64,000 nucleotides of DNA from Candidatus Latescibacterota bacterium. Its GTDB lineage: Bacteria; Latescibacterota; UBA2968; GCA-2709665. Where the stretch lies: contig OZ252100.1 of the NCBI GenBank assembly GCA_965248435.1, forward strand, positions 5,216,001-5,280,000, given 5' to 3'. Position numbers and translations under genes: made by a program. Under the pieces are notes generated by a model that saw only the letters and a list, made by a program, of their open reading frames with translations, was not told the DNA's origin and ran no database searches. Below are positions 1-64,000 of this stretch, in pieces. Within the stretch, counting starts at the first letter, position 1. Each line of letters begins with the position of its first letter.

Positions 1-1
1 C

Positions 2-517
2 TGCCAGGGAGAGGCAGACCTGGATGACATCCTGTCGGGGGTCGATCATCTGGCTTCGTCGGGCAAGGCCTCGCCCGATCGTGTGGGGATCTTCGGGGGG
101 TCCTACGGGGGCTACATGACACTGCGGGCCCTGGCCGTGACGGATCGATTTCGGGCAGGGGTTGCGCTCTACGGTTTCGTTTTAAATCGATGGATGACTC
201 TGGAGACAGGGGACTTTACGTATGAACGCGAATATGTTGCCCCGCTCTCGTGGCCTCCGTCCGAAGCTGCGGTCAGGAGCGATGTCTTCAGTCACCTGGG
301 TTCGATCGACGCTCCGCTGCTTCTGCTTCACGGCGACCGCGATCCGATCTGCTCACTCTCACAATCGGTTGTCACGTGTCGAGCGCTGGAAGCGAGAGGC
401 GTCCGGGTCGGTCTTGTGATCTATCCGGGAGAGGGGCACGGATTTCGGAAGAAGATGAACGTGAGGGATTGTGCGCGTCGAACGCTCGCCTGGTTTTTGG
501 AGCATCTGCCACCCTAG
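2..517 (+). CDS. S9 family (prolyl oligopeptidase/acylaminoacyl peptidase) C-terminal part; 5'-truncated by the window
   Basis: Open frame from base 2; GGSYGG nucleophile elbow, HGDRD and YPGEGHGF catalytic Asp/His motifs. Confidence 0.9.
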   Translation, partial: CQGEADLDDILSGVDHLASSGKASPDRVGIFGGSYGGYMTLRALAVTDRFRAGVALYGFVLNRWMTLETGDFTYEREYVAPLSWPPSEAAVRSDVFSHLGSIDAPLLLLHGDRDPICSLSQSVVTCRALEARGVRVGLVIYPGEGHGFRKKMNVRDCARRTLAWFLEHLPP

Positions 518-805
518 GGATGCGATGAGCAAGTCGGTCATCCCTGGCAGTTGCTGATTCTTTAGACTCGCCAGGTGAGCGGCAGTCCTAAAACTCGCTG
601 GATGCACCGCTCAATGCCATCAGGGCCGCGGTGTGCGACTTACCGTGCAGAGAGTGGATTTCTCCACCCAGCGGTTTGGTTTCTCAGTGATCGTGAGCGC
701 GTGGAGAGGATTTGGCCGTCCTGCCGTGATCATTTTTTCCACTGAGGGTAAGGTGCCGCGGCCTAAGCCTCCCCGGCGTTTGAGGGGCGTCTTTCTTTTG
801 CCTTC

Positions 806-870
806 GGGCGCGGCACGCCGCGCCCCTACGGCGAAATCTTGGAGTGTAGGGGCACAGCCGCGCTGTGCCC
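806..870. repeat. Inverted pair of GTAG-type REP-like palindromes
   Basis: Minus strand 829-806 GTAGGGGCGCGGCGTGCCGCGCCC and plus strand 846-870 GTAGGGGCACAGCCGCGCTGTGCCC; each is GTAG followed by a GC-rich hairpin, in an intergenic region between convergent genes. Confidence 0.6.
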
Positions 871-1011
871 AAGGGTGGCGGTTGCGGTAGCCCTTTTCTT
901 GTGGCGAGACAAGAAAAGCATGCCCTGAGCTTGCCGAAGGGTTGGCCGCCGGAGGCACGGGGCTGTGGGGTGGGGCGAATGGCTTCAGGGTCTAATAAAC
1001 ACGAGTGTCTT

Positions 1012-2280
1012 TTACTCGGAAACCGACACACCTTCCACGGAATCGAGTGAAGGCGGTCTTCCGCCGGGGAAATATTCATACCCACGGAGGTCGATAGGCG
1101 ATGCGGTCCCGGCCCACTCTACGCCCAGTTCAGAGAAGAGTTTTCCCTCCTCGAACGTCTGATCGAGCAGGTCCGAAATGCCCTCGATGGTCTGAAACCG
1201 GTCTACGACCCCATCCCGATTCGTTTCTGAGACCTCTTCGACGTGCGAGGCAGGTATTTGAGCGATTTCAGGACAGCTTTCGTGGGCGCCGTTAGCGCAG
1301 AGGGTCTGTGAGTTGCTGTTTTCAGGGATGCAGAGGAGCTCGGCCCCTTCGCGAATACCCTGGATCACATTGCGGAAGGGGAGGGTCGCGAGGTCGACGT
1401 CACCGTTGTCGAGTCTCTCTTCCTTCCCGTCTTCGTGGTCGATCCGGGTTTCTCCCTCCTCGAACTTCCAGTTGGCGATCGCGTTCTCACAGAAAAGTCG
1501 CATCCGCGGATGTTTAGTCTCCATCGTCGCGTGTGAGAACGCGAGAACGATCTCCACGCCGCTCGTGGTCAGCACGCGCATGCTTACGGTATCGGCAGTC
1601 TCGATATCACGAGCGTGATAGAGTTCGGCCTCTACCGACGCCACACCTGCTGTCTCGTTCTGATCGGCGCCGCAGAGGAAGAGGGCGTTGTTGAGATAGT
1701 GCGAAAACGCATTGTTGAACAGGCTGTCGATCACCCACCTGTCGCCAAGCTTGAGCTTTCCCGCCCATTCGTTTCGTGTGTAGTAGACATCCCCCCTCGG
1801 CCATCCGGACTTGACGTGGATCATCTTTGGTAGACCCAGAGCCCCTTCCAGAAGTCGCGATTTCAGAGTCTGAATCGATCGGCTGTAGATATTCTGATAG
1901 CCGATGGCGACGTGTCTTCCGGTCTTCCGCTTTGCGGCGATGACCCGATCTGCCTCCTGTACGACAGAGGTGAGCGGTTTTTCGCAGACGACGTCGCAGC
2001 CGCTCTCGATACAGGCTACGGTCTGCGGGACGTGGTCGTGCATGCCCGTGGCCAGCGTCACGACGTCGACCCCACCTGCGCTCAAGAGGTCTTCGAGCGA
2101 TTCGAAGGTCCGGATCCCTCTCTGAGAAAGCACCGCGAGCTGGTCGGCAACTCGATCTGGACGATGATCCACGACGGCCTCCAGCCGGGCGATCCCTTCG
2201 GCTTCGAGCGTGTTGATGACGTCGATGTGCGTGTCGCCATATCCGCCGATTCCAACGACAGCGAACCTCACAGGCTCCAT
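1012..2280 (-). CDS. Gfo/Idh/MocA family oxidoreductase
   Basis: GIGGYG Rossmann motif, CEKP motif. Confidence 0.9.
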   Translation of the reverse strand: MEPVRFAVVGIGGYGDTHIDVINTLEAEGIARLEAVVDHRPDRVADQLAVLSQRGIRTFESLEDLLSAGGVDVVTLATGMHDHVPQTVACIESGCDVVCEKPLTSVVQEADRVIAAKRKTGRHVAIGYQNIYSRSIQTLKSRLLEGALGLPKMIHVKSGWPRGDVYYTRNEWAGKLKLGDRWVIDSLFNNAFSHYLNNALFLCGADQNETAGVASVEAELYHARDIETADTVSMRVLTTSGVEIVLAFSHATMETKHPRMRLFCENAIANWKFEEGETRIDHEDGKEERLDNGDVDLATLPFRNVIQGIREGAELLCIPENSNSQTLCANGAHESCPEIAQIPASHVEEVSETNRDGVVDRFQTIEGISDLLDQTFEEGKLFSELGVEWAGTASPIDLRGYEYFPGGRPPSLDSVEGVSVSE

Positions 2281-2539
2281 AAGACTCCTCTTCGAACTGT
2301 TCCGTGGGAATTAAAGCGTTTCGGCAAAGGAAGAAAAGCAAACCGATAAGATGAGGCAAGGGGCAATGTCACCACTCAGCGAAGAAGGCATGGATCCTCG
2401 GAAGGGCCTCTCCGAGTGACTGGAATCGGTTCGAAGCATACTTCGCTTATTTTCCCCTTGACACAGTTCGGGTCGATGGCGTTATTGTTTTTGAGTTGAA
2501 AGAACCGCTTTTTCTGACACGTAACTATTGTATAAACAA

Positions 2540-3391
2540 ATGGATACAAGCTGCCTTCAGTACTGTCTCACCGCCGAAGAGCGGACACAGTTCGAAGAAC
2601 GGGGTTACTTCATCCTCGATCAAGTCCTGTCTCCTGAGATGGTGACCAAACTGACCGCCGCGTCGGACCGAGTCGACGCAGCTTTTCGCGCGAAGGAGGG
2701 GTTGGGCCCTCACGACCGATCCAACGTCATGGGGTTTGCCGGCGAAGACGAGCTCTTCCTGGAGCTCGTCGACTGGCCCAGGACCTTTCCCAAGGTCTGG
2801 GGAATCCTGGGGTGGAACATCCAACTGTATCACGCGCACATGACCATCACCCCTCCGAACGATCCTGGTCTGCCGCGTGTCAAGCAGCGGCTTCACTGGC
2901 ACCAGGACAGCGGTCGTCTGAACAAAGACATCGAGTCGATCCCAAGACCCCGCATTTCTCTGAAGGTCGCCTATTTCTTGTCCGACACCACCGAAGAGGG
3001 CCGGGCGAATTTTTACGTCATACCGGGAAGCCATCTCTCTGGCAGGCTGGACTTACCTGGCGATGGCGTTTCGGACCCCGATGCGGCCGTTCCGGTTCGC
3101 GTTCCGCCAGGAACGGCCGTCTTGTTCGATCGGAGGCTCTGGCACTCAGCGAGTGAAAACTTTTCGGACGTGACACGGAAGGTTCTGTTCTATGGTTACA
3201 GCTATCGGTGGCTGCGTCCGAGGGATGACATGTCAATCGTTCGATTCATGGATCGTTGCGATCCGATTCGGCAGCAGCTTCTCGGAGCAAGTGCTACGGG
3301 AGGCCGTGGATTCACCAGCCCGGAAGATGTGGACGTGCCCTTGCGCGCCTGGCTTGGGGAGCATCTGGGCGAAGAAGCCGTCGTCGCGTGA
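2540..3391 (+). CDS. Phytanoyl-CoA dioxygenase (PhyH) family Fe(II)/2OG dioxygenase
   Basis: WHQD...VIPGSH...LWHS...R motifs; ATG at 2540 chosen over TTG at 2528. Confidence 0.9.
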   Translation: MDTSCLQYCLTAEERTQFEERGYFILDQVLSPEMVTKLTAASDRVDAAFRAKEGLGPHDRSNVMGFAGEDELFLELVDWPRTFPKVWGILGWNIQLYHAHMTITPPNDPGLPRVKQRLHWHQDSGRLNKDIESIPRPRISLKVAYFLSDTTEEGRANFYVIPGSHLSGRLDLPGDGVSDPDAAVPVRVPPGTAVLFDRRLWHSASENFSDVTRKVLFYGYSYRWLRPRDDMSIVRFMDRCDPIRQQLLGASATGGRGFTSPEDVDVPLRAWLGEHLGEEAVVA

Positions 3392-3406
3392 GAAAGTGAG
3401 GAAGAA

Positions 3407-4483
3407 ATGAAATTAGGCCTCTTCATGATGTCGCTTCATCCGCCCGAGAAAGATCGGACGACCTGCTTCGATGAAGATCTCGAGCTGGTCGTTCTGGCGG
3501 ACAAATTGGGGTTCACGGAGGCCTGGGTCGGTCAGCACCATACGGCCGGGTGGGAGCCGATCCCCTCGAACGACGTGTTTATCGCCCACGCGCTGCCACA
3601 GACGAAGAACATCCGCTTTGGTACCGGGGTGACGATCATCACCCAGCACCATCCCGCCAACGTCGCGGTCAGACTGGCCTATCTCGACCACCTGGCCAAA
3701 GGTCGGCTCAACGTCGGCTTCGGACAGGGCGGCGTGCCGAGCGATTGGGCGCTCTTCGATCTGCCGGACCCGAGGGAGCAGGGTCTGATGAGCCTGGAGG
3801 CGATGGACATTGTGCTCAAGCTCTGGAAAGAAGAGGCGCCGTTCGAATACAAGGGCAAGTACTGGAACCTGAGGATGGAGGAAAAGGTCCCGGAACTTGG
3901 TTTGGGACAGCTGTTGAAACCTTATCAAAAGCCGCATCCGCCAATCGCGATGAGCATCGTAAAGGAGGAGTCGATGGCCGCAAAGACGGGCGGTCAACGA
4001 GGGTTTCTGCCGATCAGCATCAACATGGCCCCGGCCCACAAGGTGAAGCGGCAGTGGGAGCTCTACAACGAAGGCGCTGCAGAAGGGGGACAGCCGGAGC
4101 CCCAGCGTTCCAACTGGCGGATCTCGCGATCTATCTTCGTGGGCGAATCGGATGAAGCGGCCAGGGAACACGCACTGAACAGTCCGTTCATGGGGTCGCT
4201 CCTCTACCTCAGAGGGATGCTCACCCTTGCTGGCATGCTGGACCTGTTGAAGCGAGACCCCGATATGCCGGATGAAGCCGTCACCGCAGAGTATATCGTC
4301 GACAACATCGCCGTCGTCGGCAGCGTGGATACGGTGACGCGAAAGCTCCAGGATATCTACGACCTGACCGGAGGGTTTGGTACCGTGCTGATGATTGCTC
4401 ACGATTGGCACGACAGGGAGAAGTCGATGCGGTCGATTGAGCTGCTTGCAAAGGAAGTTGTGCCTGCTCTACCGGCTGTCTGA
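3407..4483 (+). CDS. LLM (luciferase-like) flavin-dependent monooxygenase
   Basis: ADKLGFTEAWVGQHH, IRFGTGV, LDHLAKGR, KPYQKPHPP motifs. Confidence 0.9.
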   Translation: MKLGLFMMSLHPPEKDRTTCFDEDLELVVLADKLGFTEAWVGQHHTAGWEPIPSNDVFIAHALPQTKNIRFGTGVTIITQHHPANVAVRLAYLDHLAKGRLNVGFGQGGVPSDWALFDLPDPREQGLMSLEAMDIVLKLWKEEAPFEYKGKYWNLRMEEKVPELGLGQLLKPYQKPHPPIAMSIVKEESMAAKTGGQRGFLPISINMAPAHKVKRQWELYNEGAAEGGQPEPQRSNWRISRSIFVGESDEAAREHALNSPFMGSLLYLRGMLTLAGMLDLLKRDPDMPDEAVTAEYIVDNIAVVGSVDTVTRKLQDIYDLTGGFGTVLMIAHDWHDREKSMRSIELLAKEVVPALPAV

Positions 4484-4495
4484 AGAGGGGAACGC

Positions 4496-4972
4496 ATGCC
4501 GTTTGATTCCACTTTGCAGCGACAGATCATGGGGCACTTCGCGACCGGTGTCACTGTTGTTACAACTCGCCTGGGTGACGAACTGTGGGGGATGACGGCG
4601 AACTCGGTCCTGTCTGTCTCGCTCGATCCTCCCCTGATGCTGGTTTCAGTCGATCTGCGCAACCGGATTCACAAGTTCCTGACAGAGAGCAAGTGTTTCG
4701 CGATCAACATCCTCACGGCGGAACAGGAATCCATCTCGAACCGGTTTGCGTCTCCGGGACCCAAAGATTTCTCCGGGATAGAGCTGACGACGGCAGAGAC
4801 GGGCGCGCCAATTTTCGCGGACGCCCTGGCATACCTGGACTGCAGACTCGTCGAAGTTGTCTCTGGCGGTGATCACGATATGTTTATGGGAGAACCTGTG
4901 GCGGGCAAGACGAGTGAGGGCCAGCCTTTGATCTTCTATCAGGGGAACTACACCGGGCTGGCGACTTCGTAG
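4496..4972 (+). CDS. Flavin reductase (HpaC/RutF-like)
   Basis: FATGVTVVT, SVSLDPPL, GGDH motifs; adjacent to the LLM monooxygenase. Confidence 0.92.
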   Translation: MPFDSTLQRQIMGHFATGVTVVTTRLGDELWGMTANSVLSVSLDPPLMLVSVDLRNRIHKFLTESKCFAINILTAEQESISNRFASPGPKDFSGIELTTAETGAPIFADALAYLDCRLVEVVSGGDHDMFMGEPVAGKTSEGQPLIFYQGNYTGLATS

Positions 4973-4989
4973 CCAGCGGAGGAGGAAGT

Positions 4990-5844
4990 GTGGCGGGATT
5001 GGATCCACAGCAGCTTTCGTTCTACAAGGACCAGGGATACCTCATCGTCGAAGATGCGTTCCCTCGAGGGAGTCTCGATCCTGTCATCAACGATCTGAGT
5101 CAGGAAATCGATCTTGCAGCTCAGGAAGCTCATTCAGAAGGCCGCCTCAGAGAGCTGTTCGAACAGGAGCCGTTCGAGCGGCGACTCCTCCGGATCAGCG
5201 AGGCCGTAAAAGATCCCACCGACATCCTGCGCAGAGTAAAGGGCAAGCGGAAGACACAGGGAACGTTCGATTTGATCACACACCCCGCGATCCTGGATAT
5301 CGTGGAGTCTGTGATCGGGTCCGAGATCCTGGCGCATCCCCAGTTCAACGTGCGGGCGAAGCTCCCTGGTGAGGACGAAACGGTCGTCCCGTGGCATCAG
5401 GACCTGGCCTACCTGCGGTCGGACGCCGAAGAGACCTTTATGGTCAACTTTTGGATCCCGCTCGTCGACACCACGCTTGAGAACGGGGGGATGGAGGTGA
5501 TTCCCGGCAGTCATAAAGTCGGGCTCATCGAGCACGAACACGACATGGGCCCTGCCGGAAATTTTTCCGGGATTCCGGACGAGAGGCTGCCGGAAGGGGC
5601 ACCGGTGGCCTGTCCCATCCGAAAAGGGGGACTGCTCATCATCCAGCACAGGACGGCACATCGTTCGGTCCCCAATCGGTCCGACCATATCCGCTGGAGT
5701 CTGGATCTGCGCTACAGCGATCCCTCCTTTCCCACCGGACGCGACGGCACACCCGGATTCATCGCCCGGAGTCGAAAACACCCCGAAGCGGTGGCCAAGA
5801 ACCATCTGGATTGGCTGGAATTATTCGAATCGCGTTCTGGATAG
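4990..5844 (+). CDS. PhyH family dioxygenase (tandem copy 1)
   Basis: PWHQD, VIPGSH, HRSVPN, RWSLDLRY. Confidence 0.9.
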   Translation: MAGLDPQQLSFYKDQGYLIVEDAFPRGSLDPVINDLSQEIDLAAQEAHSEGRLRELFEQEPFERRLLRISEAVKDPTDILRRVKGKRKTQGTFDLITHPAILDIVESVIGSEILAHPQFNVRAKLPGEDETVVPWHQDLAYLRSDAEETFMVNFWIPLVDTTLENGGMEVIPGSHKVGLIEHEHDMGPAGNFSGIPDERLPEGAPVACPIRKGGLLIIQHRTAHRSVPNRSDHIRWSLDLRYSDPSFPTGRDGTPGFIARSRKHPEAVAKNHLDWLELFESRSG

Positions 5845-5848
5845 AACT

Positions 5849-6697
5849 GTGCCCAAAGGTCTGACAACCGAGCAGTGCTCTGAGTTTCTGGAGAAGGGAC
5901 ATCTTCTGGTTGAAGACGTGATCCCGTCCGAAGACCTCGACCCCGTTATCAGCGACATCGGCGAGAAGATCAGTGAGAAAGCGCGTGATGCGTTCGAAGC
6001 AGGGCGGCTTGATGATCCATACGAGGATGAGCCGTTCGACCGGCAACTGGCGATGATCTGCGAGGCGATGGAGGACTACTCGGACGTCTGGCGTGCGGTG
6101 ATGGACAAGAAGCTGAAATCGCCAGGGATGTTCGCCGTCATCACGAATCCTGGAATTCTGGATATCGTGGAGTCGCTCATCGGTTCGGAGATCCTCGCCC
6201 ATCCGCAGTGGAACTGCCAGGCGAAGCTGCCGCAGGAAGAGAAGTCCAAAGTGCCCTGGCATCAGGATCAGGCCCTTCTGAAGCCGGAGGCCGATCAGAC
6301 GTTCATGGTAAACCTCTGGACACCCCTGGTAGACGCCACCGTGGAGAATGGATGTTTAGAGGTAATTACGGGGAGTCACAAAACGGGATTGAGGCCACAT
6401 CAAAGGTTTCCCGGAGATGAAAGCGGGATCCTCGACGAAGATTTGCCCGATGGGGAGGCGGTCGCATGCCCCATCCTGAAAGGCGGTATCGTTCTGTTCA
6501 ACGGCAAGACGATTCACCGCTCGTTCGCGAACCGCACCGACCGGATCCGCTGGAGTCTGGACCTGCGCTACAGTGATCCAGCGCAGCCGACGGGCAGGGC
6601 CCACGTACCGGGATTCATCGCCCGTAGTAGAAAGCGACCCGAAGCGGTGGCAAAAAGCAATTTGGACTGGCTGGAATTGTTCGATTCTCGGGCATAG
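5849..6697 (+). CDS. PhyH family dioxygenase (tandem copy 2)
   Basis: PWHQD, VITGSH, HRSFAN, RWSLDLRY. Confidence 0.9.
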   Translation: MPKGLTTEQCSEFLEKGHLLVEDVIPSEDLDPVISDIGEKISEKARDAFEAGRLDDPYEDEPFDRQLAMICEAMEDYSDVWRAVMDKKLKSPGMFAVITNPGILDIVESLIGSEILAHPQWNCQAKLPQEEKSKVPWHQDQALLKPEADQTFMVNLWTPLVDATVENGCLEVITGSHKTGLRPHQRFPGDESGILDEDLPDGEAVACPILKGGIVLFNGKTIHRSFANRTDRIRWSLDLRYSDPAQPTGRAHVPGFIARSRKRPEAVAKSNLDWLELFDSRA

Positions 6698-6709
6698 AGG
6701 AAGAGAAAC

Positions 6710-7564
6710 ATGGCAGGAGGGCTGACGCCAGAGCAACTCGCTCAGTATTTGGAGAACGGACATCTTCTGGTTGAAGACGTGTTCCCGCCCGAAGACCTTG
6801 AGCCCCTTATCAGCGACATCACCGAAAGGATCGCCGAGAAGGCGCGCGAGGCGTTCGAGGCGGGACGCCTGGATGACCTCTATGAGGATGAGCCTTTCGA
6901 GCGGCGACTCGGCAGGATCTGTGACGCGATGGAGGACTACTCGGACATATGGAAAGCGGTGATGTACAAGAAGCTGAAGTCGCCGGGGATGTTCGCCGTC
7001 ATCTCGAATCCTGGGATTCTGGATGTCGTGGAGTCGATCATCGGTCCGGAGATCCTCGCCCATCCGCAGTGGAACTGTCAGGCGAAACTGCCGCGCGAGA
7101 GCCTATCCAAAGTGCCCTGGCATCAGGACCTCGCCTTCTTGAGTCCCGAGGCGGCGGAGACGTTCATGGTGAATGTCTGGACGCCGCTGGTGGATGTCGC
7201 GGTTCAGAATGGGTGCCTGGAGGTGATTACCGGAAGTCATAAAACTGGATTGAAACCCCACGGCGAAGTTCACAAGGAACAGACTCCCGGGATCCGTGAC
7301 GAACACCTGCCGGATGGGGAGGCCGTGGCCTGTCCCGTTCGAAGAGGGGGCGTGGTCCTGTTTCAGAGCAGGACGATGCACCGCTCGTTCGCGAACCGCT
7401 CCGACGGCCTCCGCTGGAGTCTGGACCTGCGCTACACCGATCCTGCTCAGCCGACGGGCCGTGAACACACCCCCGGGTTCATCGCTCGGAGCCGGAAGCA
7501 TCCCGAGTCGGTCGCCAAGAGCCATCTGGATTGGATCGATCTGGTGGAGAGATCTGAAGCGTGA
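6710..7564 (+). CDS. PhyH family dioxygenase (tandem copy 3)
   Basis: Same motifs; long near-identical DNA stretches shared with copy 2. Confidence 0.9.
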   Translation: MAGGLTPEQLAQYLENGHLLVEDVFPPEDLEPLISDITERIAEKAREAFEAGRLDDLYEDEPFERRLGRICDAMEDYSDIWKAVMYKKLKSPGMFAVISNPGILDVVESIIGPEILAHPQWNCQAKLPRESLSKVPWHQDLAFLSPEAAETFMVNVWTPLVDVAVQNGCLEVITGSHKTGLKPHGEVHKEQTPGIRDEHLPDGEAVACPVRRGGVVLFQSRTMHRSFANRSDGLRWSLDLRYTDPAQPTGREHTPGFIARSRKHPESVAKSHLDWIDLVERSEA

Positions 7565-7616
7565 ATCTGGATTGTGCCGGGGAGGCGGGAGGATCCGTGA
7601 CGGGTGAAACGGGCGA

Positions 7617-8765
7617 TCAGCCGATCCCTTCGTTCGGGATGATCGTGGCTTTGACACAGCGCATGGCCATCGCGCTCTGTATGGCGTCGGAAACGCCCGC
7701 TTCGGTGAACGGGAACGTCGTCTGCATCAGGTGCCACGGGTAGCGATCCCGGGCGCGATCCAGCATGTCGATCGCCAGCGGGATGTCGTTCGCGGTGAAG
7801 CCCCAGCTGCCCAGGAGGTTGATGTCTTTCGTGCAGATCCGGTGCCAGTTCGTTTCGACCGATCCGGCATCCGTGAACTGGCCCATTTCGACGTAGGTTC
7901 CCCCGTCCCGAAGCATCTCGATTCCCTCAGGACCTGAAGAAGGGTGACCCGTGCACTCCATAACAAGGTCGGCCCCGAAGCCGCCGACGATCTCCCGGAC
8001 CGCTCCCACACGCGCCTCCGGCGTCCTGTGTTCATCGATGGAGACCGTTGCGTCTGCCCCGAATTCGCGGCAGAGGGCCAGCCTGGGCTCTTCCGGGGCG
8101 CCTACGGCCACGACCTTTCCGGCACCCATCTCCTGGGCGGCGACGATGGCCAGGACGCCGATCGGCCCCGATCCCTGTACCACGACCGTGTCTCCGTTCT
8201 TGAAGCCTCCTGCCGAAACGGCCCGATTGATGCCTCGAACGCACGAGGTCAGTGGCTCTGAGAGCGACCCGAGCATCAGCGACATATCATCCGGCAGTCG
8301 GTAGATCTTGGTCGCCGGCAGCATGTCCAGATCCACATAGACCATTTCTGCCCAGCCCCCCCAGAGATGGGGCGGTTTTTCAAATGGCAGGTAGCGGCCA
8401 TAGTAGGTGGGGTTGAGACACTTGTTGGCGTTGAGGGGGTAGTGCACGCAGTAGTAGCACACCCCGCAGGGCATCAGGGGCGGAAGCATGACTTTGCTTC
8501 CTTCGGATAAGGGCTGGTCCATGAAGTCGGCTTCCAGAGCCGGCCCCTTTTCCACGATCACGCCGGAAAGCTCGTGTCCGAGCGTAAACGGCCACGGCAG
8601 CGGTTTGGGCCAGTGACCCTTCAGGATGTGAAGGTCGGTGCCGCAAACGCCACACGCCCCGATCTGGATGAGGGCGGCCCGGTCGGGGACCTCCGGCCTG
8701 GGCACCGTCTGGATCTTCGGCTCGGTGCCTGGACCATCGAACGTTGCGACCTGCACATCTGGCAT
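7617..8765 (-). CDS. Zinc-dependent alcohol dehydrogenase (MDR family)
   Basis: CGTD, GHE, structural Zn CGVCYYC...C, GSGPIG; ATG at 8765 preceded by GGAG. Confidence 0.9.
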
Positions 8766-8820
8766 GTTAAGCTCCACTTCTGAGATTCACACGATTTCAC
8801 TTCAAACAAGGAGGTGTCAC

Positions 8821-9402
8821 GTGGCTTTCACGGTGCAAATCGGCGATACTGCGCCTGACTTCGAGTTGCAAGCGACCGACGGCAAGACCTACACACTTTC
8901 TGATTTCGATGAGGCAGAGGCCCTCGTGGTTTTCTTCACGTGCAATCACTGCCCCTACGTGATCGGATCGGACGAGGTGACGCGCGAGACCGCCGATCGA
9001 TTCGCCAACAAAGGTGTCAGGTTTGTCGGCATCAACTCGAACAGCGAGACCACCCATCCGGACGACAGCTTTGAGCACATGGTCGAGCGGATGGAGACCC
9101 ACAACTTTCCCTGGGTCTATCTCCACGACAAATCGCAGGAGGTCGCCAAGGCCTACGGCGCGCTCAGGACGCCCCATTTCTACATCTTCGACGGAGATCG
9201 AAAGCTCGTGTATACGGGGCGGGCGGTCGACAATCCGAAAGAGACTTCCCAGATGACGGTCAACGATCTCGAAAATGCACTGAACGATCAGTTACAGGGC
9301 CACGCCGTCGGCACTCCGCTTACGAATCCGCTTGGATGTAACGTGAAGTGGGAAGGCCAGGACGGTCACTGGATGCCTGCTGAGGCCTGCGACCTGGTGT
9401 AG
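8821..9402 (+). CDS. Thioredoxin-like/AhpC-TSA redoxin family protein
   Basis: APDFEL, CNHCPYV, GCNVKW; GTG start after AGGAGG. Confidence 0.9.
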
Positions 9403-9406
9403 GCCC

Positions 9407-10183
9407 TCAAAGGCCTGCGATCTTTTTTACGAGATCTCTGCTTCTCTTTACCGACTCGATCGGTTCAGAGAGGTTCGGGTTTAGTTCAATGCTGACGGGT
9501 CCAGCGTAGCCGGTTTCATTCAGGGCCTCGAGGGTTCCGCCGAGTAATTCCTCGGTCAGAACTCCGTCTGTCAGTTCCAGGTGGAGGTCGCCTTCCCCAT
9601 CGTTGTCATCCAGGTGAACGTAGGCCAGGCGATCGCCGGCCTGTCTGATCGTGTTCGCAGGATCCTCTCCCGAGATCTGGATATGACCGATATCGAACAA
9701 GAGGTAGAGGTTCGGGTGCCCGATCCCGTGGATGAATTCAAGCGTGCCTGAAGCGGTGAAGAGGGCCGTGTTCGGAAAGTGTTCGATGCAGAGTTTGAGG
9801 CCCAGAGAGCCGGCCGTTTCGGCCAGGGATTCGAGCGACCGAGCGTAGCGCGCCATCGATTCCGAGTCATCGCCTTTACCTGGGAGTACGTAGACCACGT
9901 CGGCACCCAGATCTTTCGAGGTACGCAGACCCTCTTCGATGTGGCGCATCGCTCGTGAGACTTCATCGGGGTCGGGATCGTCCAGCGCCGCGCCCTCCGG
10001 AATGCCAAACGATGCCCCGACGCTGGAGACGCGCAGCCCCAGTCCCACAGCTTTCTCCCTCGATGCCTCGGGAGTCAAGGTGTCGGGTTTCACGTCGATC
10101 AAATCGAATCCCGCCCCGGCGATCTCGTCAAGGACCCGATCGGTCGAGCCGGGAAGAGACCACACACAACAGGAGAGGGTCAC
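9407..10183 (-). CDS. Sugar-phosphate isomerase/epimerase (xylose isomerase-like TIM barrel)
   Basis: CIEH, FDIGH, YVHLDD, SIE metal ligands; GTG at 10183 after AGGAGG. Confidence 0.85.
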   Translation of the reverse strand: MTLSCCVWSLPGSTDRVLDEIAGAGFDLIDVKPDTLTPEASREKAVGLGLRVSSVGASFGIPEGAALDDPDPDEVSRAMRHIEEGLRTSKDLGADVVYVLPGKGDDSESMARYARSLESLAETAGSLGLKLCIEHFPNTALFTASGTLEFIHGIGHPNLYLLFDIGHIQISGEDPANTIRQAGDRLAYVHLDDNDGEGDLHLELTDGVLTEELLGGTLEALNETGYAGPVSIELNPNLSEPIESVKRSRDLVKKIAGL

Positions 10184-10319
10184 TACAGGCCTCCTTCTTG
10201 TCTTCGGGTGCGATAGTTTGGAAAGGTGCCAAAAAGATAGTCGGCTGCTGACAGCTATGCAAGGTGGTAATTTAGGACGAGAATTCATTATTTGAATCAG
10301 AACCGGAGGGAGCTTATTC

Positions 10320-11405
10320 ATGAAAACCTACAGGGCCGCACTCGTGGGCTGCAGTCGGATGGGGGCCTTCATCGACAATGAAGTCGTTGGATCGCCCAGA
10401 ATCATCCCCCCTTATTCACACGCGGCGGGATACACCGCGTGTGAGCGAACAGACCTCGTTGCCTGCTCCGACGTTCGGCCGGAGATGATGGAGGCGGTCG
10501 GCGAACGGTATGATGTGCCCAAGGAGCGGCACTACACGGATTACAAGGAGCTGATCGAGAAAGAGCGTCCAGACATCGTAAGCGTGGCCACCCAACCGGA
10601 GCAGCGGGCCGAGATCGTGATCCACGCCGTAGAGAACGGCGTGAAGGCCATCTACGCGGAAAAGGCCATGGCCGCTTCGCTTGAAGAATGCGACCGAATG
10701 GTCGAGGCCGTGGAACGGCACGGCGTCGCGTTCAACCTGGGGACGAACCGGAGATGGAACGCTGGCTACGATACGATGAAAGGCGTGATCGACAGCGGGG
10801 AGCTGGGAGATCTCAAAAGCCTCATCATTTACAACAGTGCCACGCTCTTCAACTCGGCGAGCCACTCGTTCGATCTTATCCTGAGGCTGAATGACGACGT
10901 GGCTGTGTCCTGGGTCCAGGCCCACCTTCCCGACGGGGACGCAGCGCTCGACGGAGATATTTTACGGGAGGATCCCACCGCCGAGGGCATCATCCAGTTC
11001 GAGAACGGCGTGAAGGGCTATGCCCTGCTGAGCGGGCGGGGCTACGAACTGGAGGCGATTTGTGAGGAAGGCACCATAACCGCCTATAATGACGGGCTGG
11101 ATTGGCGGCTCAGGCGCAGCGTATCCCTCGATCCCCAGGGAAGGAAGGGGACCCAAGAAGACCGTTTTCCAGATTATGAGAAGGCCAGCTCGACCTTGAG
11201 ACTCGTAGAGGACCTGGTTCACGCCCTCGATACCGGAGAGCCGACGCGGGGCGGCGTACGCGTGGCCCGGGCCAGCACGGAGATGATCTTCGCGTTCATC
11301 GAATCGCACCGCCGAGGGGGTGCCAGGGTTACGCTGCCTCTGCAGGATTGCCGACTGCAGCTCCAACGGAATAGGCAGCCCAGGCAACCCAAGTTCAATG
11401 CGTAA
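10320..11405 (+). CDS. Gfo/Idh/MocA family oxidoreductase
   Basis: LVGCSRMG, DIVSVAT, AEKA (EKP-like). Confidence 0.85.
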   Translation: MKTYRAALVGCSRMGAFIDNEVVGSPRIIPPYSHAAGYTACERTDLVACSDVRPEMMEAVGERYDVPKERHYTDYKELIEKERPDIVSVATQPEQRAEIVIHAVENGVKAIYAEKAMAASLEECDRMVEAVERHGVAFNLGTNRRWNAGYDTMKGVIDSGELGDLKSLIIYNSATLFNSASHSFDLILRLNDDVAVSWVQAHLPDGDAALDGDILREDPTAEGIIQFENGVKGYALLSGRGYELEAICEEGTITAYNDGLDWRLRRSVSLDPQGRKGTQEDRFPDYEKASSTLRLVEDLVHALDTGEPTRGGVRVARASTEMIFAFIESHRRGGARVTLPLQDCRLQLQRNRQPRQPKFNA

Positions 11406-11440
11406 GGGGAGACGAACGTGTTGGGAAACGTACCTGGGCC

Positions 11441-13231
11441 ATGAATCCACCGACCGTTCTACTTGAGTCGTATTCGGCTGAGAGAGATACGGATTCCTTT
11501 GCCTTTTCCGGTTACAGGGGGGAATTGGCCGCGTATCGGCCTGAAGAGGTGATCCAAGTCCTGGAGGAGGTGGAGCGAGAGGTCGAGCAGGGTCGCCACG
11601 CGGCCGGATTTCTGTCCTATGAAGCGGCGTCCGGACTTGATTCAGTATTGAAGACCCGTGAGGGCGGCGTGCTCCCGCTCGCCTGGTTTTCGATGTTCGA
11701 TGAGCGATCGAAAACGGCTCCGGAGACTGCTAGGGAAAGTTCCTCATTCTCGCTTTCAGAGTGGCGACCTTCCATCACTCGCAGTTCGTTCGATCGCAGC
11801 ATACAGCGCGTTAGAGACTACATCACCGCGGGGGACACCTATCAGGTCAACTTCACGTTCCGGATGCAGGCCGATTTCGATGGGGATGCCTACGGACTGT
11901 ATCAGGATCTCTGTCGCGCGCTCAGGCCCTCGTATTGTGCTTACATCGATACCGGCAGATTCCAGATTCTATCAGCTTCGCCCGAGCAGTTCTTCTCTTT
12001 AAGAGGAGACAGACTGTCTGCGCGTCCGATGAAGGGGACAGGGCGCAGAGGCAGATGGACGGGGGAGGATGACGCAAACTCTGACCTGCTTCAGAAATCA
12101 ACGAAGGATCGTGCTGAGAACGTTATGATCGTTGATCTTCTGAGGAATGACCTGGGCCGCGTCTCCGACGTTGGCAGCGTGACCGTCCGGAATCTGTGGG
12201 AGGTAGAGAGATACGAGACGGTGCTGCAGATGACCTCTACTTTGGAGTCTCGTTTGAAACCGAAGACCGGCATCGTCGAAGTTCTGAAGTCGACCTTTCC
12301 GTGCGGTTCTGTAACCGGTGCGCCCAAGGTGAGGACGATGGAGATCATCTCTGAGCTGGAAGACCGGCCGAGGGGGATCTACACGGGATGTATCGGGTTC
12401 ATCTCGCCCGGACCCGATGTCCGATTCAACGTTCCGATTCGAACCGTCTGGATCGACGGGGAGCGTGGGCTGGCGGAATTCGGGGTTGGCTGTGGGGTAA
12501 CGCACGATTCCAGACCGGATGAAGAGTACGAGGAGTGCCGGCTGAAGGCCAGGTTTCTGGCGACCCGGAAACCCGAATTCGACCTTCTGGAGACGTTGCG
12601 ATTCGACGAAGACAAAGGATATTTCTTGCTGGACAGACACCTCGAGCGCCTCCGGGACTCAGCTAGGTACTTCGGGTTTCGGTGTGACACGGGGCAGGTT
12701 GAAACGGCGCTGAGAGAGGAGGTGGACGGCCGGGAGAGGGGAAGCTACCGGATTCGATTGACCCTGAGTCGGTTCGGAGATATCAGCGTGAGCAGGGAGC
12801 CGCTTCACGAGCGTGACCGCGAAGTGCGGCTCCGTACGGGGATTTCAGATCTGCCCGTCGATAGCGGTGATGTAATGCTGTTCCACAAAACGACCCATCG
12901 GCGGCCTTATGATGAGCGGCTTTCGCGCAGAGAGCATTGTGACGAGGTTATTCTGGTAAACGAGCGAGGCGAGGTCACGGAGTGCTCCATTGGGAATCTT
13001 GTGGCCGAAATCGAGGGTCGGGCAGTCACCCCACCCCTGCGCTGTGGCGTCCTGCCCGGGACGTTTCGATCAGAATTGCTCGAGACCGAGAGAATCGAAG
13101 AGCGGCTCCTCAGCGTGGACGATCTATGTGGAGCAGAGGCACTTTATCTGATCAATTCGGTTCAGGGGTGGGTCCCTCTGGAACTGGTAGATTCGACATC
13201 GCAAACCACCCGTGAAAACTTGAGGGTCTGA
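11441..13231 (+). CDS. pabB: Aminodeoxychorismate synthase component I fused to ADC-lyase-like class IV domain
   Basis: GDTYQVN, PMKGT, AENVMIVDLLRNDL, GSVTGAPK; C-terminal HKTT, NERGEVTE, GVLPGT. Confidence 0.9.
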   Translation: MNPPTVLLESYSAERDTDSFAFSGYRGELAAYRPEEVIQVLEEVEREVEQGRHAAGFLSYEAASGLDSVLKTREGGVLPLAWFSMFDERSKTAPETARESSSFSLSEWRPSITRSSFDRSIQRVRDYITAGDTYQVNFTFRMQADFDGDAYGLYQDLCRALRPSYCAYIDTGRFQILSASPEQFFSLRGDRLSARPMKGTGRRGRWTGEDDANSDLLQKSTKDRAENVMIVDLLRNDLGRVSDVGSVTVRNLWEVERYETVLQMTSTLESRLKPKTGIVEVLKSTFPCGSVTGAPKVRTMEIISELEDRPRGIYTGCIGFISPGPDVRFNVPIRTVWIDGERGLAEFGVGCGVTHDSRPDEEYEECRLKARFLATRKPEFDLLETLRFDEDKGYFLLDRHLERLRDSARYFGFRCDTGQVETALREEVDGRERGSYRIRLTLSRFGDISVSREPLHERDREVRLRTGISDLPVDSGDVMLFHKTTHRRPYDERLSRREHCDEVILVNERGEVTECSIGNLVAEIEGRAVTPPLRCGVLPGTFRSELLETERIEERLLSVDDLCGAEALYLINSVQGWVPLELVDSTSQTTRENLRV

Positions 13232-13232
13232 C

Positions 13233-13979
13233 ATGAACGGTTCCGCAAAAATCGGAGCGATCTACCCGAACGATGCTTGGGTGGACGCAGATGTTCAGCG
13301 GATGATCGACGACTTTGGGTGTTTCTTGCCGGAAGACGTCAAGCTGATCACGGCAGGGACGATGGTACCGCACAAATCGCAGAGTCAAGACATGGGTGTT
13401 TGGCTGGCTGAGAATGGGGACATCGAGGAGGCAGCTAGGCGCTTGATGCGGTATTCGCCCGACTGCTTTGCCTACTTTTGTACGACCGTGAGTTTCATAC
13501 GAGGGGTGGGCGGTGACGAGGAGATCAGCAATAGAATCACCGAGGCCACGGGGCTGCCGGCCACCACGACCAGCACGGCGATGGTGAAGGCGCTCAAGTC
13601 GATGGGCGTCGAACGGCTGGCACTGGCCTCACCCTACATGCCCGATGTTGAGGCCGCTTTTGTTTCCTTTCTGGAAGGACATGGTTTCAAGATAGTCAAC
13701 AGCGTCGCGCTGAACCTCCCGGATGGGCACGCAATCGTCCCACAGGAACGCGTCCGGAGTGCCGCCGAAGGGGCGGACAGGCCGGAGGCCGATGCCGTTT
13801 TCATCGGCTGTACCGGTCAGAGGTTGGGGCGATTCTTGGACGACATGGAAGCCGGCCTGGGAAAGCCCGTGCTGACCGCGAATCAGGCTACGGTCTGGCA
13901 CGCCCTGCAGCTTATCGGTCGCGAACCGGTGGTCCCTGAACGGGGTTCCTTGTTCGCGCAGGATCGTTCGCCAAAATAG
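13233..13979 (+). CDS. Maleate cis-trans isomerase / Asp-Glu racemase family protein
   Basis: Two catalytic Cys motifs (YFCTTVSF, IGCTG), SPY, PVLTANQAT. Confidence 0.85.
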   Translation: MNGSAKIGAIYPNDAWVDADVQRMIDDFGCFLPEDVKLITAGTMVPHKSQSQDMGVWLAENGDIEEAARRLMRYSPDCFAYFCTTVSFIRGVGGDEEISNRITEATGLPATTTSTAMVKALKSMGVERLALASPYMPDVEAAFVSFLEGHGFKIVNSVALNLPDGHAIVPQERVRSAAEGADRPEADAVFIGCTGQRLGRFLDDMEAGLGKPVLTANQATVWHALQLIGREPVVPERGSLFAQDRSPK

Positions 13980-14003
13980 CGGAATAAACGGGAGGAGACC
14001 GAA

Positions 14004-14489
14004 ATGGCTCGTCAGATCCAGATCATCCTTGAAAAACGGGGCGTGACCTGCACGGCAGAGCTGCTGGATGACCTCGCGCCAAAGACCTGCCAGGCGCTTT
14101 GGAACGCACTGCCCCAGGGGGGGGATGCCTATCACGCGAAGTATGCGAACAACGAGGTCTACACCCTGGTCCCCCCGTTCGCGGATGAAGAGCCCGGGTT
14201 GGAGAACCCCACGATGATGCCGACCTCCGGTGACCTCCTCTATTTTTTCTTTTCCGGTACGCAGATATCGCAGTCGGCGTTCAACGAGAAGTCAGGCGCC
14301 TCAGATGCGGTCGATCTGGCCATTTTCTATGGACGAGACAATTATCTCCTTTCCCCGACGCTGGGACCGGTCCCTGGGAATCGGTTTGGAACGGTCACGG
14401 AGAATTTCGAGGCGATGGCGAAGGCGTGCGACAACATCTGGCGAGAGGGATTCAAGGGAGAGAGGCTCGTCTTCACCCGAAAGGAATGA
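14004..14489 (+). CDS. DUF3830 family (cyclophilin-like fold) protein
   Basis: APKTCQALWNALP, HAKYANNEVY, DLAIFYGR; usual neighbour of maleate isomerase-like genes. Confidence 0.8.
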   Translation: MARQIQIILEKRGVTCTAELLDDLAPKTCQALWNALPQGGDAYHAKYANNEVYTLVPPFADEEPGLENPTMMPTSGDLLYFFFSGTQISQSAFNEKSGASDAVDLAIFYGRDNYLLSPTLGPVPGNRFGTVTENFEAMAKACDNIWREGFKGERLVFTRKE

Positions 14490-14490
14490 C

Positions 14491-15156
14491 ATGCGTGTGA
14501 CGGCCGCGAATCTTGCGTTGATGACATTATTGGTACTCTGTCCGCATCAAGCTTGCGCACTCGGCGGATCGTCCAAATCGGAGTCCGATGACAAAGACCG
14601 CCTCCAGAAGGAGGCGGTCAAACTTTATAACAAGGGGCTCAAACACCGGGACAAGGCCTGGAAGAAGGAGAAGCAGGCCGCCGAGACCAAGAGTGCAAAG
14701 AAGCGTGCAAAGCATCAGACGTCCGCACAGAAGGAGTACAAAAGGGCGATCAAGGCATTCTCTGTCGCGACCCAAAAGAACCCGCAATTTCACGAGGCTT
14801 TTGGGAGTCTGGGGTATGCCTATAGAAAAACGGGTGACTACAAGGCGGCGCTCGAGGCCTACGATCGGGCGCTCACCTTGAGTCCGGACTATACCGAGGC
14901 CATCGAGTACCGCGGTGAGGCCTACCTCGGCTTGAATCGAATCGACGATGCCAGGGTTGCCTACTACCAGCTGCTCAACCTGAGCCCCAAGCAGGCCGTA
15001 GAACTGCTTCGGGCGACGAAACGATGGGTGAAGCGCCAGCGGGAGGCCGAAGCGACCTCGGTCAGTCAGGAAGTTCTAGACCTGACCCAGAAATGGATTA
15101 GCGAGAAAGAGGAGGCGGGCTCGGCAGATGAGCCCGAGGAAAGCGATTCCTGGTGA
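14491..15156 (+). CDS. Secreted tetratricopeptide repeat protein
   Basis: Hydrophobic N-terminal signal; TPR consensus (AFGSLGYAYRKTGDYKAALEAYDRALTLSP). Confidence 0.85.
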   Translation: MRVTAANLALMTLLVLCPHQACALGGSSKSESDDKDRLQKEAVKLYNKGLKHRDKAWKKEKQAAETKSAKKRAKHQTSAQKEYKRAIKAFSVATQKNPQFHEAFGSLGYAYRKTGDYKAALEAYDRALTLSPDYTEAIEYRGEAYLGLNRIDDARVAYYQLLNLSPKQAVELLRATKRWVKRQREAEATSVSQEVLDLTQKWISEKEEAGSADEPEESDSW

Positions 15157-15168
15157 GCTTGCTGCCTG

Positions 15169-16992
15169 CTACTTCAGAGCGACCGGGCCGAGGTAAACCC
15201 CTTTGTGTTCCCGCTTCCACCAGATCCCCAGCTCTGCCCTTTCCTGGTATGTCGTAAACCTGTAGTTGTAGAGTTGCGCACGCAGAAAATTGGGCGGATC
15301 ATCTTCGGGAAAGGGAGAGTGGGCAAGGAGGTCCAGAACCGGAGGTGAACCTTCCAGCAGGCGGGCGGCGAGGCTATGAAACCAGCGTTTCTGGCGAGCC
15401 CCCCCGAGGGCCGCAAACCACATCTGCCAGTCCAGGCGAGGCTGGTGTGGGGCCACGAATGCAGGGGCCTTCGTCAAGTCTACAGGTTTGTAGCGGAAGT
15501 GGTATTGTTGCCAGGTGCTGCCGTCCATGCTGCCCTCGATGATGATTTCCGGCCTTTCCTTCGTCATCACCTGAAATAGACCGTAGGTGTTGATCATTCG
15601 GAACGGGGCCAGTGCAGCAGACAGAGAATTAATCGGTTCGGGCCAATCCGTTCGATGCCGGAGGGTATACTTGGAAAAGAGGTTGGCGCTCGTGAGAAGG
15701 ACGACCGTGAGATACCCCAGGATGACGCTCCGAGGCCACGGGAGAGATTCGGCGTATGGCCGAGAGAAGAACTTGCTCATGGATCGTGGCCAGCTGGCGT
15801 CGTCGACAAGCCAGAGGCAGAGCGCCATCGTCAAGAGATTGAGGTAGTTGTAATTACCGGTAAGGGCGATGTTGATCTGAAACCCGATGAAGAGGAAGAA
15901 GGCGATCAGGCGGGGTCTTCGTGGCCCGAAGATGAGAAACGGGACGGCCAGCTCGATCACGAACATGGCGGCCGTTGACGCGATGTGAATGACGTCTGGG
16001 AGCTGGTGTACGTACCAGCCGATCCACGTGGGCAGCGGCTGGGTTTCATAGTGGAACGTCAGCGCAGAAAGGTTTCGCCAGGTGGCATCGCCGCTCGTCA
16101 GCTTGACGACCCCCGACGCGAACATGAATCTAAACAGGAGCCAGCGGTAGAGCCAGGAGATGGAACGTGGAGGCGCGTTTAGAGCTGCGCCTCTCAGCCT
16201 GGGCACAAAAGGTAGGGCGAAGAGGGTCAGAAATCCTACTTCCAGAAGAAGGACATCCCACTGAAAGGAGAGGAAGGGTCCGCCTACCGTTACGAGCGAG
16301 AGGTAGGAGGCCCAGAGCAGAAACCAAACGGGCCAGGACGCGGCAAGGAAGATGCTGAGCAGGGAGAGGACGGTGCCCCCCCCGCACACGAGATGGAGGA
16401 GCAGATCCTCCTGGCCGAACCAGAAGAGGGTGGGGTAGCGGAAGATCCCGCTCGGTCCCAGCCGCTCTAAAACCGAGCTGACCGTCTCCTGGACAGGCCA
16501 GATGCCGCTGCTGCCGATCAGACCATCGATTTGAGCCCAGAGCGAAGCGAAGGCGAAGAGATAGATCGCGGCGAGGAATCTGGGGAAGATGTTCGCGGAA
16601 AGCCGGTAGGTCGGACGCTTGAGGGAAGGGCCCCACAACCAGCCGGTGATTCTGGAGACCGTGCGTCGTCTCTGAGCGATCTGGTGGTAGACCGCTTCGG
16701 AAACGACGGCGAAGGGAGGGAAATTCCGGTAGAGCCACCAGCTCAGGCGTCCGCCATTCCCGGTGAAACTGAGAAGCCGGAAGGCGGCCTTTGCTCCACT
16801 GTAAACCTCTCTGTCCTGCTCGATCCACTGAACTGCGTTTTCAAACGCCTGGATCGAGATATTCGGGAAGCGATGGGCAACCTCTTGGTAGGGTGCGAAT
16901 CCAACGCGGCCGCCCGTAGCTTCTTTGATCCGTTCGACCCAGCGCTCACAAAATCGACAATCCGCGTCATAGATGAGGAGGGGAAGCGTCAT
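15169..16992 (-). CDS. Lipase maturation factor family protein with N-terminal DCC1-like (DUF393) CxxC domain
   Basis: YDADCRFC; FQWDVLLLE, HYETQPLP, PHQPRLDWQMWF. Confidence 0.9.
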   Translation of the reverse strand: MTLPLLIYDADCRFCERWVERIKEATGGRVGFAPYQEVAHRFPNISIQAFENAVQWIEQDREVYSGAKAAFRLLSFTGNGGRLSWWLYRNFPPFAVVSEAVYHQIAQRRRTVSRITGWLWGPSLKRPTYRLSANIFPRFLAAIYLFAFASLWAQIDGLIGSSGIWPVQETVSSVLERLGPSGIFRYPTLFWFGQEDLLLHLVCGGGTVLSLLSIFLAASWPVWFLLWASYLSLVTVGGPFLSFQWDVLLLEVGFLTLFALPFVPRLRGAALNAPPRSISWLYRWLLFRFMFASGVVKLTSGDATWRNLSALTFHYETQPLPTWIGWYVHQLPDVIHIASTAAMFVIELAVPFLIFGPRRPRLIAFFLFIGFQINIALTGNYNYLNLLTMALCLWLVDDASWPRSMSKFFSRPYAESLPWPRSVILGYLTVVLLTSANLFSKYTLRHRTDWPEPINSLSAALAPFRMINTYGLFQVMTKERPEIIIEGSMDGSTWQQYHFRYKPVDLTKAPAFVAPHQPRLDWQMWFAALGGARQKRWFHSLAARLLEGSPPVLDLLAHSPFPEDDPPNFLRAQLYNYRFTTYQERAELGIWWKREHKGVYLGPVALK

Positions 16993-17031
16993 GGATGGCG
17001 GGTAGACCGATCGAATCCTGGGGTGATCAAC

Positions 17032-17745
17032 CTAAGGAAGGAAACTCGCCGCGAGTCCGATAAGCGCCCCAAAAACGCCCCCCCAGACAACCAGCCATTC
17101 CAAATGATCCCGGATAATATTCTTGATGATCAGCTTGATCATTTCCGGAGTCAGACCGTCCAGGCGCTGGCTGACAATATGGTCTACGTGGTCGACCACC
17201 TCTTTGGAAACGTCAGATTCTTCGAGACCTGTCTGGACTGCCTCGGCAAAAGAATCTGAAGCCAGAAGAGTTCGAACCTCGTCTTTCATTCTGGTCTTGA
17301 ACGGATCTTTCAGGGGATTGAAGACGATGGATCCACCTACCAGCCTGAGCACGCCTCCAAACGGTGTGGAGAGCAGCACATCCACGAAGCCTGCGAAAAC
17401 CCGATCGTAGTCGATTGCCTCCACGATCGGTTCGGTGTTGAAGAACTTCCTTTCTCCAGGAACGCTTGACGCGAGCAGATCCTGGACATTGTCCCGGCTG
17501 AAGAACTCTTCCATGATAAGGAACTGAATCTTTGCTTTGAGCTCTTCGAAACGGTTAGGTATGACACCCGAGCCGTAGATGCCTGGGATCTTTTCGAATA
17601 GCATATGGATCGCCAGCCAGTTTGTAAACGCTCCTGAAGTGGCGAACAGGCCGATGGTCAAGACCTGATCGCCATACAGCGGCACCGTATAACCAAGGCC
17701 GATGAGTGCGATTCCGATCAGATTTGTGGTTAGACTTTTGTTCAT
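17032..17745 (-). CDS. DUF445 family membrane protein
   Basis: TNWLAIHMLF, GSGVIP, HLEWLVVWGGVFG. Confidence 0.85.
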   Translation of the reverse strand: MNKSLTTNLIGIALIGLGYTVPLYGDQVLTIGLFATSGAFTNWLAIHMLFEKIPGIYGSGVIPNRFEELKAKIQFLIMEEFFSRDNVQDLLASSVPGERKFFNTEPIVEAIDYDRVFAGFVDVLLSTPFGGVLRLVGGSIVFNPLKDPFKTRMKDEVRTLLASDSFAEAVQTGLEESDVSKEVVDHVDHIVSQRLDGLTPEMIKLIIKNIIRDHLEWLVVWGGVFGALIGLAASFLP

Positions 17746-17876
17746 TTTCCCGTTCTTGAGATATCTCTCCTGACTCTGGTCCGGGTGGTCTGAAGATAAA
17801 GATTTTGCCCATCGGATTCAAGCACCGGGATCCGATGACTGAACTCTTTCGCAGATAAGCTAAGTAGGACAATGCA

Positions 17877-17908
17877 AAAGGCCCCCTTTTTGTCGAAAGG
17901 GGGCCTTT
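17877..17908. terminator. Intrinsic terminator downstream of the double-receiver gene
   Basis: AAAGGCCCCCTTT...AAAGGGGGCCTTT inverted repeat with flanking A/T runs. Confidence 0.8.
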
Positions 17909-17926
17909 GATGGTCAACTGATCGGT

Positions 17927-18844
17927 CTAGCTTGCCGGGACCGCTTTCTTGACGAACGAGAGCAGTGCATCCGAATGGACCGGTTTGACGAAAATCTTGT
18001 TTACTCGCCAGGCCAACAATTCTTTCACCATATCCCGCGTTATGTAGGCCGTCTGAACGGCAATGGGACAGGTCACGCCGCTCTTCCTGACCGCCTCAAT
18101 CACCTCAAACCCGTCCATGCCGACCAGCCACAGGTCGGTTAAGATCATATCGTAATCGTTTAGAAGCATCTCCTCATACGCTTCCTGACCTGATTTGGTC
18201 AACGCGACATCGTACCCCGCCTTTTGTAGCAGCCCACCCAACTTTGTGCGTACGGCCTCATCGGTGTCCGCAATCAGGATCTTTGAATTGCCTTTCTTCG
18301 CTACGGAAGTCTGCGCCTGCCTGAACGAACCGTCGACAGGTTCTGCGGGACGCCTCACGGCATCCTTCTGTTTATCAGCGGGTGGCGGGATGTTTGCCGC
18401 AGGTGGAACAGGGGGTCCTGGCACCGATGGAGGAGGCTCAGGTTGGATCTCGAGATCCTGGGGCAGGTTTCGGGCCGATCTTCTGTTGAGGAGCTGTTCA
18501 ACCGCGCTGATCAGATCGCCGTAGCCGAATGGAGCCGAAAGGAAGAGGTCGACATCCCCGTTCGCGGAATCGGTCGGAGCATCCCATCCCGTCTCGGGAG
18601 ACGTCCCTACGATGGGTGCGCGAACCCCGTATCTCCGAAGGCGCTCGACGAAACCCAGACCGTCAAGATCTTCAGTTAAATCTCGGTCCACAATGATGAG
18701 ATGAAAGTGTTCGGACATTGCTTTGGCCAGGGCCCGCTGCCCATCGGTCGCCATCGTCACGCTGCATCCGATCGTCTGCAACATCTCCTGAATCACCTCC
18801 AGGACGAGCTCGTTCGGATGCACAACCAGTACTTTCCCCTCCAT
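17927..18844 (-). CDS. Two-receiver-domain response regulator with Pro-rich linker
   Basis: Two CheY-like domains (DGQRAL..IIVD; SGQEA..LTD..DGFE..KP) separated by a PPPP-rich linker; no output domain. Confidence 0.85.
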   Translation of the reverse strand: MEGKVLVVHPNELVLEVIQEMLQTIGCSVTMATDGQRALAKAMSEHFHLIIVDRDLTEDLDGLGFVERLRRYGVRAPIVGTSPETGWDAPTDSANGDVDLFLSAPFGYGDLISAVEQLLNRRSARNLPQDLEIQPEPPPSVPGPPVPPAANIPPPADKQKDAVRRPAEPVDGSFRQAQTSVAKKGNSKILIADTDEAVRTKLGGLLQKAGYDVALTKSGQEAYEEMLLNDYDMILTDLWLVGMDGFEVIEAVRKSGVTCPIAVQTAYITRDMVKELLAWRVNKIFVKPVHSDALLSFVKKAVPAS

Positions 18845-18869
18845 CTCTCTCTCCTTTTATCTGCGCAGC

Positions 18870-19292
18870 TCAGTATCCCGGGGCCCCTGCTTCGCCCTTA
18901 AAACTATCAAGGACCTGACTCAACTTCCTAAAATCTGTCTCAACACCAGGATTTTTTCGGACAAGAATCTTTGATGCCGGTCGAGAGATCCATTTCGCCT
19001 TCAAAGAAAACAGACGCTGCTTGAGGCCGGACATCATGCCCAGCACCGGTTCATCGTTGAAGGTCTTCTCTTCCTGGGTCCCGCCGGTCGCCCCGTAGAT
19101 CGTAGACGGCCCAATTTGATAAGGATAACCGATCGGTGCCGTGGGTGTGGGCGGTTTGACTTGATTGGGCGCTTTCGTACCTCCACCCCCCCTAGAGCGG
19201 TGCAGGCCCATGAGGGCGAAGTAGACAATGGCCCCACAGATGTCCAGGATGATGATAATTTCCAGGGCTGTACTCAGAAATCCGGTTAGCAT
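18870..19292 (-). CDS. Hypothetical single-pass membrane protein (paralog of 20294-20587)
   Basis: N-terminal TM with LDI motif, Pro-rich linker, C-terminal LSQVLDSF; clear similarity to the paralog. Confidence 0.65.
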   Translation of the reverse strand: MLTGFLSTALEIIIILDICGAIVYFALMGLHRSRGGGGTKAPNQVKPPTPTAPIGYPYQIGPSTIYGATGGTQEEKTFNDEPVLGMMSGLKQRLFSLKAKWISRPASKILVRKNPGVETDFRKLSQVLDSFKGEAGAPGY

Positions 19293-19410
19293 ACCAGGGA
19301 GCCTTCCTTCGCAGTACCGATGGGTCCTCTACGCATGACTACAAAGCGGAATTCAGTGACTCGGAGAGTTGCGGTGCTGCTGGGGGTGGGGGATTAGCTC
19401 GAAACGATGC

Positions 19411-20043
19411 CTATCGATGCACTCGGCGAAGAATCATTCGTACGCGTGCACCGAGTACGTCCAGATCGACCGGCTTGTTCAAATAGTCGTCGGCGCCGTA
19501 TTCGATTCCGCGAACGGTGTCCGATGCATCGGTAAGGAACGCAGTGATCATGATGATTGGGATGTGGGATGTCATCGGATCACTCTTCAACCTCTGACAG
19601 ACTTGATACCCGTCCATCCTCGGCAGCCGGACATCTAACAGGAGCAAGTCGGGACGTTCGTGTCGGACCGATTCCAGGGCCTCCTGTCCATCGGACGCCT
19701 GAAGGACTTCGTAGCCGGCGTTCTGGAAGTATTCGGCCCATGTTTCGCGCGTGGCCGACTCGTCCTCTACGATCAGGAGTCTTTCGGGACGGTCCACGAC
19801 TTGAGATTCCAGGCTTTCCAGTTGAACAGCAATCTGGGAGAGAGAAAGCCCTTGCTGAACCTGCATCTCCTTCACGAGTTGCTTCTTTGAAACGACGTCT
19901 TCCTTGTCGAAAAGGTCCTTGTTGCCGACCTTGTCCGCAACCTTCAGGATTCCGTAATTCTTGTACTTTCTGATCGATTCAACCGATTTGTCAAAGATCT
20001 CCGCGACTTCCTCGATTCCGACAAGCTCGTTTCCTTCTGCCAT
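19411..20043 (-). CDS. MerR-type HTH plus C-terminal receiver domain response regulator
   Basis: IEEVAEIFDKSVESIRKYKNYGIL HTH; LIVEDE, LLDVRLP, DDYLNKP; GGAG RBS. Confidence 0.88.
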   Translation of the reverse strand: MAEGNELVGIEEVAEIFDKSVESIRKYKNYGILKVADKVGNKDLFDKEDVVSKKQLVKEMQVQQGLSLSQIAVQLESLESQVVDRPERLLIVEDESATRETWAEYFQNAGYEVLQASDGQEALESVRHERPDLLLLDVRLPRMDGYQVCQRLKSDPMTSHIPIIMITAFLTDASDTVRGIEYGADDYLNKPVDLDVLGARVRMILRRVHR

Positions 20044-20103
20044 TTATGCATCTCCTCGCATTATGGGAAAGGGGTCGAGAACACTCCCTCTGCTGTCGGA
20101 TTC

Positions 20104-20133
20104 AATATACAATATCATACCAATTAGTGTCAA
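20104..20133 (-). promoter_or_regulatory. sigma70-type promoter of the MerR-receiver gene
   Basis: Minus strand TTGACA-18-TATATT. Confidence 0.6.
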
Positions 20134-20293
20134 GTACTTTTTCAAAGGACATGGTCGCCCATTTTAATATAGTATCGGAACAACAGTACAATGCCTATAG
20201 GGAAATCTTCCAGGTTTCGCAAATGGAGGCAAAGTGCCACGGGAATACCTGTTTGGTTTTAATTGGGTTACGTAGGTTATAGGGTCATCGGGC

Positions 20294-20587
20294 CTAAATC
20301 TCCTCCCCGAAGTCGGAAAGCACCTCACGGAGCGGCCTGCTACCCTGCCGCGCAGGACAGCCACGATTGGCGAGGATCCCGCTCAGCCCAGAGGGCCCGG
20401 ATCGGCTGATTGCAGCGGCGTAAGTCGGCCCGTTGGGCGACCCAGACAGGTAGGAAGGAGGTGATGCTTGTTTGGGTTTGTCGGGTGAACCGACGAGGGA
20501 AGTGAGGACGATGTAGATGACGAATGCGCCGATGTCCAGCACGAGGACGAGCTGGAGCAGCTCGGACAGAAAGGTATCGATTGGCAC
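20294..20587 (-). CDS. Hypothetical single-pass membrane protein (paralog of 18870-19292)
   Basis: FLSELLQLVLVLDIG TM; C-terminal LREVLSDF. Confidence 0.6.
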   Translation of the reverse strand: MPIDTFLSELLQLVLVLDIGAFVIYIVLTSLVGSPDKPKQASPPSYLSGSPNGPTYAAAISRSGPSGLSGILANRGCPARQGSRPLREVLSDFGEEI

Positions 20588-20631
20588 GCAGCACCCCTGA
20601 CTCTGAAGTGGGACGTCTGACGACCCACAAT

Positions 20632-20647
20632 CGCAGAATCTGTGCCA
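20632..20647 (-). promoter_or_regulatory. sigma54 -24/-12 promoter
   Basis: Minus strand TGGCAC-AGATT-CTGCG, 45 bp upstream of the 20587 start. Confidence 0.65.
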
Positions 20648-20810
20648 CGGGCTTCCCGTGCAGGTAGATATAAACTAAGCAATTGTTTTTTATGAATATA
20701 TTCGGAAGCAGGGACGCGAGTCCGGCTTTCGGGCTTTCGACCGTGTTGGGGTAATCTTGCTCAGGAGTGAGAGAACGTGACCCCAGCCTGAAGCAGGCCC
20801 AGGGGATTGA

Positions 20811-21230
20811 TCATTTACGCGAGTCGGACGGATTTGCCAGAAGTTGTCTGAGGTATTCGTTTTCGAGGCCGAGTTGCTTTCCGCGTAAGGCCCGCGATAC
20901 GACGAGCGAGAGCTCTGGCGGGAAGACGGGCTTCAGGACATACCCGTAGGCGCCCATTTGCATGGCTGTAATCGCCCGATCCACCATTTCGAAAGGGGTT
21001 ATCGCGATCAGAGAGACGTCGTCCTCAAAAGCATACCTGGACACGGTTCGAAGATCCAGACCCTCTGTCTCCAGGTCGCAAAGGAGCAGATCTGTGGCCA
21101 TAGTTTGGCGCTCGTCTGGATTTGCAGCGACAGAGATGTCATAGCCCTGTTCAGTGAGAAGCGGGAGGCATTCACGAATGATTTCTGCTGAATCGGTGAT
21201 GAGCAGGATGGAGTCCATAGGTGCCTTCAT
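20811..21230 (-). CDS. Stand-alone atypical receiver domain with short coiled coil
   Basis: LLLCD, GAYGYVLKP, ENEYLRQLL; resembles the N-terminus of the adjacent sigma54 activator. Confidence 0.75.
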   Translation of the reverse strand: MKAPMDSILLITDSAEIIRECLPLLTEQGYDISVAANPDERQTMATDLLLCDLETEGLDLRTVSRYAFEDDVSLIAITPFEMVDRAITAMQMGAYGYVLKPVFPPELSLVVSRALRGKQLGLENEYLRQLLANPSDSRK

Positions 21231-21270
21231 AGGATATCGTATTTCTTAGTATTACATAGTTTTTGTATAC

Positions 21271-21297
21271 ATATCGGTAGAAATCGAGGAAGCTTGA
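21271..21297 (-). promoter_or_regulatory. sigma28 (FliA/WhiG)-like promoter
   Basis: Minus strand TCAA-N15-ACCGATAT (consensus TAAA-N15-GCCGATAA), 40 bp upstream of 21230. Confidence 0.5.
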
Positions 21298-21369
21298 GGA
21301 GTTCCGCGTGGATTACTGGAAGTCGGAAAGGCTTAGGTCTGGCTGGAGGGGTCGAAACGGGGTCGGTGT

Positions 21370-22674
21370 TCAGAGTTCGTAACGTCTGATCTTTTCGTAG
21401 AGTGTGCGCCGATTGATCTGCAGGATCCTGGCAGCTCTGCCACGATGTCCGGCGGTGTTTTCGAGGGTTTGCCTGATATGATCTCGCTCCACCTCTCTGA
21501 GACTCCGGGGCCCGTCGGGTGTCGAGGACACCATCTCATCCGGCAAGCGAATCTCCTCGGGTAGCTCGTTCAAGGAGACCGAGGGTCTTTCCGCCAGCAC
21601 AACACACCGCTCGACGATGTTTTTTAGTTCCCTGACGTTGCCCGGATAGTCATACAGAAGCAGGCATTCGAGCGCTTCTTCCGAAAACCGCACAGGGAAA
21701 CTCCCGTTTTGCCGGCTGTAGTGGAAAAGGTAGTAGTCGAGCAGAAGTGCGATATCCTGCCTACGGGTGCGAAGTGGAGCGACGTTGATCGTCAACACGT
21801 TGAGCCGATAGTAGAGGTCCTCTCGGAAGTCGCCTGACTTGACGGCTTCGCGCAGATTGCGGTTTGTGGCCGCGATGAATCGGACGTCGGCGCAGGCTGG
21901 GACGGTCGCGCCGACCCGGAAAAACTGTGAATCTTCCAGGATTCTGAGGAGTTTTACCTGGATGGCCGGGCTGACATCTCCGATCTCGTCCAGGAATATC
22001 GTCCCGCCCCGCGCGACTTCGACAAGGCCGGCCTTGGATTTGTAGGCTCCGGTAAAGGCCCCCTTGGCGTGGCCGAACAGCTCGCTTTCGAGCAGAGGCT
22101 CTGGAAGGCCGCCGCAGTTGATCGGAATGAAAAGTCTTTCTGCCCTGAGACTCTGTTTATGCAGGGACTGCGCCACCAGTTCTTTACCCGTGCCGCTTTC
22201 TCCCTGTATGAGTACGGTGCTGTGGGAGGGCGCGATCTTGCCGATCATCCTCCTCAGGCGGCCCATTTCAGGGCTTTTTCCGACAAAAGGGTCTTGACTG
22301 GAGCCAAGGGCCGTCTTTAGAGAGTGGTTCTCTTCCTTGACTCTCCGGTCCCCAAGGGTGCGCTTGACGATAAGCAGAAGCTCATCGGGCGTTATCGGGC
22401 TCAGAATATACCCCTGAGCCCCCTTTTCCATCACGTGAACAGCCTCAGCAACCCTTTGAGGCTTCGAGATCAGGAGCAAGTTCTCGGCGGGGAAGTCATC
22501 CAGGGCTGCACTCGGACAGGGCTTCTCGAGGTCGTAGAGGACGAGGTCGGCCGAAGCATAACGCCCTGGTGCAGATTCAACCGTAGAGACGGCGTAGCCG
22601 CCGCGCTTCAGAACCTGAAGGCAGCTTTGCCGGATCTGTGGATCGGATGTAGATACAAGGATACAAGCAGCCAC
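21370..22674 (-). CDS. sigma54-dependent transcriptional activator (NtrC-like; degenerate receiver, AAA+, Fis HTH)
   Basis: GESGTGKE, GAFTGA, FLDEIGD, FREDLYYRL, YPGNVREL, AARILQINRRTLY. Confidence 0.95.
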   Translation of the reverse strand: MAACILVSTSDPQIRQSCLQVLKRGGYAVSTVESAPGRYASADLVLYDLEKPCPSAALDDFPAENLLLISKPQRVAEAVHVMEKGAQGYILSPITPDELLLIVKRTLGDRRVKEENHSLKTALGSSQDPFVGKSPEMGRLRRMIGKIAPSHSTVLIQGESGTGKELVAQSLHKQSLRAERLFIPINCGGLPEPLLESELFGHAKGAFTGAYKSKAGLVEVARGGTIFLDEIGDVSPAIQVKLLRILEDSQFFRVGATVPACADVRFIAATNRNLREAVKSGDFREDLYYRLNVLTINVAPLRTRRQDIALLLDYYLFHYSRQNGSFPVRFSEEALECLLLYDYPGNVRELKNIVERCVVLAERPSVSLNELPEEIRLPDEMVSSTPDGPRSLREVERDHIRQTLENTAGHRGRAARILQINRRTLYEKIRRYEL

Positions 22675-22910
22675 GGATGAACCTCGCTGGGAGCCGGCGA
22701 GTCGATGAGTCGGCCGCTAAGCTCTTATGGATAGATACGATTCGGGGAGCAGAGGACGTTCACCCCGCGATCATACCTTTATGTGCGGGCGGGGTCCCTT
22801 GCGTGGGTAGTGAAACGGGGGTCCCTCCCGGGTAGACCAGTTTAACGGATGGGTGGAATTGCTACTGGTGGGATTTGTGGATGGAAAGTAGCCAAGTGGT
22901 ATCTGTGTGA

Positions 22911-22937
22911 ATATCGGCAGTTCTCAAAAAAGGATTA
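22911..22937 (-). promoter_or_regulatory. sigma28-like promoter of the sigma54 activator
   Basis: Minus strand TAAT-N15-GCCGATAT. Confidence 0.5.
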
Positions 22938-22958
22938 GCCCTTTTTTATTGGGTATGC

Positions 22959-22987
22959 TTGACGAATCAAATAAGATATCTTATACT
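22959..22987 (+). promoter_or_regulatory. sigma70-type promoter
   Basis: TTGACG-17-TATACT, with palindrome ATAAGATATCTTAT overlapping the spacer and -10. Confidence 0.7.
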
Positions 22988-23020
22988 TTAAGTCCTTAGC
23001 GATATAAGTTTAGAGACTGA

Positions 23021-23212
23021 TTCCCCTCCCTTGAATTCTCCTTTTGGCCGACATTCCTCGGCAAATATTTCCTTCTTTTTCCCCTTTTTCCCCTTTTTGC
23101 GCCTTGCTCCCCTGAAGTCTGCCCAGGCTTCTGAAGCGTGCGATCACCCATTTATGGCGTTAACCCTTGGCCAGGTTTTGTCGATTCTAGAAAGGAGGGG
23201 AGGGATGGGGAA
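23021..23212 (+). ncRNA. Putative structured RNA/leader (long rod with C/U-rich bulge)
   Basis: 5' TTCCCC-TCCCT..CTCCTTT..CGACA pairs with 3' TGTCG..AAAGGAG..AGGGA-T-GGGGAA; lies directly after a sigma70 promoter. Confidence 0.4.
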
Positions 23213-23407
23213 CACTACCCTTGGCTTTCAGGACCGTTGCAAACAGGGACTTCATCTGTGTGGCGATTGTGCTCTTTTCTGATGCATATCGGTCACTAAG
23301 GAATGATCCAAGAGAGTTTGCTTCACTTTATTGCGAGTCGTGATCAAGTGTGTAGTCCTGTTTATTCTAGTAGTTTAACTGTTGACCAACATCAGTTTGT
23401 TTTATGC

Positions 23408-23423
23408 TGGCACACCTTTTGCT
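23408..23423 (+). promoter_or_regulatory. sigma54 -24/-12 promoter of the XRE-prkA-yeaH-spoVR unit
   Basis: TGGCAC-ACCTT-TTGCT, a perfect consensus match. Confidence 0.8.
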
Positions 23424-23553
23424 ATGAAACTTGGTAGATGAAATATCAGGTTTCCGATATATTTTAATAAGGTGTTAAAAAGGCGAAGGTAAGCCCACTT
23501 TGCCGCGCTGGCGCCACAGACATGAGGAACTTTGGGAGCTGGAGGTTGTTCAA

Positions 23554-23772
23554 ATGATTAGAACGCGGTTGCACGAACTCTTAGGTGAGCGGCGGATGAA
23601 GGTTGCAGGCTTGGCCCAGATTTCAGGCGTTTCCTATCCACAACTGCACCGTCTCTACCACGGTCAAACAAAGAGGATCGATTTGAATACCTTGAACTCG
23701 CTCTGCAATGCCCTTCGCATCACCCCAAACGATCTTTTAGACTTCAGTCCCGACAAAAAGGATGAGTTCTAA
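23554..23772 (+). CDS. XRE/Cro-C1 HTH transcriptional regulator (HTH_26-like)
   Basis: LAQISGVSYPQLHRLY..IDLNTLNSLCNAL..PNDLL; GGAGG RBS. Confidence 0.88.
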   Translation: MIRTRLHELLGERRMKVAGLAQISGVSYPQLHRLYHGQTKRIDLNTLNSLCNALRITPNDLLDFSPDKKDEF

Positions 23773-23829
23773 CCTCAGGATTGTGTCCTTGAGTCAGGGG
23801 ACGTGAGCTGTAGGAAAGGGGAGATGACC

Positions 23830-25878
23830 ATGATCGCCACTAACGACATCATCTCGATCGTCACACAGGCGCAGGATCTCGACGACTATCGGAAGCTGCA
23901 TTGGGAGGGGAGCTTTTCCCAGTACCTATCTGTTGTAAGGGAACGGCCTGCTGTGACCCGTACGGCCTTTCAGCGCATCTACGACATGATCGTGTCCTAC
24001 GGTGTGGATAAGGTTGATGACAACAAAGAAAAGATGATCCACTACCGGTTCTTTGACGATCCAAGTGGCCATGGAAAGGATGCCGTCTATGGACTGGATC
24101 GGTCCATGATGAATCTTGTGAACGTCTTCAAGGCAGCCGCTGAGGGATACGGTGTAGACAGGCGCGTGCTGTTGCTGCACGGTCCCGTGGGAAGTTCCAA
24201 GAGTACGGTTGCCAGGCTTCTGAAGCGGGGCCTGGAGGCGTATTCCAGAAAGGACGAAGGCGCACTTTACACCTTCTACTGGCTTCCGATATCGGGAGAA
24301 GGGGAGAACGAGCCCTGCCCGATGCACGAGGAACCGCTGCACTTGATTCCGGAAGAATCTCGACCCGCCGTGGAGGTCGAGTTGAACAACGGCAGCGCAA
24401 CCGGCTGGCCGCTCAAGGTTACAGGAGAACTCTGCCCGTTTTGCAGGCATTCGTATCGGGAAAGGATGCAGGCGTACGGGGGAGACTGGTCCCGCGTGGT
24501 TCAGGACATCAGGGTTCGCCGGCTGCTGCTTTCCGAACGCGATCGGATCGGGATCGGCACGTTTCAGCCGAAAGATGAAAAGAACCAGGACTCCACCGAG
24601 CTGACAGGCGACATCAACTACCGGAAGATTGCGGAATTTGGGACCGACTCCGACCCCAGGGCATTCAACTTCGACGGCGAGCTCAACATCGCCAACAGGG
24701 GGATGGTCGAACTGATCGAGGCCTTGAAGCTTGACGTTGCCTTCCTCTACGATCTACTGGGCGCCTCGCAGGAACACGTTATAAAACCCAAGAAGTTTGC
24801 TCAAGTCTACATCGACGAGGTGCTGCTTGCGCATACGAATGAACCGGAGTATCGCAGACTTCAGAACAATGAGTTCATGGAGGCGCTTAGAGACAGGACG
24901 GTCAAGATCGACATTCCGTACGTGACCCGTCTGGCAGATGAGATCCAGATCTACGAGAAGGACTACAATTCGGAAAAGGTAACGAGCAAGCACCTTGCCC
25001 CTCACACGCTCGATATAGCTGCGATGTGGGCGGTTTTGACTCGGCTGGAAGATCCCAAACACGCAGGTTTGACCCTGCTCCAGAAGCTGAAACTCTATGA
25101 TGGCAAACGACTTCCTGGTTTTACCGAGGACAACGTCAAGGAGCTCATGGATGAGTCGGAGCGAGAGGGGATGGACGGGATCTCACCTCGCTACGTCCAG
25201 GACAAGGTTTCGAATTCTCTGGTCGCCCATCCTGATGAGACCTGCGTCAATCCATTCATGGTGATGAACGAGCTTGAGGCAGGGCTTAAGCATCATTCGC
25301 TGATTACGAGCGAGGACCAAAAAAAACGATATCGGGAACTTCTGTCTGTGGTTAAGGGGGAATACGAAGATATCGTAAAAAATGAGGTCCAGCGGGCTAT
25401 TGCCGCCGATGAAGAAGGCTTGAGCCGGCTGTGCGGAAACTACATCGACAACGTAAAGGCTTACACTCAGAAGGAGAAGGTGAAAAACCGATTTACGGGT
25501 CAGCCTGAGGAGCCGGATGAGAAGCAGATGCGGTCTATCGAAGAAAAGATCGGAATCGAAGATGCCAGGAAGGACGACTTCAGACAGGAGATCATGAACT
25601 ACATCGGCGCCCTGGCCCTTGACGGCAAAACGTTCGACTACAAGGCGAATGAGCGTCTTCTAAAGGCGCTGGAAATGAAGCTCTTCGAAGACCAGAAGGA
25701 CACGATAAAGCTCACGAGCCTGGTATCGAATGTTGTGGACAAGGAGACGCAGGAGAAGATCGATGTAGTCAAGAGCCGGATGATCAGGAACTACTCATAC
25801 TGCGATGTATGCGCGACTGACGTGCTCCACTTTGTGGCGAGCATCTTCGCCCGAGGCGATACGAAGAAGGAGTCGTGA
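23830..25878 (+). CDS. prkA: PrkA/YeaG family AAA+ serine protein kinase
   Basis: [48 protein letters not shown]. Confidence 0.95.
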
Positions 25879-25884
25879 GGCGAT

Positions 25885-26985
25885 ATGACCAACAAAATCG
25901 AACAGGACAACAGCCGTTTCAGGCAGATTGTCCGGGGTCAGATCAAGCGGGACCTCAAAAAATACATCACGCACGGCGAAATGATCGGTCGTAAGGGCAA
26001 AGACCTCATCAGTATCCCCGTGCCCCAGATAGAGATACCCCATTTCCGGTACGGCGAGCGGAAGGCAGGTGGGGTAGGGCAAGGGGAGGGGGAGGTGGGT
26101 GTGCCCTTAGGTCCCGGAACCGGAGGAAAGGGACCCGGAGCCGGCGACCAACCCGGAGAGCATATCCTGGAGGTCGAAGTCACGCTGGATGAGCTTGCCA
26201 AGATTTTGGGGGAGGAATTGGAGCTTCCCAGGATCGAGCCCAAAGGCAAGAGCAACGTGGTTGAGCAAAAAGACAAGTATACGGGCATCAGTCAGACGGG
26301 TCCTGAATCCCTCCGACATTTTAAGCGCACCTACAAACGTGCGTTGAAGCGACAAATTCTTGCTGGGCAATACGATTTTGTTCGGCCGAAGGTCGTCCCG
26401 ATGAGGAGGGACCAGCAGTATCGATCCTGGAAGACGGTTCGCAATCCGGAGACGAATGCAGTCGTTTTCTACATGATGGACATATCGGGGTCCATGGGCG
26501 AGGAGCAGAAGGAAGTCGTGAGGACGGAGGCCTTCTGGATCGATACGTGGCTTCAATCTCAATATGACGGCGTTGAGACCTGCTACATAGTGCACGACGT
26601 CAATGCAAGAGAAGTGGACCAAGAGGCTTTTTACCGAACCCGTGAGAGCGGGGGGACAATGATCTCTTCGGCCTACTCGTTGTGTAGACAGACCATCGAG
26701 TCGCGCTTCCCTCCCGCGGATTGGAATATTTATAGTTTTCACTTCACCGATGGAGACAACTGGGGTGAGGACAACAGCCGATGCAAGGCGGTTTTACGGG
26801 ATGATCTGTTGCCAACGGTGAACCTTTTTTGCTATGGTCAGGTCTACAGCCCCTATGGGAGCGGTTCTTTTGTGAACGATATTAAGGCATTGGCGGAAGG
26901 TCGGGACAATCTGGTCTGGTCTGAGATCCGCGGGCGGGAGAGCATCATGGATTCGATCAAACTGTTTCTCGGAAGGGGCAAATAG
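25885..26985 (+). CDS. yeaH: YeaH/YhbH (DUF444) vWA-domain protein
   Basis: [13 protein letters not shown] motif, [14 protein letters not shown]; follows prkA. Confidence 0.92.
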
Positions 26986-28284
26986 GTGGTCTGGTTCAAT
27001 AAGTTTCCCAGCCCCCTCAAGGAACTTAAGTACGAGATAGAGGGCTACGCCCAGGAATGCGAGCTCGATTATTTTGAGGTCATCTTCGAGGTGGTCGATT
27101 ATACGGGGATGAACGAAATCGCCGCCTACGGGGGGTTCCCCGTTCGATATCCTCATTGGCATTTCGGCATGGAATACGCCAGGCTTTCTAAGGGATATGC
27201 TTACGGGCTTCAAAAGATTTATGAGATGGTAGAGTCCTTTCTTGACACGTGCCTTTCGATCGAAGATTTGATCGACCCGCACACGCCATTTATGAAGCGC
27301 AGAGAGGAAGACAAGCGATCTGTGCTACGAGAGGAAGAGCGTGAGGAGCGAACCGTTCAGCGGCTGAAAAGCAAGCCCTATATGGACAGTTACGTGAATC
27401 CTGAGGAATATCTGACCGAGCAGAAAGAAGAGATCAAAGCAGAGAAAGAAAGGGAGCGTCAATTCCCGGAGTCACCTGAAAAGGACACGTTGTTGTTCCT
27501 TAGAGAACACGCTCCGCTGGAGAACTGGCAGTCTGACATCCTTTCAATGGTCAGGGAAGAAGCATATTACTTCGCTCCGCAGCGGCAGACGAAGGTGATG
27601 AACGAAGGATGGGCCTCTTTCTGGCATTCAAGAATCATGACCCAGATGGCGCTTAAGGATTCAGAACTGATCGACTATGCAGAGCACCATTCCGGAACAA
27701 TGGGGATGCGTCCCGGTAGAATCAACCCCTACAAGCTGGGTTTGGAGCTCTTCAGGGATATCGAAGATAGATGGAACAAAGGAAAGTTCGGGCCGGAGTA
27801 CGAAGCATGTGAGGATTTTGTGGAGCGTAAATCGTGGGACAAGGAAACCGGGCTGGGGCTGGAGAAGATCTTTGAAGTGAGGCGGATCTACAACGACATC
27901 GGATTTATCGATGCGTTTTTAACGGAAGATTTCTGCAGGGACCAGAAACTGTTCACCTACCAATTTGATAATAAACAGGATCACTATAAGATTGAGAGCC
28001 GAGAATTCGAGAAGGTCAAGCGACAGATGCTTCTCGGACTGACGAACTTTGGAAGACCGTCTATTTACGTTGTCGAAGGGAACTATCGCAATCGCGGCGA
28101 GCTGCTCCTGTCTCACCAATACGATGGTGTCGGATTGGACATGGGATATGCAAAAGATACGCTAAGAAACGTTCGGAAGATCTGGGGCCGGCCAGTGCAC
28201 TTGAGCACGAAGGAGGACGAGAAGGAGACTCTGCTCACGTGCGAGGAAGAGGGGGATGAGGTGAAAACGGAAAGGACTAAGTAG
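26986..28284 (+). CDS. spoVR: SpoVR/YcgB family protein, apparently with an internal in-frame deletion
   Basis: GFPVRYPHWHFG, YFAPQRQTKVMNEGWASFWH, NPYKLG; the segment normally following KIYEMV is absent. Confidence 0.88.
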   Translation: MVWFNKFPSPLKELKYEIEGYAQECELDYFEVIFEVVDYTGMNEIAAYGGFPVRYPHWHFGMEYARLSKGYAYGLQKIYEMVESFLDTCLSIEDLIDPHTPFMKRREEDKRSVLREEEREERTVQRLKSKPYMDSYVNPEEYLTEQKEEIKAEKERERQFPESPEKDTLLFLREHAPLENWQSDILSMVREEAYYFAPQRQTKVMNEGWASFWHSRIMTQMALKDSELIDYAEHHSGTMGMRPGRINPYKLGLELFRDIEDRWNKGKFGPEYEACEDFVERKSWDKETGLGLEKIFEVRRIYNDIGFIDAFLTEDFCRDQKLFTYQFDNKQDHYKIESREFEKVKRQMLLGLTNFGRPSIYVVEGNYRNRGELLLSHQYDGVGLDMGYAKDTLRNVRKIWGRPVHLSTKEDEKETLLTCEEEGDEVKTERTK

Positions 28285-28349
28285 GCCGGAGAGGAAATTC
28301 TTGTTAGATGTGAATCACCGGGGCTCGAATTGGACGTTCGGGCCTTTTC

Positions 28350-29375
28350 TTATGGTTTCAGAACGATCTTTCCAAACAGGCCTCCCTGCTCCATCAACCG
28401 GTAGGCCTCCACGCCTTCTTCCAAAGGCATTTCACGATCGATGACCGGCCTCAGTTTGCCCGCCCACACCAGTTTCATCACCTCGCGGAATTCTTGTGGT
28501 GAGCCCAGGGTCGATCCGATGATCTGGAGCTGCTTGATGAAGACGTAGCGAATGTCGATCTCTGGCTTGGGGCCGCTTGTCCCGCCAACGGTGACCAGTC
28601 GCCCGCCTCTGCGGAGGGCCATAATGCTCTGTTGAAACGTCGCCTGGCCCACGTTGTCCACGACCAGGTCTACGCCCCGTTTGCCGGTCATTTTCTGTAT
28701 CGTCTTCAGCCAGTCGCCCGTTTTGTAGCTCAAAACGTGATCTGCTCCGAGCTCTGCCGCACGGTCCATCTTTTCCTGAGAACTCGTTAACATATACACA
28801 ACTGCGCCGGCCAGCTTTGCGACCTGGAGCGCGGCCGTGTTGACCCCGCCTGCTCCGACAAACAGCACGGTTTCACCTGCACGGAGCTCCCCGCGCGTGA
28901 TGAGCATGCGCCAGGCGGTGAGAAAAACGAGCTGTACGGCCGCTGTATCTTCGAAAGTCGCATCCTCAGGCATCTTCACCAGGTTTTTGGTCGGTACCAC
29001 GACGTAGTCTGCGAATGCCCCGCGACAGCCCTCACCTATTATGTAAAAGCTTGGGCTTTGGGAATGGTCTCCCCTGAGCGTAAACTCATCTTCAACCGGG
29101 AGGATCCCGGGATAGATGGCTACCCTGTCTCCGGTGCGGAAATCGGTTTGCCCGGGCCCGATCCGTTCGACAATGCCCGCGCCGTCGGCACCCCCAATGT
29201 GCGGCATGGGCAATCTTAGCCCCGGCCATCCGCGACGGACAAAGACATCCAGGTGGTTCAACGCCGAGGCCGATACCCTCACGAGGGCCTCACCCGCATG
29301 CGGCTCGGGCGTTGGCAATTCTTCATAGCTGAGGACATCTTCCTCGCCGTGTTGATGAAATAGGAGCGCTTTCAT
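28350..29375 (-). CDS. MDR-family NAD(P)H:quinone oxidoreductase-like dehydrogenase
   Basis: ALNHLD, GADGAG, TAWRML, GKIVL. Confidence 0.88.
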   Translation of the reverse strand: MKALLFHQHGEEDVLSYEELPTPEPHAGEALVRVSASALNHLDVFVRRGWPGLRLPMPHIGGADGAGIVERIGPGQTDFRTGDRVAIYPGILPVEDEFTLRGDHSQSPSFYIIGEGCRGAFADYVVVPTKNLVKMPEDATFEDTAAVQLVFLTAWRMLITRGELRAGETVLFVGAGGVNTAALQVAKLAGAVVYMLTSSQEKMDRAAELGADHVLSYKTGDWLKTIQKMTGKRGVDLVVDNVGQATFQQSIMALRRGGRLVTVGGTSGPKPEIDIRYVFIKQLQIIGSTLGSPQEFREVMKLVWAGKLRPVIDREMPLEEGVEAYRLMEQGGLFGKIVLKP

Positions 29376-29412
29376 TCTGGCTTCTGTGTCGCCTTTCTAT
29401 CGATGGCCGGCA

Positions 29413-32400
29413 TCACATCGCCCGCCGGTATTGACCGCCCACTTCATAGAGGGCTTGCGTTATCTGACCGAGGCTGGCTACCCTGACCGTGTTCATCAGC
29501 TCTGCGAACACGTTGTCACCTTTCGATGTTACCTGCCTTAAACGCTCGAGCGCTGCAGGTGCCTGCTTGCAGTGCTGCGCCTGGAACGCTCTGAGTCGAT
29601 CGATTTGATGCCGCTTCTCTTCGGGAGTGGCGCGAGCGAGCTTCATGGCATCGGACTCCGCCTCGTCAATGGATTCTTCTCCGAGAAAGGCATTGACGCC
29701 CACGATCGGGAGTTCGCCGCTGTCCTTCTTGCGCTCGTAGAAAATAGATTCTTCCTGGATGCGGCCTCGTTGATACTGGAGTTCCATGGCCCCGAGGACG
29801 CCGCCACGCTGGTTGATTCGGTCGAACTCCGCCAATACGGCCTCCTCTACAAGGTCTGTCAGCTCTTCGAAGATGTAGGAGCCCTGAAGAGGATTCTCAT
29901 TTTGCGTAAGGCCGAATTCGTGGTGGATGATCTGCTGAATCGCAACAGCTCGGCGCACGGACGCCTCTGTCGGAATCGTGATCGCCTCGTCGAACGCATT
30001 GGTGTGCAGCGAGTTACTCTGGTCGTAGACGGCGGTTAGCGCTTCGAGTGTGGTCCGGATATCGTTGAGTTGGATTTCGCGGGCCTGGAGTGATCGACCG
30101 GATGTCTGGGAGTGGTACTTGAACTTCTGGCTCCGCGCATTGCCGCCATATCGCTCGTTGATGGCTCTGGCCCAGATGCGACGCCCCACTCTCCCGATCA
30201 CGGAGTACTCAGGATCGAGCCCGATGCTGAAGAAGAATGAGAGATTTGACGCGAAATCATCGATTTGCATGCCTCTGGCCAAATAGTATTCCACGTAGGT
30301 GAACCCGTTAGCAAGTGTGAGCGCGAGCTGAGTAATCGGGTTGGCGCCGGCTTCGGCGATGTGATACCCCGACACGGAAACGGAGTAATAGTTGCGGATA
30401 TCGTGGTCTACAAAGTACTGCTGCATATCCCCCATCATCCGTAGACCAAACTCCGTTGAGAAGATGCACTCGTTTTGAGCCTGATCCTCTTTGAGAATGT
30501 CCGCCTGTACCGTTCCCCTGATTGCTTTCAAGGTCTCGCGCTTGATGCGTTCTCGCTCTTCGGGATTTGGATCGTGTGCGTGGTCTCGGGCAAACTTGCT
30601 CACGACCTGATCGATAGCGGCATTAAAGAACATCGCAAGCATCGCCGGCGCCGGGCCGTTGATCGTCATCGATACGCTTGTCATCGGATCTGTCAGGTCG
30701 AATCCTTCAAACAATTGGCTTGTGTCGTCCAAAGTCGCGATCGATACGCCTCCCTCGCCGATACGTCCGAAGATGTCCGGCCGCTCGTCCGGATCCTCGC
30801 CGTAGAGCGTTACACTGTCGAATGCGGTCGAAAGTCTCTTTGCCCGATCGTTACGACATAGATCGTGGAAGCGCCGATTCGTGCGTTCAGGTCCGCCTTC
30901 TCCGGCGAACTGTCGTCGCGGATCCTCCTCCCTGCGTGTGAATGGATAGACCCCTGCCGTGTATGGGTAAAATCCTGGGAGATTCTCTTTCAGTCGAAAT
31001 TTGAGAATTTCGCCCCAGTCTTCGAAGTTCGGAACGGCCACTCTCGGAATCCGTGTGCCGGATAGCGTCGTGTGCGTCGTGTCGACGGAAACGGACCGCC
31101 CCCGAACTTCGAAACTCTGTCGATCCTCGGAATACACCTTCTTGATGTCGCCCCAGCCCTGGATGAGCCCCCAGCACTCCGAATCCATTTCGTTCCGTAG
31201 CTCTTCGAGGCGTTTCCCGATCGCGCTCCTGGCTTCCGGGTCTTCGCATTCGCGTTTCGCACCATCGAGCTGATACAGCCGCCGAGCCAGGGAGACCTGG
31301 TGTTCCACCCATGCACGCCGGTCTCGGATGATCGAAGCGATCTCGCCCAGATAGGCACTCCGGTTTTCGGGAATGATGATGTGTCGCTTCCCGGTCACGG
31401 TTCCCTGAGGGAGCTCGAGTGAAGATTGGATGTCTTTCTTTAAACGCCCGAGCAAAGCGAGATAAAGGGCCGTCACGCCAGCATCTCCGTACTGGCTCGC
31501 GATCGTGCCAAACACGGGAAGCTCGGGGTCTGGAACGTCGTGGAACGTCTGCCCGTTTCGCCGAATCTGCCGACGCACTTCACGCAGGGCGTCCTCCCCG
31601 CCGTGTCGATCGTACTTGTTCACGGCAGTCAGGTCAGCGTAATCCAGCATGTCTATCTTTTCAAGCTGAGAGGCGGCCCCATACTCCGGAGTCATCACAT
31701 AGAGACTCACGTCAGAAATGTCGACGACGGCCGAGCTCCCCTGACCGATGCCAGCTGTCTCGACGAAGATGAGATCAAAGCCTGACGCCTGAAGTATCTG
31801 AATGGCCTGCTCCGTGACTTTTGACAACTCGGAAAGGGAGCCGCGGGTTGCGAGGGAGCGCACGTAGACTCGCGGTGATTTGGAGGGCTCCCGGTCCTGG
31901 TCAAAGACCGAGTTCATCCTGATCCGGTCACCAAGCATCGCGCCCCCGGTCTTTCGCTTACTGGGATCGACAGACAAATAAGCGATCTGCAGCTCCGGAA
32001 AGTCTCCCAGCAATCGCAATAGGAGCTCGTCGGCAATGGAGCTCTTGCCGGCTCCGCCCGTGCCGGTGATTCCAATGATCGGTGTGTCGCGCTTCGCGGC
32101 CAGACGCGAGATAGATTCTCTGCTGCGGTCTGAAAGGCCTGGGCCTTCGGCTTCCGTGATGAGGCGGGCCAACAGCGCCGTTGACTCCGTGGTGAGCCGC
32201 GAAGGATCACCATCCAGCGAGCCGGAATTCAGGGCGAAATCAGCAGTTTCAAGCATATGGGAAATAATTCCCTGAAGACCCAGTCGGCGGCCATCTTCCG
32301 GCGAATAGACCTTGGTGACACCGTATTTCTCGAGCGCACGGGCCTCGGATGGCAGAATCACACCACCTCCGCCCCCGAAGATTTTGATGTGGTCGGCGTT

Positions 32401-32670
32401 TCGCTCACGCAAAAGATCGACAAGGTATTGGAAAAATTCGTGGTGGCCGCCCTGATAGGAGCTCACGGCCACGGCCTGGACATCTTCCTGAATGGCCGCG
32501 TTGGCAATCTCTGCAGCAGAACGGTTGTGGCCGAGATGGATCACCTCAGCTCCGCCCTGCTGGAGCATCCGGCGGACGATGTTGATCGACACGTCGTGTC
32601 CGTCGAATAGTGAGGCAGCGGTGACGAAGCGGACTCTATTGTGGGGTTTGTAATCAAGCGTTGACGTCAT
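29413..32670 (-). CDS. icmF: Fused isobutyryl-CoA mutase / MeaB-like GTPase
   Basis: N-terminal B12 domain (FDGHD, HLGHNRS), GTGGAGKSS P-loop, mutase barrel (RQFAGEG, GTVQADILKE, GYHIAEAG); about 1085 aa. Confidence 0.95.
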   Translation of the reverse strand: MTSTLDYKPHNRVRFVTAASLFDGHDVSINIVRRMLQQGGAEVIHLGHNRSAAEIANAAIQEDVQAVAVSSYQGGHHEFFQYLVDLLRERNADHIKIFGGGGGVILPSEARALEKYGVTKVYSPEDGRRLGLQGIISHMLETADFALNSGSLDGDPSRLTTESTALLARLITEAEGPGLSDRSRESISRLAAKRDTPIIGITGTGGAGKSSIADELLLRLLGDFPELQIAYLSVDPSKRKTGGAMLGDRIRMNSVFDQDREPSKSPRVYVRSLATRGSLSELSKVTEQAIQILQASGFDLIFVETAGIGQGSSAVVDISDVSLYVMTPEYGAASQLEKIDMLDYADLTAVNKYDRHGGEDALREVRRQIRRNGQTFHDVPDPELPVFGTIASQYGDAGVTALYLALLGRLKKDIQSSLELPQGTVTGKRHIIIPENRSAYLGEIASIIRDRRAWVEHQVSLARRLYQLDGAKRECEDPEARSAIGKRLEELRNEMDSECWGLIQGWGDIKKVYSEDRQSFEVRGRSVSVDTTHTTLSGTRIPRVAVPNFEDWGEILKFRLKENLPGFYPYTAGVYPFTRREEDPRRQFAGEGGPERTNRRFHDLCRNDRAKRLSTAFDSVTLYGEDPDERPDIFGRIGEGGVSIATLDDTSQLFEGFDLTDPMTSVSMTINGPAPAMLAMFFNAAIDQVVSKFARDHAHDPNPEERERIKRETLKAIRGTVQADILKEDQAQNECIFSTEFGLRMMGDMQQYFVDHDIRNYYSVSVSGYHIAEAGANPITQLALTLANGFTYVEYYLARGMQIDDFASNLSFFFSIGLDPEYSVIGRVGRRIWARAINERYGGNARSQKFKYHSQTSGRSLQAREIQLNDIRTTLEALTAVYDQSNSLHTNAFDEAITIPTEASVRRAVAIQQIIHHEFGLTQNENPLQGSYIFEELTDLVEEAVLAEFDRINQRGGVLGAMELQYQRGRIQEESIFYERKKDSGELPIVGVNAFLGEESIDEAESDAMKLARATPEEKRHQIDRLRAFQAQHCKQAPAALERLRQVTSKGDNVFAELMNTVRVASLGQITQALYEVGGQYRRAM

Positions 32671-32684
32671 TCATCTTACCCGAA

Positions 32685-33869
32685 TCAAATGATGTGATCG
32701 GCGGTCTCGTCTCTATGTTTTTGCAGGTATGCCATAAAAGGGGTTCCCCCAGTACCTACACTGGTCGGGTTGACCGAGGCAGCTTGCGCCTGCTGTTCAA
32801 TATAGTTCCTGGCGTAGTCCAGATGAGTGGAGCGGAATTCCTCCATCTGTTCAATGCATCCATTGTAGGAATCTCGAAGTGCAGGATTATTCTTATGATG
32901 ATCGACCACATAGTCTCGGACGGATCCCTTAGACTCAATGGTTTCAATAAAAGCCCTGTGTCTTGGCGGCATATAGTCACGCATTTCATTCAAAAAGGCC
33001 AGTAAGGGGTCATCCTGGTGGGTAATTCCCAGCGCCGCATCCAATGACGGGATGATGGAACTCTGCGCCCCGGTCTCCCCACGAAACCGTTGGGGTTCAC
33101 CTTTGAACTCTGCTACGCCGTCGTAGGTGACGCCCCGGGGGAGTGATGGATGATCCTTCCAGCCGTGCAGGTAGGGCCTTACTCGATTGTAGTAGATATA
33201 CGGATCACAATGCTCGGGCATCCGGGATAGGAGGCGATTCATGCCTTCAAGAGAGGCCGCGATTCGTCGAAGGGCCTGCGCAAGCCGGTCAGGGTCTCCT
33301 GAAGCAGCTGTGCCGAGGGCATCGGGGATGGAGGTGAGGGCACCGACGGCCTGCTGTTCAATCGCTACGTGAACAAGGACGAACCATTCTTCATCAATCC
33401 CGCCTAGAAAGTTTTGAAGGAGTGCGATGTTTCCCAACTGGATTGGGCCATTGGCGTCGATCCGCCTCCAGTTCCCGAGCGCGTACGAAGCATAGGAGAG
33501 AACGGGTGGGCGGCCCAGATGCCCGGAAATCTGGCACCACGGGCGAGCCAAGCTGTGGGGGATGCGATCAGCCGGCTTTGCGTCGCCCCAGACGTAGGCG
33601 TGTCCGAGGTAGGGCAGGAGGAGCATGGCCCTTTCGCGTTCATCGCGACTTCTCAGCGGAGAAGAATCCAGGATAGGGAGTTCACCCACAATGGCACGAA
33701 TGCGACCCGTCGCCAGCAGTTTTGGCAGCTCGTGTGCAGCTTGTTCCCAGGCCAGGAAATGGCTCGGCAATGCTCCGATCGGGTCAACAGGAGGAAGAAA
33801 ACCCCTTTCCGAACCAACCTCGAATTCCCGGATGTCCAGACCAGGAGCCGATTTCTTTACCGCATTCAC
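32685..33869 (-). CDS. Indoleamine 2,3-dioxygenase family heme protein
   Basis: HAYVWG, NW, EEWFVLVHVAIE, YNRVRPYLHGW, GETGAQSS, MRDYMP, FRSTH (proximal His), GTGGT. Confidence 0.88.
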   Translation of the reverse strand: MNAVKKSAPGLDIREFEVGSERGFLPPVDPIGALPSHFLAWEQAAHELPKLLATGRIRAIVGELPILDSSPLRSRDERERAMLLLPYLGHAYVWGDAKPADRIPHSLARPWCQISGHLGRPPVLSYASYALGNWRRIDANGPIQLGNIALLQNFLGGIDEEWFVLVHVAIEQQAVGALTSIPDALGTAASGDPDRLAQALRRIAASLEGMNRLLSRMPEHCDPYIYYNRVRPYLHGWKDHPSLPRGVTYDGVAEFKGEPQRFRGETGAQSSIIPSLDAALGITHQDDPLLAFLNEMRDYMPPRHRAFIETIESKGSVRDYVVDHHKNNPALRDSYNGCIEQMEEFRSTHLDYARNYIEQQAQAASVNPTSVGTGGTPFMAYLQKHRDETADHII

Positions 33870-33892
33870 GGGTTTGACCCTCGTCGTCTACC

Positions 33893-34366
33893 TCAAGCCG
33901 GTTTCCAGGCCAGGTCGAGAATCGTGTGCGTCGGGGTCTCGGTTCGAAACCATGCCTTGACCTTCAAGCCGATCTTCGGTTCCCCTTCGATCAGGAATGA
34001 CATCAGTTTCGTACAGACGCCGTCCAACGAAACTGAAATGAGCGGACAGGGCGTAGATAGCTTGAAGTTGCTCCCAGGGTATTCAACGGTGGTGTGCGTG
34101 TAGATTTCACCTGTTTGAGGTGCTTCCACCCATTGCATGGGTTCCAGGCAATCCGGACAATACACCCTGGGCGGCAGCCAGATCTGACTTTCCTCACAAC
34201 GATGGTTTATGCAGTGTCTACCCAGAAGTTTAGATTCGCGCAGCCCTTCGAAGAACTCACTGAGCCCACCATACGTGTGGATATGGAAATAATTCTTCAC
34301 ATTCTTGATTACCAGGGGAGATGGGTTGAGGGCTTCGCATCCTGGAGCTATCAATTCGACCGGCAT
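33893..34366 (-). CDS. DUF35 Zn-ribbon/OB-fold protein (thiolase partner)
   Basis: C..C...PPRVYCPDC zinc ribbon followed by an OB fold; follows a thiolase. Confidence 0.88.
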   Translation of the reverse strand: MPVELIAPGCEALNPSPLVIKNVKNYFHIHTYGGLSEFFEGLRESKLLGRHCINHRCEESQIWLPPRVYCPDCLEPMQWVEAPQTGEIYTHTTVEYPGSNFKLSTPCPLISVSLDGVCTKLMSFLIEGEPKIGLKVKAWFRTETPTHTILDLAWKPA

Positions 34367-34386
34367 AATGCCTCCTCAGGATCGAT

Positions 34387-35745
34387 TTAAGCTGTCTCTA
34401 GAATTGCCATTGTGACGTGGCTGCCCGTGCCCGCGTGGCTGATGGCGGCGCCGCGCCTGGGGTTGATCGCCTGGAGGTTTTCGATGTCATCGGGTATGGT
34501 CTTGCCGCACCGTTCCCAGATCTTTGGATCCGTGTGGAATTTCGCCCATTGGCCTTGAAGCTGCCAGATCAGTTCCACAATCTGGAAGATTCCGGTCGCG
34601 CCCACAGCGTGCATAGATCCCAGTAGCCCCCCGGACAGGTTCGTGGGCAGTTTCCCCCCCAAGTAGGCTTCACCACTCTCGATAAATTCACGTCCCTGGC
34701 CATAGGGCCTAAGACCGATATCTTCGTATGTCTGGATGTCGCTGATGGTGAAGGCGTCGTGCGTTTCCAGAAGGTCCAGATCTTCCAGAGGATTCTGGAT
34801 ACCGGCCATGTGATAGGCCAGGTAGGCTGCCATTCGAGCGGCCAGGAACGAACTGAAGCCTGGCCAGTCCCACTCGCGATCCTCGTACAATTCTTCAGGC
34901 TCGTGCGGCAGACGAAGGACTTCCATCGGGCGTCGGTCGGCGGTCCTGAGCGTGTGCGTACCGGAGCAGATCGCACTCAATCGAATGGGGTTGTCAGAGA
35001 GTTTGTAGGCCATTTTTTCGTCTGCCAGGACGAGGGCCGCCGCACCAGTGCTCATCACGCAGCATTCCAGGAAGCTCAACGGGTCGGAGACCATGTCATT
35101 TTGCAGGACTTCCTCATCCGTCAGCTTCATTGGGTTTTGGGAGAAAGGTGATGAGTATGCGTAGCGGTGGTTCTTCACCGCAATCTTGGCGAGCGTCTCC
35201 CTGGGCACCTGGTTTTCATGCAGATATCGCTGGGCCATCAAAGCGTAGTAGCTGGCGTACATCCAGCCCAGTTCGGACTCGAAGTTCTTGCAGGCCGCGG
35301 ACGCGATGTATGAGTTCCCGTGTTTGGTCGGCACTTCGTCCATACGTTCCCATCCTACAACCGGTACCACGTCAGCATAGCCCGAGGCGATCGCCATCGC
35401 TGCCGCCAGCACGGCGTGACCCCCCGTTGCGCCCCCGGTCTTGACCTCTATGTTGCCGAGCGGATCGAAGCCGAGCCCGTCGTGTACGCGGGCAGCCGCC
35501 AGGAGCTGGTCGCCGAAATGGTCTGCAAACTGAGAATAGACGCAGAAGTTGACCATCCTTTTGAATTCCGGCATCGACACCTTGAGGCCGTTTTCCAGGA
35601 CGGCCATGTTGAGGGCCTCTGCCGTCAGTTCCTCCGTGGATTTTTCAGGATACCGCTTCCGATAATCGGTCGTACCGCCCGCCACGACGTATACGGGCTT
35701 GGCGAACTGGGGGATTCGAAGGTTGCCCTCTCCAAACTTAATCAC
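34387..35745 (-). CDS. SCP-x-type thiolase-fold protein lacking the nucleophilic Cys
   Basis: AVKNH, HDAF, NLSGGLLGSMHAVGATG; KTGGATGG in place of the ACASG motif. Confidence 0.88.
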   Translation of the reverse strand: MIKFGEGNLRIPQFAKPVYVVAGGTTDYRKRYPEKSTEELTAEALNMAVLENGLKVSMPEFKRMVNFCVYSQFADHFGDQLLAAARVHDGLGFDPLGNIEVKTGGATGGHAVLAAAMAIASGYADVVPVVGWERMDEVPTKHGNSYIASAACKNFESELGWMYASYYALMAQRYLHENQVPRETLAKIAVKNHRYAYSSPFSQNPMKLTDEEVLQNDMVSDPLSFLECCVMSTGAAALVLADEKMAYKLSDNPIRLSAICSGTHTLRTADRRPMEVLRLPHEPEELYEDREWDWPGFSSFLAARMAAYLAYHMAGIQNPLEDLDLLETHDAFTISDIQTYEDIGLRPYGQGREFIESGEAYLGGKLPTNLSGGLLGSMHAVGATGIFQIVELIWQLQGQWAKFHTDPKIWERCGKTIPDDIENLQAINPRRGAAISHAGTGSHVTMAILETA

Positions 35746-35772
35746 GAGACCTCCTTCCGAACACGGGACAGG

Positions 35773-37113
35773 TCAAGAGGCCGTAAACTCGTTGATCGGG
35801 CCATATAGGTGATGGAACCCCGTGATCAAAACCGTGTTGATGTCCTCGGACGATTTTGCGATCCCTTCGGAGATGAGTTCCTGGGCGATTCGGCTAGACT
35901 CAATCAGATAGGCCATGGCCAGCCGAGCACCGGGGCTGTCCGATGCGGCTAGGCAGGCGAAGTGATTTCTCAGCTTTTGATCGAGATCCGGATCGCCCAA
36001 CAAACCCTTCCACGAGGCGCCCACCTCGGAAATCGGGTCCAGCGCCTGGTCCACGGGCCCCAGGGATCCGGAATCAAGAGGCAGGTATGCCTCCTGATCA
36101 AAAGTGTAGATGCCAACCGCTCGTCGCCCTTCGTATTGGAAGAACCCGTCTTTCTGCGATCCATCGGTTCGCTGCCCGCCCATCAGCTTTTTCGAGCTCA
36201 TCTGGTCGATCAGATCGGAGCGGTATGTTTCCCTGTCGATGTGCTTTGCCATCACTCGCAGGACTGACAAAATGACGTCCAACCCGATATAATCGAGGAG
36301 CTGAAACGTTCCCATCGGACGGATCAGTCCTTCCTGGCTGATCTTGTTTAACGCGTAGATCGCCCCGTGCACACCGAAACGTTCACGCAGATTGCCCGCC
36401 TGGTCTAAGGCGTAGAGTGCCTCCCGCACAAAATGACCCGTACCGATGAAGCCGGCAACGTCGCCGGAGAACACAACTGTTTTGCCTAGACGTCGTCCCA
36501 GGTCCCGTGCCATCTCAGTCAGTTCCGGACGGGTTGCGGAAGAGGGGATCAGCTCGAGCAGCTTTTGCACGGCTGGTGGATTGAAAAAGTGGGACCCGAT
36601 AAGACGCCCACCAAGGCCGGCCTCTTGATCCAGAAATCCAATCGGAATGGAAGAGGTGTTGGAAAAGAAATAGGAACCGGGACAGATGTCACCCACGGTG
36701 CGAAGGGTGTCTATCTTCAGCTGTTCGTCTTCGGGGACGACTTCGAAGACCAGCCGTGAGTCAGCGGCCTGGTGGATATCGGTATGTGTGCAGATGACCG
36801 ATAGGGCGTCGTCAACGAAGGCCTTAACGATCTGTTCGTCAGTCTTTAGATCCTCTCGGTCGTCGTAAAGCGTCCGGAGACGGTCGACGTTCGACTCGGC
36901 CTTTCTTGTGCACTGCGTCCGAACGTAGTTGAGCGCGCCATCCAATCCCTCTTGTCTGACATCTATCAGGTTTAACTGGTAGGACTTTTTCTGGTTTTCA
37001 GGGATGTTTTTCAGGCGGACGATTTCCTGGGCCAACAGCAGGGAGATCCCGCTTCCCATCTTGCCGGCAGCACCGAGCACCGTGATCCGTTCGAAGCGTT
37101 CGTCAAGACTCAT
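35773..37113 (-). CDS. 3-hydroxyacyl-CoA dehydrogenase family protein
   Basis: GAAGKMG, EVVPE, SNTSS, HFFNP, GFIG, DYIGLDV. Confidence 0.9.
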   Translation of the reverse strand: MSLDERFERITVLGAAGKMGSGISLLLAQEIVRLKNIPENQKKSYQLNLIDVRQEGLDGALNYVRTQCTRKAESNVDRLRTLYDDREDLKTDEQIVKAFVDDALSVICTHTDIHQAADSRLVFEVVPEDEQLKIDTLRTVGDICPGSYFFSNTSSIPIGFLDQEAGLGGRLIGSHFFNPPAVQKLLELIPSSATRPELTEMARDLGRRLGKTVVFSGDVAGFIGTGHFVREALYALDQAGNLRERFGVHGAIYALNKISQEGLIRPMGTFQLLDYIGLDVILSVLRVMAKHIDRETYRSDLIDQMSSKKLMGGQRTDGSQKDGFFQYEGRRAVGIYTFDQEAYLPLDSGSLGPVDQALDPISEVGASWKGLLGDPDLDQKLRNHFACLAASDSPGARLAMAYLIESSRIAQELISEGIAKSSEDINTVLITGFHHLYGPINEFTAS

Positions 37114-37330
37114 TTCAGTCGTCCGACGTTAGGGGGCGTGCGTATCCGAACTTGCGCGGTGCAGTGGGTGTTGAAGACAGGTATTCTTCGAATCTTGCAC
37201 AGATGGGGATTTTCTCCCGGTGTTTCAGACCGTCTCGTGACACATCCGACGACACCAGGAAAGTAACAAAATCCTAGCACCGGCGCCACTACCTCGCATC
37301 ATCCACCACGTTGGCCCGGACCGTCCCGCC

Positions 37331-37410
37331 TTGACAAAAAAAAACCGCAAGTTGCGCCGGTTAAAAAGAAGCCTGCCCGGGCGTCACCGTGCGATTATCG
37401 TAACCTGCTA
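37331..37410 (+). pseudogene. Decayed duplicate of the 3' end of the CMP-kinase-like/PD-(D/E)XK gene (about 50810-50905)
   Basis: AAAAAAAACCGCAAGTTGCGCCGG identical; downstream GTCA(C/A)CGTGCG and GATTATC..AACCT blocks align with indels. Confidence 0.7.
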
Positions 37411-37416
37411 AAAAAG

Positions 37417-37579
37417 TGAACCCCAAGTGACCTTTATCGGTCCTTTGAAGTTTCAGGCCTATTCCACTTTTCCGTTACCTAGATAGAATCCCTTCGTGGG
37501 GATGGAATCTATCTCCCCGGAAAAGCACCTCGAATAGGTTGGGGAAGTCTTAAAGGACCTTAGAACCTCTTGGGGTTCA
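37417..37579 (-). ncRNA. 6S-like rod-shaped RNA, copy A
   Basis: Terminal stem TGAACCCCAAG/CTTGGGGTTCA, internal bubble, apical stem; homologous to 50934-51124 with compensatory changes; own promoter. Confidence 0.65.
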
Positions 37580-37586
37580 ATAATTC

Positions 37587-37615
37587 AAAGTACCGCAATC
37601 TTCATGGATTGTCAA
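37587..37615 (-). promoter_or_regulatory. sigma70 promoter of RNA copy A
   Basis: Minus strand TTGACA-17-TACTTT, ending 7 nt before the RNA stem. Confidence 0.75.
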
Positions 37616-37688
37616 GCATTCTTCATCTAAATTATTACTTCCGGTTATTTTTAATTGAAATAGTTTATATCGTATTGTAAATATTCAA

Positions 37689-37862
37689 CTAAATACCACG
37701 CTCTACCAAAAATAAGCACATGTCCCGTAGTGTCTCCCGAACCTCTGTCTCCGGAAGCTGGTCCAGAGAGGTCTCGGCGACCCGTGTCCACTTCCGGCAC
37801 TCCAAGAGGTGGTCACGGCCGATCAGGGTCTGGAACGCAGCGCTCAGGACATCCTGGTTCAA
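37689..37862 (-). pseudogene. C-terminal fragment resembling a polyprenyl diphosphate synthase
   Basis: Translates ...RVAETSLDQLPETEVRETLRDMCLFLVERGI*; host-like GC; no N-terminal portion present. Confidence 0.45.
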
Positions 37863-38050
37863 AAAAGTTGCCTTATGGGAATTCTTAACATATCGCTTAG
37901 TTCAATTAAATGGCGACCTTGTGGGAAATGGATGTCATTCTCCCATTTATAGACAGTGACTATAGTAACCTTAATTTGATTGGCCACATACTCTTGAGTG
38001 TACCCCAATGCCACCCGGCGTCTTTTTATCGTCTCCCCTATTTTCTTCAT
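37859..38050 (-). CDS. Small XRE/Cro-like HTH protein (AT-rich, phage-like)
   Basis: IGETIKRRR..LGYTQEYVANQIKVT..TVYKWEND...P. Confidence 0.8.
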   Translation of the reverse strand: MKKIGETIKRRRVALGYTQEYVANQIKVTIVTVYKWENDIHFPQGRHLIELSDMLRIPIRQLF

Positions 38051-38068
38051 TGCCTTCTGCCCTTCAAT

Positions 38069-38240
38069 TCAAAAGCTTAGTCTTTGAGATCCATTCCAAT
38101 TGGGGGGGACAAATGAAGAAACTTTTATGGCATTCGTAGAGATTATGTTTGCGTTTAACTCTGCATTATCAAAAGCAGCAAGTTTTGTTCTTCCATGGCC
38201 TATTCCAGAAGTGATATAGGCCTTTCCCGATTTTCTATTC
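38069..38240 (-). pseudogene. N-terminal fragment of a pyruvoyl-dependent arginine decarboxylase-like protein
   Basis: ITSGIGHGRTKLAAFDNAELNANI...IKVSSFVPP (Ser-Ser autocleavage site); stops shortly afterwards. Confidence 0.65.
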
Positions 38241-38381
38241 CAATCGTGCACAGTGAGTATTAGTACTGATCCATTAAGGTTTGATATTGAAGAATCTGTG
38301 AGGCGGTTCCCCCACAATTGCAGCTAACTTTTGGATATATTGAGTCCATTACCCCTTTATATGAGTCTTTTGAATATCTTT

Positions 38382-38627
38382 TCATCTCCAGCTTCTGACT
38401 TCTCGCATTTCTTTGATATATTCCCTTGGGATGTGGTGTACATTCCGATAAGTATTCCCACGCCTATCCGTCGCAAAACTGACATATTTTCCATCATCTC
38501 TGACCAGAATACCTACCGATTCTAACTCAAATTTTGGGTCAATATCGTCTGCTCCAATCCACCTATCCGGATCCCAGCAGGCGTCCTCCCACCTCACGTA
38601 GATCACTTTCGGCGGCACTTCCATCAC
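38382..38627 (-). CDS. Small hypothetical protein of phage type
   Basis: VRWEDA..SVGILV..IP pattern; GAGGTG RBS; AT-rich. Confidence 0.7.
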   Translation of the reverse strand: MMEVPPKVIYVRWEDACWDPDRWIGADDIDPKFELESVGILVRDDGKYVSFATDRRGNTYRNVHHIPREYIKEMREVRSWR

Positions 38628-38646
38628 CTCTCTTTTACCGGGACAT

Positions 38647-38697
38647 AAACAAATAGCCGCACCTCCCGATAATAACCTCTTCTTCGGCGGTGCGGCT
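38647..38697 (-). terminator. Intrinsic terminator/attenuator in the leader of the phage-type gene
   Basis: AGCCGCACC...GGTGCGGCT followed on the minus strand by ATTTGTTT. Confidence 0.6.
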
Positions 38698-38703
38698 TTA
38701 TAT

Positions 38704-38806
38704 ACGAACCGACCTTTCGCCCTCAGACTACTGCAAGACCCCTACGATTCGTCAGAGCAGGGCCGGTACGCTCGCGGCCCGACCTTTCGGCAGATTTGCC
38801 TTTTTT
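38704..38806 (-). promoter_or_regulatory. c-di-GMP-I (GEMM)-like riboswitch aptamer, variant or degenerate
   Basis: Minus strand GGCAAA-TCTGCC-GAAA-GGTCGG-GCCGC-GAGC..CCGGCC...GGTCGGTT mirrors the GEMM P2/P3 layout; lies between a promoter and a terminator. Confidence 0.45.
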
Positions 38807-38818
38807 GGATGAGCTAAA

Positions 38819-38858
38819 ATAGTACTATGTATAAATATACCCGACAATAATGTCGGGT
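38819..38858 (-). promoter_or_regulatory. sigma70-type promoter with palindrome overlapping -35
   Basis: Minus strand TTGTCG-17-TACTAT; palindrome ACCCGACA-ATAA-TGTCGGGT at 38839-38858. Confidence 0.5.
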
Positions 38859-39061
38859 TCAAGGTGGGGAATGGAAACTGCATCTCAGGAGACACCTCGC
38901 AATTCTAGGGCCGCGTCACAGATGGGAAACTCGCTGGCGTCTGCCGGGGTGGTCGAGCCGCCGCATCAGTCGGATGTCGGCTCAGCCGAAGGAGGCGTTT
39001 TCGCAGGTACCACCGTGATCTTTTGGAGATTGTTCGTCGACACCCATATCAGATCCAGCTT

Positions 39062-41554
39062 TTAGTTGTCCGAAGTGAAATGACGTTCTTCAACGTTTTG
39101 CGGCTTGGCAGGCGTTGAGGAAAAATACTCCTCGACCGTAAAACTATCCACCTGGATCGCATCATTGCGCGCTGCTTCCGCTTCTTCAATCAACCGCGAT
39201 TCTTCGGCGCCGATAATCCCTGACTCGAGAGCGACCGAGACGAGCTCTCGCGGTCTGCCCTTGGGCAATTTTTGAGCCCGAACCGCGTCTCGAATCTTGC
39301 GGTCGACGGCCGCGGCGTCGTAAGAGATCTTGAAGGCACGCTCCAGCCTCCCGAGTGCCTCGTTGGGGTCGTCGGGCACGTAGATTCCCTCAGTCAAACG
39401 ATCGCGCTGGGGACCGGGGGTCTGAATGATACGAGCAACTTGAGCGCCCAGTTCATCAGACGGCATCGTTTCGATGCGATTTATGCGTGACCAGAGGGCG
39501 ATCGGCCCTCGAACGAGCAGACCCAACCCGGGGACTTTGAGGTTCTTCAAAAGTGAGTCGAAACTGTGCTGAAGTTGTGCAAGTATGAACTGCATGGACC
39601 AATGCAGAAGGGGCAGGTCGTCGGTCCGGCGTCCCTCGGCCTCAAACCGACGGAGGGTAGCGGTTCCCAAGTACATACAGGAAAAGAGATCGGCGAAACG
39701 ACCCGTAATTTTTTCTCTCCGCTTCAATTCGCCACCCAACGCAACCATCGTAAGATCGGCTAGGATGGCGAAGGTGGCTGACGCCCACGCCAGTTTTCGG
39801 TAGTAGCGTGCCGCAGGACCGCTCACTGGCGAAATGGCCAGGTGTCCCTGAGATATGCTTAAGAAAATCGAGCGAAAGAGGTTGCGTACGATGTGACGGA
39901 TGTGTCTCCAGAGTGCAAGGTCGAACGCCTCCGTATTGCCAGATTTGAGCGCCTTGATTTCTGCAGCCGCGTACGGGTGACAACGAATTGCACCTTGCCC
40001 GAAGATCATGAGGGTACGCGTCAGGATGTTGGCCCCTTCCACGGCAATCGTGATAGGCGTCCAGCTGTAGATGTGGGCCAGGAGGTTCCGGGGACCTCGA
40101 GCAATCGCGTTCCCGGCGAAAATGTCCATGCCGTCGTTAATGGCCTTGCGGTGAAGTTCTGTAAGGTTGTATTTGACGATGGCCGTCGCGACGGCAGGCC
40201 TTGCGCCCTGATCCAGTGCGCCACAGGTGTAGCGACGGGTCGCTTCCATCAGGTAGGCGAATGCGCCGATGCGGGCCAACGGTTCCTCGATTCCTTCGAA
40301 CTGGCCGATGGATAGGCCGAACTGTCTTCGGACGGTCGCATAGGCACCGGCAGCCCGTGCCACGAACTTGGTCCCTGCAAGGGCCATTGCCGGGAGTGAG
40401 ATGCCGCGTCCTGCTGCCAGAGACTCCATCAACATCCGCCAACCCTGTCCCACTCCCTCGACACCTCCGATGATAGAATCGATAGGCACAATCACGTCGT
40501 GCCCCTCGACGGGACTATTGTAAAATGGGACACCCATCTGGTCGTGCCGCCTGTTGATCACGACACCCGGTGTCCTGGTTGGGATCAAGGCACACGTAAT
40601 CCCTGGATTCTCAGATTTGCCGAGCAGATTGTCCGGATCCTTGAGCTTGAACGCCAGACCCACGACGGTCGAAACCATCGCCAGGGTGATATACCGTTTT
40701 TCCCAGTTCAGTTTCAGATATAGCTGGCCGTCCTCTCCCTTGAAGACGAGACCGTTTGCCTGAATGCTGCCTGCGTCTGAGCCCGCCGTAGGCTCGGTAA
40801 GGGCAAAGCAGGGCACTTCCTCCCCACAAGCCAGGCGCGGCAAATAATATTTCTTCTGCTCCTCCGTTCCGTAATGAATCAACAGTTCGGCAGGCCCCAG
40901 GGAGTTCGGTACCATCACTGTGAGCCCCAAGGTCAAGGACCTTGAAATCAACTTTCCAACGACCGCACTGTTGGCTGAGGCGGAGAACTCAAGGCCACCG
41001 TAGGCCTTCGGGATGATCATACCGAAGAATCGGTTTTCTTTGATGTAGTTCCAGGCCTCTTCGGGGATATCCTTATTTACGTGTACTTCCCAGTCGTTGG
41101 CCATGCGGCAGACTTCGTTAACAGGCCCGTCCAGAAATGCCCGTTCCTCCTCGGTCAGGTCGGGATAGGGTTGTGCATTCAGACGCTTGAAATCAGGTTT
41201 TCCTGAAAACAGCTCGCCTTCTATCCATACATCGCCCGCATCCAGTACGGCTTGCTCGGTTTCTGAAATGACGGGCAGGATATTCACCCTTTGCAGGACG
41301 GACATGATCGGCGCTGACAGCAACACTCGGCGAAGCGGACGAAGGTTAAGAACCAGCGCCAGCACGACATAGACGAGTCCAAGCCAGGGGGGTGCTCCAA
41401 GAACCCACAAAGCTGCGCCCCAAGAAACCGTCCACAGCCAGAGAGGCGCACCTGCGAAACCCAGGATACAGACCACGACGAAGATTCCGACAACGCCGCC
41501 TGGAAGGAGGGACGCGTCAAGCAGCGCGCCGTATGTAGATTCTAGTAAATTCAT
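39062..41554 (-). CDS. fadE: Acyl-CoA dehydrogenase, long FadE type
   Basis: ISETE..LDAG..W.EGELFSG, VPNSLGPAELL, FALTEPTAGSDA, VEGANILTR; C-terminal DUF1974-type tail. Confidence 0.93.
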   Translation of the reverse strand: MNLLESTYGALLDASLLPGGVVGIFVVVCILGFAGAPLWLWTVSWGAALWVLGAPPWLGLVYVVLALVLNLRPLRRVLLSAPIMSVLQRVNILPVISETEQAVLDAGDVWIEGELFSGKPDFKRLNAQPYPDLTEEERAFLDGPVNEVCRMANDWEVHVNKDIPEEAWNYIKENRFFGMIIPKAYGGLEFSASANSAVVGKLISRSLTLGLTVMVPNSLGPAELLIHYGTEEQKKYYLPRLACGEEVPCFALTEPTAGSDAGSIQANGLVFKGEDGQLYLKLNWEKRYITLAMVSTVVGLAFKLKDPDNLLGKSENPGITCALIPTRTPGVVINRRHDQMGVPFYNSPVEGHDVIVPIDSIIGGVEGVGQGWRMLMESLAAGRGISLPAMALAGTKFVARAAGAYATVRRQFGLSIGQFEGIEEPLARIGAFAYLMEATRRYTCGALDQGARPAVATAIVKYNLTELHRKAINDGMDIFAGNAIARGPRNLLAHIYSWTPITIAVEGANILTRTLMIFGQGAIRCHPYAAAEIKALKSGNTEAFDLALWRHIRHIVRNLFRSIFLSISQGHLAISPVSGPAARYYRKLAWASATFAILADLTMVALGGELKRREKITGRFADLFSCMYLGTATLRRFEAEGRRTDDLPLLHWSMQFILAQLQHSFDSLLKNLKVPGLGLLVRGPIALWSRINRIETMPSDELGAQVARIIQTPGPQRDRLTEGIYVPDDPNEALGRLERAFKISYDAAAVDRKIRDAVRAQKLPKGRPRELVSVALESGIIGAEESRLIEEAEAARNDAIQVDSFTVEEYFSSTPAKPQNVEERHFTSDN

Positions 41555-41564
41555 AGCGAACACC

Positions 41565-42755
41565 TTACGAGGACGGTCGTTCCACGATGAGCGCGCAGGC
41601 TTCTCCTCCTCCGATACAGATCGAGGCCAGTCCTCTCCTCTTGCCGTAACGCGCTAAGGCGTGTAGCAATGTAACTAAGATCCGAGCCCCGCTCGCACCA
41701 ATGGGATGCCCGAGCGCCACGGCGCCGCCGTGAACGTTAACCTTGTCCATGTCTATGTGTAACTCCTGGCCGACCGCCAGGTTCACGACCGCAAAGGCTT
41801 CGTTGATCTCGAAGAGGTCGATATCCTCAAGGGACAGCGAGGCCCTCCTGAGGATGCGGGGGATCACTTTGGCGGGCGCCATGGTGAACCATTCCGGCTC
41901 CCTGGCCGCAGAGGCCTGAGCTGCGATCCGCGCAAGCGGTTCGATGCCGAGTTCGTGAGCGCGCTGGACGGACATAACCACACACGCGGCCGCCCCGTCG
42001 CTGATGGGGGATGCACTCGCAACCGTCACGGTGCCCTGTTCCTGAAATACCGGTTTCAGACGCGGGATTTTGTCAAAGTCGGCGCGCCCGGGTTCTTCAT
42101 CGCCTGAAACCGCTTGCTCACCACGTCTCTCTTTGACCACAACAGAGACGATTTCATCGTCGAAGAAGCCCCTCTCCTGTGCGGCCTGTGCTTTTTTGTA
42201 GGACTGGATCGTGAACTCATCCTGGGCCTTCCGCGAGACACGACATTCCCTGGCGCAGAGTTCCGCGGCCTCTCCCATGTGGAAATCGTTATAGGGGTCC
42301 CACAAACCATCTTTGAGAAGGCTGTCTATCATCGAACCGTGGCCAAGTCGATAACCTAACCGTGCGTTATCGAGCAAGTAGGGGGCATTCGACATGCTTT
42401 CCATGCCCCCAGCGACGACAACATTTGCGTCACCCAGCTGGATGGCCTGTGCGGCCTGCATTACCGCTTTCATGCCGGATCCACAGACCTTGTTGATCGT
42501 CGTACAGGGAACGGAGTCTGGAATGCCCGCGGAAAGGGCGGCCTGGCGGGCGGGAGCCTGCCCTGCACCTGCGGTCACAACCTGGCCCATAATCACTTCG
42601 CTTACATCATTTCCCTTTAGTCCAGCGCGAGAAAGCGCTTCACGAATCGCGACGGCCCCCAGTTCGGGTCCGCTCAAACTGGAGAGGGACCCGTTGAAGG
42701 ACCCGATGGGGGTACGACAGGCGCTCGCGATGATCACTCCAACTTCAGTCACCAT
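41565..42755 (-). CDS. Acetyl-CoA C-acetyltransferase (thiolase)
   Basis: NKVCGSG, EINEAF, GHPIGASG, CIGGG - intact catalytic set. Confidence 0.95.
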   Translation of the reverse strand: MVTEVGVIIASACRTPIGSFNGSLSSLSGPELGAVAIREALSRAGLKGNDVSEVIMGQVVTAGAGQAPARQAALSAGIPDSVPCTTINKVCGSGMKAVMQAAQAIQLGDANVVVAGGMESMSNAPYLLDNARLGYRLGHGSMIDSLLKDGLWDPYNDFHMGEAAELCARECRVSRKAQDEFTIQSYKKAQAAQERGFFDDEIVSVVVKERRGEQAVSGDEEPGRADFDKIPRLKPVFQEQGTVTVASASPISDGAAACVVMSVQRAHELGIEPLARIAAQASAAREPEWFTMAPAKVIPRILRRASLSLEDIDLFEINEAFAVVNLAVGQELHIDMDKVNVHGGAVALGHPIGASGARILVTLLHALARYGKRRGLASICIGGGEACALIVERPSS

Positions 42756-42809
42756 ACAAGACTACTCCGGAGACTCGGTTGATCTAGAATGTTGACTTCG
42801 TGCTACAGG

Positions 42810-42825
42810 AGCCAAAACCGTGCCG
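42810..42825 (-). promoter_or_regulatory. Possible sigma54 promoter of thiolase-fadE
   Basis: Minus strand CGGCAC-GGTTT-TGGCT (GG-N10-GC), 55 bp upstream of the start. Confidence 0.45.
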
Positions 42826-43025
42826 AATGCCAAGCTTGTTCCATATCATCTAAAATTACAAGAAGATATGGCCGAAAGGCGCCATCCCGATCGGGGCTAT
42901 TCAGCAGGGAACTGTCAAGATATCGTTACCTGTCCGCAGGAGGCTGCTAAAAAAATGAACAGGCTCAGTTCGCAACCCGGCGCCTTTTGATTCATCGAAC
43001 CTCCACGAGGGCAGCACGCGAAGGC

Positions 43026-43646
43026 TCAATGCGCCCGCTGCATTGGACTTTCACCCTTCGCGGGTCGATGGACATTGACCAAACACGCGAGCATACGTGC
43101 CGGTTGAAAGCCCAAGGCCCTCACAGTATGAGGGAGACGGGAATCGAAGTAAATGGAATCCCCGCTGGCGAGGCGATACGTATCCTGATCGATGGTCATC
43201 TCCACTTCCCCCGAGAGGATAAAGTGGAATTCCTCTCCTTCGTGAGACAGTGGTTTAACGTCCTTTTGCTCACTTGGAGGGATTTCAACGTGGAAGGGGG
43301 ACATCACCTTGTCAGTCAGCCGGTAAGCAAGCGCCTCATAGCTGTAGTTCAACGCTGCGGCGGTGTCGGTCTGCGGGTCAACCTTCCACCGTTCCGTGGA
43401 CCGCACGATCTCCACCCTGGCGGTCGGCGGCCCAGACATGAAGAAGTGATTCAAACTCACGCCGAAGAGCTGTCCGAGGTTCATCAACTCTCCAACGGCC
43501 GGCAGCGCATTGCCCGCTTCATATTCTTGGAGCTGATCCTCGGAAAGGCCGCTGGACTCTGCCGCTTCTTCGAGCGTAAGCCCGCTATGATTTCGGAGAT
43601 CGACAAGCTTTTCACTGAGCTGCTGTTTGAACGTTGCCTCGTCCAT
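43026..43646 (-). CDS. XRE HTH plus cupin transcriptional regulator
   Basis: GLTLEEAAESSGLS HTH; HEGEEF..LSG, GDSIYFDS..PH cupin. Confidence 0.9.
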   Translation of the reverse strand: MDEATFKQQLSEKLVDLRNHSGLTLEEAAESSGLSEDQLQEYEAGNALPAVGELMNLGQLFGVSLNHFFMSGPPTARVEIVRSTERWKVDPQTDTAAALNYSYEALAYRLTDKVMSPFHVEIPPSEQKDVKPLSHEGEEFHFILSGEVEMTIDQDTYRLASGDSIYFDSRLPHTVRALGFQPARMLACLVNVHRPAKGESPMQRAH

Positions 43647-43648
43647 GT

Positions 43649-44968
43649 TCAATCACCTTTTTGGAATTCTTCGAAATCAGCTCGCTGCAAGATTTCTCTC
43701 ACGTCCTGAATAAACTGTGCCCCCTCGAAGCCGTCCACGATGCGATGATCCAAACTCAACGATAAGTTCATGATTTCCCTGGGCTGGACAGATCCGTCCA
43801 CATATCGTGGAAGTGTACGAATAGCGTGTACTCCCATAATCGCAGATGCAGGGTAGTTGATAATGGGCGTTGCCATCACGCCACCCAGCTTACCCAGAGA
43901 CGTTATCGTGAATGTGCTCCCCCTCAATTCAGATAGATTGAGCTTCTTTTTCCGAGCTTTCTCGGAAAGTTCGCGGACTTTTATTGCGAGGTTTGCAACA
44001 TCCAACTTGCCGGCATTACGGATGACGGGGACCATCAGACCTTCCTCCGTCGCCACAGCGATTCCGAGATGAATCGCGGCTTTGAAGATGATTTCTCCTG
44101 TCTGTTCATCTACACAGGCGTTCAACTGAGGATAGTCAGGCAGGACGGTGAGTGCTGCACGGGCAATAAAGGCCAGTGGAGATGGGGCCGAGTCTGTTGG
44201 CAAGTTCCTGCGAACGGATTCAAGAGATGTTACGTCGACTTCCTCAACATACGTATAGTGTGGAATTAGCGTTTTGGATCGCATCACACGATCGGCGATC
44301 GAACGTCGAACGCCACGAAGCAGCTGCCGCTCCCAGTCAGGCTCGTCTTCTTGCGCCAACTCTGATACGGGCGGATGCGTTGGTGGAGCAACGCTCCGCT
44401 CTGCGGCCTTCTGAAATGCCTCCACATCTCGACGCATCACCCTTCCATCCGGGCCTGTTCCAGGTACCTGCTCGATGTCGATGTTCAACTGTTTAGCCAA
44501 TTCTCTGACTGCGGGCACTGCGTCGGCCCGCTTCTCGCGGCCCCTGCTCGGTATCGGGAGATGGGCCTGGGGACGTGGGGGCATGTGCGGAGGATGATTG
44601 GTGGTGCCCCTGCTTCCCGTCGGAGGAGGATTCTCAGCCTCTGGTTTGGGCGGTGCCTCCTTTGCTTTAACGGCCTCTTGGAGCGGCCCTTTGACGTCAG
44701 CATCCCGGGTTCCACCGGGTGCGACATCAGCGTCGGCATCGTCTATCTCTATCAGCACCGCTCCGACGGATGCGATGGCCCCCTCATCCACCACGAGTCG
44801 GTGAACCCGCCCAGTCCTGGGTGACGGGATCTCGACCAGGGCCTTGTCCGTCATCACTTTTGCGATGATCTGATCTTCCTGGACGGACTTCCCCTCTTCC
44901 ACCAGCCATTCGACCAGTTCTGCCTCTGCTATCCCCTCACCCAGGTCCGGCAGTACAAACCGGTACAT
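43649..44968 (-). CDS. 2-oxoacid (branched-chain type) dehydrogenase E2, dihydrolipoamide acyltransferase
   Basis: PDLGEG, TDKA lipoyl Lys, GTGPDGRV, DHRIVDG. Confidence 0.95.
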   Translation of the reverse strand: MYRFVLPDLGEGIAEAELVEWLVEEGKSVQEDQIIAKVMTDKALVEIPSPRTGRVHRLVVDEGAIASVGAVLIEIDDADADVAPGGTRDADVKGPLQEAVKAKEAPPKPEAENPPPTGSRGTTNHPPHMPPRPQAHLPIPSRGREKRADAVPAVRELAKQLNIDIEQVPGTGPDGRVMRRDVEAFQKAAERSVAPPTHPPVSELAQEDEPDWERQLLRGVRRSIADRVMRSKTLIPHYTYVEEVDVTSLESVRRNLPTDSAPSPLAFIARAALTVLPDYPQLNACVDEQTGEIIFKAAIHLGIAVATEEGLMVPVIRNAGKLDVANLAIKVRELSEKARKKKLNLSELRGSTFTITSLGKLGGVMATPIINYPASAIMGVHAIRTLPRYVDGSVQPREIMNLSLSLDHRIVDGFEGAQFIQDVREILQRADFEEFQKGD

Positions 44969-44985
44969 CAGCGTTCCCTCCACAT

Positions 44986-45969
44986 TCAGAACTCTATCGT
45001 CTTCCTCAAGATTTCCAGAACACGCTCCTTATTCGGGAGGTAGTGGTCCTCCAGAGCATAGGGAAACGGCGTATCGAAGCCTGTGACCCGTTGCAGTGGC
45101 GATTGCAGCTTGGAAAAGGCCTTTTGCTGCACCTCGGCAAGGAGTTCGGCGGCAAAGCCGCACGTGCGCGGTGCCTCCTGAATCACAACCAACCTTCCGG
45201 TCTTTTCCACGGAAGTCAATACGGTTTTGAGATCGTAGGGCAAGATGCTGAGCAGATCGATCACTTCGATATCATAGCCCTCGCCCTCGGCCAACAGAAC
45301 AGCATCACGGGCCACATCCATCATGGCTCCATACGCCAACAGCGTAAGGTCACGCCCCTCTCGAACAACTGTGGCCTTTTCCATAGGGATCGTATAATAC
45401 TCCATCGGGACCTGGGCCTTTACGGAGCGGTATATCCTCTTGGGCTCCAGAAAGACGACCGGATCGGGGCACTCGAGTGCGCCCAACAACAGGCCTTTGG
45501 CCTCGTACGGGCCCGAGGGGATGACGACCCGCAACCCGGGCGTGTGCGCAAAATAGGCTTCCGGGCTCTGTGAATGGTAATGGCCGCCTCGAATGCCACC
45601 GCCGTAGGGCATCCGGATGAGCATCTTGATTCCATACTGTCCCCCAGAGCGATAACGATACTTGGCAGCTTCGCTGACAATTTGATCAAAGGCCGGGAAA
45701 ACAAAATCTGCAAACTGAATCTCTACGATCGGCTGGAGACCGCCCAACGCCATGCCGATCGCAGCACCCACGATTCCGGCTTCCGCCAAAGGGGTATCGA
45801 AAACCCTCTCTGCGCCGAATTTTTGTTGCAATCCCTCAGTCACGCGAAACACGCCGCCAAACCCCCCAACGTCCTCTCCCAGAATCACCGCGTTTTCCTC
45901 GCGCTGCATGTGCAGCTCCAGTGCGTCGTTAAGCGCCTGGATCATGTTCATTTCAACCAGCTCTGGCAA
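44986..45969 (-). CDS. 2-oxoacid dehydrogenase E1 beta (branched-chain type)
   Basis: GEDVG, DTPLAE, EIQFADF, GGHYHSQSPE. Confidence 0.95.
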   Translation of the reverse strand: MPELVEMNMIQALNDALELHMQREENAVILGEDVGGFGGVFRVTEGLQQKFGAERVFDTPLAEAGIVGAAIGMALGGLQPIVEIQFADFVFPAFDQIVSEAAKYRYRSGGQYGIKMLIRMPYGGGIRGGHYHSQSPEAYFAHTPGLRVVIPSGPYEAKGLLLGALECPDPVVFLEPKRIYRSVKAQVPMEYYTIPMEKATVVREGRDLTLLAYGAMMDVARDAVLLAEGEGYDIEVIDLLSILPYDLKTVLTSVEKTGRLVVIQEAPRTCGFAAELLAEVQQKAFSKLQSPLQRVTGFDTPFPYALEDHYLPNKERVLEILRKTIEF

Positions 45970-45978
45970 GGGTGGATC

Positions 45979-47067
45979 CTATTGTGTTTTGCGACCGAGG
46001 AATTCTAAATATTCTTCTTTCTGACTGCGCAACGCCTCTGGCATCCGATCGTAGACATCATCGAAGAGGGATTCTATCTGAGGGGGTGGCAGGCGTTCAC
46101 AGTCCTCTATCGCGTTCGAAACGGCTTTTTCTGCGTCTGCCCATACCTCCTTTTCCATCTTATCCTCCCATATCCCCCGCCACGTTGCGTGAATCCGCAG
46201 GCGGGCCAAGGCGTCGACTTTCTCCCACTCCTGCGTCTCCTCTTCTGAACGGTATCGGGTCGGATCATCCGAAGATGAGTGTGCGCCCATACGGTAGGTG
46301 AGGGCCTCGATCAGCGTTGGCCCTCGCCCGTTTCGGGCACGTTCTGCAGCCTCCTTCACAGCCTGAACGACCGCGATCAGGTCGTTCCCGTCTACCTGTA
46401 AGCCGAAGATTCCGTAGCCCTCCGCCCGGACTGCCAGGCTGCTGGCCCTGGTCTGGAGTGATTCGGGAGTTGAGATCGCGTAGCCGTTGTTTCTGATCAC
46501 AAAGATTGTTTGGGCGTTCAGTACGCCGCTGAAATTCAGCGCCGTGTGGAAATCTCCCTGGGAGGCCGTGCCTTCTCCCAGAAAAGCCAACGCCACATTC
46601 TCCGTCTGGCGGAATCTGGCCGCGTAACCAAAACCGCAAGCGTGTGGCAGCTGTGTGCCCACGGGACTGCTCACGGAAGGGATATGGTAGTCGCGAAAGC
46701 AATAATGGACGGGCATCTGCCGACCTTTGTTGACATCTTCTGCATTGCCTATCATCTGATTCATAATCGCATCAAGGGGCACTTTCCTCCACAGCAGTGA
46801 GCCGAGTTCCCGATATGTCATGAAAATCGGGTCGTCTTCCCGCAAGGCGTAGGCAGATCCCACAGTAACTGCCTCCTCGCCCGAACTCGTCATGTAGAAG
46901 CCCAAACGCCCTTGGCGCTGAAGAATCATCAAACGACGATCCATCACTCGGTTGAGCAGGACGATCCGAAGAATGGCCAGCAGGTCGTCGTCCGGAATCA
47001 GGCCGAGATATTCCTCTGGACAACTCCCATCCTCGTTGAGTATCGAGCGCCTGCTTTCAGTCATCAT
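45979..47067 (-). CDS. 2-oxoisovalerate dehydrogenase-type E1 alpha
   Basis: QRQGRLGFY, GRQMPVHY, GEG..NN ThDP motif, HSSSDDP. Confidence 0.93.
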   Translation of the reverse strand: MMTESRRSILNEDGSCPEEYLGLIPDDDLLAILRIVLLNRVMDRRLMILQRQGRLGFYMTSSGEEAVTVGSAYALREDDPIFMTYRELGSLLWRKVPLDAIMNQMIGNAEDVNKGRQMPVHYCFRDYHIPSVSSPVGTQLPHACGFGYAARFRQTENVALAFLGEGTASQGDFHTALNFSGVLNAQTIFVIRNNGYAISTPESLQTRASSLAVRAEGYGIFGLQVDGNDLIAVVQAVKEAAERARNGRGPTLIEALTYRMGAHSSSDDPTRYRSEEETQEWEKVDALARLRIHATWRGIWEDKMEKEVWADAEKAVSNAIEDCERLPPPQIESLFDDVYDRMPEALRSQKEEYLEFLGRKTQ

Positions 47068-47323
47068 GGCTTCTCAGAGGAAATTCCTTCTTTGTTGACT
47101 GGCCGGAAGTGGGCTGCTGAGCTATATTTAAAGATAATACATTTGGGTCCACTCCTCAATCGATCAACTCGATTCCATCCATTCTGGATTCTTGTCAAAA
47201 GCGACTCCAGATGGATGGATTCAGCTCCGTGAGTTTAAGGGGCCGGGTGATTTGACTCTTGGCGACCCAAATCTCTATCTTCATCGAAATTGGATGAAGG
47301 TTGACCCGGGCCGTATTCACGAA

Positions 47324-49330
47324 ATGCGGATCTTGAAAATGGACGAGATGGATGCAAAACTGAATTCCTGGTTTCTGGGCCCGAAGGCCGAGAACGCCGA
47401 CATCCTTGAGCGTCTTGTCCTTGAGGCACTCAGGGACTGCGTATTTTGGAGACGGAACTTCCATCCGGAGGATGAATTTCTCGTCCCCGAAAGCGTAAAG
47501 AGAGAAAAAGCGTTCCAGGATTCAGTTGGCCAGATGACGCAGCATTTTCAGAACCTTCTCGCCGACCTGAAGAGGGGGATTCCTTTTTATAGTCCAAGGT
47601 ATATCGGCCATATGTTGGGAGACCAACTACTTCCCGCGGTCCTTGGCTATTTTGCGGCGATGCTTCACAATCCGAACAACGTGAGCCATGAAGGATCGCC
47701 AATGACGTCCAGGTATGAGATAGAGGTCGGGCGACAACTGGCAAGGCTGATGGGCTACGGTGGTGACGCCTGGGGTCACATCACTTCTGGCGGAACGATC
47801 GCAAACTTCGAGGCCCTTTGGGTCGCCAGGAACCTGAAGTACTTACCTTTGGCGGCAAATAAGGTTGCTGAGGACCTTAGACTTGACATAGAAATAAGGA
47901 CCCCAGGTGGAGATACTGGAGATCTCGCTTCTGTGAAAGATGCGTGGGTGCTTTTGAACCTTGATCCTGATGAGGTTCTGGAGATTCTTCCGAGACTGCG
48001 TTCGGCCTATGCGAACAAAAGTCAGGGTTTGACTGAAAGTCAAACAAATAAAGAGATCGAAGTGCGGATGGCCAGGCATTCTATATCCGGCTTGGGGATA
48101 CATCGGTTTTTTTCTGAATCAGGATTCAAGCCTTTGAACCCTGGATTGATACTCATGCCTGCGACGGCGCATTACTCACTGAAAAAGGTTGTTGAGGCAC
48201 TTGGCATGGGCCGGGGACAAATCGAACTCATCCCGATCGACAGTCACTTCAGGATGGACATTGGCTCTTTAAGGGAAAGATTGCGGGATTGCCTGGATTT
48301 GAAGAGACCTGTCATTGCACTGACGTCGGTTGTAGGATCTACAGAGGAAGGGGCAGTAGACCAGATTCATGAAGTTTCTGAAATTCAGGAGGAGTTCAGG
48401 CGCGAAGGACTCAGTTTCTATCACCACTGCGACGCAGCGTGGGGGGGCTATGCAAGAACACTTTTCTGCGAAGAGGATGGAACTCCAGTGAGGCTTGCCG
48501 GAGACATCATGAAATTTATTCGGATCTGGCCCTCTGACGAAATCTTCAAGAGTTTTAGCGCCATTCACACTTCAGACTCTGTAACCATAGACCCCCATAA
48601 ACTTGGATACATACCGTATCCCTGCGGCACCATCGTGTTTCGGAACGATAAAGTAAAAGACCTGATTTCCTTCGACGCTCCCTATATCTTCTCGGACAGC
48701 GGGAACGAAGAGAGCTCGTTTATCGGGCGACATATCTTGGAAGGTTCAAAGCCAGGGGCTGCCGCGGCTGCGTGCTGGCTGGCTCATAAAGTTGTGCCTC
48801 TGGATCAGAGCGGATACGGACAGCTTATCGGAAAGAGCATACAGGGCGCACAGGAGCTGTATTTAAAGTGCGAGAAAGACCTGTCTCTGGAGTTGGCAAG
48901 CTCTGGAATTAAGCTGAGGGTGCTCACCGATCCTCCCGACATTAACCTGATCTGTTTCATCGTAAACACAGACGGGAACTCGTCATTGTCGAGAATGAAT
49001 GAGCTGAATAAAGCCATTTGCGACGAGCTGAAGTTCGATCCAGCTGAAATCACAAAACGGCCCGAATTCATGATTTCGAGTACCGAGTTCATCTACGATC
49101 AATACGGTCTGGAGGGTTTCGACGGAAAGAATAGTATGGACGAACATTTGCAGGTACTCGGAATCTCCTCTAGAGAGTTTGGATCCGTTGGGAGGGTCAG
49201 CGTATTGCGATGCACTATCATAAATCCATGGTTCGCCCTGTCTCGAGGAGGGAAACCCGATTATATAGAAGCGTTTGCAACTACGCTGAAGGCGACGATA
49301 GATCGGGTGGTTTCAAACCTCTCCCCCTAA
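47324..49330 (+). CDS. Group II PLP-dependent decarboxylase, tyrosine-decarboxylase-like (start uncertain, 47294-47348)
   Basis: FLGPKAEN, PRYIGHM, GGTIANFEALW.ARN, DAAWGGY, SVTIDPHK, LEGSKPG. Confidence 0.88.
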   Translation: MRILKMDEMDAKLNSWFLGPKAENADILERLVLEALRDCVFWRRNFHPEDEFLVPESVKREKAFQDSVGQMTQHFQNLLADLKRGIPFYSPRYIGHMLGDQLLPAVLGYFAAMLHNPNNVSHEGSPMTSRYEIEVGRQLARLMGYGGDAWGHITSGGTIANFEALWVARNLKYLPLAANKVAEDLRLDIEIRTPGGDTGDLASVKDAWVLLNLDPDEVLEILPRLRSAYANKSQGLTESQTNKEIEVRMARHSISGLGIHRFFSESGFKPLNPGLILMPATAHYSLKKVVEALGMGRGQIELIPIDSHFRMDIGSLRERLRDCLDLKRPVIALTSVVGSTEEGAVDQIHEVSEIQEEFRREGLSFYHHCDAAWGGYARTLFCEEDGTPVRLAGDIMKFIRIWPSDEIFKSFSAIHTSDSVTIDPHKLGYIPYPCGTIVFRNDKVKDLISFDAPYIFSDSGNEESSFIGRHILEGSKPGAAAAACWLAHKVVPLDQSGYGQLIGKSIQGAQELYLKCEKDLSLELASSGIKLRVLTDPPDINLICFIVNTDGNSSLSRMNELNKAICDELKFDPAEITKRPEFMISSTEFIYDQYGLEGFDGKNSMDEHLQVLGISSREFGSVGRVSVLRCTIINPWFALSRGGKPDYIEAFATTLKATIDRVVSNLSP

Positions 49331-49348
49331 TTCAGAATCTCGATTCTC

Positions 49349-49436
49349 TTGACAACGGCAGCCCCAACGTGCATATTTGATTCAGGGTCGTACTGGCGGA
49401 GATAAGATCTTCGACCGTACGGCTTTTTGTTTTTTT
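49349..49436 (+). promoter_or_regulatory. sigma70 promoter immediately followed by a terminator-like hairpin
   Basis: TTGACA-17-CATATT (49349-49377); hairpin GTCGTAC..CGGAGAT-AAG-ATCTTCG..GTACGGC (49387-49423) followed by a T-tract. Confidence 0.6.
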
Positions 49437-49486
49437 GTGAACGCCAGGTTTCCAATTTCTGCAAGAAGAAACTTTAGGATTGGATC

Positions 49487-49930
49487 ATGAATTTGAATAA
49501 GTTGCTTCGGCCGGATCGAATTCTGCCGGACATCACGAGCGACAAGAAGGTCGGGGCCATAAGGGAATTGGCAGGTCTGCTCGAGGGGAGTGAAGATGTG
49601 CGAGATTTTCGCTCCTTCCTCTCTTTCTTGATCCAGGAGGAAGCGCGTTCAGGAAGTGTTGTCGAGAATGAAGTGGCAATCGTGCACTGCCGTCACGAAG
49701 GGGTGATAGAACCTGCCATATGCATCGGCATGTCAAGCCACGGCATAGCTTTTGCGGCCGAGGAGGCAGTACGGATCCTCGTCTTGATTGCCTGGCCGAG
49801 CAAGCACGAAGATGTCTACCTCAAGGTATTGGGAGAACTGGCCAGACTGCTCCAACAGGAATCTGTGAGGACGCGTCTCCTGACCGGATCGACGGCCGAG
49901 GAGGCCCTCGATTCTCTAACAACTAACTGA
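49487..49930 (+). CDS. PTS EIIA type-2 (PtsN/Ntr-like) domain protein
   Basis: VAIVHCR (cf. IAIPH phospho-His), GIAF, YLKVLGELARLL. Confidence 0.8.
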   Translation: MNLNKLLRPDRILPDITSDKKVGAIRELAGLLEGSEDVRDFRSFLSFLIQEEARSGSVVENEVAIVHCRHEGVIEPAICIGMSSHGIAFAAEEAVRILVLIAWPSKHEDVYLKVLGELARLLQQESVRTRLLTGSTAEEALDSLTTN

Positions 49931-49973
49931 TTTATATTAGGATAGAACCCCTTCCATTCATCCCCTGCATTTC

Positions 49974-50936
49974 ATGGCAGTCATTACGATTTCCAGACAA
50001 ATCGGAAGCAGCGGTGAAGCAATCGCCCGGGGTGTGGCCGAGCACCTGGGGTTTGTCTTTATTGATCGGGCCGGGCTCGAGGACCTCGTGCTCACCTACG
50101 GCCTCGATGAGGTAGACCTTCCCCGGATCCAGGAGCGACCTCCCAACTTCTTGGAGCGTTTATACTCAGACCGGAAGTTGTATCTGCAACTTGTCGAATC
50201 CTTCATTCGAGATACGGCGGAATATGAGAATTTCGTCCTCATCGGGCGGGGAGGTCAGTGCGTCTTCAAGGATTCTGAAAATGCGTTCCACGTTCGGGTT
50301 GTTGCCTCTGAGCGAAACCGAATAGAAAACCTGGTGGAAGCTGAATCACTCGAGAGAGAAAAGGCGCGGAGCAGACTGATTGAAGCAGAGCGAACCCAGC
50401 AACGCTTTGTTGAAACCCTTTACGGAAGAAGCATAGATGACCCGTACCTCTACGATCTTGTGCTACGAACAGATCAACTCGATGTTCGGGCGTGCGTCCA
50501 CCTGATCATCCATGCCGTAGGACAACGATCTCTGACAGTACATCTCCAATCGAAAGATGTGCCCGAGAAAACTTCTGAGGCGGAAGGCGTTGCAGGTTCG
50601 CGGGTAGAAAAAACACACACTTTTGCGAACACGAGCGAAGAAGCGTTCGCAAAGATTCTGGATTTTTATCGGATCCGATGGGAGTATGAGCCAAGAACGT
50701 TTCAGTTGGAATGGGATGAGGAGGGTTTGGTCAAGGAGGCCTTCTCGCCAGACTTCTATCTGGTCGATTCGGATACGTATATCGAACTGACGACGCTGAG
50801 ACAAAGCCTTGTGACCAAAAAAAACCGCAAGTTGCGCCGGCTAAAGGAACTCTATCCGGAGGTCAACGTGCGGATCTTTTACAAGAGGGATTATCAGAAC
50901 CTTCTGATCAAATATGGACTCGTAAAAACAAAATGA
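49974..50936 (+). CDS. Cytidylate-kinase-like protein fused to a PD-(D/E)XK-like domain
   Basis: ITISRQIGSSG, GRGG, YDLVL; C-terminal WEYEP..FSPDFYL...YIELT. Confidence 0.85.
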   Translation: MAVITISRQIGSSGEAIARGVAEHLGFVFIDRAGLEDLVLTYGLDEVDLPRIQERPPNFLERLYSDRKLYLQLVESFIRDTAEYENFVLIGRGGQCVFKDSENAFHVRVVASERNRIENLVEAESLEREKARSRLIEAERTQQRFVETLYGRSIDDPYLYDLVLRTDQLDVRACVHLIIHAVGQRSLTVHLQSKDVPEKTSEAEGVAGSRVEKTHTFANTSEEAFAKILDFYRIRWEYEPRTFQLEWDEEGLVKEAFSPDFYLVDSDTYIELTTLRQSLVTKKNRKLRRLKELYPEVNVRIFYKRDYQNLLIKYGLVKTK

Positions 50937-51124
50937 ACCCCAAGTGACCTTCATCAGTCCTTTGAGATTTCTGCCCTGTTCGACTTCCCCGGTTCTCAGA
51001 AAGAATCCATCCGGATTTCAGTGTTTCCGTCCTGCAACTCCTGCCAACGGATTCTTTCTCCCCGGAAAAGCTCCTCGAACGGGTTTTCGAAGGTTCAAAG
51101 GACTTTAGGACCTCTTGGGGTTCA
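50934..51124 (-). ncRNA. ssrS: 6S-like rod-shaped RNA, copy B (probable ssrS)
   Basis: About 190 nt; terminal stem, TTTGAACC..GGAGC 5' strand, central bubble, apical stem; dedicated sigma70 promoter; covariation with copy A. Confidence 0.65.
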
Positions 51125-51130
51125 AGGGTC

Positions 51131-51159
51131 AATCTATACCAACCCCTGGCGTTTGTCAA
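51131..51159 (-). promoter_or_regulatory. sigma70 promoter of RNA copy B
   Basis: Minus strand TTGACA-17-TAGATT. Confidence 0.75.
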
Positions 51160-51261
51160 GGTTTTTTTATCGCAACTATAACCTTTGTTTCTACACGTTT
51201 ATATGACATTGTAAATATGTGATTTAAATAAATTGAAAACTGCCTAAGAGACGGGAAAACC

Positions 51262-51810
51262 ATGGAAAATGGGGAAAGTCGCGTCCAAAGGATCCTTATC
51301 GAAGCGGAGGCCATCCAACAAAAGGTTTCCGAGCTCGGCCGGCAAATCTCCGAAGACGAGACGGATGCGGCCGATCCACTCGTCCTCATCGGGATTCTAA
51401 AGGGGTCCCTCATATTTCTGGCCGACCTTTCCCGAGCGATCTCCAACCCGATCCAGATCGAGTTTATGTCGATTTCGAGTTATGATGCCAGCCAGAGCTC
51501 GGGTGTCGTCCGAATTCTGAAGGACCTGGATGTTAACATCACAAACCGCCGCGTTCTGATCGTGGAGGGCATCATCGACACTGGACTTACCCTCAACTAC
51601 GTCCTTCGAAGCCTCCAGGCAAGAAGACCTGAAAGTCTGAAAGTTTGCACGCTCCTCGACAAACCCGCACGCCGCTCGGTTGACATCCCGATCGACTATC
51701 TGGGTTTCACGATTCCAGATGAATTCGTTGTCGGCTACGGTCTCGATTTTAACCAGGAGTTTCGAAATCTGCCCTTTATCGGGGTCCTGGACTCGGGCGG
51801 CCACGCTTAG
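51262..51810 (+). CDS. hpt: Hypoxanthine phosphoribosyltransferase (PRPP motif reads VEGIIDTG)
   Basis: GILKGS..FLADL, SSY, IIDTGLTL, LLDK, FVVGYGLD. Confidence 0.9.
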   Translation: MENGESRVQRILIEAEAIQQKVSELGRQISEDETDAADPLVLIGILKGSLIFLADLSRAISNPIQIEFMSISSYDASQSSGVVRILKDLDVNITNRRVLIVEGIIDTGLTLNYVLRSLQARRPESLKVCTLLDKPARRSVDIPIDYLGFTIPDEFVVGYGLDFNQEFRNLPFIGVLDSGGHA

Positions 51811-51910
51811 CAGGTTGTCGCTCGCCAGCGGATCGAATCGTGGGTGGGTATGCAAAGATCGTCTCGCCATTCGTTGATTGAGGATAAGACCGAGGGAGAG
51901 TTCACGAATC

Positions 51911-51976
51911 ACTATATTAGAAATGGTAATATAGTCTATAAAAATACTTGACATATCTCAGATTTTTGACTATGTT
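51911..51976 (+). promoter_or_regulatory. Palindromic operator plus sigma70 promoter of the large ncRNA
   Basis: ACTATATTA-GAAATGG-TAATATAGT (51911-51935); TTGACA-17-TATGTT (51948-51976). Confidence 0.75.
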
Positions 51977-51983
51977 CTTCATT

Positions 51984-52325
51984 GAGGAATGAACAACAAT
52001 TTTGGCAGGCGTCCGAATGGTCTGGAGTTTCGACCGAGAGCTCGCTGTGAGATCGATGCCCCGTTGGCTTCAGCATCCTCCTGCTGATCTGGAATGAATA
52101 TTCCGAGTAGGCGACGATCTCCAATGCTCAACGTTGGAGAGTGGGATCACGGGCGTGAGTTGTGGGCCGGGAACCTGTAACAAAGAGGAGGGTCTATGCC
52201 ACCGGACTGTTTAGCCGGCCGTAATCCTGCAAGATGTCGGTGGATTCTCCCTTACGGCCTACAAAAATTGAGATGAGCAAGTTAAAACGGCCGCGATGAG
52301 TCTTCTCTCGTCGCGGCCGTTCTAT
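51984..52325 (+). ncRNA. Unrecognised multi-stem structured RNA of about 340 nt
   Basis: Bounded by a promoter and a terminator; several stems, closing helix CAATTTT/AAAATTG, possible TCCTCC/GGAGGG pseudoknot; no long ORF on the + strand. Confidence 0.6.
52286..52325. terminator. Intrinsic terminator
   Basis: AACGGCCGCGATGAG / CTCGTCGCGGCCGTT 15-bp stem. Confidence 0.8.
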
Positions 52326-52369
52326 TCGAGATACTGATCGGATAACCGGAATCGTAAATTGAGTATACG

Positions 52370-52437
52370 GTATATATTAGAAATTATAATATATACAATT
52401 AAATTAACTTGCGATTTGGCAAGAATTTGTTTAATAT
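52370..52437 (+). promoter_or_regulatory. Second copy of the palindromic operator plus promoter of the sigma factor gene
   Basis: GTATATATTA-GAAATTA-TAATATATAC (52370-52396); TTGCGA-17-TAATAT (52409-52437). Confidence 0.65.
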
Positions 52438-52565
52438 TTGCGAGAAAGACTTTTGAAGGTTATTTCAAGGGGATAGAATTACTGGTCTGACGGGCGTGAA
52501 CTATGTTGGGGAATGGATAGGCAGAGAAGACAGTATCGCCATAACCCTTTCCTGGATCTCCTGCC

Positions 52566-53429
52566 ATGGCAGATGGTAAACGTGCAGCTGGGGCGAACGC
52601 AGAAGATTCCTTACTCAACTATATGGAGAGCATATCCACATCTCGTCCGCTCTCTCCACGGGAAGAAGCGGCCCTGGCCCGGCGAATCCGAAAGGGCGAT
52701 CTTAGTGCTCGAGACAGGCTGGTCGAAGCCAATCTGAGATTTGTCGTTCGGGTTGCTCGCGAATACCGGAATTTGGGCGCACCCCTTAACGACTTGATCA
52801 GTGCTGGTAACGTTGGATTAATACAAGCAGCAGAACGGTTCGATGAGACCAAGGGATTCAAGTTTATTACTTATGCGGTCTGGTGGATCCGGCAGCAGAT
52901 CATGGAGTCGCTTTCCGATTATCCACGACTGGTGAGACTACCGTCCAACCGGCTTGAGTTACTTCATAAAATAGGCCGTTGTATTAAATCCTCGCAATCT
53001 AAAAGTAACTCTTTGCCATCTAACGAGGAGATCGCTAGAGAGCTGGGAATTACTGTAGGCAAACTTGTGGATACTGTTCTAAAGGGCCGGGACGTGCTCT
53101 CTTTAGATGCTGTATTCGATGGTGCAAACTTCCAAAGTTTGATGGACGTGACGCCTGATCAAACCCAGGAATCGCCGGAGGAACAACTGGCCCGCACCAC
53201 TCGGGACAGCGAGATCCAATCTGCGTTGGGCACATTGGAAGAACGTGAACGAGACGTCCTCTTAATGTACTTCGGCTTGGATGGCAAAGGCAGTAGGACC
53301 CTGAATGACATAGGGTGCGATTTGGGGGTGAGTCGCGAACGTGTGCGCCAGATTAAGGAGAAGGCGCTCATTAAGCTGCGGCATCCAATGCGAGGTCAGA
53401 AGCTCCTGAAATACGCGCTGGAGATGTGA
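52566..53429 (+). CDS. RNA polymerase sigma factor, RpoD/RpoS family, short form without region 1.1
   Basis: LVEANLRFVV, DLISAGNVGL, KFITYAVWWIRQ, GVSRERVRQI. Confidence 0.95.
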   Translation: MADGKRAAGANAEDSLLNYMESISTSRPLSPREEAALARRIRKGDLSARDRLVEANLRFVVRVAREYRNLGAPLNDLISAGNVGLIQAAERFDETKGFKFITYAVWWIRQQIMESLSDYPRLVRLPSNRLELLHKIGRCIKSSQSKSNSLPSNEEIARELGITVGKLVDTVLKGRDVLSLDAVFDGANFQSLMDVTPDQTQESPEEQLARTTRDSEIQSALGTLEERERDVLLMYFGLDGKGSRTLNDIGCDLGVSRERVRQIKEKALIKLRHPMRGQKLLKYALEM

Positions 53430-53561
53430 CCTCAATAGTATCTTAGCGCGACACAATGTCGTGTTCCTGCGGGCGAATAGCCCTGACTGAAGGGGGCGCG
53501 ACACTTTTTTCTAGACAGGTGTAAGTAGCAATCATTCCAGGAAGATAGCGCGCTTCCTCAT

Positions 53562-54128
53562 TCATCTTATCGCCTCCTGCCTGATTACGTCCAGGGACTT
53601 TCGAGCGGACTGTCGGATGAGACGATCCAGGATCCACCCCGGGATGAAAAAGGCAGGTCGGAGTCGAGTGGACAAGTGCAGGCGCTGCCCATCCGGATTC
53701 GACTCCAGCGTCCAGGATGTGTCAAACGTGTGGAAGTCTCCCTCGATTAGTTTGCAGACTATCTGAACTGGCGGTCTCTCCTCGATCCTGCGGACAGCCC
53801 TCACGCGTCTGGAAAAGAAAAGAAAGCGTGCTTTGAGGATTTGCTCGATAACGATGGCGCCGTCCGGATGACGGGCAAGGATCCTGCTTGCTTCGATGTT
53901 GGGTTGGAAAGTCTCCGGGTTGTCATAATCCGTGAGCGCCTTCTACAGGATATCCGAGGTCACAGGGACGTCGATGGTTCCCGTGATGACACGAACTTCG
54001 CCCTCTTTGTGAAGGCTGACGTTGGCTTCGTTTTCTACCTGGGAAGACGGGTCAAGAGGGCAGAGGAGGGTGGTGCATAGAAACAGGATCTTGGGAAGGT
54101 AAAAGGTACCTGGTAAGTGGATCCGCAT
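53562..54128 (-). pseudogene. SRPBCC (polyketide cyclase-like) protein interrupted by an in-frame TAG
   Basis: ORFs 53943-54128 and 53562-53804 are in one frame; reads IL*KALTDYDN where the family usually has W..LTDY. Confidence 0.75.
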
Positions 54129-54188
54129 GGAATCTGGGGTTGGCTCGAGGCCGGCAAGCGGGATTGATCCAATGTTATGTTGACACGT

Positions 54189-54902
54189 TCATGTGAGGCT
54201 CCTGATGAGCAAGGCGATGGCCAGGAGATCCACGCTGTAGACGATCAGTTTCAAGGCTCGCTGCGGTCTCCGAATCAGCTCTTGTGTGGTCGCCTTTTGA
54301 CGGCTGCCGTCTGCGAACTCGAGGGCCGAGATGGGGGCCCCTCTTCTATGACTCTTTACCCAACGGCTGAGAGAGATCTGGACGCCTGCGGTGCCCGAGA
54401 GAGCGGCGGCGATCAGAAGCGTCCAAATCGGGAGATACAGGGCCTGAAGGTAGTAACTGGCGAGAAAAGGAAGACCGGCCCAGCTGACTGAAAACCAGAG
54501 GTCATCGTGGAATCTACCTCTAAACCATTCCAGATTGTAGGAAAAGACGAAGAAAGTTTCGATGACGACGAAGGCGAGAAAGGCGAAGCTGAGTGTAAAG
54601 GCATAGTAGAATCCAATGCCCATCGCCGGGAGGAGTGTGATGGCCGCAAGGAGATAAAGCGTCCGGTTTGAAAATCCGGTTCCCCAGGGGTGTCCTCTGC
54701 TCTCGTCCAGGAAGTGGGCCGTTCCCCCCAAACCCAGGAGATAGGCGACAACCAGCCAGAACAGGCGATCGGCGTGGAATGATGGTGCGAGACATCCCCC
54801 GATGGTCACGAAGGCAAGGACCATAGATGTATAAGGGGGGTGAAGGAGGGTCCAAAGGTCCTTCCACGGGCTTCCGCCTGTTGCATACCAGGCCCCCTTC
54901 AC
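54189..54902 (-). CDS. Polytopic membrane protein, UbiA-prenyltransferase-like
   Basis: Several TM segments, LHPPYT, AHFLDE..G.PW, YNLE; GTGA overlap with the upstream methyltransferase. Confidence 0.65.
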   Translation of the reverse strand: MKGAWYATGGSPWKDLWTLLHPPYTSMVLAFVTIGGCLAPSFHADRLFWLVVAYLLGLGGTAHFLDESRGHPWGTGFSNRTLYLLAAITLLPAMGIGFYYAFTLSFAFLAFVVIETFFVFSYNLEWFRGRFHDDLWFSVSWAGLPFLASYYLQALYLPIWTLLIAAALSGTAGVQISLSRWVKSHRRGAPISALEFADGSRQKATTQELIRRPQRALKLIVYSVDLLAIALLIRSLT

Positions 54903-55609
54903 GGTCGCGTTCCCACGATCAATGTCGCGATCCCGCACGTGAGCGAATGGGATTCAACCTCCTTCAACCCGATTCGGTCCAGCGTCGATATGACCTCCTC
55001 CACACTTTTGAAGTTCATGATCGAGCGCCAGAGGTATTCAAACGTGTCTTCCCACTCAGGGGATATCGCACGGCCGATCGCTGGCAGTCCCTTGCAGAGG
55101 TAGGGGGTGTAGATGCGCGAAACGAGGGGGTTGGCCGGGCGCGTAAAATCGATTGAGATGATCTTCCCTCCCGGACGAACCACGCGAGCCATCTCCGAAA
55201 AGGATCTTTCAAGGGAGGAAAGGTTGCGGAGGGCCAGTCCGATGCTGACCGCATCGAATCGTTCATCAGGAAATGGCAGGCTTTCCGTAACTCCGCATAC
55301 GAGGCTCAGACGGTCATTCCGTCTGCGTCTTTCTCGCACCTGGTTTGCTCGCTCGAGCATCGCAGCAGTGAGGTCCAGGGCAACCACTTTGACGCTTGGG
55401 CCGAGTGCGTCGATCCAATCGAATGCGAAAATTCCAGTTCCGGTGGCCAGATCGAGGATCTGTGCAGGCGGCTTGATCCCCGACTTTCGCATCGCTTTTC
55501 GGCGCCACCGTGCGTCTTGCCGACACGTGAGGACCCTGAGGAACTGATCGTATTCATCAGGAATGCCTGAGAAGAGAGCCCTGAGGAATTCAGCTTTTTC
55601 TTCGAGCAA
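54899..55609 (-). CDS. UbiE/MenG-like SAM-dependent methyltransferase (start uncertain, up to 55708)
   Basis: LDLATGTG, LPFPDERFD, LRN, RVVRPGG, YLWRSI. Confidence 0.88.
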   Translation of the reverse strand: MLEEKAEFLRALFSGIPDEYDQFLRVLTCRQDARWRRKAMRKSGIKPPAQILDLATGTGIFAFDWIDALGPSVKVVALDLTAAMLERANQVRERRRRNDRLSLVCGVTESLPFPDERFDAVSIGLALRNLSSLERSFSEMARVVRPGGKIISIDFTRPANPLVSRIYTPYLCKGLPAIGRAISPEWEDTFEYLWRSIMNFKSVEEVISTLDRIGLKEVESHSLTCGIATLIVGTRP

Positions 55610-55789
55610 CGGTCGGTGCCCCAATTCTTTTTTTGTTGCCAAAATTTTGGAAAGTGACGATAATATGAACTGATCAGGGATATTTGTCAACCTGATCAGG
55701 TGAATCACAAGGTTTTGTTTCCGTTTTTCCGGTTCGTGAGCCGGGGGGCGCTTTGGTGGAAATGTTTCAAACCGAAGGGAGGGAATGAG

Positions 55790-55981
55790 ATGAAAGCAGT
55801 TGTTATGATCCTAATGATCGCTTCAGCGCTTGCCCTGATCCTGGCGGCCATGATGGGATTTAATATTGGTCCCGGAAACATTCTTGCAATCAGCGGGCGA
55901 GGGTTCCTTGATCTATCGATTGCTTGCTCATTGTTTGTGATTGCAACGCATCTGGCAAAACCGTTTGGAGATTCTGATTGA
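55790..55981 (+). CDS. Small two-TM membrane protein
   Basis: GGAGG RBS; two hydrophobic segments. Confidence 0.6.
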   Translation: MKAVVMILMIASALALILAAMMGFNIGPGNILAISGRGFLDLSIACSLFVIATHLAKPFGDSD

Positions 55982-56126
55982 CCCGACCGCAGTAGAGGCT
56001 ATCTTATTCCCCGCAGCCCTCGTTGACGCACGGCGACAGGAAGAAGTTTAGAGATAGGCTCTAAGGCATTCCATTCTGAGACGGCCGGGCGGATCCTCTG
56101 GCTCACGACTCGATTCGGAAATTGTA

Positions 56127-58385
56127 GTGCTGTCATGCTTGATGGTTGCAGACGACTTTACCGGAGCCTGCGACACGGGTCTTCAATTTGCCCGGTCCGG
56201 GCTCCGGACTTTTGTATTGATCGACCTTGAAGACGGCTCGGCTCCGCAGATCGATGCCGACGTGCTGGTCCTGGATACGGAGAGTAGGAACTGCGATCCT
56301 GTGAAGGCCGAGCGCCTGGTTCAGACCGCCTGTTCAAAACTGTCGGGTGTGCGGACCAGGCTTTTCTATAAGAAAGTCGATTCCGCACTTCGCGGAAACC
56401 TGGCAACAGAGATCTGGGCCACGATGCAGGGATTTGGGCTCAATCTCTGTTTTTTTGCACCCGCCCTTCCGGACGAGGGGAGAGTGACGGTTGACGGCCA
56501 TCACCTCGTGGATGGAGTGCCGGTTCATCGAACAGAAGTCGGCCGGGATCCGGGCTCGCCTGTAAGGGATTCACGCCTGTCCAGCCTCCTGGGCGGCGAG
56601 CCGCGGATTGGGGTCACTTCAATGGACCTGGAGAAAGTGCAGAAGGGTCCGGAAGAGATCAGCAGATCCCTGAAGTCGCTGGGAGGATCCAAGCCGACTG
56701 TTGTCGTTTTCGATGCGACCACGCCCGAAGACCTGAAGTCCATCGCGATTTCGGCAGCCTGCCGCGCTGTCCCTCCACTGCTATGCGGCTCAGCTGGTCT
56801 GGCAGGCCAGGTGCCGGATGCGTTTGGCCTCGAAGGCAGCAGAGGCATTCGCGATGTCCATTTGGGGAGTGGTCCTCTCTTGTTCGCGATCGGCACTTCC
56901 GAATCGGAGACCAGGCAGCAGGTGAGGGCCCTGTGCGGCGAGTTGGGCATTCAGGAATGGGAGATCGCACTAGAAGCATCTACCCCTGAGCGACGAGATG
57001 CCCTGGTGGAGGAAGTAAGCGCGCGTTTATCGTCCGGGAGAGATGCTGTTGTTTCTGTCGCAGGGCTTGGGCAGGGTGCAAAGGAGGAGGTGGTCGCTGG
57101 CGCGATTCGTGAACTTGCGCGGATCGTGAGATGTCTCGTGGAGGAGGCATCACCCGCATCTGTGATCAGTTCAGGCGGATGGACGACGTCGGAGATCCTT
57201 CAGGCCATGGATGGAACAGGAGCTGAGATCCTGGGGGGCATCGCTCCGAATATGCCAATCTACAAGATCGTGGGTGGTCCGTTCCGGGGGTTTAAGATGG
57301 CGACGAAGGGGGGCGCCCTCGGAGAGAAAGGGGTGTTCGTGAATACAGCGAAACGGGTTAGACCCGATCCAGGGAAAGGGCACGATCGGGACCGACCCAT
57401 CTTAGGCTTGACGATGGGCGATCCGTGCGGCATCGGGCCGGAAATCATCGCAAAAGCCCTGTGCAGGCGGGACATCTTCGACCTGTGTCGGCCAGTGGTG
57501 ATTGGGGATGTGGACATCCTGAGCGACAATCTGAAGTTTGCAGGAAGGGAGTTGGAGATCAACCCCATAGCTGCTGCTGGAGACGGCCGGTACGAATGGG
57601 GTGTGATCGACATCTGCGAGCCGGTCAACCTTGAATTGTCGACGATCCGGCCCGGCAGGGTTTTTCCAGAAGCGGGTCGAGCAGCCGTGGAATGGGTCCT
57701 TGCAGCTGTTGACATGGCGATGTCGGGACAGACCGACGGACTCGTAACGGCTCCACTGAACAAGGAGGCAATGAACAAGGCGGGATTTCCCTACGCCGGG
57801 CACACAGAACTGATCGGGGATCGGACAGAGGCGAAGACACCCAGACTGATGCTCGTTTCCAAGCGACTAAATGTGGTCCACGTGACGACGCACGTCGCTT
57901 TTCGGGAAGTTCCGAATCTGCTGACACAGGAAAGGGTGTTCGACACGATCGTCCTGGCCGGTCGCGCGATGAAGGATTTGGGAATACCGGAACCCCGAAT
58001 CGTCGTGGCCGGTCTAAATCCCCACGCGGGGGAGGCGAGGCTGTTTGGACGGGAAGACGCAGAGACTATTCTGCCTGCAGTTGAGCGGGCAAGCCGGGAG
58101 GGCTGGGACGTTACAGGACCGATGTCTCCCGACGCGACCTTTTTCAAGGCATACAACGGAGATTTCGACGTCGTGGTCGCGATCTACCACGATCAGGGTC
58201 ATATCCCGATCAAACTGGTGGCTTTCAACGATGCCGTAAATGTGACGCTCGGGCTCCCGATCGTGAGGACTTCGGTGGACCACGGCACCGCTTTCGACAT
58301 CGCTTGGAAGGGGATAGCGGATGAAACGAATCTCTTGCGAGCGATTGAACTTGCTGCAGAAATGTCCGTCAGGCGAAAAGGCTGA
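56127..58385 (+). CDS. Fusion of four-carbon acid sugar kinase (DUF1537/DtnK) and PdxA-family dehydrogenase
   Basis: ADDFTGACD, YKKVDS.LRG, TKGG; then TMGDPCGIGPE, GHTE, GLNPHAGE, YHDQGH, RTSVDHGTAFDIA. Confidence 0.92.
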   Translation: MLSCLMVADDFTGACDTGLQFARSGLRTFVLIDLEDGSAPQIDADVLVLDTESRNCDPVKAERLVQTACSKLSGVRTRLFYKKVDSALRGNLATEIWATMQGFGLNLCFFAPALPDEGRVTVDGHHLVDGVPVHRTEVGRDPGSPVRDSRLSSLLGGEPRIGVTSMDLEKVQKGPEEISRSLKSLGGSKPTVVVFDATTPEDLKSIAISAACRAVPPLLCGSAGLAGQVPDAFGLEGSRGIRDVHLGSGPLLFAIGTSESETRQQVRALCGELGIQEWEIALEASTPERRDALVEEVSARLSSGRDAVVSVAGLGQGAKEEVVAGAIRELARIVRCLVEEASPASVISSGGWTTSEILQAMDGTGAEILGGIAPNMPIYKIVGGPFRGFKMATKGGALGEKGVFVNTAKRVRPDPGKGHDRDRPILGLTMGDPCGIGPEIIAKALCRRDIFDLCRPVVIGDVDILSDNLKFAGRELEINPIAAAGDGRYEWGVIDICEPVNLELSTIRPGRVFPEAGRAAVEWVLAAVDMAMSGQTDGLVTAPLNKEAMNKAGFPYAGHTELIGDRTEAKTPRLMLVSKRLNVVHVTTHVAFREVPNLLTQERVFDTIVLAGRAMKDLGIPEPRIVVAGLNPHAGEARLFGREDAETILPAVERASREGWDVTGPMSPDATFFKAYNGDFDVVVAIYHDQGHIPIKLVAFNDAVNVTLGLPIVRTSVDHGTAFDIAWKGIADETNLLRAIELAAEMSVRRKG

Positions 58386-58442
58386 TCCCACGTTCGTGGA
58401 TCTTTTCGATTCTTTGTATAAAAGCCTGTTCAATTATGAGGG

Positions 58443-58811
58443 ATGAGCGAGGTGAAGATTCTGCTGGCAGATGATGAACCGGATATTGTTTCGCTTTACC
58501 GAGAGATGCTGGAGGGAAACGGCTTCGAGGTAGAAACGGCACAGGACGGAAGAAAAACCCTGGAGCGGATCGCTGATGAGACTTTCGATCTCATCATCCT
58601 GGACCTTCACATGCCCAAAGTTTCCGGATTCGAGGTTATGGAGGAATTACGTTCGGAAGGGCGGAGGATTCCCATCATTGTCATGACGGGACATTATCCG
58701 GTGGAGGAAGTCAGTGAACGGATCCAGGGATTTGGCGTGGGTGCCGTGCTCAGGAAACCGGTTATGATCACGACTTTGCTGGACGCCGTGAATGCGGCCA
58801 TTGGAGAATGA
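58443..58811 (+). CDS. Single-domain response regulator (CheY-like)
   Basis: LADDE, ILDLHMP, MTG, KP. Confidence 0.92.
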   Translation: MSEVKILLADDEPDIVSLYREMLEGNGFEVETAQDGRKTLERIADETFDLIILDLHMPKVSGFEVMEELRSEGRRIPIIVMTGHYPVEEVSERIQGFGVGAVLRKPVMITTLLDAVNAAIGE

Positions 58812-58822
58812 ATGGCGTGTGA

Positions 58823-59518
58823 TCAGGTCTCAGACTTTGTTCGTCCTTTAGATGGATCGAAGCGGTAGCCCACGCCTCTGACCGTTGTTATGGATCGCCC
58901 AACGTCGTGCAGTTTGGATCTGAGGCGGCGGACGTGGACATCGACCGTACGCATACCTCCGTAGTAGTCATAACCCCAGATGCTGTCCAGCAGGTCGGAC
59001 CGGGTGAAGACGCGACCGCGATGCGTCACGAGGTGCTTGAGGAGTTCATATTCCTTGAGCGTCAGGTTGATCACCGTACCCCTCACTCGAACCTCGTAGC
59101 GTTGGAGATTTATCGTCAGCTCATCTGCCTTGAGCGTCTGTTTGTCGTCAGGCCTGTCCTCGTTCCACAGGGCTAGACGAAGGCGAGCTTCAACCTCCCG
59201 AAGGCTGTAAGGACTTATGATAAAATCGTCTATCCCGAGTGAGAAATCGAGATTGTTCGCCGTCACTTCGTCCGAGATCACGATAAGTGGCTTGTTCCGA
59301 ACCTGTTCAGTCCCTTTCACACGTCGGATGTCTTTCGAAAGGCGGTCCAGGTTCGGTTCCATGAGGACCAGATCGATTGGGCACTCACCGTCTAGATCGG
59401 TGAGTGCCTCAGCGTCGCCTTCCAGATGCACGTGTATGACGGCGTAGCCGACGTATTCCAGATCGGATTTCAAACGGGCGCCGCGGTTTTCGGACGCAAT
59501 TAGAAGAACGCTGTTCAT
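58823..59518 (-). CDS. OmpR-family (GlnR-like) regulator with atypical receiver
   Basis: wHTH LTLKEYELL, RTVDVHVRRLR, TVRGVGY; phospho-Asp position is Glu (LVLME). Confidence 0.9.
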   Translation of the reverse strand: MNSVLLIASENRGARLKSDLEYVGYAVIHVHLEGDAEALTDLDGECPIDLVLMEPNLDRLSKDIRRVKGTEQVRNKPLIVISDEVTANNLDFSLGIDDFIISPYSLREVEARLRLALWNEDRPDDKQTLKADELTINLQRYEVRVRGTVINLTLKEYELLKHLVTHRGRVFTRSDLLDSIWGYDYYGGMRTVDVHVRRLRSKLHDVGRSITTVRGVGYRFDPSKGRTKSET

Positions 59519-59560
59519 GTGGACTACTTTTAAGGGAAGAACACTTCAAGGCGGGATGCC

Positions 59561-59590
59561 ATAATACGATGCCGATCGATCGATTGTCAA
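59561..59590 (-). promoter_or_regulatory. sigma70-type promoter
   Basis: Minus strand TTGACA-18-TATTAT. Confidence 0.6.
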
Positions 59591-59628
59591 GGTGTATCTA
59601 GCCTAACGGCAACTCGCCATACAGGAAA

Positions 59629-59664
59629 TTTTTCAGGGGCGTCCAAAACGGACGCCCCTTTTTT
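59629..59664. terminator. Intrinsic terminator
   Basis: AGGGGCGTCC-AAAAC-GGACGCCCCT with T-runs on both sides. Confidence 0.75.
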
Positions 59665-59689
59665 GTGGCGGAATCACCTTAAGCCTGCC

Positions 59690-60385
59690 TCAATGGCCCT
59701 GAATCCTGAGCCTGTCAGCCTCCGTTGTGTAGGGATCGTGTTTCTCAAGGAATTCAGAAAAGGTTTCTTCCACGGATGCTGACGTAGTGTCAAGAATGAA
59801 TTTGTTTTGTATCAGTGACCATTCATACTCTTCCTGAAAACGCAGCAAGACGTGTTCGATGTCTTCTTTTCGAACCACACCCCGCGTGGGCTCTCCATGC
59901 TTTGTCTCTGGATGCGCTTCCATCCTTTTTTGGATGATCTCCGGCGAAGCTTTCATGAGCACAAGTACCATACTGGGGGCATACTCGAGGATCTTTTTCT
60001 CCATGGATCGAGCCACTACTGTTCGGCTTCCCTCAGGGGCTCGCCTTGGCGCACCGCTATTTTTGCCGCCATATCCGTAGTAGAGAGGTGCATAGACGGC
60101 CTCCTCGATCGCGTGGCCCATCAGATTGGCGTCGGGGGATCGAGATACGTCCAACATACCGGGCGAAATGTGATATTCGAGTATATAACGCTGAAACATC
60201 TCCTTGAGCTGCGGTGGTGCGTTCTTGAGTGCCTCGCCTGCCTCAGATTCAAGCTCTGAAGAAGGGATCGTAAAATGATCGTGAAAATGCCGGATACCGC
60301 CCATCGCCTTCTCGCCCCACTTCAGGATTTCTCTCGCGAGGGTGGTCTTTCCTGCGTATTCGCACCCAACCAAGTATACGTTCAT
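59690..60385 (-). CDS. P-loop nucleotide-kinase-like hypothetical protein
   Basis: N-terminal LVGCEYAGKTT Walker A; LVLMKASPEII.KR lid-like segment. Confidence 0.7.
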   Translation of the reverse strand: MNVYLVGCEYAGKTTLAREILKWGEKAMGGIRHFHDHFTIPSSELESEAGEALKNAPPQLKEMFQRYILEYHISPGMLDVSRSPDANLMGHAIEEAVYAPLYYGYGGKNSGAPRRAPEGSRTVVARSMEKKILEYAPSMVLVLMKASPEIIQKRMEAHPETKHGEPTRGVVRKEDIEHVLLRFQEEYEWSLIQNKFILDTTSASVEETFSEFLEKHDPYTTEADRLRIQGH

Positions 60386-60416
60386 TCCAGCCCCCCCTAA
60401 GGTTGTTACTCCCTCT

Positions 60417-60977
60417 TCACAAGCCTAATTCATCCGAAATGCTCCGCATGGCATCGGCCACAAATACAATGTGATCCTCCAAAGATATATCCATATCCGC
60501 CGCCCCGCTTTCGATGTCCTCTCGGTTCACGTTCCTGGCAAATCCCTTTTGTTTCATCTTTTTTCGAACAGAAGAAACCTTCAGGTCTGCAAGTTTTCTA
60601 GTGGGCTGCATCAGGGTGACCGCAACAATAAACCCTGTGAGTTCGTCTACGGCAAACAGCGCCTTGTCCAGGTCGCTGGTTCGGGGAATACCCAGATATG
60701 TGGCGTGAGCCTTGATGGCGTGGATCATCTCATCAGGGAATTTCTCTTCCTGCAGGATACCGACGCCGAACATGGGGTGTTCTTCAGGGGTCGGGTGCTT
60801 TTCGTAGTCCAAATCGTGCAGAAGTCCGGTCAGGCCCCAGAGGTCCTCATTTTCACCCAACTTGCGTGCCCAGGCCCGCATGGCCGCCTCGACGGCCAGC
60901 ATGTGTTTGATCAGGTTCTCATTTTCCGTATGTGCACGGAGAAGCACCAGGGCCCCATCACGCGTGGGTAATGGCAT
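60417..60977 (-). CDS. HDIG/HD-domain phosphohydrolase
   Basis: KHMLAVE, GLLHDLDYE, AVDELTG. Confidence 0.9.
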   Translation of the reverse strand: MPLPTRDGALVLLRAHTENENLIKHMLAVEAAMRAWARKLGENEDLWGLTGLLHDLDYEKHPTPEEHPMFGVGILQEEKFPDEMIHAIKAHATYLGIPRTSDLDKALFAVDELTGFIVAVTLMQPTRKLADLKVSSVRKKMKQKGFARNVNREDIESGAADMDISLEDHIVFVADAMRSISDELGL

Positions 60978-60985
60978 GTCGACTC

Positions 60986-61597
60986 CTAGTTCAGATGGCC
61001 GTTTCCGCTGCTCAGCTTTTTGGTGCTTCGAATCTCGTCAGACACCTTTTGGAGGATTTCCCTAACGATTTCCAGTCTCCGGTTGACCGAACGTGTTTCC
61101 AGAAGCGCCTGCTTCTCACTCAAAGGCAAGTCGAGACCTGCAGCAACGACGAAAGGCAGGTCGACGAGGTCGACCTCCTCTTTTTCAGGCTGCAACCAAC
61201 CGTACGACAGTCTCAAGGTCTCCGAGTAAAGATCCTGCACACTGGATCCAAGGTCGCCGTCCGGTTTTCCGGGGTCATCCCGGACCTCCTCTACCAGGCC
61301 CGATATGTAAGGATGCACGTCAAACCTTTCGATCACCTTGAAGCGTCGTGTACCTTCAATCAGAATGTTCATTCGACCGTCCGAGAATCGATCGATTAAA
61401 TTGGCAACACGTACCGCACAGCCGACTTCACGGAATGAATCATCATTACCCCAGACGATTCCGAATTCCAACTTTTCGTCTAGGCACTTGTCCGTCATGA
61501 GTTTGTAACGTTCTTCAAATATGTGAAGGGGGACCTTCACTGCGGGAAGGAGAACGAGGTCGAGGGGAAAGAGGGGAAGCTCCCAGGACTCATTCAT
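60986..61597 (-). CDS. LON peptidase N-terminal (substrate-binding) domain protein
   Basis: LPLFPL, PLHIFEERY, DGRMNI, KQALLE. Confidence 0.9.
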   Translation of the reverse strand: MNESWELPLFPLDLVLLPAVKVPLHIFEERYKLMTDKCLDEKLEFGIVWGNDDSFREVGCAVRVANLIDRFSDGRMNILIEGTRRFKVIERFDVHPYISGLVEEVRDDPGKPDGDLGSSVQDLYSETLRLSYGWLQPEKEEVDLVDLPFVVAAGLDLPLSEKQALLETRSVNRRLEIVREILQKVSDEIRSTKKLSSGNGHLN

Positions 61598-63914
61598 CCG
61601 GACTGTTTATCTCTGCCGGCGGAACGTCGAACGCGATGCTTCCGAAGCGCAGGGGATTCCGTGGATTTCCGTAAGTAACCGACCAGGACCACCTCTTTTG
61701 TCGGGTGCCGCCTTCTATTACAGCGAGGTTAAATCGGACTGGAGGCAACACATCTTGGTCGTCAAGACCAATCGCTTCGAGAGGGATTTCGCCTTCCATG
61801 GACCACTTCCCCGGCTCAAGAATAGCAGCAGCGCGTAGATCCGGGTTCGTGATTTTGCCATCGCGGGCAACATCGGCTGGTGTGACTGAAAAGAAGCGGA
61901 GAGGTTTTTCCCCTTCCTCGGGAGATAGTGCGAATTCCATTCGGTCCTCTGGCTGATTCTGTAGGAGGGTATCCAACTCACAGGTAACGGACAAGTAGAA
62001 CCGCCTTGAATCGTAGCCAATCCAGGCCCGGATTCGGCGGTCCGGTGGGGCACCCTCCGAATCCTCTGCAAATTGAATGAGTGCCGACGCGGGGTCCCAT
62101 TCGTAGGCGTCCGGAAGACCGTCCAGCGTGGGGGGAACGGGCATCCACGAACAGATCGCCTCTTTTCTCCCGATGTAGGGCACCCCCATCTTCTCCAGTG
62201 CGAGGAAGACTGCTCGCCTGAGAGGCCCGGGGGATTCTCTCTCGAACAGCTTTTCCAGTTCAGGTATCGTCCGGCGATCCCCAATCCAACCCACGGGTTC
62301 CAGAGCTCTCTGGTTTCCCCGACGCGCAGTGTCGATGAGGCGCTTGATGACCTTGAAATTTCTTGCGCCCATCTCCACCAATTTGTCGACCGATGCGGCA
62401 GCTTTCCCAGAGTGATCCGACTCGAGGGACAAGATCAGGTAACGAACCAGGTCGGGGTCGTAAGGCACTGGATCCAGGGATCGAATAAGGTATTGTTCGA
62501 CGGGAGGCGAGAAACGGCCCAGCAAGTCTTTTACGAGATCGTTGTCAACTCCATCAGAGTACTGAAAGAGCATTCTTGCTGCATACTCACGCACGCGCAG
62601 GCTGTCATTTTGAACGAGGTTGAGCAGCAGGCCCGAAAGCTCGATGGGCGCTCTAGAAACCAGAGCATATGTCGCTCCGAGGCGAACTTCAGGGTCTGGA
62701 TGCTGGGCAAGTTCCCATACAAAGGAATCGGGAAGAAGATCGCTTCTGTCCTGCAATACTCGGACGGTTGGAAATTGCATTCGGTTGTCGCTCAGGAGCT
62801 CACTCACAACCCGAGCTTTGGCACGGGGGCGCAGATGGTCGGCTACTTCCAGGAGTGCCCCTTCGACTTCCGAATAGACTGTCCCCCAGGCCTGAAAATC
62901 CTGCTCTACCCAGGGAAATTCCGCCTCTGCTTCATCGGGCTCGGAAATGAGAAAGATGGGATTTCCCATCGTTCGGTAGCCAGCAGCGGCACTCTCGACG
63001 ATCGGTCTCACGTAGGTCTTACCGACGAGCGACAAGAAGAATCGTTCTTCCCACACGGCCGTATCTGGATTCGCCGTCCATACGACTTCTCCATCTGCGA
63101 CAAGAAGGACTCTACTGATCGGATCACGACTGTGTGCCCGAAACCGTACATAGGCCTCGCGGGCAAGCGGCACGGTGCTTCCAAGGGATCTTCCGTTTAT
63201 TCGCAGATCGATGCGGATGCCGTCTGCTTGGGCCACGAACGCCGCACCTCCCTTGATGGCTGATACAATCTTGTCGGGCAGGTTGCTTTCAGCGTGGACG
63301 TAGGTCTTCTGCAAAGATCCGGGCTGGGATGTTTCCTCGTCATTCCCACCAACCAGGACGATCCGATGGCCCGTCGTGAGCAGGCTGTCCCAACCTGCTC
63401 CCGGTTCGCATTGTTGATTCCACTCCCCGTCTCGGATACCTTGGAATGTATTCCCAATCTGGCTGGGGTGAACATCCAGCTCAGCCGGCAGATCAGGAGA
63501 AGTGTGGAGAACGACCCCGTTTTGGGATTCGACCCAGGTGATGACTTGGGACAGGCTGTCTCTTGGCACGGGTGCTCGCGGGTCGATTCCGAATAGAATC
63601 AAAGCAGCGCCGGGCGCACCCGAGGGGCTCCAAGCAGCGGCGATGATCGGATTGATGCGCGGCATGTTGAGATCGTATTCCTGGATCGTCTCCTGAAGTC
63701 CAATGAATATGCCTTCTTCGGGGTGTCCTGATAACACAATCCAGTCCAGGCCGGAGTCCATGCCCTGCTGGACTCTATCCTGGATAATCGTCGCGGTGTT
63801 GCGAGATGAAAAGAGAGTGATATCCCCAGAGTACCAGGCGGGGGCAGCCCGGACCAGGACAGCAGATGCATGGAGGCTGATTAGCGTTCCCAGGAAGATA
63901 AAGCCGCGTCCCAC
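61590..63914 (-). CDS. Secreted multidomain protein: degenerate PHP-like, HEAT repeats, CBM9-like domain
   Basis: Signal peptide; WYSGD, GLDWI, WDSLL, NPIF PHP-like scaffold; VRL.A..AL repeats; PTLDG..YEW..IGYD, RFN. Confidence 0.65.
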   Translation of the reverse strand: MGRGFIFLGTLISLHASAVLVRAAPAWYSGDITLFSSRNTATIIQDRVQQGMDSGLDWIVLSGHPEEGIFIGLQETIQEYDLNMPRINPIIAAAWSPSGAPGAALILFGIDPRAPVPRDSLSQVITWVESQNGVVLHTSPDLPAELDVHPSQIGNTFQGIRDGEWNQQCEPGAGWDSLLTTGHRIVLVGGNDEETSQPGSLQKTYVHAESNLPDKIVSAIKGGAAFVAQADGIRIDLRINGRSLGSTVPLAREAYVRFRAHSRDPISRVLLVADGEVVWTANPDTAVWEERFFLSLVGKTYVRPIVESAAAGYRTMGNPIFLISEPDEAEAEFPWVEQDFQAWGTVYSEVEGALLEVADHLRPRAKARVVSELLSDNRMQFPTVRVLQDRSDLLPDSFVWELAQHPDPEVRLGATYALVSRAPIELSGLLLNLVQNDSLRVREYAARMLFQYSDGVDNDLVKDLLGRFSPPVEQYLIRSLDPVPYDPDLVRYLILSLESDHSGKAAASVDKLVEMGARNFKVIKRLIDTARRGNQRALEPVGWIGDRRTIPELEKLFERESPGPLRRAVFLALEKMGVPYIGRKEAICSWMPVPPTLDGLPDAYEWDPASALIQFAEDSEGAPPDRRIRAWIGYDSRRFYLSVTCELDTLLQNQPEDRMEFALSPEEGEKPLRFFSVTPADVARDGKITNPDLRAAAILEPGKWSMEGEIPLEAIGLDDQDVLPPVRFNLAVIEGGTRQKRWSWSVTYGNPRNPLRFGSIAFDVPPAEINSPDE

Positions 63915-64000
63915 GGTCGCCTCTAAATACCTTTGCTTAGGGATTGAGGAAGTTTGGCCTGAGCACTTTCAGCCAGGCCCATCTGCAGGAAGCGGAGGAA

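Follow-up and report, generated by a model that had tools for sequence, protein, structure and literature searches.

The window analysed here is a 64,000-nt stretch of a Candidatus Latescibacterota bacterium genome (GCA_965248435.1, contig OZ252100.1, positions 5,216,001-5,280,000 of the forward strand); the genome has a size of 5.67 Mb and is called G000 in the comparisons below. Between hpt and a sigma-70 family gene (52566-53429, + strand) lies a gene for an RNA of ~340 nt, which extends on the + strand from 51983, as deduced from the -10 hexamer, to 52325, as deduced from the terminator. The sigma-70-type promoter TTGACA-17-TATGTT at 51948-51976 (+ strand), named in the original prediction, was recovered by a promoter scan. 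Taken alone it is no better than chance, as four promoter-like sites were found compared to 2.6 expected from shuffled sequences; a promoter was present at the equivalent position in all nine of the first homologues and, by a crude rule, at 37 of 47 related loci. The predicted 15-bp terminator stem-loop (52286-52321, + strand) is also present, with a weak T-run on the + strand that is interrupted both in G000 and in its congener. A rule for terminator-like hairpins followed by a T-run gave matches at 39 of the 47 related loci; the window's own hairpin failed the T-run test of this rule. As predicted, no + strand ORF of at least 60 amino acids lies between promoter and terminator.

Contigs of 238-280 nt from a relative with 90-95% similarity were found in four RNA libraries (one study, at most three samples). 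They cover positions 52004-52236, extend ~38 nt further, carry no flanking genes, and are short but abundant, with a mean word depth of 11.9-257.3; they reveal neither the ends nor the strand of the transcript, and DNA carry-over is possible. This RNA was the only part of the window covered; missing cover elsewhere is uninformative with respect to the expression of hpt or the sigma gene.

The RNA was compared with known families. With Rfam 15, no match at the gathering score was obtained in the window, and at E ≤10 the region 50700-53600 gave three chance-level matches, of which the only one within the RNA paired the terminator stem with a miRNA model. Among 11 related loci no Rfam match fell within the RNA, the sole match being a ZTP riboswitch downstream in L115. 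The lack of a strong match agrees with the original description of the RNA as unrecognised. It is not RNase P RNA, tmRNA, or SRP RNA either, since all three were located above cut-off elsewhere in the genome (RF00010, 303 bits; RF00023, 206 bits; RF00169, 72 bits). The 6S model RF00013 matched nothing genome-wide at E ≤0.001 and nothing at 50700-53600 at E ≤10; this model is insensitive, because in a control it detected 6S RNA in only 5 of 14 reference genomes. A better 6S-like candidate than the RNA was noticed at 50925-51125 on the opposite strand.

Homologues were found in many relatives. In the order, 38 of 53 genomes were matched by the covariance model R2; in a sample of 151 genomes from the whole phylum 41 were matched, in families f1 to f4 only (f1, 3 of 18; f2, 26 of 30; f3, 10 of 64; f4, 1 of 2). 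A genome usually carries the RNA once or twice, and every copy is bracketed by a separate promoter and terminator. In genus g3, which belongs to the same family as RNA-bearing relatives, none of 15 genomes gave a credible R2 match; two weak matches were discarded, as they were located in coding-looking sequence. An exact-pattern scan of genome contigs yielded 92 stretches, and R1 scores were obtained for 80 of them (L023-L102). Eight of these 80 scored well, with identical scores suggesting relatives already found, and one further match was marginal (13.5 bits, E 0.45); the remaining scored stretches were rejected as chance matches, mostly in GC-rich genomes. A metagenome scan yielded seven stretches, five of which were true members: two (L166 and L167) are distinct from the known sequences, and three match known ones exactly or nearly so. 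The RNA represents an undescribed family, which these searches found in a single class of Candidatus Latescibacterota.

The minimum free energy of the RNA is -129.3 kcal/mol (z = -3.07), and none of 100 shuffled sequences was equally stable. Folding energy is uninformative regarding the strand, because the minus strand is also predicted to be stably folded (z = -4.3); the many G-U pairs in helix P2 indicate that the + strand is the functional one. The fold begins with the predicted closing helix CAATTTT/AAAATTG (P0, 51997-52003 and 52264-52270), whose 3′ strand lies just ahead of the stop codon of the mini-ORF described below, and which has counterparts at the equivalent place in genus g6 (GUCAG/CUGAC) and in L142 (AUUU/AAAU). 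Three further long-range helices were compared in 39 sequences: P1 (52002-52006 and 52166-52170; 5 pairs, 3 changed on both sides, 95.4% of cells paired), P2 (52009-52014 and 52151-52156; 6 pairs, 4 changed on both sides, 96.6% paired), and P3 (52019-52023 and 52144-52148; 5 pairs, 3 changed on both sides, 94.4% paired), all on the + strand. P2 is followed by an internal loop in which GAAU (52015-52018) faces AC (52149-52150), and between the 3′ strands of P2 and P1 lies the unpaired stretch GAGUUGUGG (52157-52165), which is near-invariant in nine sequences and has the variant GUGUGAC in g6. Across P1-P3 93.9% of the cells were paired, compared to 29.6-47.5% with slid partners, and changes on both sides were seen in 11 of 19 pairs, compared to 1-4 in the slid controls; none of 500 shuffles reached the observed values. 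In an unfitted MAFFT alignment of nine sequences, in which the stems H1-H4 were out of register, 8 of 19 pairs showed compensatory changes. Such a covariation-supported conserved fold is what is expected of a riboswitch. The original prediction had proposed a different long-range pairing, AGCTC..TGTGA with TCACGG..GAGTT, which was not supported: both the MFE fold and covariation pair its 3′ strand (52144-52156) with 52009-52023.

P3 encloses variable distal hairpins. In the MFE fold of the window these are H1 and H2 (52070-52104, + strand), formed by TCAGCA/TGCTGA with the loop TCCTCC (52076-52081) and by GGAAT/ATTCC (52091-52104), respectively. Both predicted hairpins reappear in relatives with other stem sequences: GUCAG/CUGAC and GCCAG/CUGGC for H1 (judged by eye), and GGAAA/UUUCC, GGGAU/AUCCC, and GGGAA/UUCCC for H2, which was found at 12 of 47 loci by a strict rule. 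As to the predicted pairing of the TCCTCC loop with GGAGGG (52187-52192), the H1 loops are pyrimidine-rich in several lineages, their complementarity to GGAGGG is inconsistent, and GGAGG itself shows no variation. A further predicted helix, GGCCGTAA/TTACGGCC (H4, 52217-52259, + strand; MFE fold), lies within the mini-ORF and is retained in the congener at the nucleotide level despite a frame change by 1 nt. These results show that in the 5′ two-thirds of the RNA the long-range helices P0-P3 form a conserved stack; the internal loops are conserved as well, and the distal hairpins vary. Rfam negatives, homologues across the order, and covariation support the predicted unrecognised RNA, and the hpt-sigma intergenic segment does encode a structured RNA of ~340 nt with a transcript of its own.

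The folded domain is followed by a Shine-Dalgarno sequence, AGGAGGG (52186-52192, + strand), which ends 3 nt ahead of the start codon of a mini-ORF of 26 codons plus stop (52196-52276, + strand; MPPDCLAGRNPARCRWILPYGLQKLR). Both had been overlooked in the original prediction. GGAGG is present in 40 of 44 homologues, and a regular-expression search likewise found GGAG, a 4- to 10-nt spacer, a start codon, and CCN in 40 of 44. In 31 unique sequences the start codon is ATG in 28, GTG in 2, and TTG in 1; codon 2 varies at the third base only (A in 26, G in 5), and so does codon 3 (G in 14, A in 10, T in 7, i.e., CCG, CCA, and CCT), where the expression demanded CCN and a C as the first base of codon 3 and left free the start codon, the third positions, and the second base of codon 3. 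More distant members begin with ATG CCG CCG followed by a codon for D, G, Y, N, V, or E. The Met-Pro-Pro start is absent in four of the 44 homologues: in G008 the Shine-Dalgarno sequence is degenerate and Pro-Leu is encoded, different short frames are present in the paralogues L144 and L146, and the short copy of G044 encodes MHRPDT.

The mini-ORFs have a length of 6 to 32 codons and show no conservation past approximately residue 6. A 1-nt indel between G000 and its congener shifts the frame, and the nucleotides stay conserved. In g6 an 18-residue peptide shows few changes, but this conservation coincides with a covarying RNA hairpin (GAUCGGG/CCCGAUC versus GGUCGGG/CCCGACC). A second Shine-Dalgarno-like box in g6 is structural, as ACCUCU/GGAGGU covaries with UCUCC/GGAGA and no ATG follows the box in three loci. 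Constraints on the RNA can thus mimic coding, because the hairpin and the base pairing explain the later residues and the second box. In the simplest relatives the frame comprises 8 to 12 codons and ends within the 5′ arm of the terminator hairpin; in L118, L120, L144, L152-L156, and L163-L165 the stop codon was located inside the terminator or directly beside it. In the window, the stop codon lies 9 nt short of the terminator stem and not inside it.

The genes neighbouring the RNA differ among lineages, and many of the downstream genes are convergent, as in g6, G005, G008, L142, and L150; in G002 the gene after the RNA has its own ZTP riboswitch. In five f2 genomes (G037, G045, G047, G044, and, at its second copy, G038) the element is directly followed by a gene for a CBS-pair protein, and in G042 a variant without the 5′ domain precedes such a gene. 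At L145 and L151 there is no terminator, and the stop codon of the mini-ORF overlaps the ATG of the CBS-pair gene (ATGA); the two peptides differ. This overlap argues that the mini-ORF is read by the ribosome, and to judge from the sequences compared, the Met-Pro-Pro reading frame is probably translated. No such leader was found upstream of the CBS-pair genes of G000 itself (C1:368022) and G004. Two features of an attenuator, a short ORF with a ribosome-binding site and a terminator close to it, are thus present in 40 of 44 homologues and at 39 of 47 loci, respectively. Another, a co-oriented regulated gene directly downstream, was absent outside the CBS-pair cases, the downstream genes being unrelated or convergent. 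In G006, G002, and G004 an upstream hairpin and the terminator have near-identical arms, so that a 2:3 pairing of the anti-terminator kind is possible, and in G001, G037, G045, G004, and L144 the 3′ arm of the terminator has a complementary sequence in the 5′ leader.

The original prediction had combined the RNA and the sigma factor into a co-induced module and suggested that the RNA may act by binding or tuning the sigma factor or RNA polymerase. The shared palindrome on which this was based, TATATTA-N7-TAATATA (TATATTAGAAATNNTAATATA), was confirmed ahead of both promoters. Copy 1 (51913-51933) is centred 25 bp upstream of the -35 hexamer of the RNA promoter and copy 2 (52373-52393) 26 bp upstream of that of a putative sigma gene promoter, TTGCGA-17-TAATAT (52409-52437, + strand), which was read from the sequence and is absent from the promoter scan list. 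The two copies align without gaps up to the -35 hexamer and are the sole matches in the 5.67-Mb genome with up to three mismatches; a reversed-pattern control gave no match. The left half is kept at equal distance in the congener. As the palindrome is unique to these two sites, co-regulation of the RNA and the sigma gene in this genome is a fair assumption, and both are probably switched by one DNA-binding protein, in this genome only.

The functional part of the proposal found no support. The sigma protein (Pfam regions 1.2, 2, 3, and 4) is a lineage-specific paralogue. Among the 52 other genomes of the order none encodes a close orthologue; its best match there, at 57% identity, equals that to a paralogue within the genome, and G000 has 13 sigma-70 matches compared to 7 in the congener. 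Of 50 related places at which the downstream genes were inspected (39 + 8 + 3), only the window and G038 have a sigma gene after the RNA, and the two genes are not orthologous: that of G038 is 50% identical to the window's, appears truncated, and lies beside an ORF that by eye looks transposase-like. In the congener the RNA adjoins hpt, and no sigma gene is found downstream. The conserved ribosome-binding site and mini-ORF of the RNA point to translation rather than polymerase binding. A functional RNA-sigma module is therefore not supported.

The reading that we prefer, and to which we give about an even chance, is that the RNA is a translation-sensing riboregulator of the pyrL/mgtP type, with a leader peptide and mostly standing alone. 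The Met-Pro-Pro frame would be a regulatory leader ORF whose product is not a functional peptide, because its length ranges so widely, its conservation ends after the first residues, and its frame is shifted in the congener. Pro-Pro at codons 2 and 3 would slow the ribosome unless prolyl-tRNA and EF-P suffice. A ribosome quickly past Pro-Pro would melt the terminator, as suggested by the stop codon within the terminator 5′ arm in the simplest relatives, whereas a stalled ribosome would stop just short of the terminator and allow the hairpin to form. The folded 5′ domain would probably provide a second input, as a ligand- or protein-binding site beside the ribosome-binding site. The element leads into the CBS-pair gene in several f2 genera. 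In the window and in most relatives the RNA stands alone, so the terminated RNA itself would be the main product, and read-through would have no obvious target, since most loci lack a co-oriented gene beyond the terminator. A rather improbable variant is that of a free-standing translation-quality sensor, in which the mini-ORF reports the EF-P/prolyl-tRNA status, the 5′ domain binds a metabolite or a protein, for example the CBS-pair protein, and the RNA acts in trans as a sponge or switchable regulator and not on a gene downstream, with the CBS leader form as its evolutionary source.

Several other explanations were weighed. A purely non-coding small RNA or sponge acting in trans, in which SD-AUG-CCNCC is an untranslated binding site or decoy for the 30S subunit or an RNA-binding protein such as the CBS-pair protein and the fold provides stability and specificity, is doubtful but the likeliest of these. 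It would account well for a stand-alone gene that has a terminator and a strong promoter with AT-rich sequence upstream, for the high depth in the RNA libraries, for one or two copies per genome among unrelated neighbours, and for the structural second box of g6, behind which the ATG is missing in three loci. Restriction of the start position to ATG, GTG, or TTG and of changes in the proline codons to third bases is, however, not what an untranslated site would lead one to expect, the ATGA overlap with the CBS-pair gene at two loci implies reading by the ribosome, and a partner sequence of the box was not found within the RNA. If instead the RNA were a cis-acting leader, combining riboswitch and attenuator, the sigma gene of the window would be supplied by regulated read-through of the terminator with its weak tail, which would be a cis form of the predicted co-induced module. 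The interrupted T-run in G000 and its congener and the palindrome common to both genes would fit, as would the CBS-pair gene directly downstream in five f2 genomes, without a terminator and with an overlap at L145 and L151. We nevertheless consider this reading unlikely, since the sigma gene has a putative promoter of its own 245 nt ahead of the start and follows the RNA at so few places; moreover, downstream genes are convergent in the cases listed above, and in G002 the next gene is preceded by a separate ZTP riboswitch.

That the RNA is the mRNA of a functional small protein, with an active peptide that starts with Met-Pro-Pro and the folded 5′ region as a long UTR, could be argued from the conserved strong Shine-Dalgarno sequence and start codon and from the little-changed 18-residue peptide of g6. 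It appears very unlikely in view of a length of 6-32 codons, a sequence unconstrained past approximately residue 6, the congener frame shift with conserved nucleotides, and the coincidence of the g6 conservation with a covarying hairpin. A type I toxin mRNA was considered because the 5′ and 3′ ends of the RNA pair, and was rejected, as the peptides are short, variable, and not hydrophobic. The least probable explanation is the 6S-like binding of the sigma factor or RNA polymerase originally suggested. Proximity to a sigma gene, the common palindrome, and a genome without an Rfam 6S match speak for it, but a 6S-type rod with a large central bubble was not found; instead, the branched P1-P3 domain is followed by a Shine-Dalgarno sequence and a mini-ORF. 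In addition, there are family members without a sigma neighbour, and the candidate at 50925-51125 on the other strand resembles 6S RNA better.

The preferred reading, a translation-sensing riboregulator, has partial precedents. The pyrBI leader (pyrL) of Escherichia coli resembles the RNA in having a short leader ORF that runs into an intrinsic terminator, with a close ribosome blocking the hairpin, and a polyproline motif put before pyrL was reported to increase termination without EF-P; as far as the accessible part of that source goes, EF-P-dependent terminator attenuation was shown only with this engineered polyproline (PMC5021804). The Pro-Pro of our RNA, in contrast, is natural and located at codons 2 and 3, a conserved folded domain of ~170 nt precedes the Shine-Dalgarno sequence, most copies have no co-oriented gene past the terminator, and there is no sequence similarity. 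In Salmonella, the mgtA and mgtCBR leaders with the ORFs mgtL and mgtP share with the RNA a long structured leader, a short ORF with proline codons, and alternative stem-loops, and the EF-P level is reported to govern stalling at consecutive prolines and thereby to alter downstream expression (PMC5021804, PMC5299641, PMC6460261). Ribosome stalling at proline codons of mgtP controls mgtC, and mgtP is the sole natural proline-codon leader ORF mentioned in the available text (PMC5021804). Unlike these leaders, to which it has no sequence or fold similarity, our RNA is mostly free-standing, its associated gene, if any, encodes a CBS-pair protein and not a transporter, and the prolines come immediately after the start codon. 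The RNA of the mgtA leader in addition senses Mg2+.

SgrS/SgrT, RNAIII/hld, and SR1/SR1P are dual-function small RNAs that encode a small peptide. Like them, the RNA is a separately transcribed, structured small RNA with a mini-ORF, here of predicted translation; in contrast to them, it has no assigned target-pairing region, and its peptide, conserved only at the first residues, therefore looks regulatory and not functional. With riboswitch-type leaders and orphan riboswitch-like RNAs it shares a covarying folded domain with conserved internal loops directly upstream of a ribosome-binding site and a terminator, but it has no Rfam family match, its downstream gene is not conserved, and a role in ligand binding is conjectural. 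Like 6S RNA, it is abundant, separately transcribed, and a few hundred nucleotides long, and in the window it lies near a sigma gene; it differs by the missing Rfam 6S match and by its branched fold with a Shine-Dalgarno sequence and start codon.

To our knowledge, few or no members of the Latescibacterota have been cultured, and a full-text literature search found no paper on non-coding RNAs of the phylum and nothing relevant on its riboswitches. The family described here is a well-defined, covariation-supported RNA of Latescibacterota that is present in RNA libraries and in which a natural Met-Pro-Pro leader ORF, abutting a terminator, is combined with a large folded domain. For annotation, the neighbouring sigma gene is an incidental neighbour, though probably co-regulated in this one genome. 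If the proposed mechanism is true, the family would be a natural and widely conserved example of genes controlled by how fast proline-proline bonds are formed, and would offer a handle on what the 5′ domain senses.

The original prediction placed an unrecognised structured RNA of about 340 nt between the hpt-like phosphoribosyltransferase gene (51262-51810) and the sigma-70 family gene (52566-53429), both named here from Pfam. Its sequence landmarks are borne out: a promoter scan located TTGACA-17-TATGTT at 51948-51976, a GC-rich stem-loop of 15 bp forms the terminator at 52286-52321, and no plus-strand ORF of at least 60 amino acids lies between the two. The 343-nt RNA (51983-52325) has a folding energy of -129.3 kcal/mol (z = -3.07), but as the opposite strand is likewise stable (z = -4.3), energy by itself neither proves an RNA nor assigns a strand. 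The scan returned 4 promoter-like sites where 2.6 were expected, so that any single one is within chance. The case for an RNA gene at this locus thus depends on comparison with relatives.

No Rfam 15 family matched anywhere in the window at gathering score, searches of 50700-53600 at E values up to 10 gave only chance-level matches, and none of 11 related loci had a match inside the RNA, so the description as unrecognised stands. RNase P RNA, tmRNA and SRP RNA were rejected as identities, since each of the three scores above its cut-off at another place in this genome. A full-text literature search found nothing on noncoding RNA in Latescibacteria, and the papers joining Latescibacterota and riboswitches are, by title and opening lines of the abstract, on other subjects. 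The neighbouring candidate described as 6S-like (50925-51125, minus strand; promoter TTGACA-17-TAGATT at 51159-51131) has a rod-like fold of ~190 nt with a U-rich tail (-85.5 kcal/mol, z = -5.69); the Rfam 6S covariance model matches neither this candidate nor anything else in the window's genome.

BLAST with the window RNA matched its 3′ half in the congener G001, where the RNA again lies 3′ of hpt with a TTGACA-17-TATATT promoter at the equivalent place, and a short piece in one other genome (G037). A small covariance model of the conserved core, R1, found a single copy per genome in 9 of 53 genomes of the order. In all nine homologues a sigma-70-type promoter on the predicted strand precedes the core by ~170-195 nt; downstream, a terminator hairpin with a T-run is clear in eight and weak in the ninth (G038). 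With R2, a 209-position model built from these nine homologues, 38 of the 53 genomes matched at E ≤0.1. By genus, matches occurred in g6 (21/21), g10 (3/3), g2, g5 and g9 (2/2 each), g8 (2/3) and g3 (2/15), and not in g7 (0/1). Both g3 matches were weak and lay in coding-looking sequence, and this genus was therefore counted as 0/15. At E ≤0.01, R2 matched 41 of 151 genomes sampled across the phylum, with families f1 (3/18), f2 (26/30), f3 (10/64) and f4 (1/2) positive and ten other families negative (0/36). Exact-pattern scanning of metagenome contigs gave five additional members, two of which (L166 and L167) differ from the earlier ones; a scan of the same kind on genome contigs gave, among the loci listed, eight that scored well with R1. 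Some genomes carry two copies. The window's own genome has a second, divergent one outside the window (locus L144; contig 1, 4543710-4543947, plus strand; 69.5 bits with R2), which is preceded by a promoter of its own, TTGACA-17-TATAAT, and has a different frame of 8 codons, MDFCLTWP, that stops within the 5′ arm of the terminator.

The homologues share three nested, long-range helices on the plus strand, identified by covariation, which enclose a variable middle: P1 (52002-52006 with 52166-52170), P2 (52009-52014 with 52151-52156) and P3 (52019-52023 with 52144-52148). In 39 sequences, aligned by fitting to the model itself, standard pairs occupied 93.9% of cells, compared to 29.6-47.5% when the 3′ partners were slid by 1-3 columns, and both sides had changed at 11 pairs, compared to 1-4 after sliding; no pairing measure reached its observed value in any of 500 shuffles. 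An unfitted MAFFT alignment of nine sequences showed compensatory changes at 8 of 19 predicted pairs. G-U pairs are frequent in P2 and P3 (e.g., GU in 22 of 39 sequences at one pair), and since these would be A-C mismatches on the opposite strand, they fix the plus strand as the functional one. The predicted closing helix (P0, 51997-52003 with 52264-52270) is matched at the corresponding position by GUCAG/CUGAC in g6 and by AUUU/AAAU in locus L142, and the hairpins TCAGCA/TGCTGA and GGAAT/ATTCC recur in relatives with different stem sequences. A further proposed long-range pairing, AGCTC...TGTGA, found no support, as its 3′ partner is the 3′ strand of P2/P3. In five relatives (L117, L118, L120, L116 and L144) the 5′ leader, comprising the ~18 nt that precede P1, is complementary to the 3′ arm of the terminator and its T-run, with duplex energies of -12 to -20 kcal/mol; such a duplex would either bring the 5′ and 3′ ends of the RNA together or form in competition with the terminator. 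The structure is well supported, and we conclude that this is a real, new RNA family.

Four metatranscriptome runs, from one study with at most three samples labelled marine, each yielded one short contig of 238-280 nt from a relative with 90-95% similarity to the window. All four contigs span 52004-52236, continue for ~38 nt in sequence matching this relative rather than the window, and include no flanking gene; mean word depth ranged from 11.9 to 257.3. These contigs, which are blind to ends and strand and could include DNA carry-over, are what a discrete and abundant RNA in this close relative would give.

Comparison of the homologues revealed a feature absent from the original prediction, a Shine-Dalgarno (SD) sequence followed by a Met-Pro-Pro mini-ORF (52196-52276 in the window). 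The order 3′ of P1 is a linker of ~13-17 nt, AGGAGG, a start codon 3-6 nt further on, and two proline codons. A search rule of GGAG, spacer, [A/G/T]TG, CCN and CNN was matched by 40 of 44 homologues; the exceptions are G008 (degenerate SD, Pro-Leu), the two divergent paralogues, which have short frames of other kinds, and, in G044, a short tandem copy. In the 31 sequences that are unique, the start codon began with A in 28, G in 2 and T in 1, codon 2 was CCA in 26 and CCG in 5, and codon 3 was CCG in 14, CCA in 10 and CCT in 7; the rule itself imposed the CC of codon 2 and the first C of codon 3, whereas the start codon, the third base of either proline codon and the middle base of codon 3 were free to vary. 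In more distant members (f3, f4 and one metagenome contig) the frame opens with ATG CCG CC[G/T], and the next residue is D, G, Y, N, V or E. The RNA-library relative differs from the window by A to G at 52206, exchanging Asp for Gly at codon 4, an alternation that occurs in other members too. At two g9 loci the mini-ORF stop overlaps the start of a CBS-pair gene (ATGA), which is the usual layout of translational coupling, although the peptides at these loci do not resemble each other. We conclude that translation of the frame is probable.

The predicted peptides range from 6 to 32 residues, and their only common features are M-P-P-x and a preference for a hydrophobic residue at position 5 or 6. 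The window and its congener differ by a 1-nt indel that puts the frames out of step after residue 13, and the nucleotides beyond it are still conserved. The conserved later residues in g6 overlap a covarying hairpin (GAUCGGG/CCCGAUC vs GGUCGGG/CCCGACC) whose loop pairs with a second SD-like box (ACCUCU/GGAGGU vs UCUCC/GGAGA), and this box has no downstream ATG in three loci. On these sequence comparisons, the mini-ORF looks regulatory rather than encoding a functional peptide. Upstream of CBS-pair genes in L160 (G042; 880-1240, minus strand) and L135 (G044; 1501-1620), mini-ORFs ending in R-P-D-T-stop (MPTRPDT, MPRPDT, MHRPDT), each with its own SD, may represent a second kind of proline-containing leader frame.

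The RNA and the sigma factor had been proposed to form a co-induced module. The palindrome on which this was based, TATATTAGAAATNNTAATATA, is present upstream of both promoters (51913-51933 and 52373-52393), with no third site in 5.67 Mb at up to 3 mismatches and 0 matches for the reversed pattern used as control, and the two promoter regions align without gaps from palindrome to -35 hexamer. The congener has only the left half of the palindrome. It is reasonable to infer one DNA-binding regulator for the two promoters in this genome, and palindrome centres at about -61 would suit an activator. The module reading itself is largely unsupported: the congener has no sigma gene downstream of the RNA, and no close orthologue of the sigma gene occurs in 52 other genomes, where the best match has 57% identity, the same as a paralogue in the window's genome. 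The gene is equally distant (57% or less) from all others. Sigma-70 family matches at E values of 1e-30 or below number 13 in the window's genome, 7 in the congener and 6-14 in the other genomes of the order. The sole other sigma gene found adjoining the RNA, in G038, is only 50% identical to the window's and appears truncated. It ends after region 2/3 (L122, about 2347-2772 and beyond), beside an ORF that is transposase-like by eye, and may be disrupted by an insertion. The lack of a close orthologue and the divergence of this second neighbour indicate that the RNA family is older and wider than its sigma neighbourhood.

The genes after most copies are unrelated or convergent; in five genomes of the order the RNA is followed by a CBS-pair gene. 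Some lineages thus have the element as a leader, and in most, the window's genome included, it is a free-standing gene. In G042 the CBS gene is preceded by a reduced version, MPPGCL plus terminator, from which the 5′ domain is missing. In G002 (L115), a ZMP/ZTP riboswitch (RF01750, 53.3 bits, 1858-1945, plus strand) separates the RNA terminator from the following gene, which resembles one for a 2-hydroxyacid dehydrogenase.

The strongest EF-P-dependent stall motifs include Pro-Pro with G, D, E or N as the next residue. In the simplest members (families f3 and f4, genus g8 and the second copy in the window's genome) the frame is 8-12 codons long and stops within the 5′ arm or the loop of the terminator. 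A ribosome at the end of the frame would open the 5′ arm, and the footprint of one held at codons 2-3, if of the usual size, would stop just before it. The window's RNA has an additional hairpin inserted (52217-52259), and the stop (52274-52276) is 9 nt short of the terminator stem. The proposed logic is that of the pyrL attenuator. A polyproline motif placed before pyrL in E. coli increased termination without EF-P (PMC5021804), and mgtC of Salmonella is controlled by ribosome stalling at the proline codons of mgtP (PMC5021804, PMC5299641, PMC6460261). The adjoining ribosome-binding site and the conserved internal loops suggest that the folded domain of 170 nt receives an input by binding a ligand or protein, and a translation-sensing mechanism for the RNA appears plausible.
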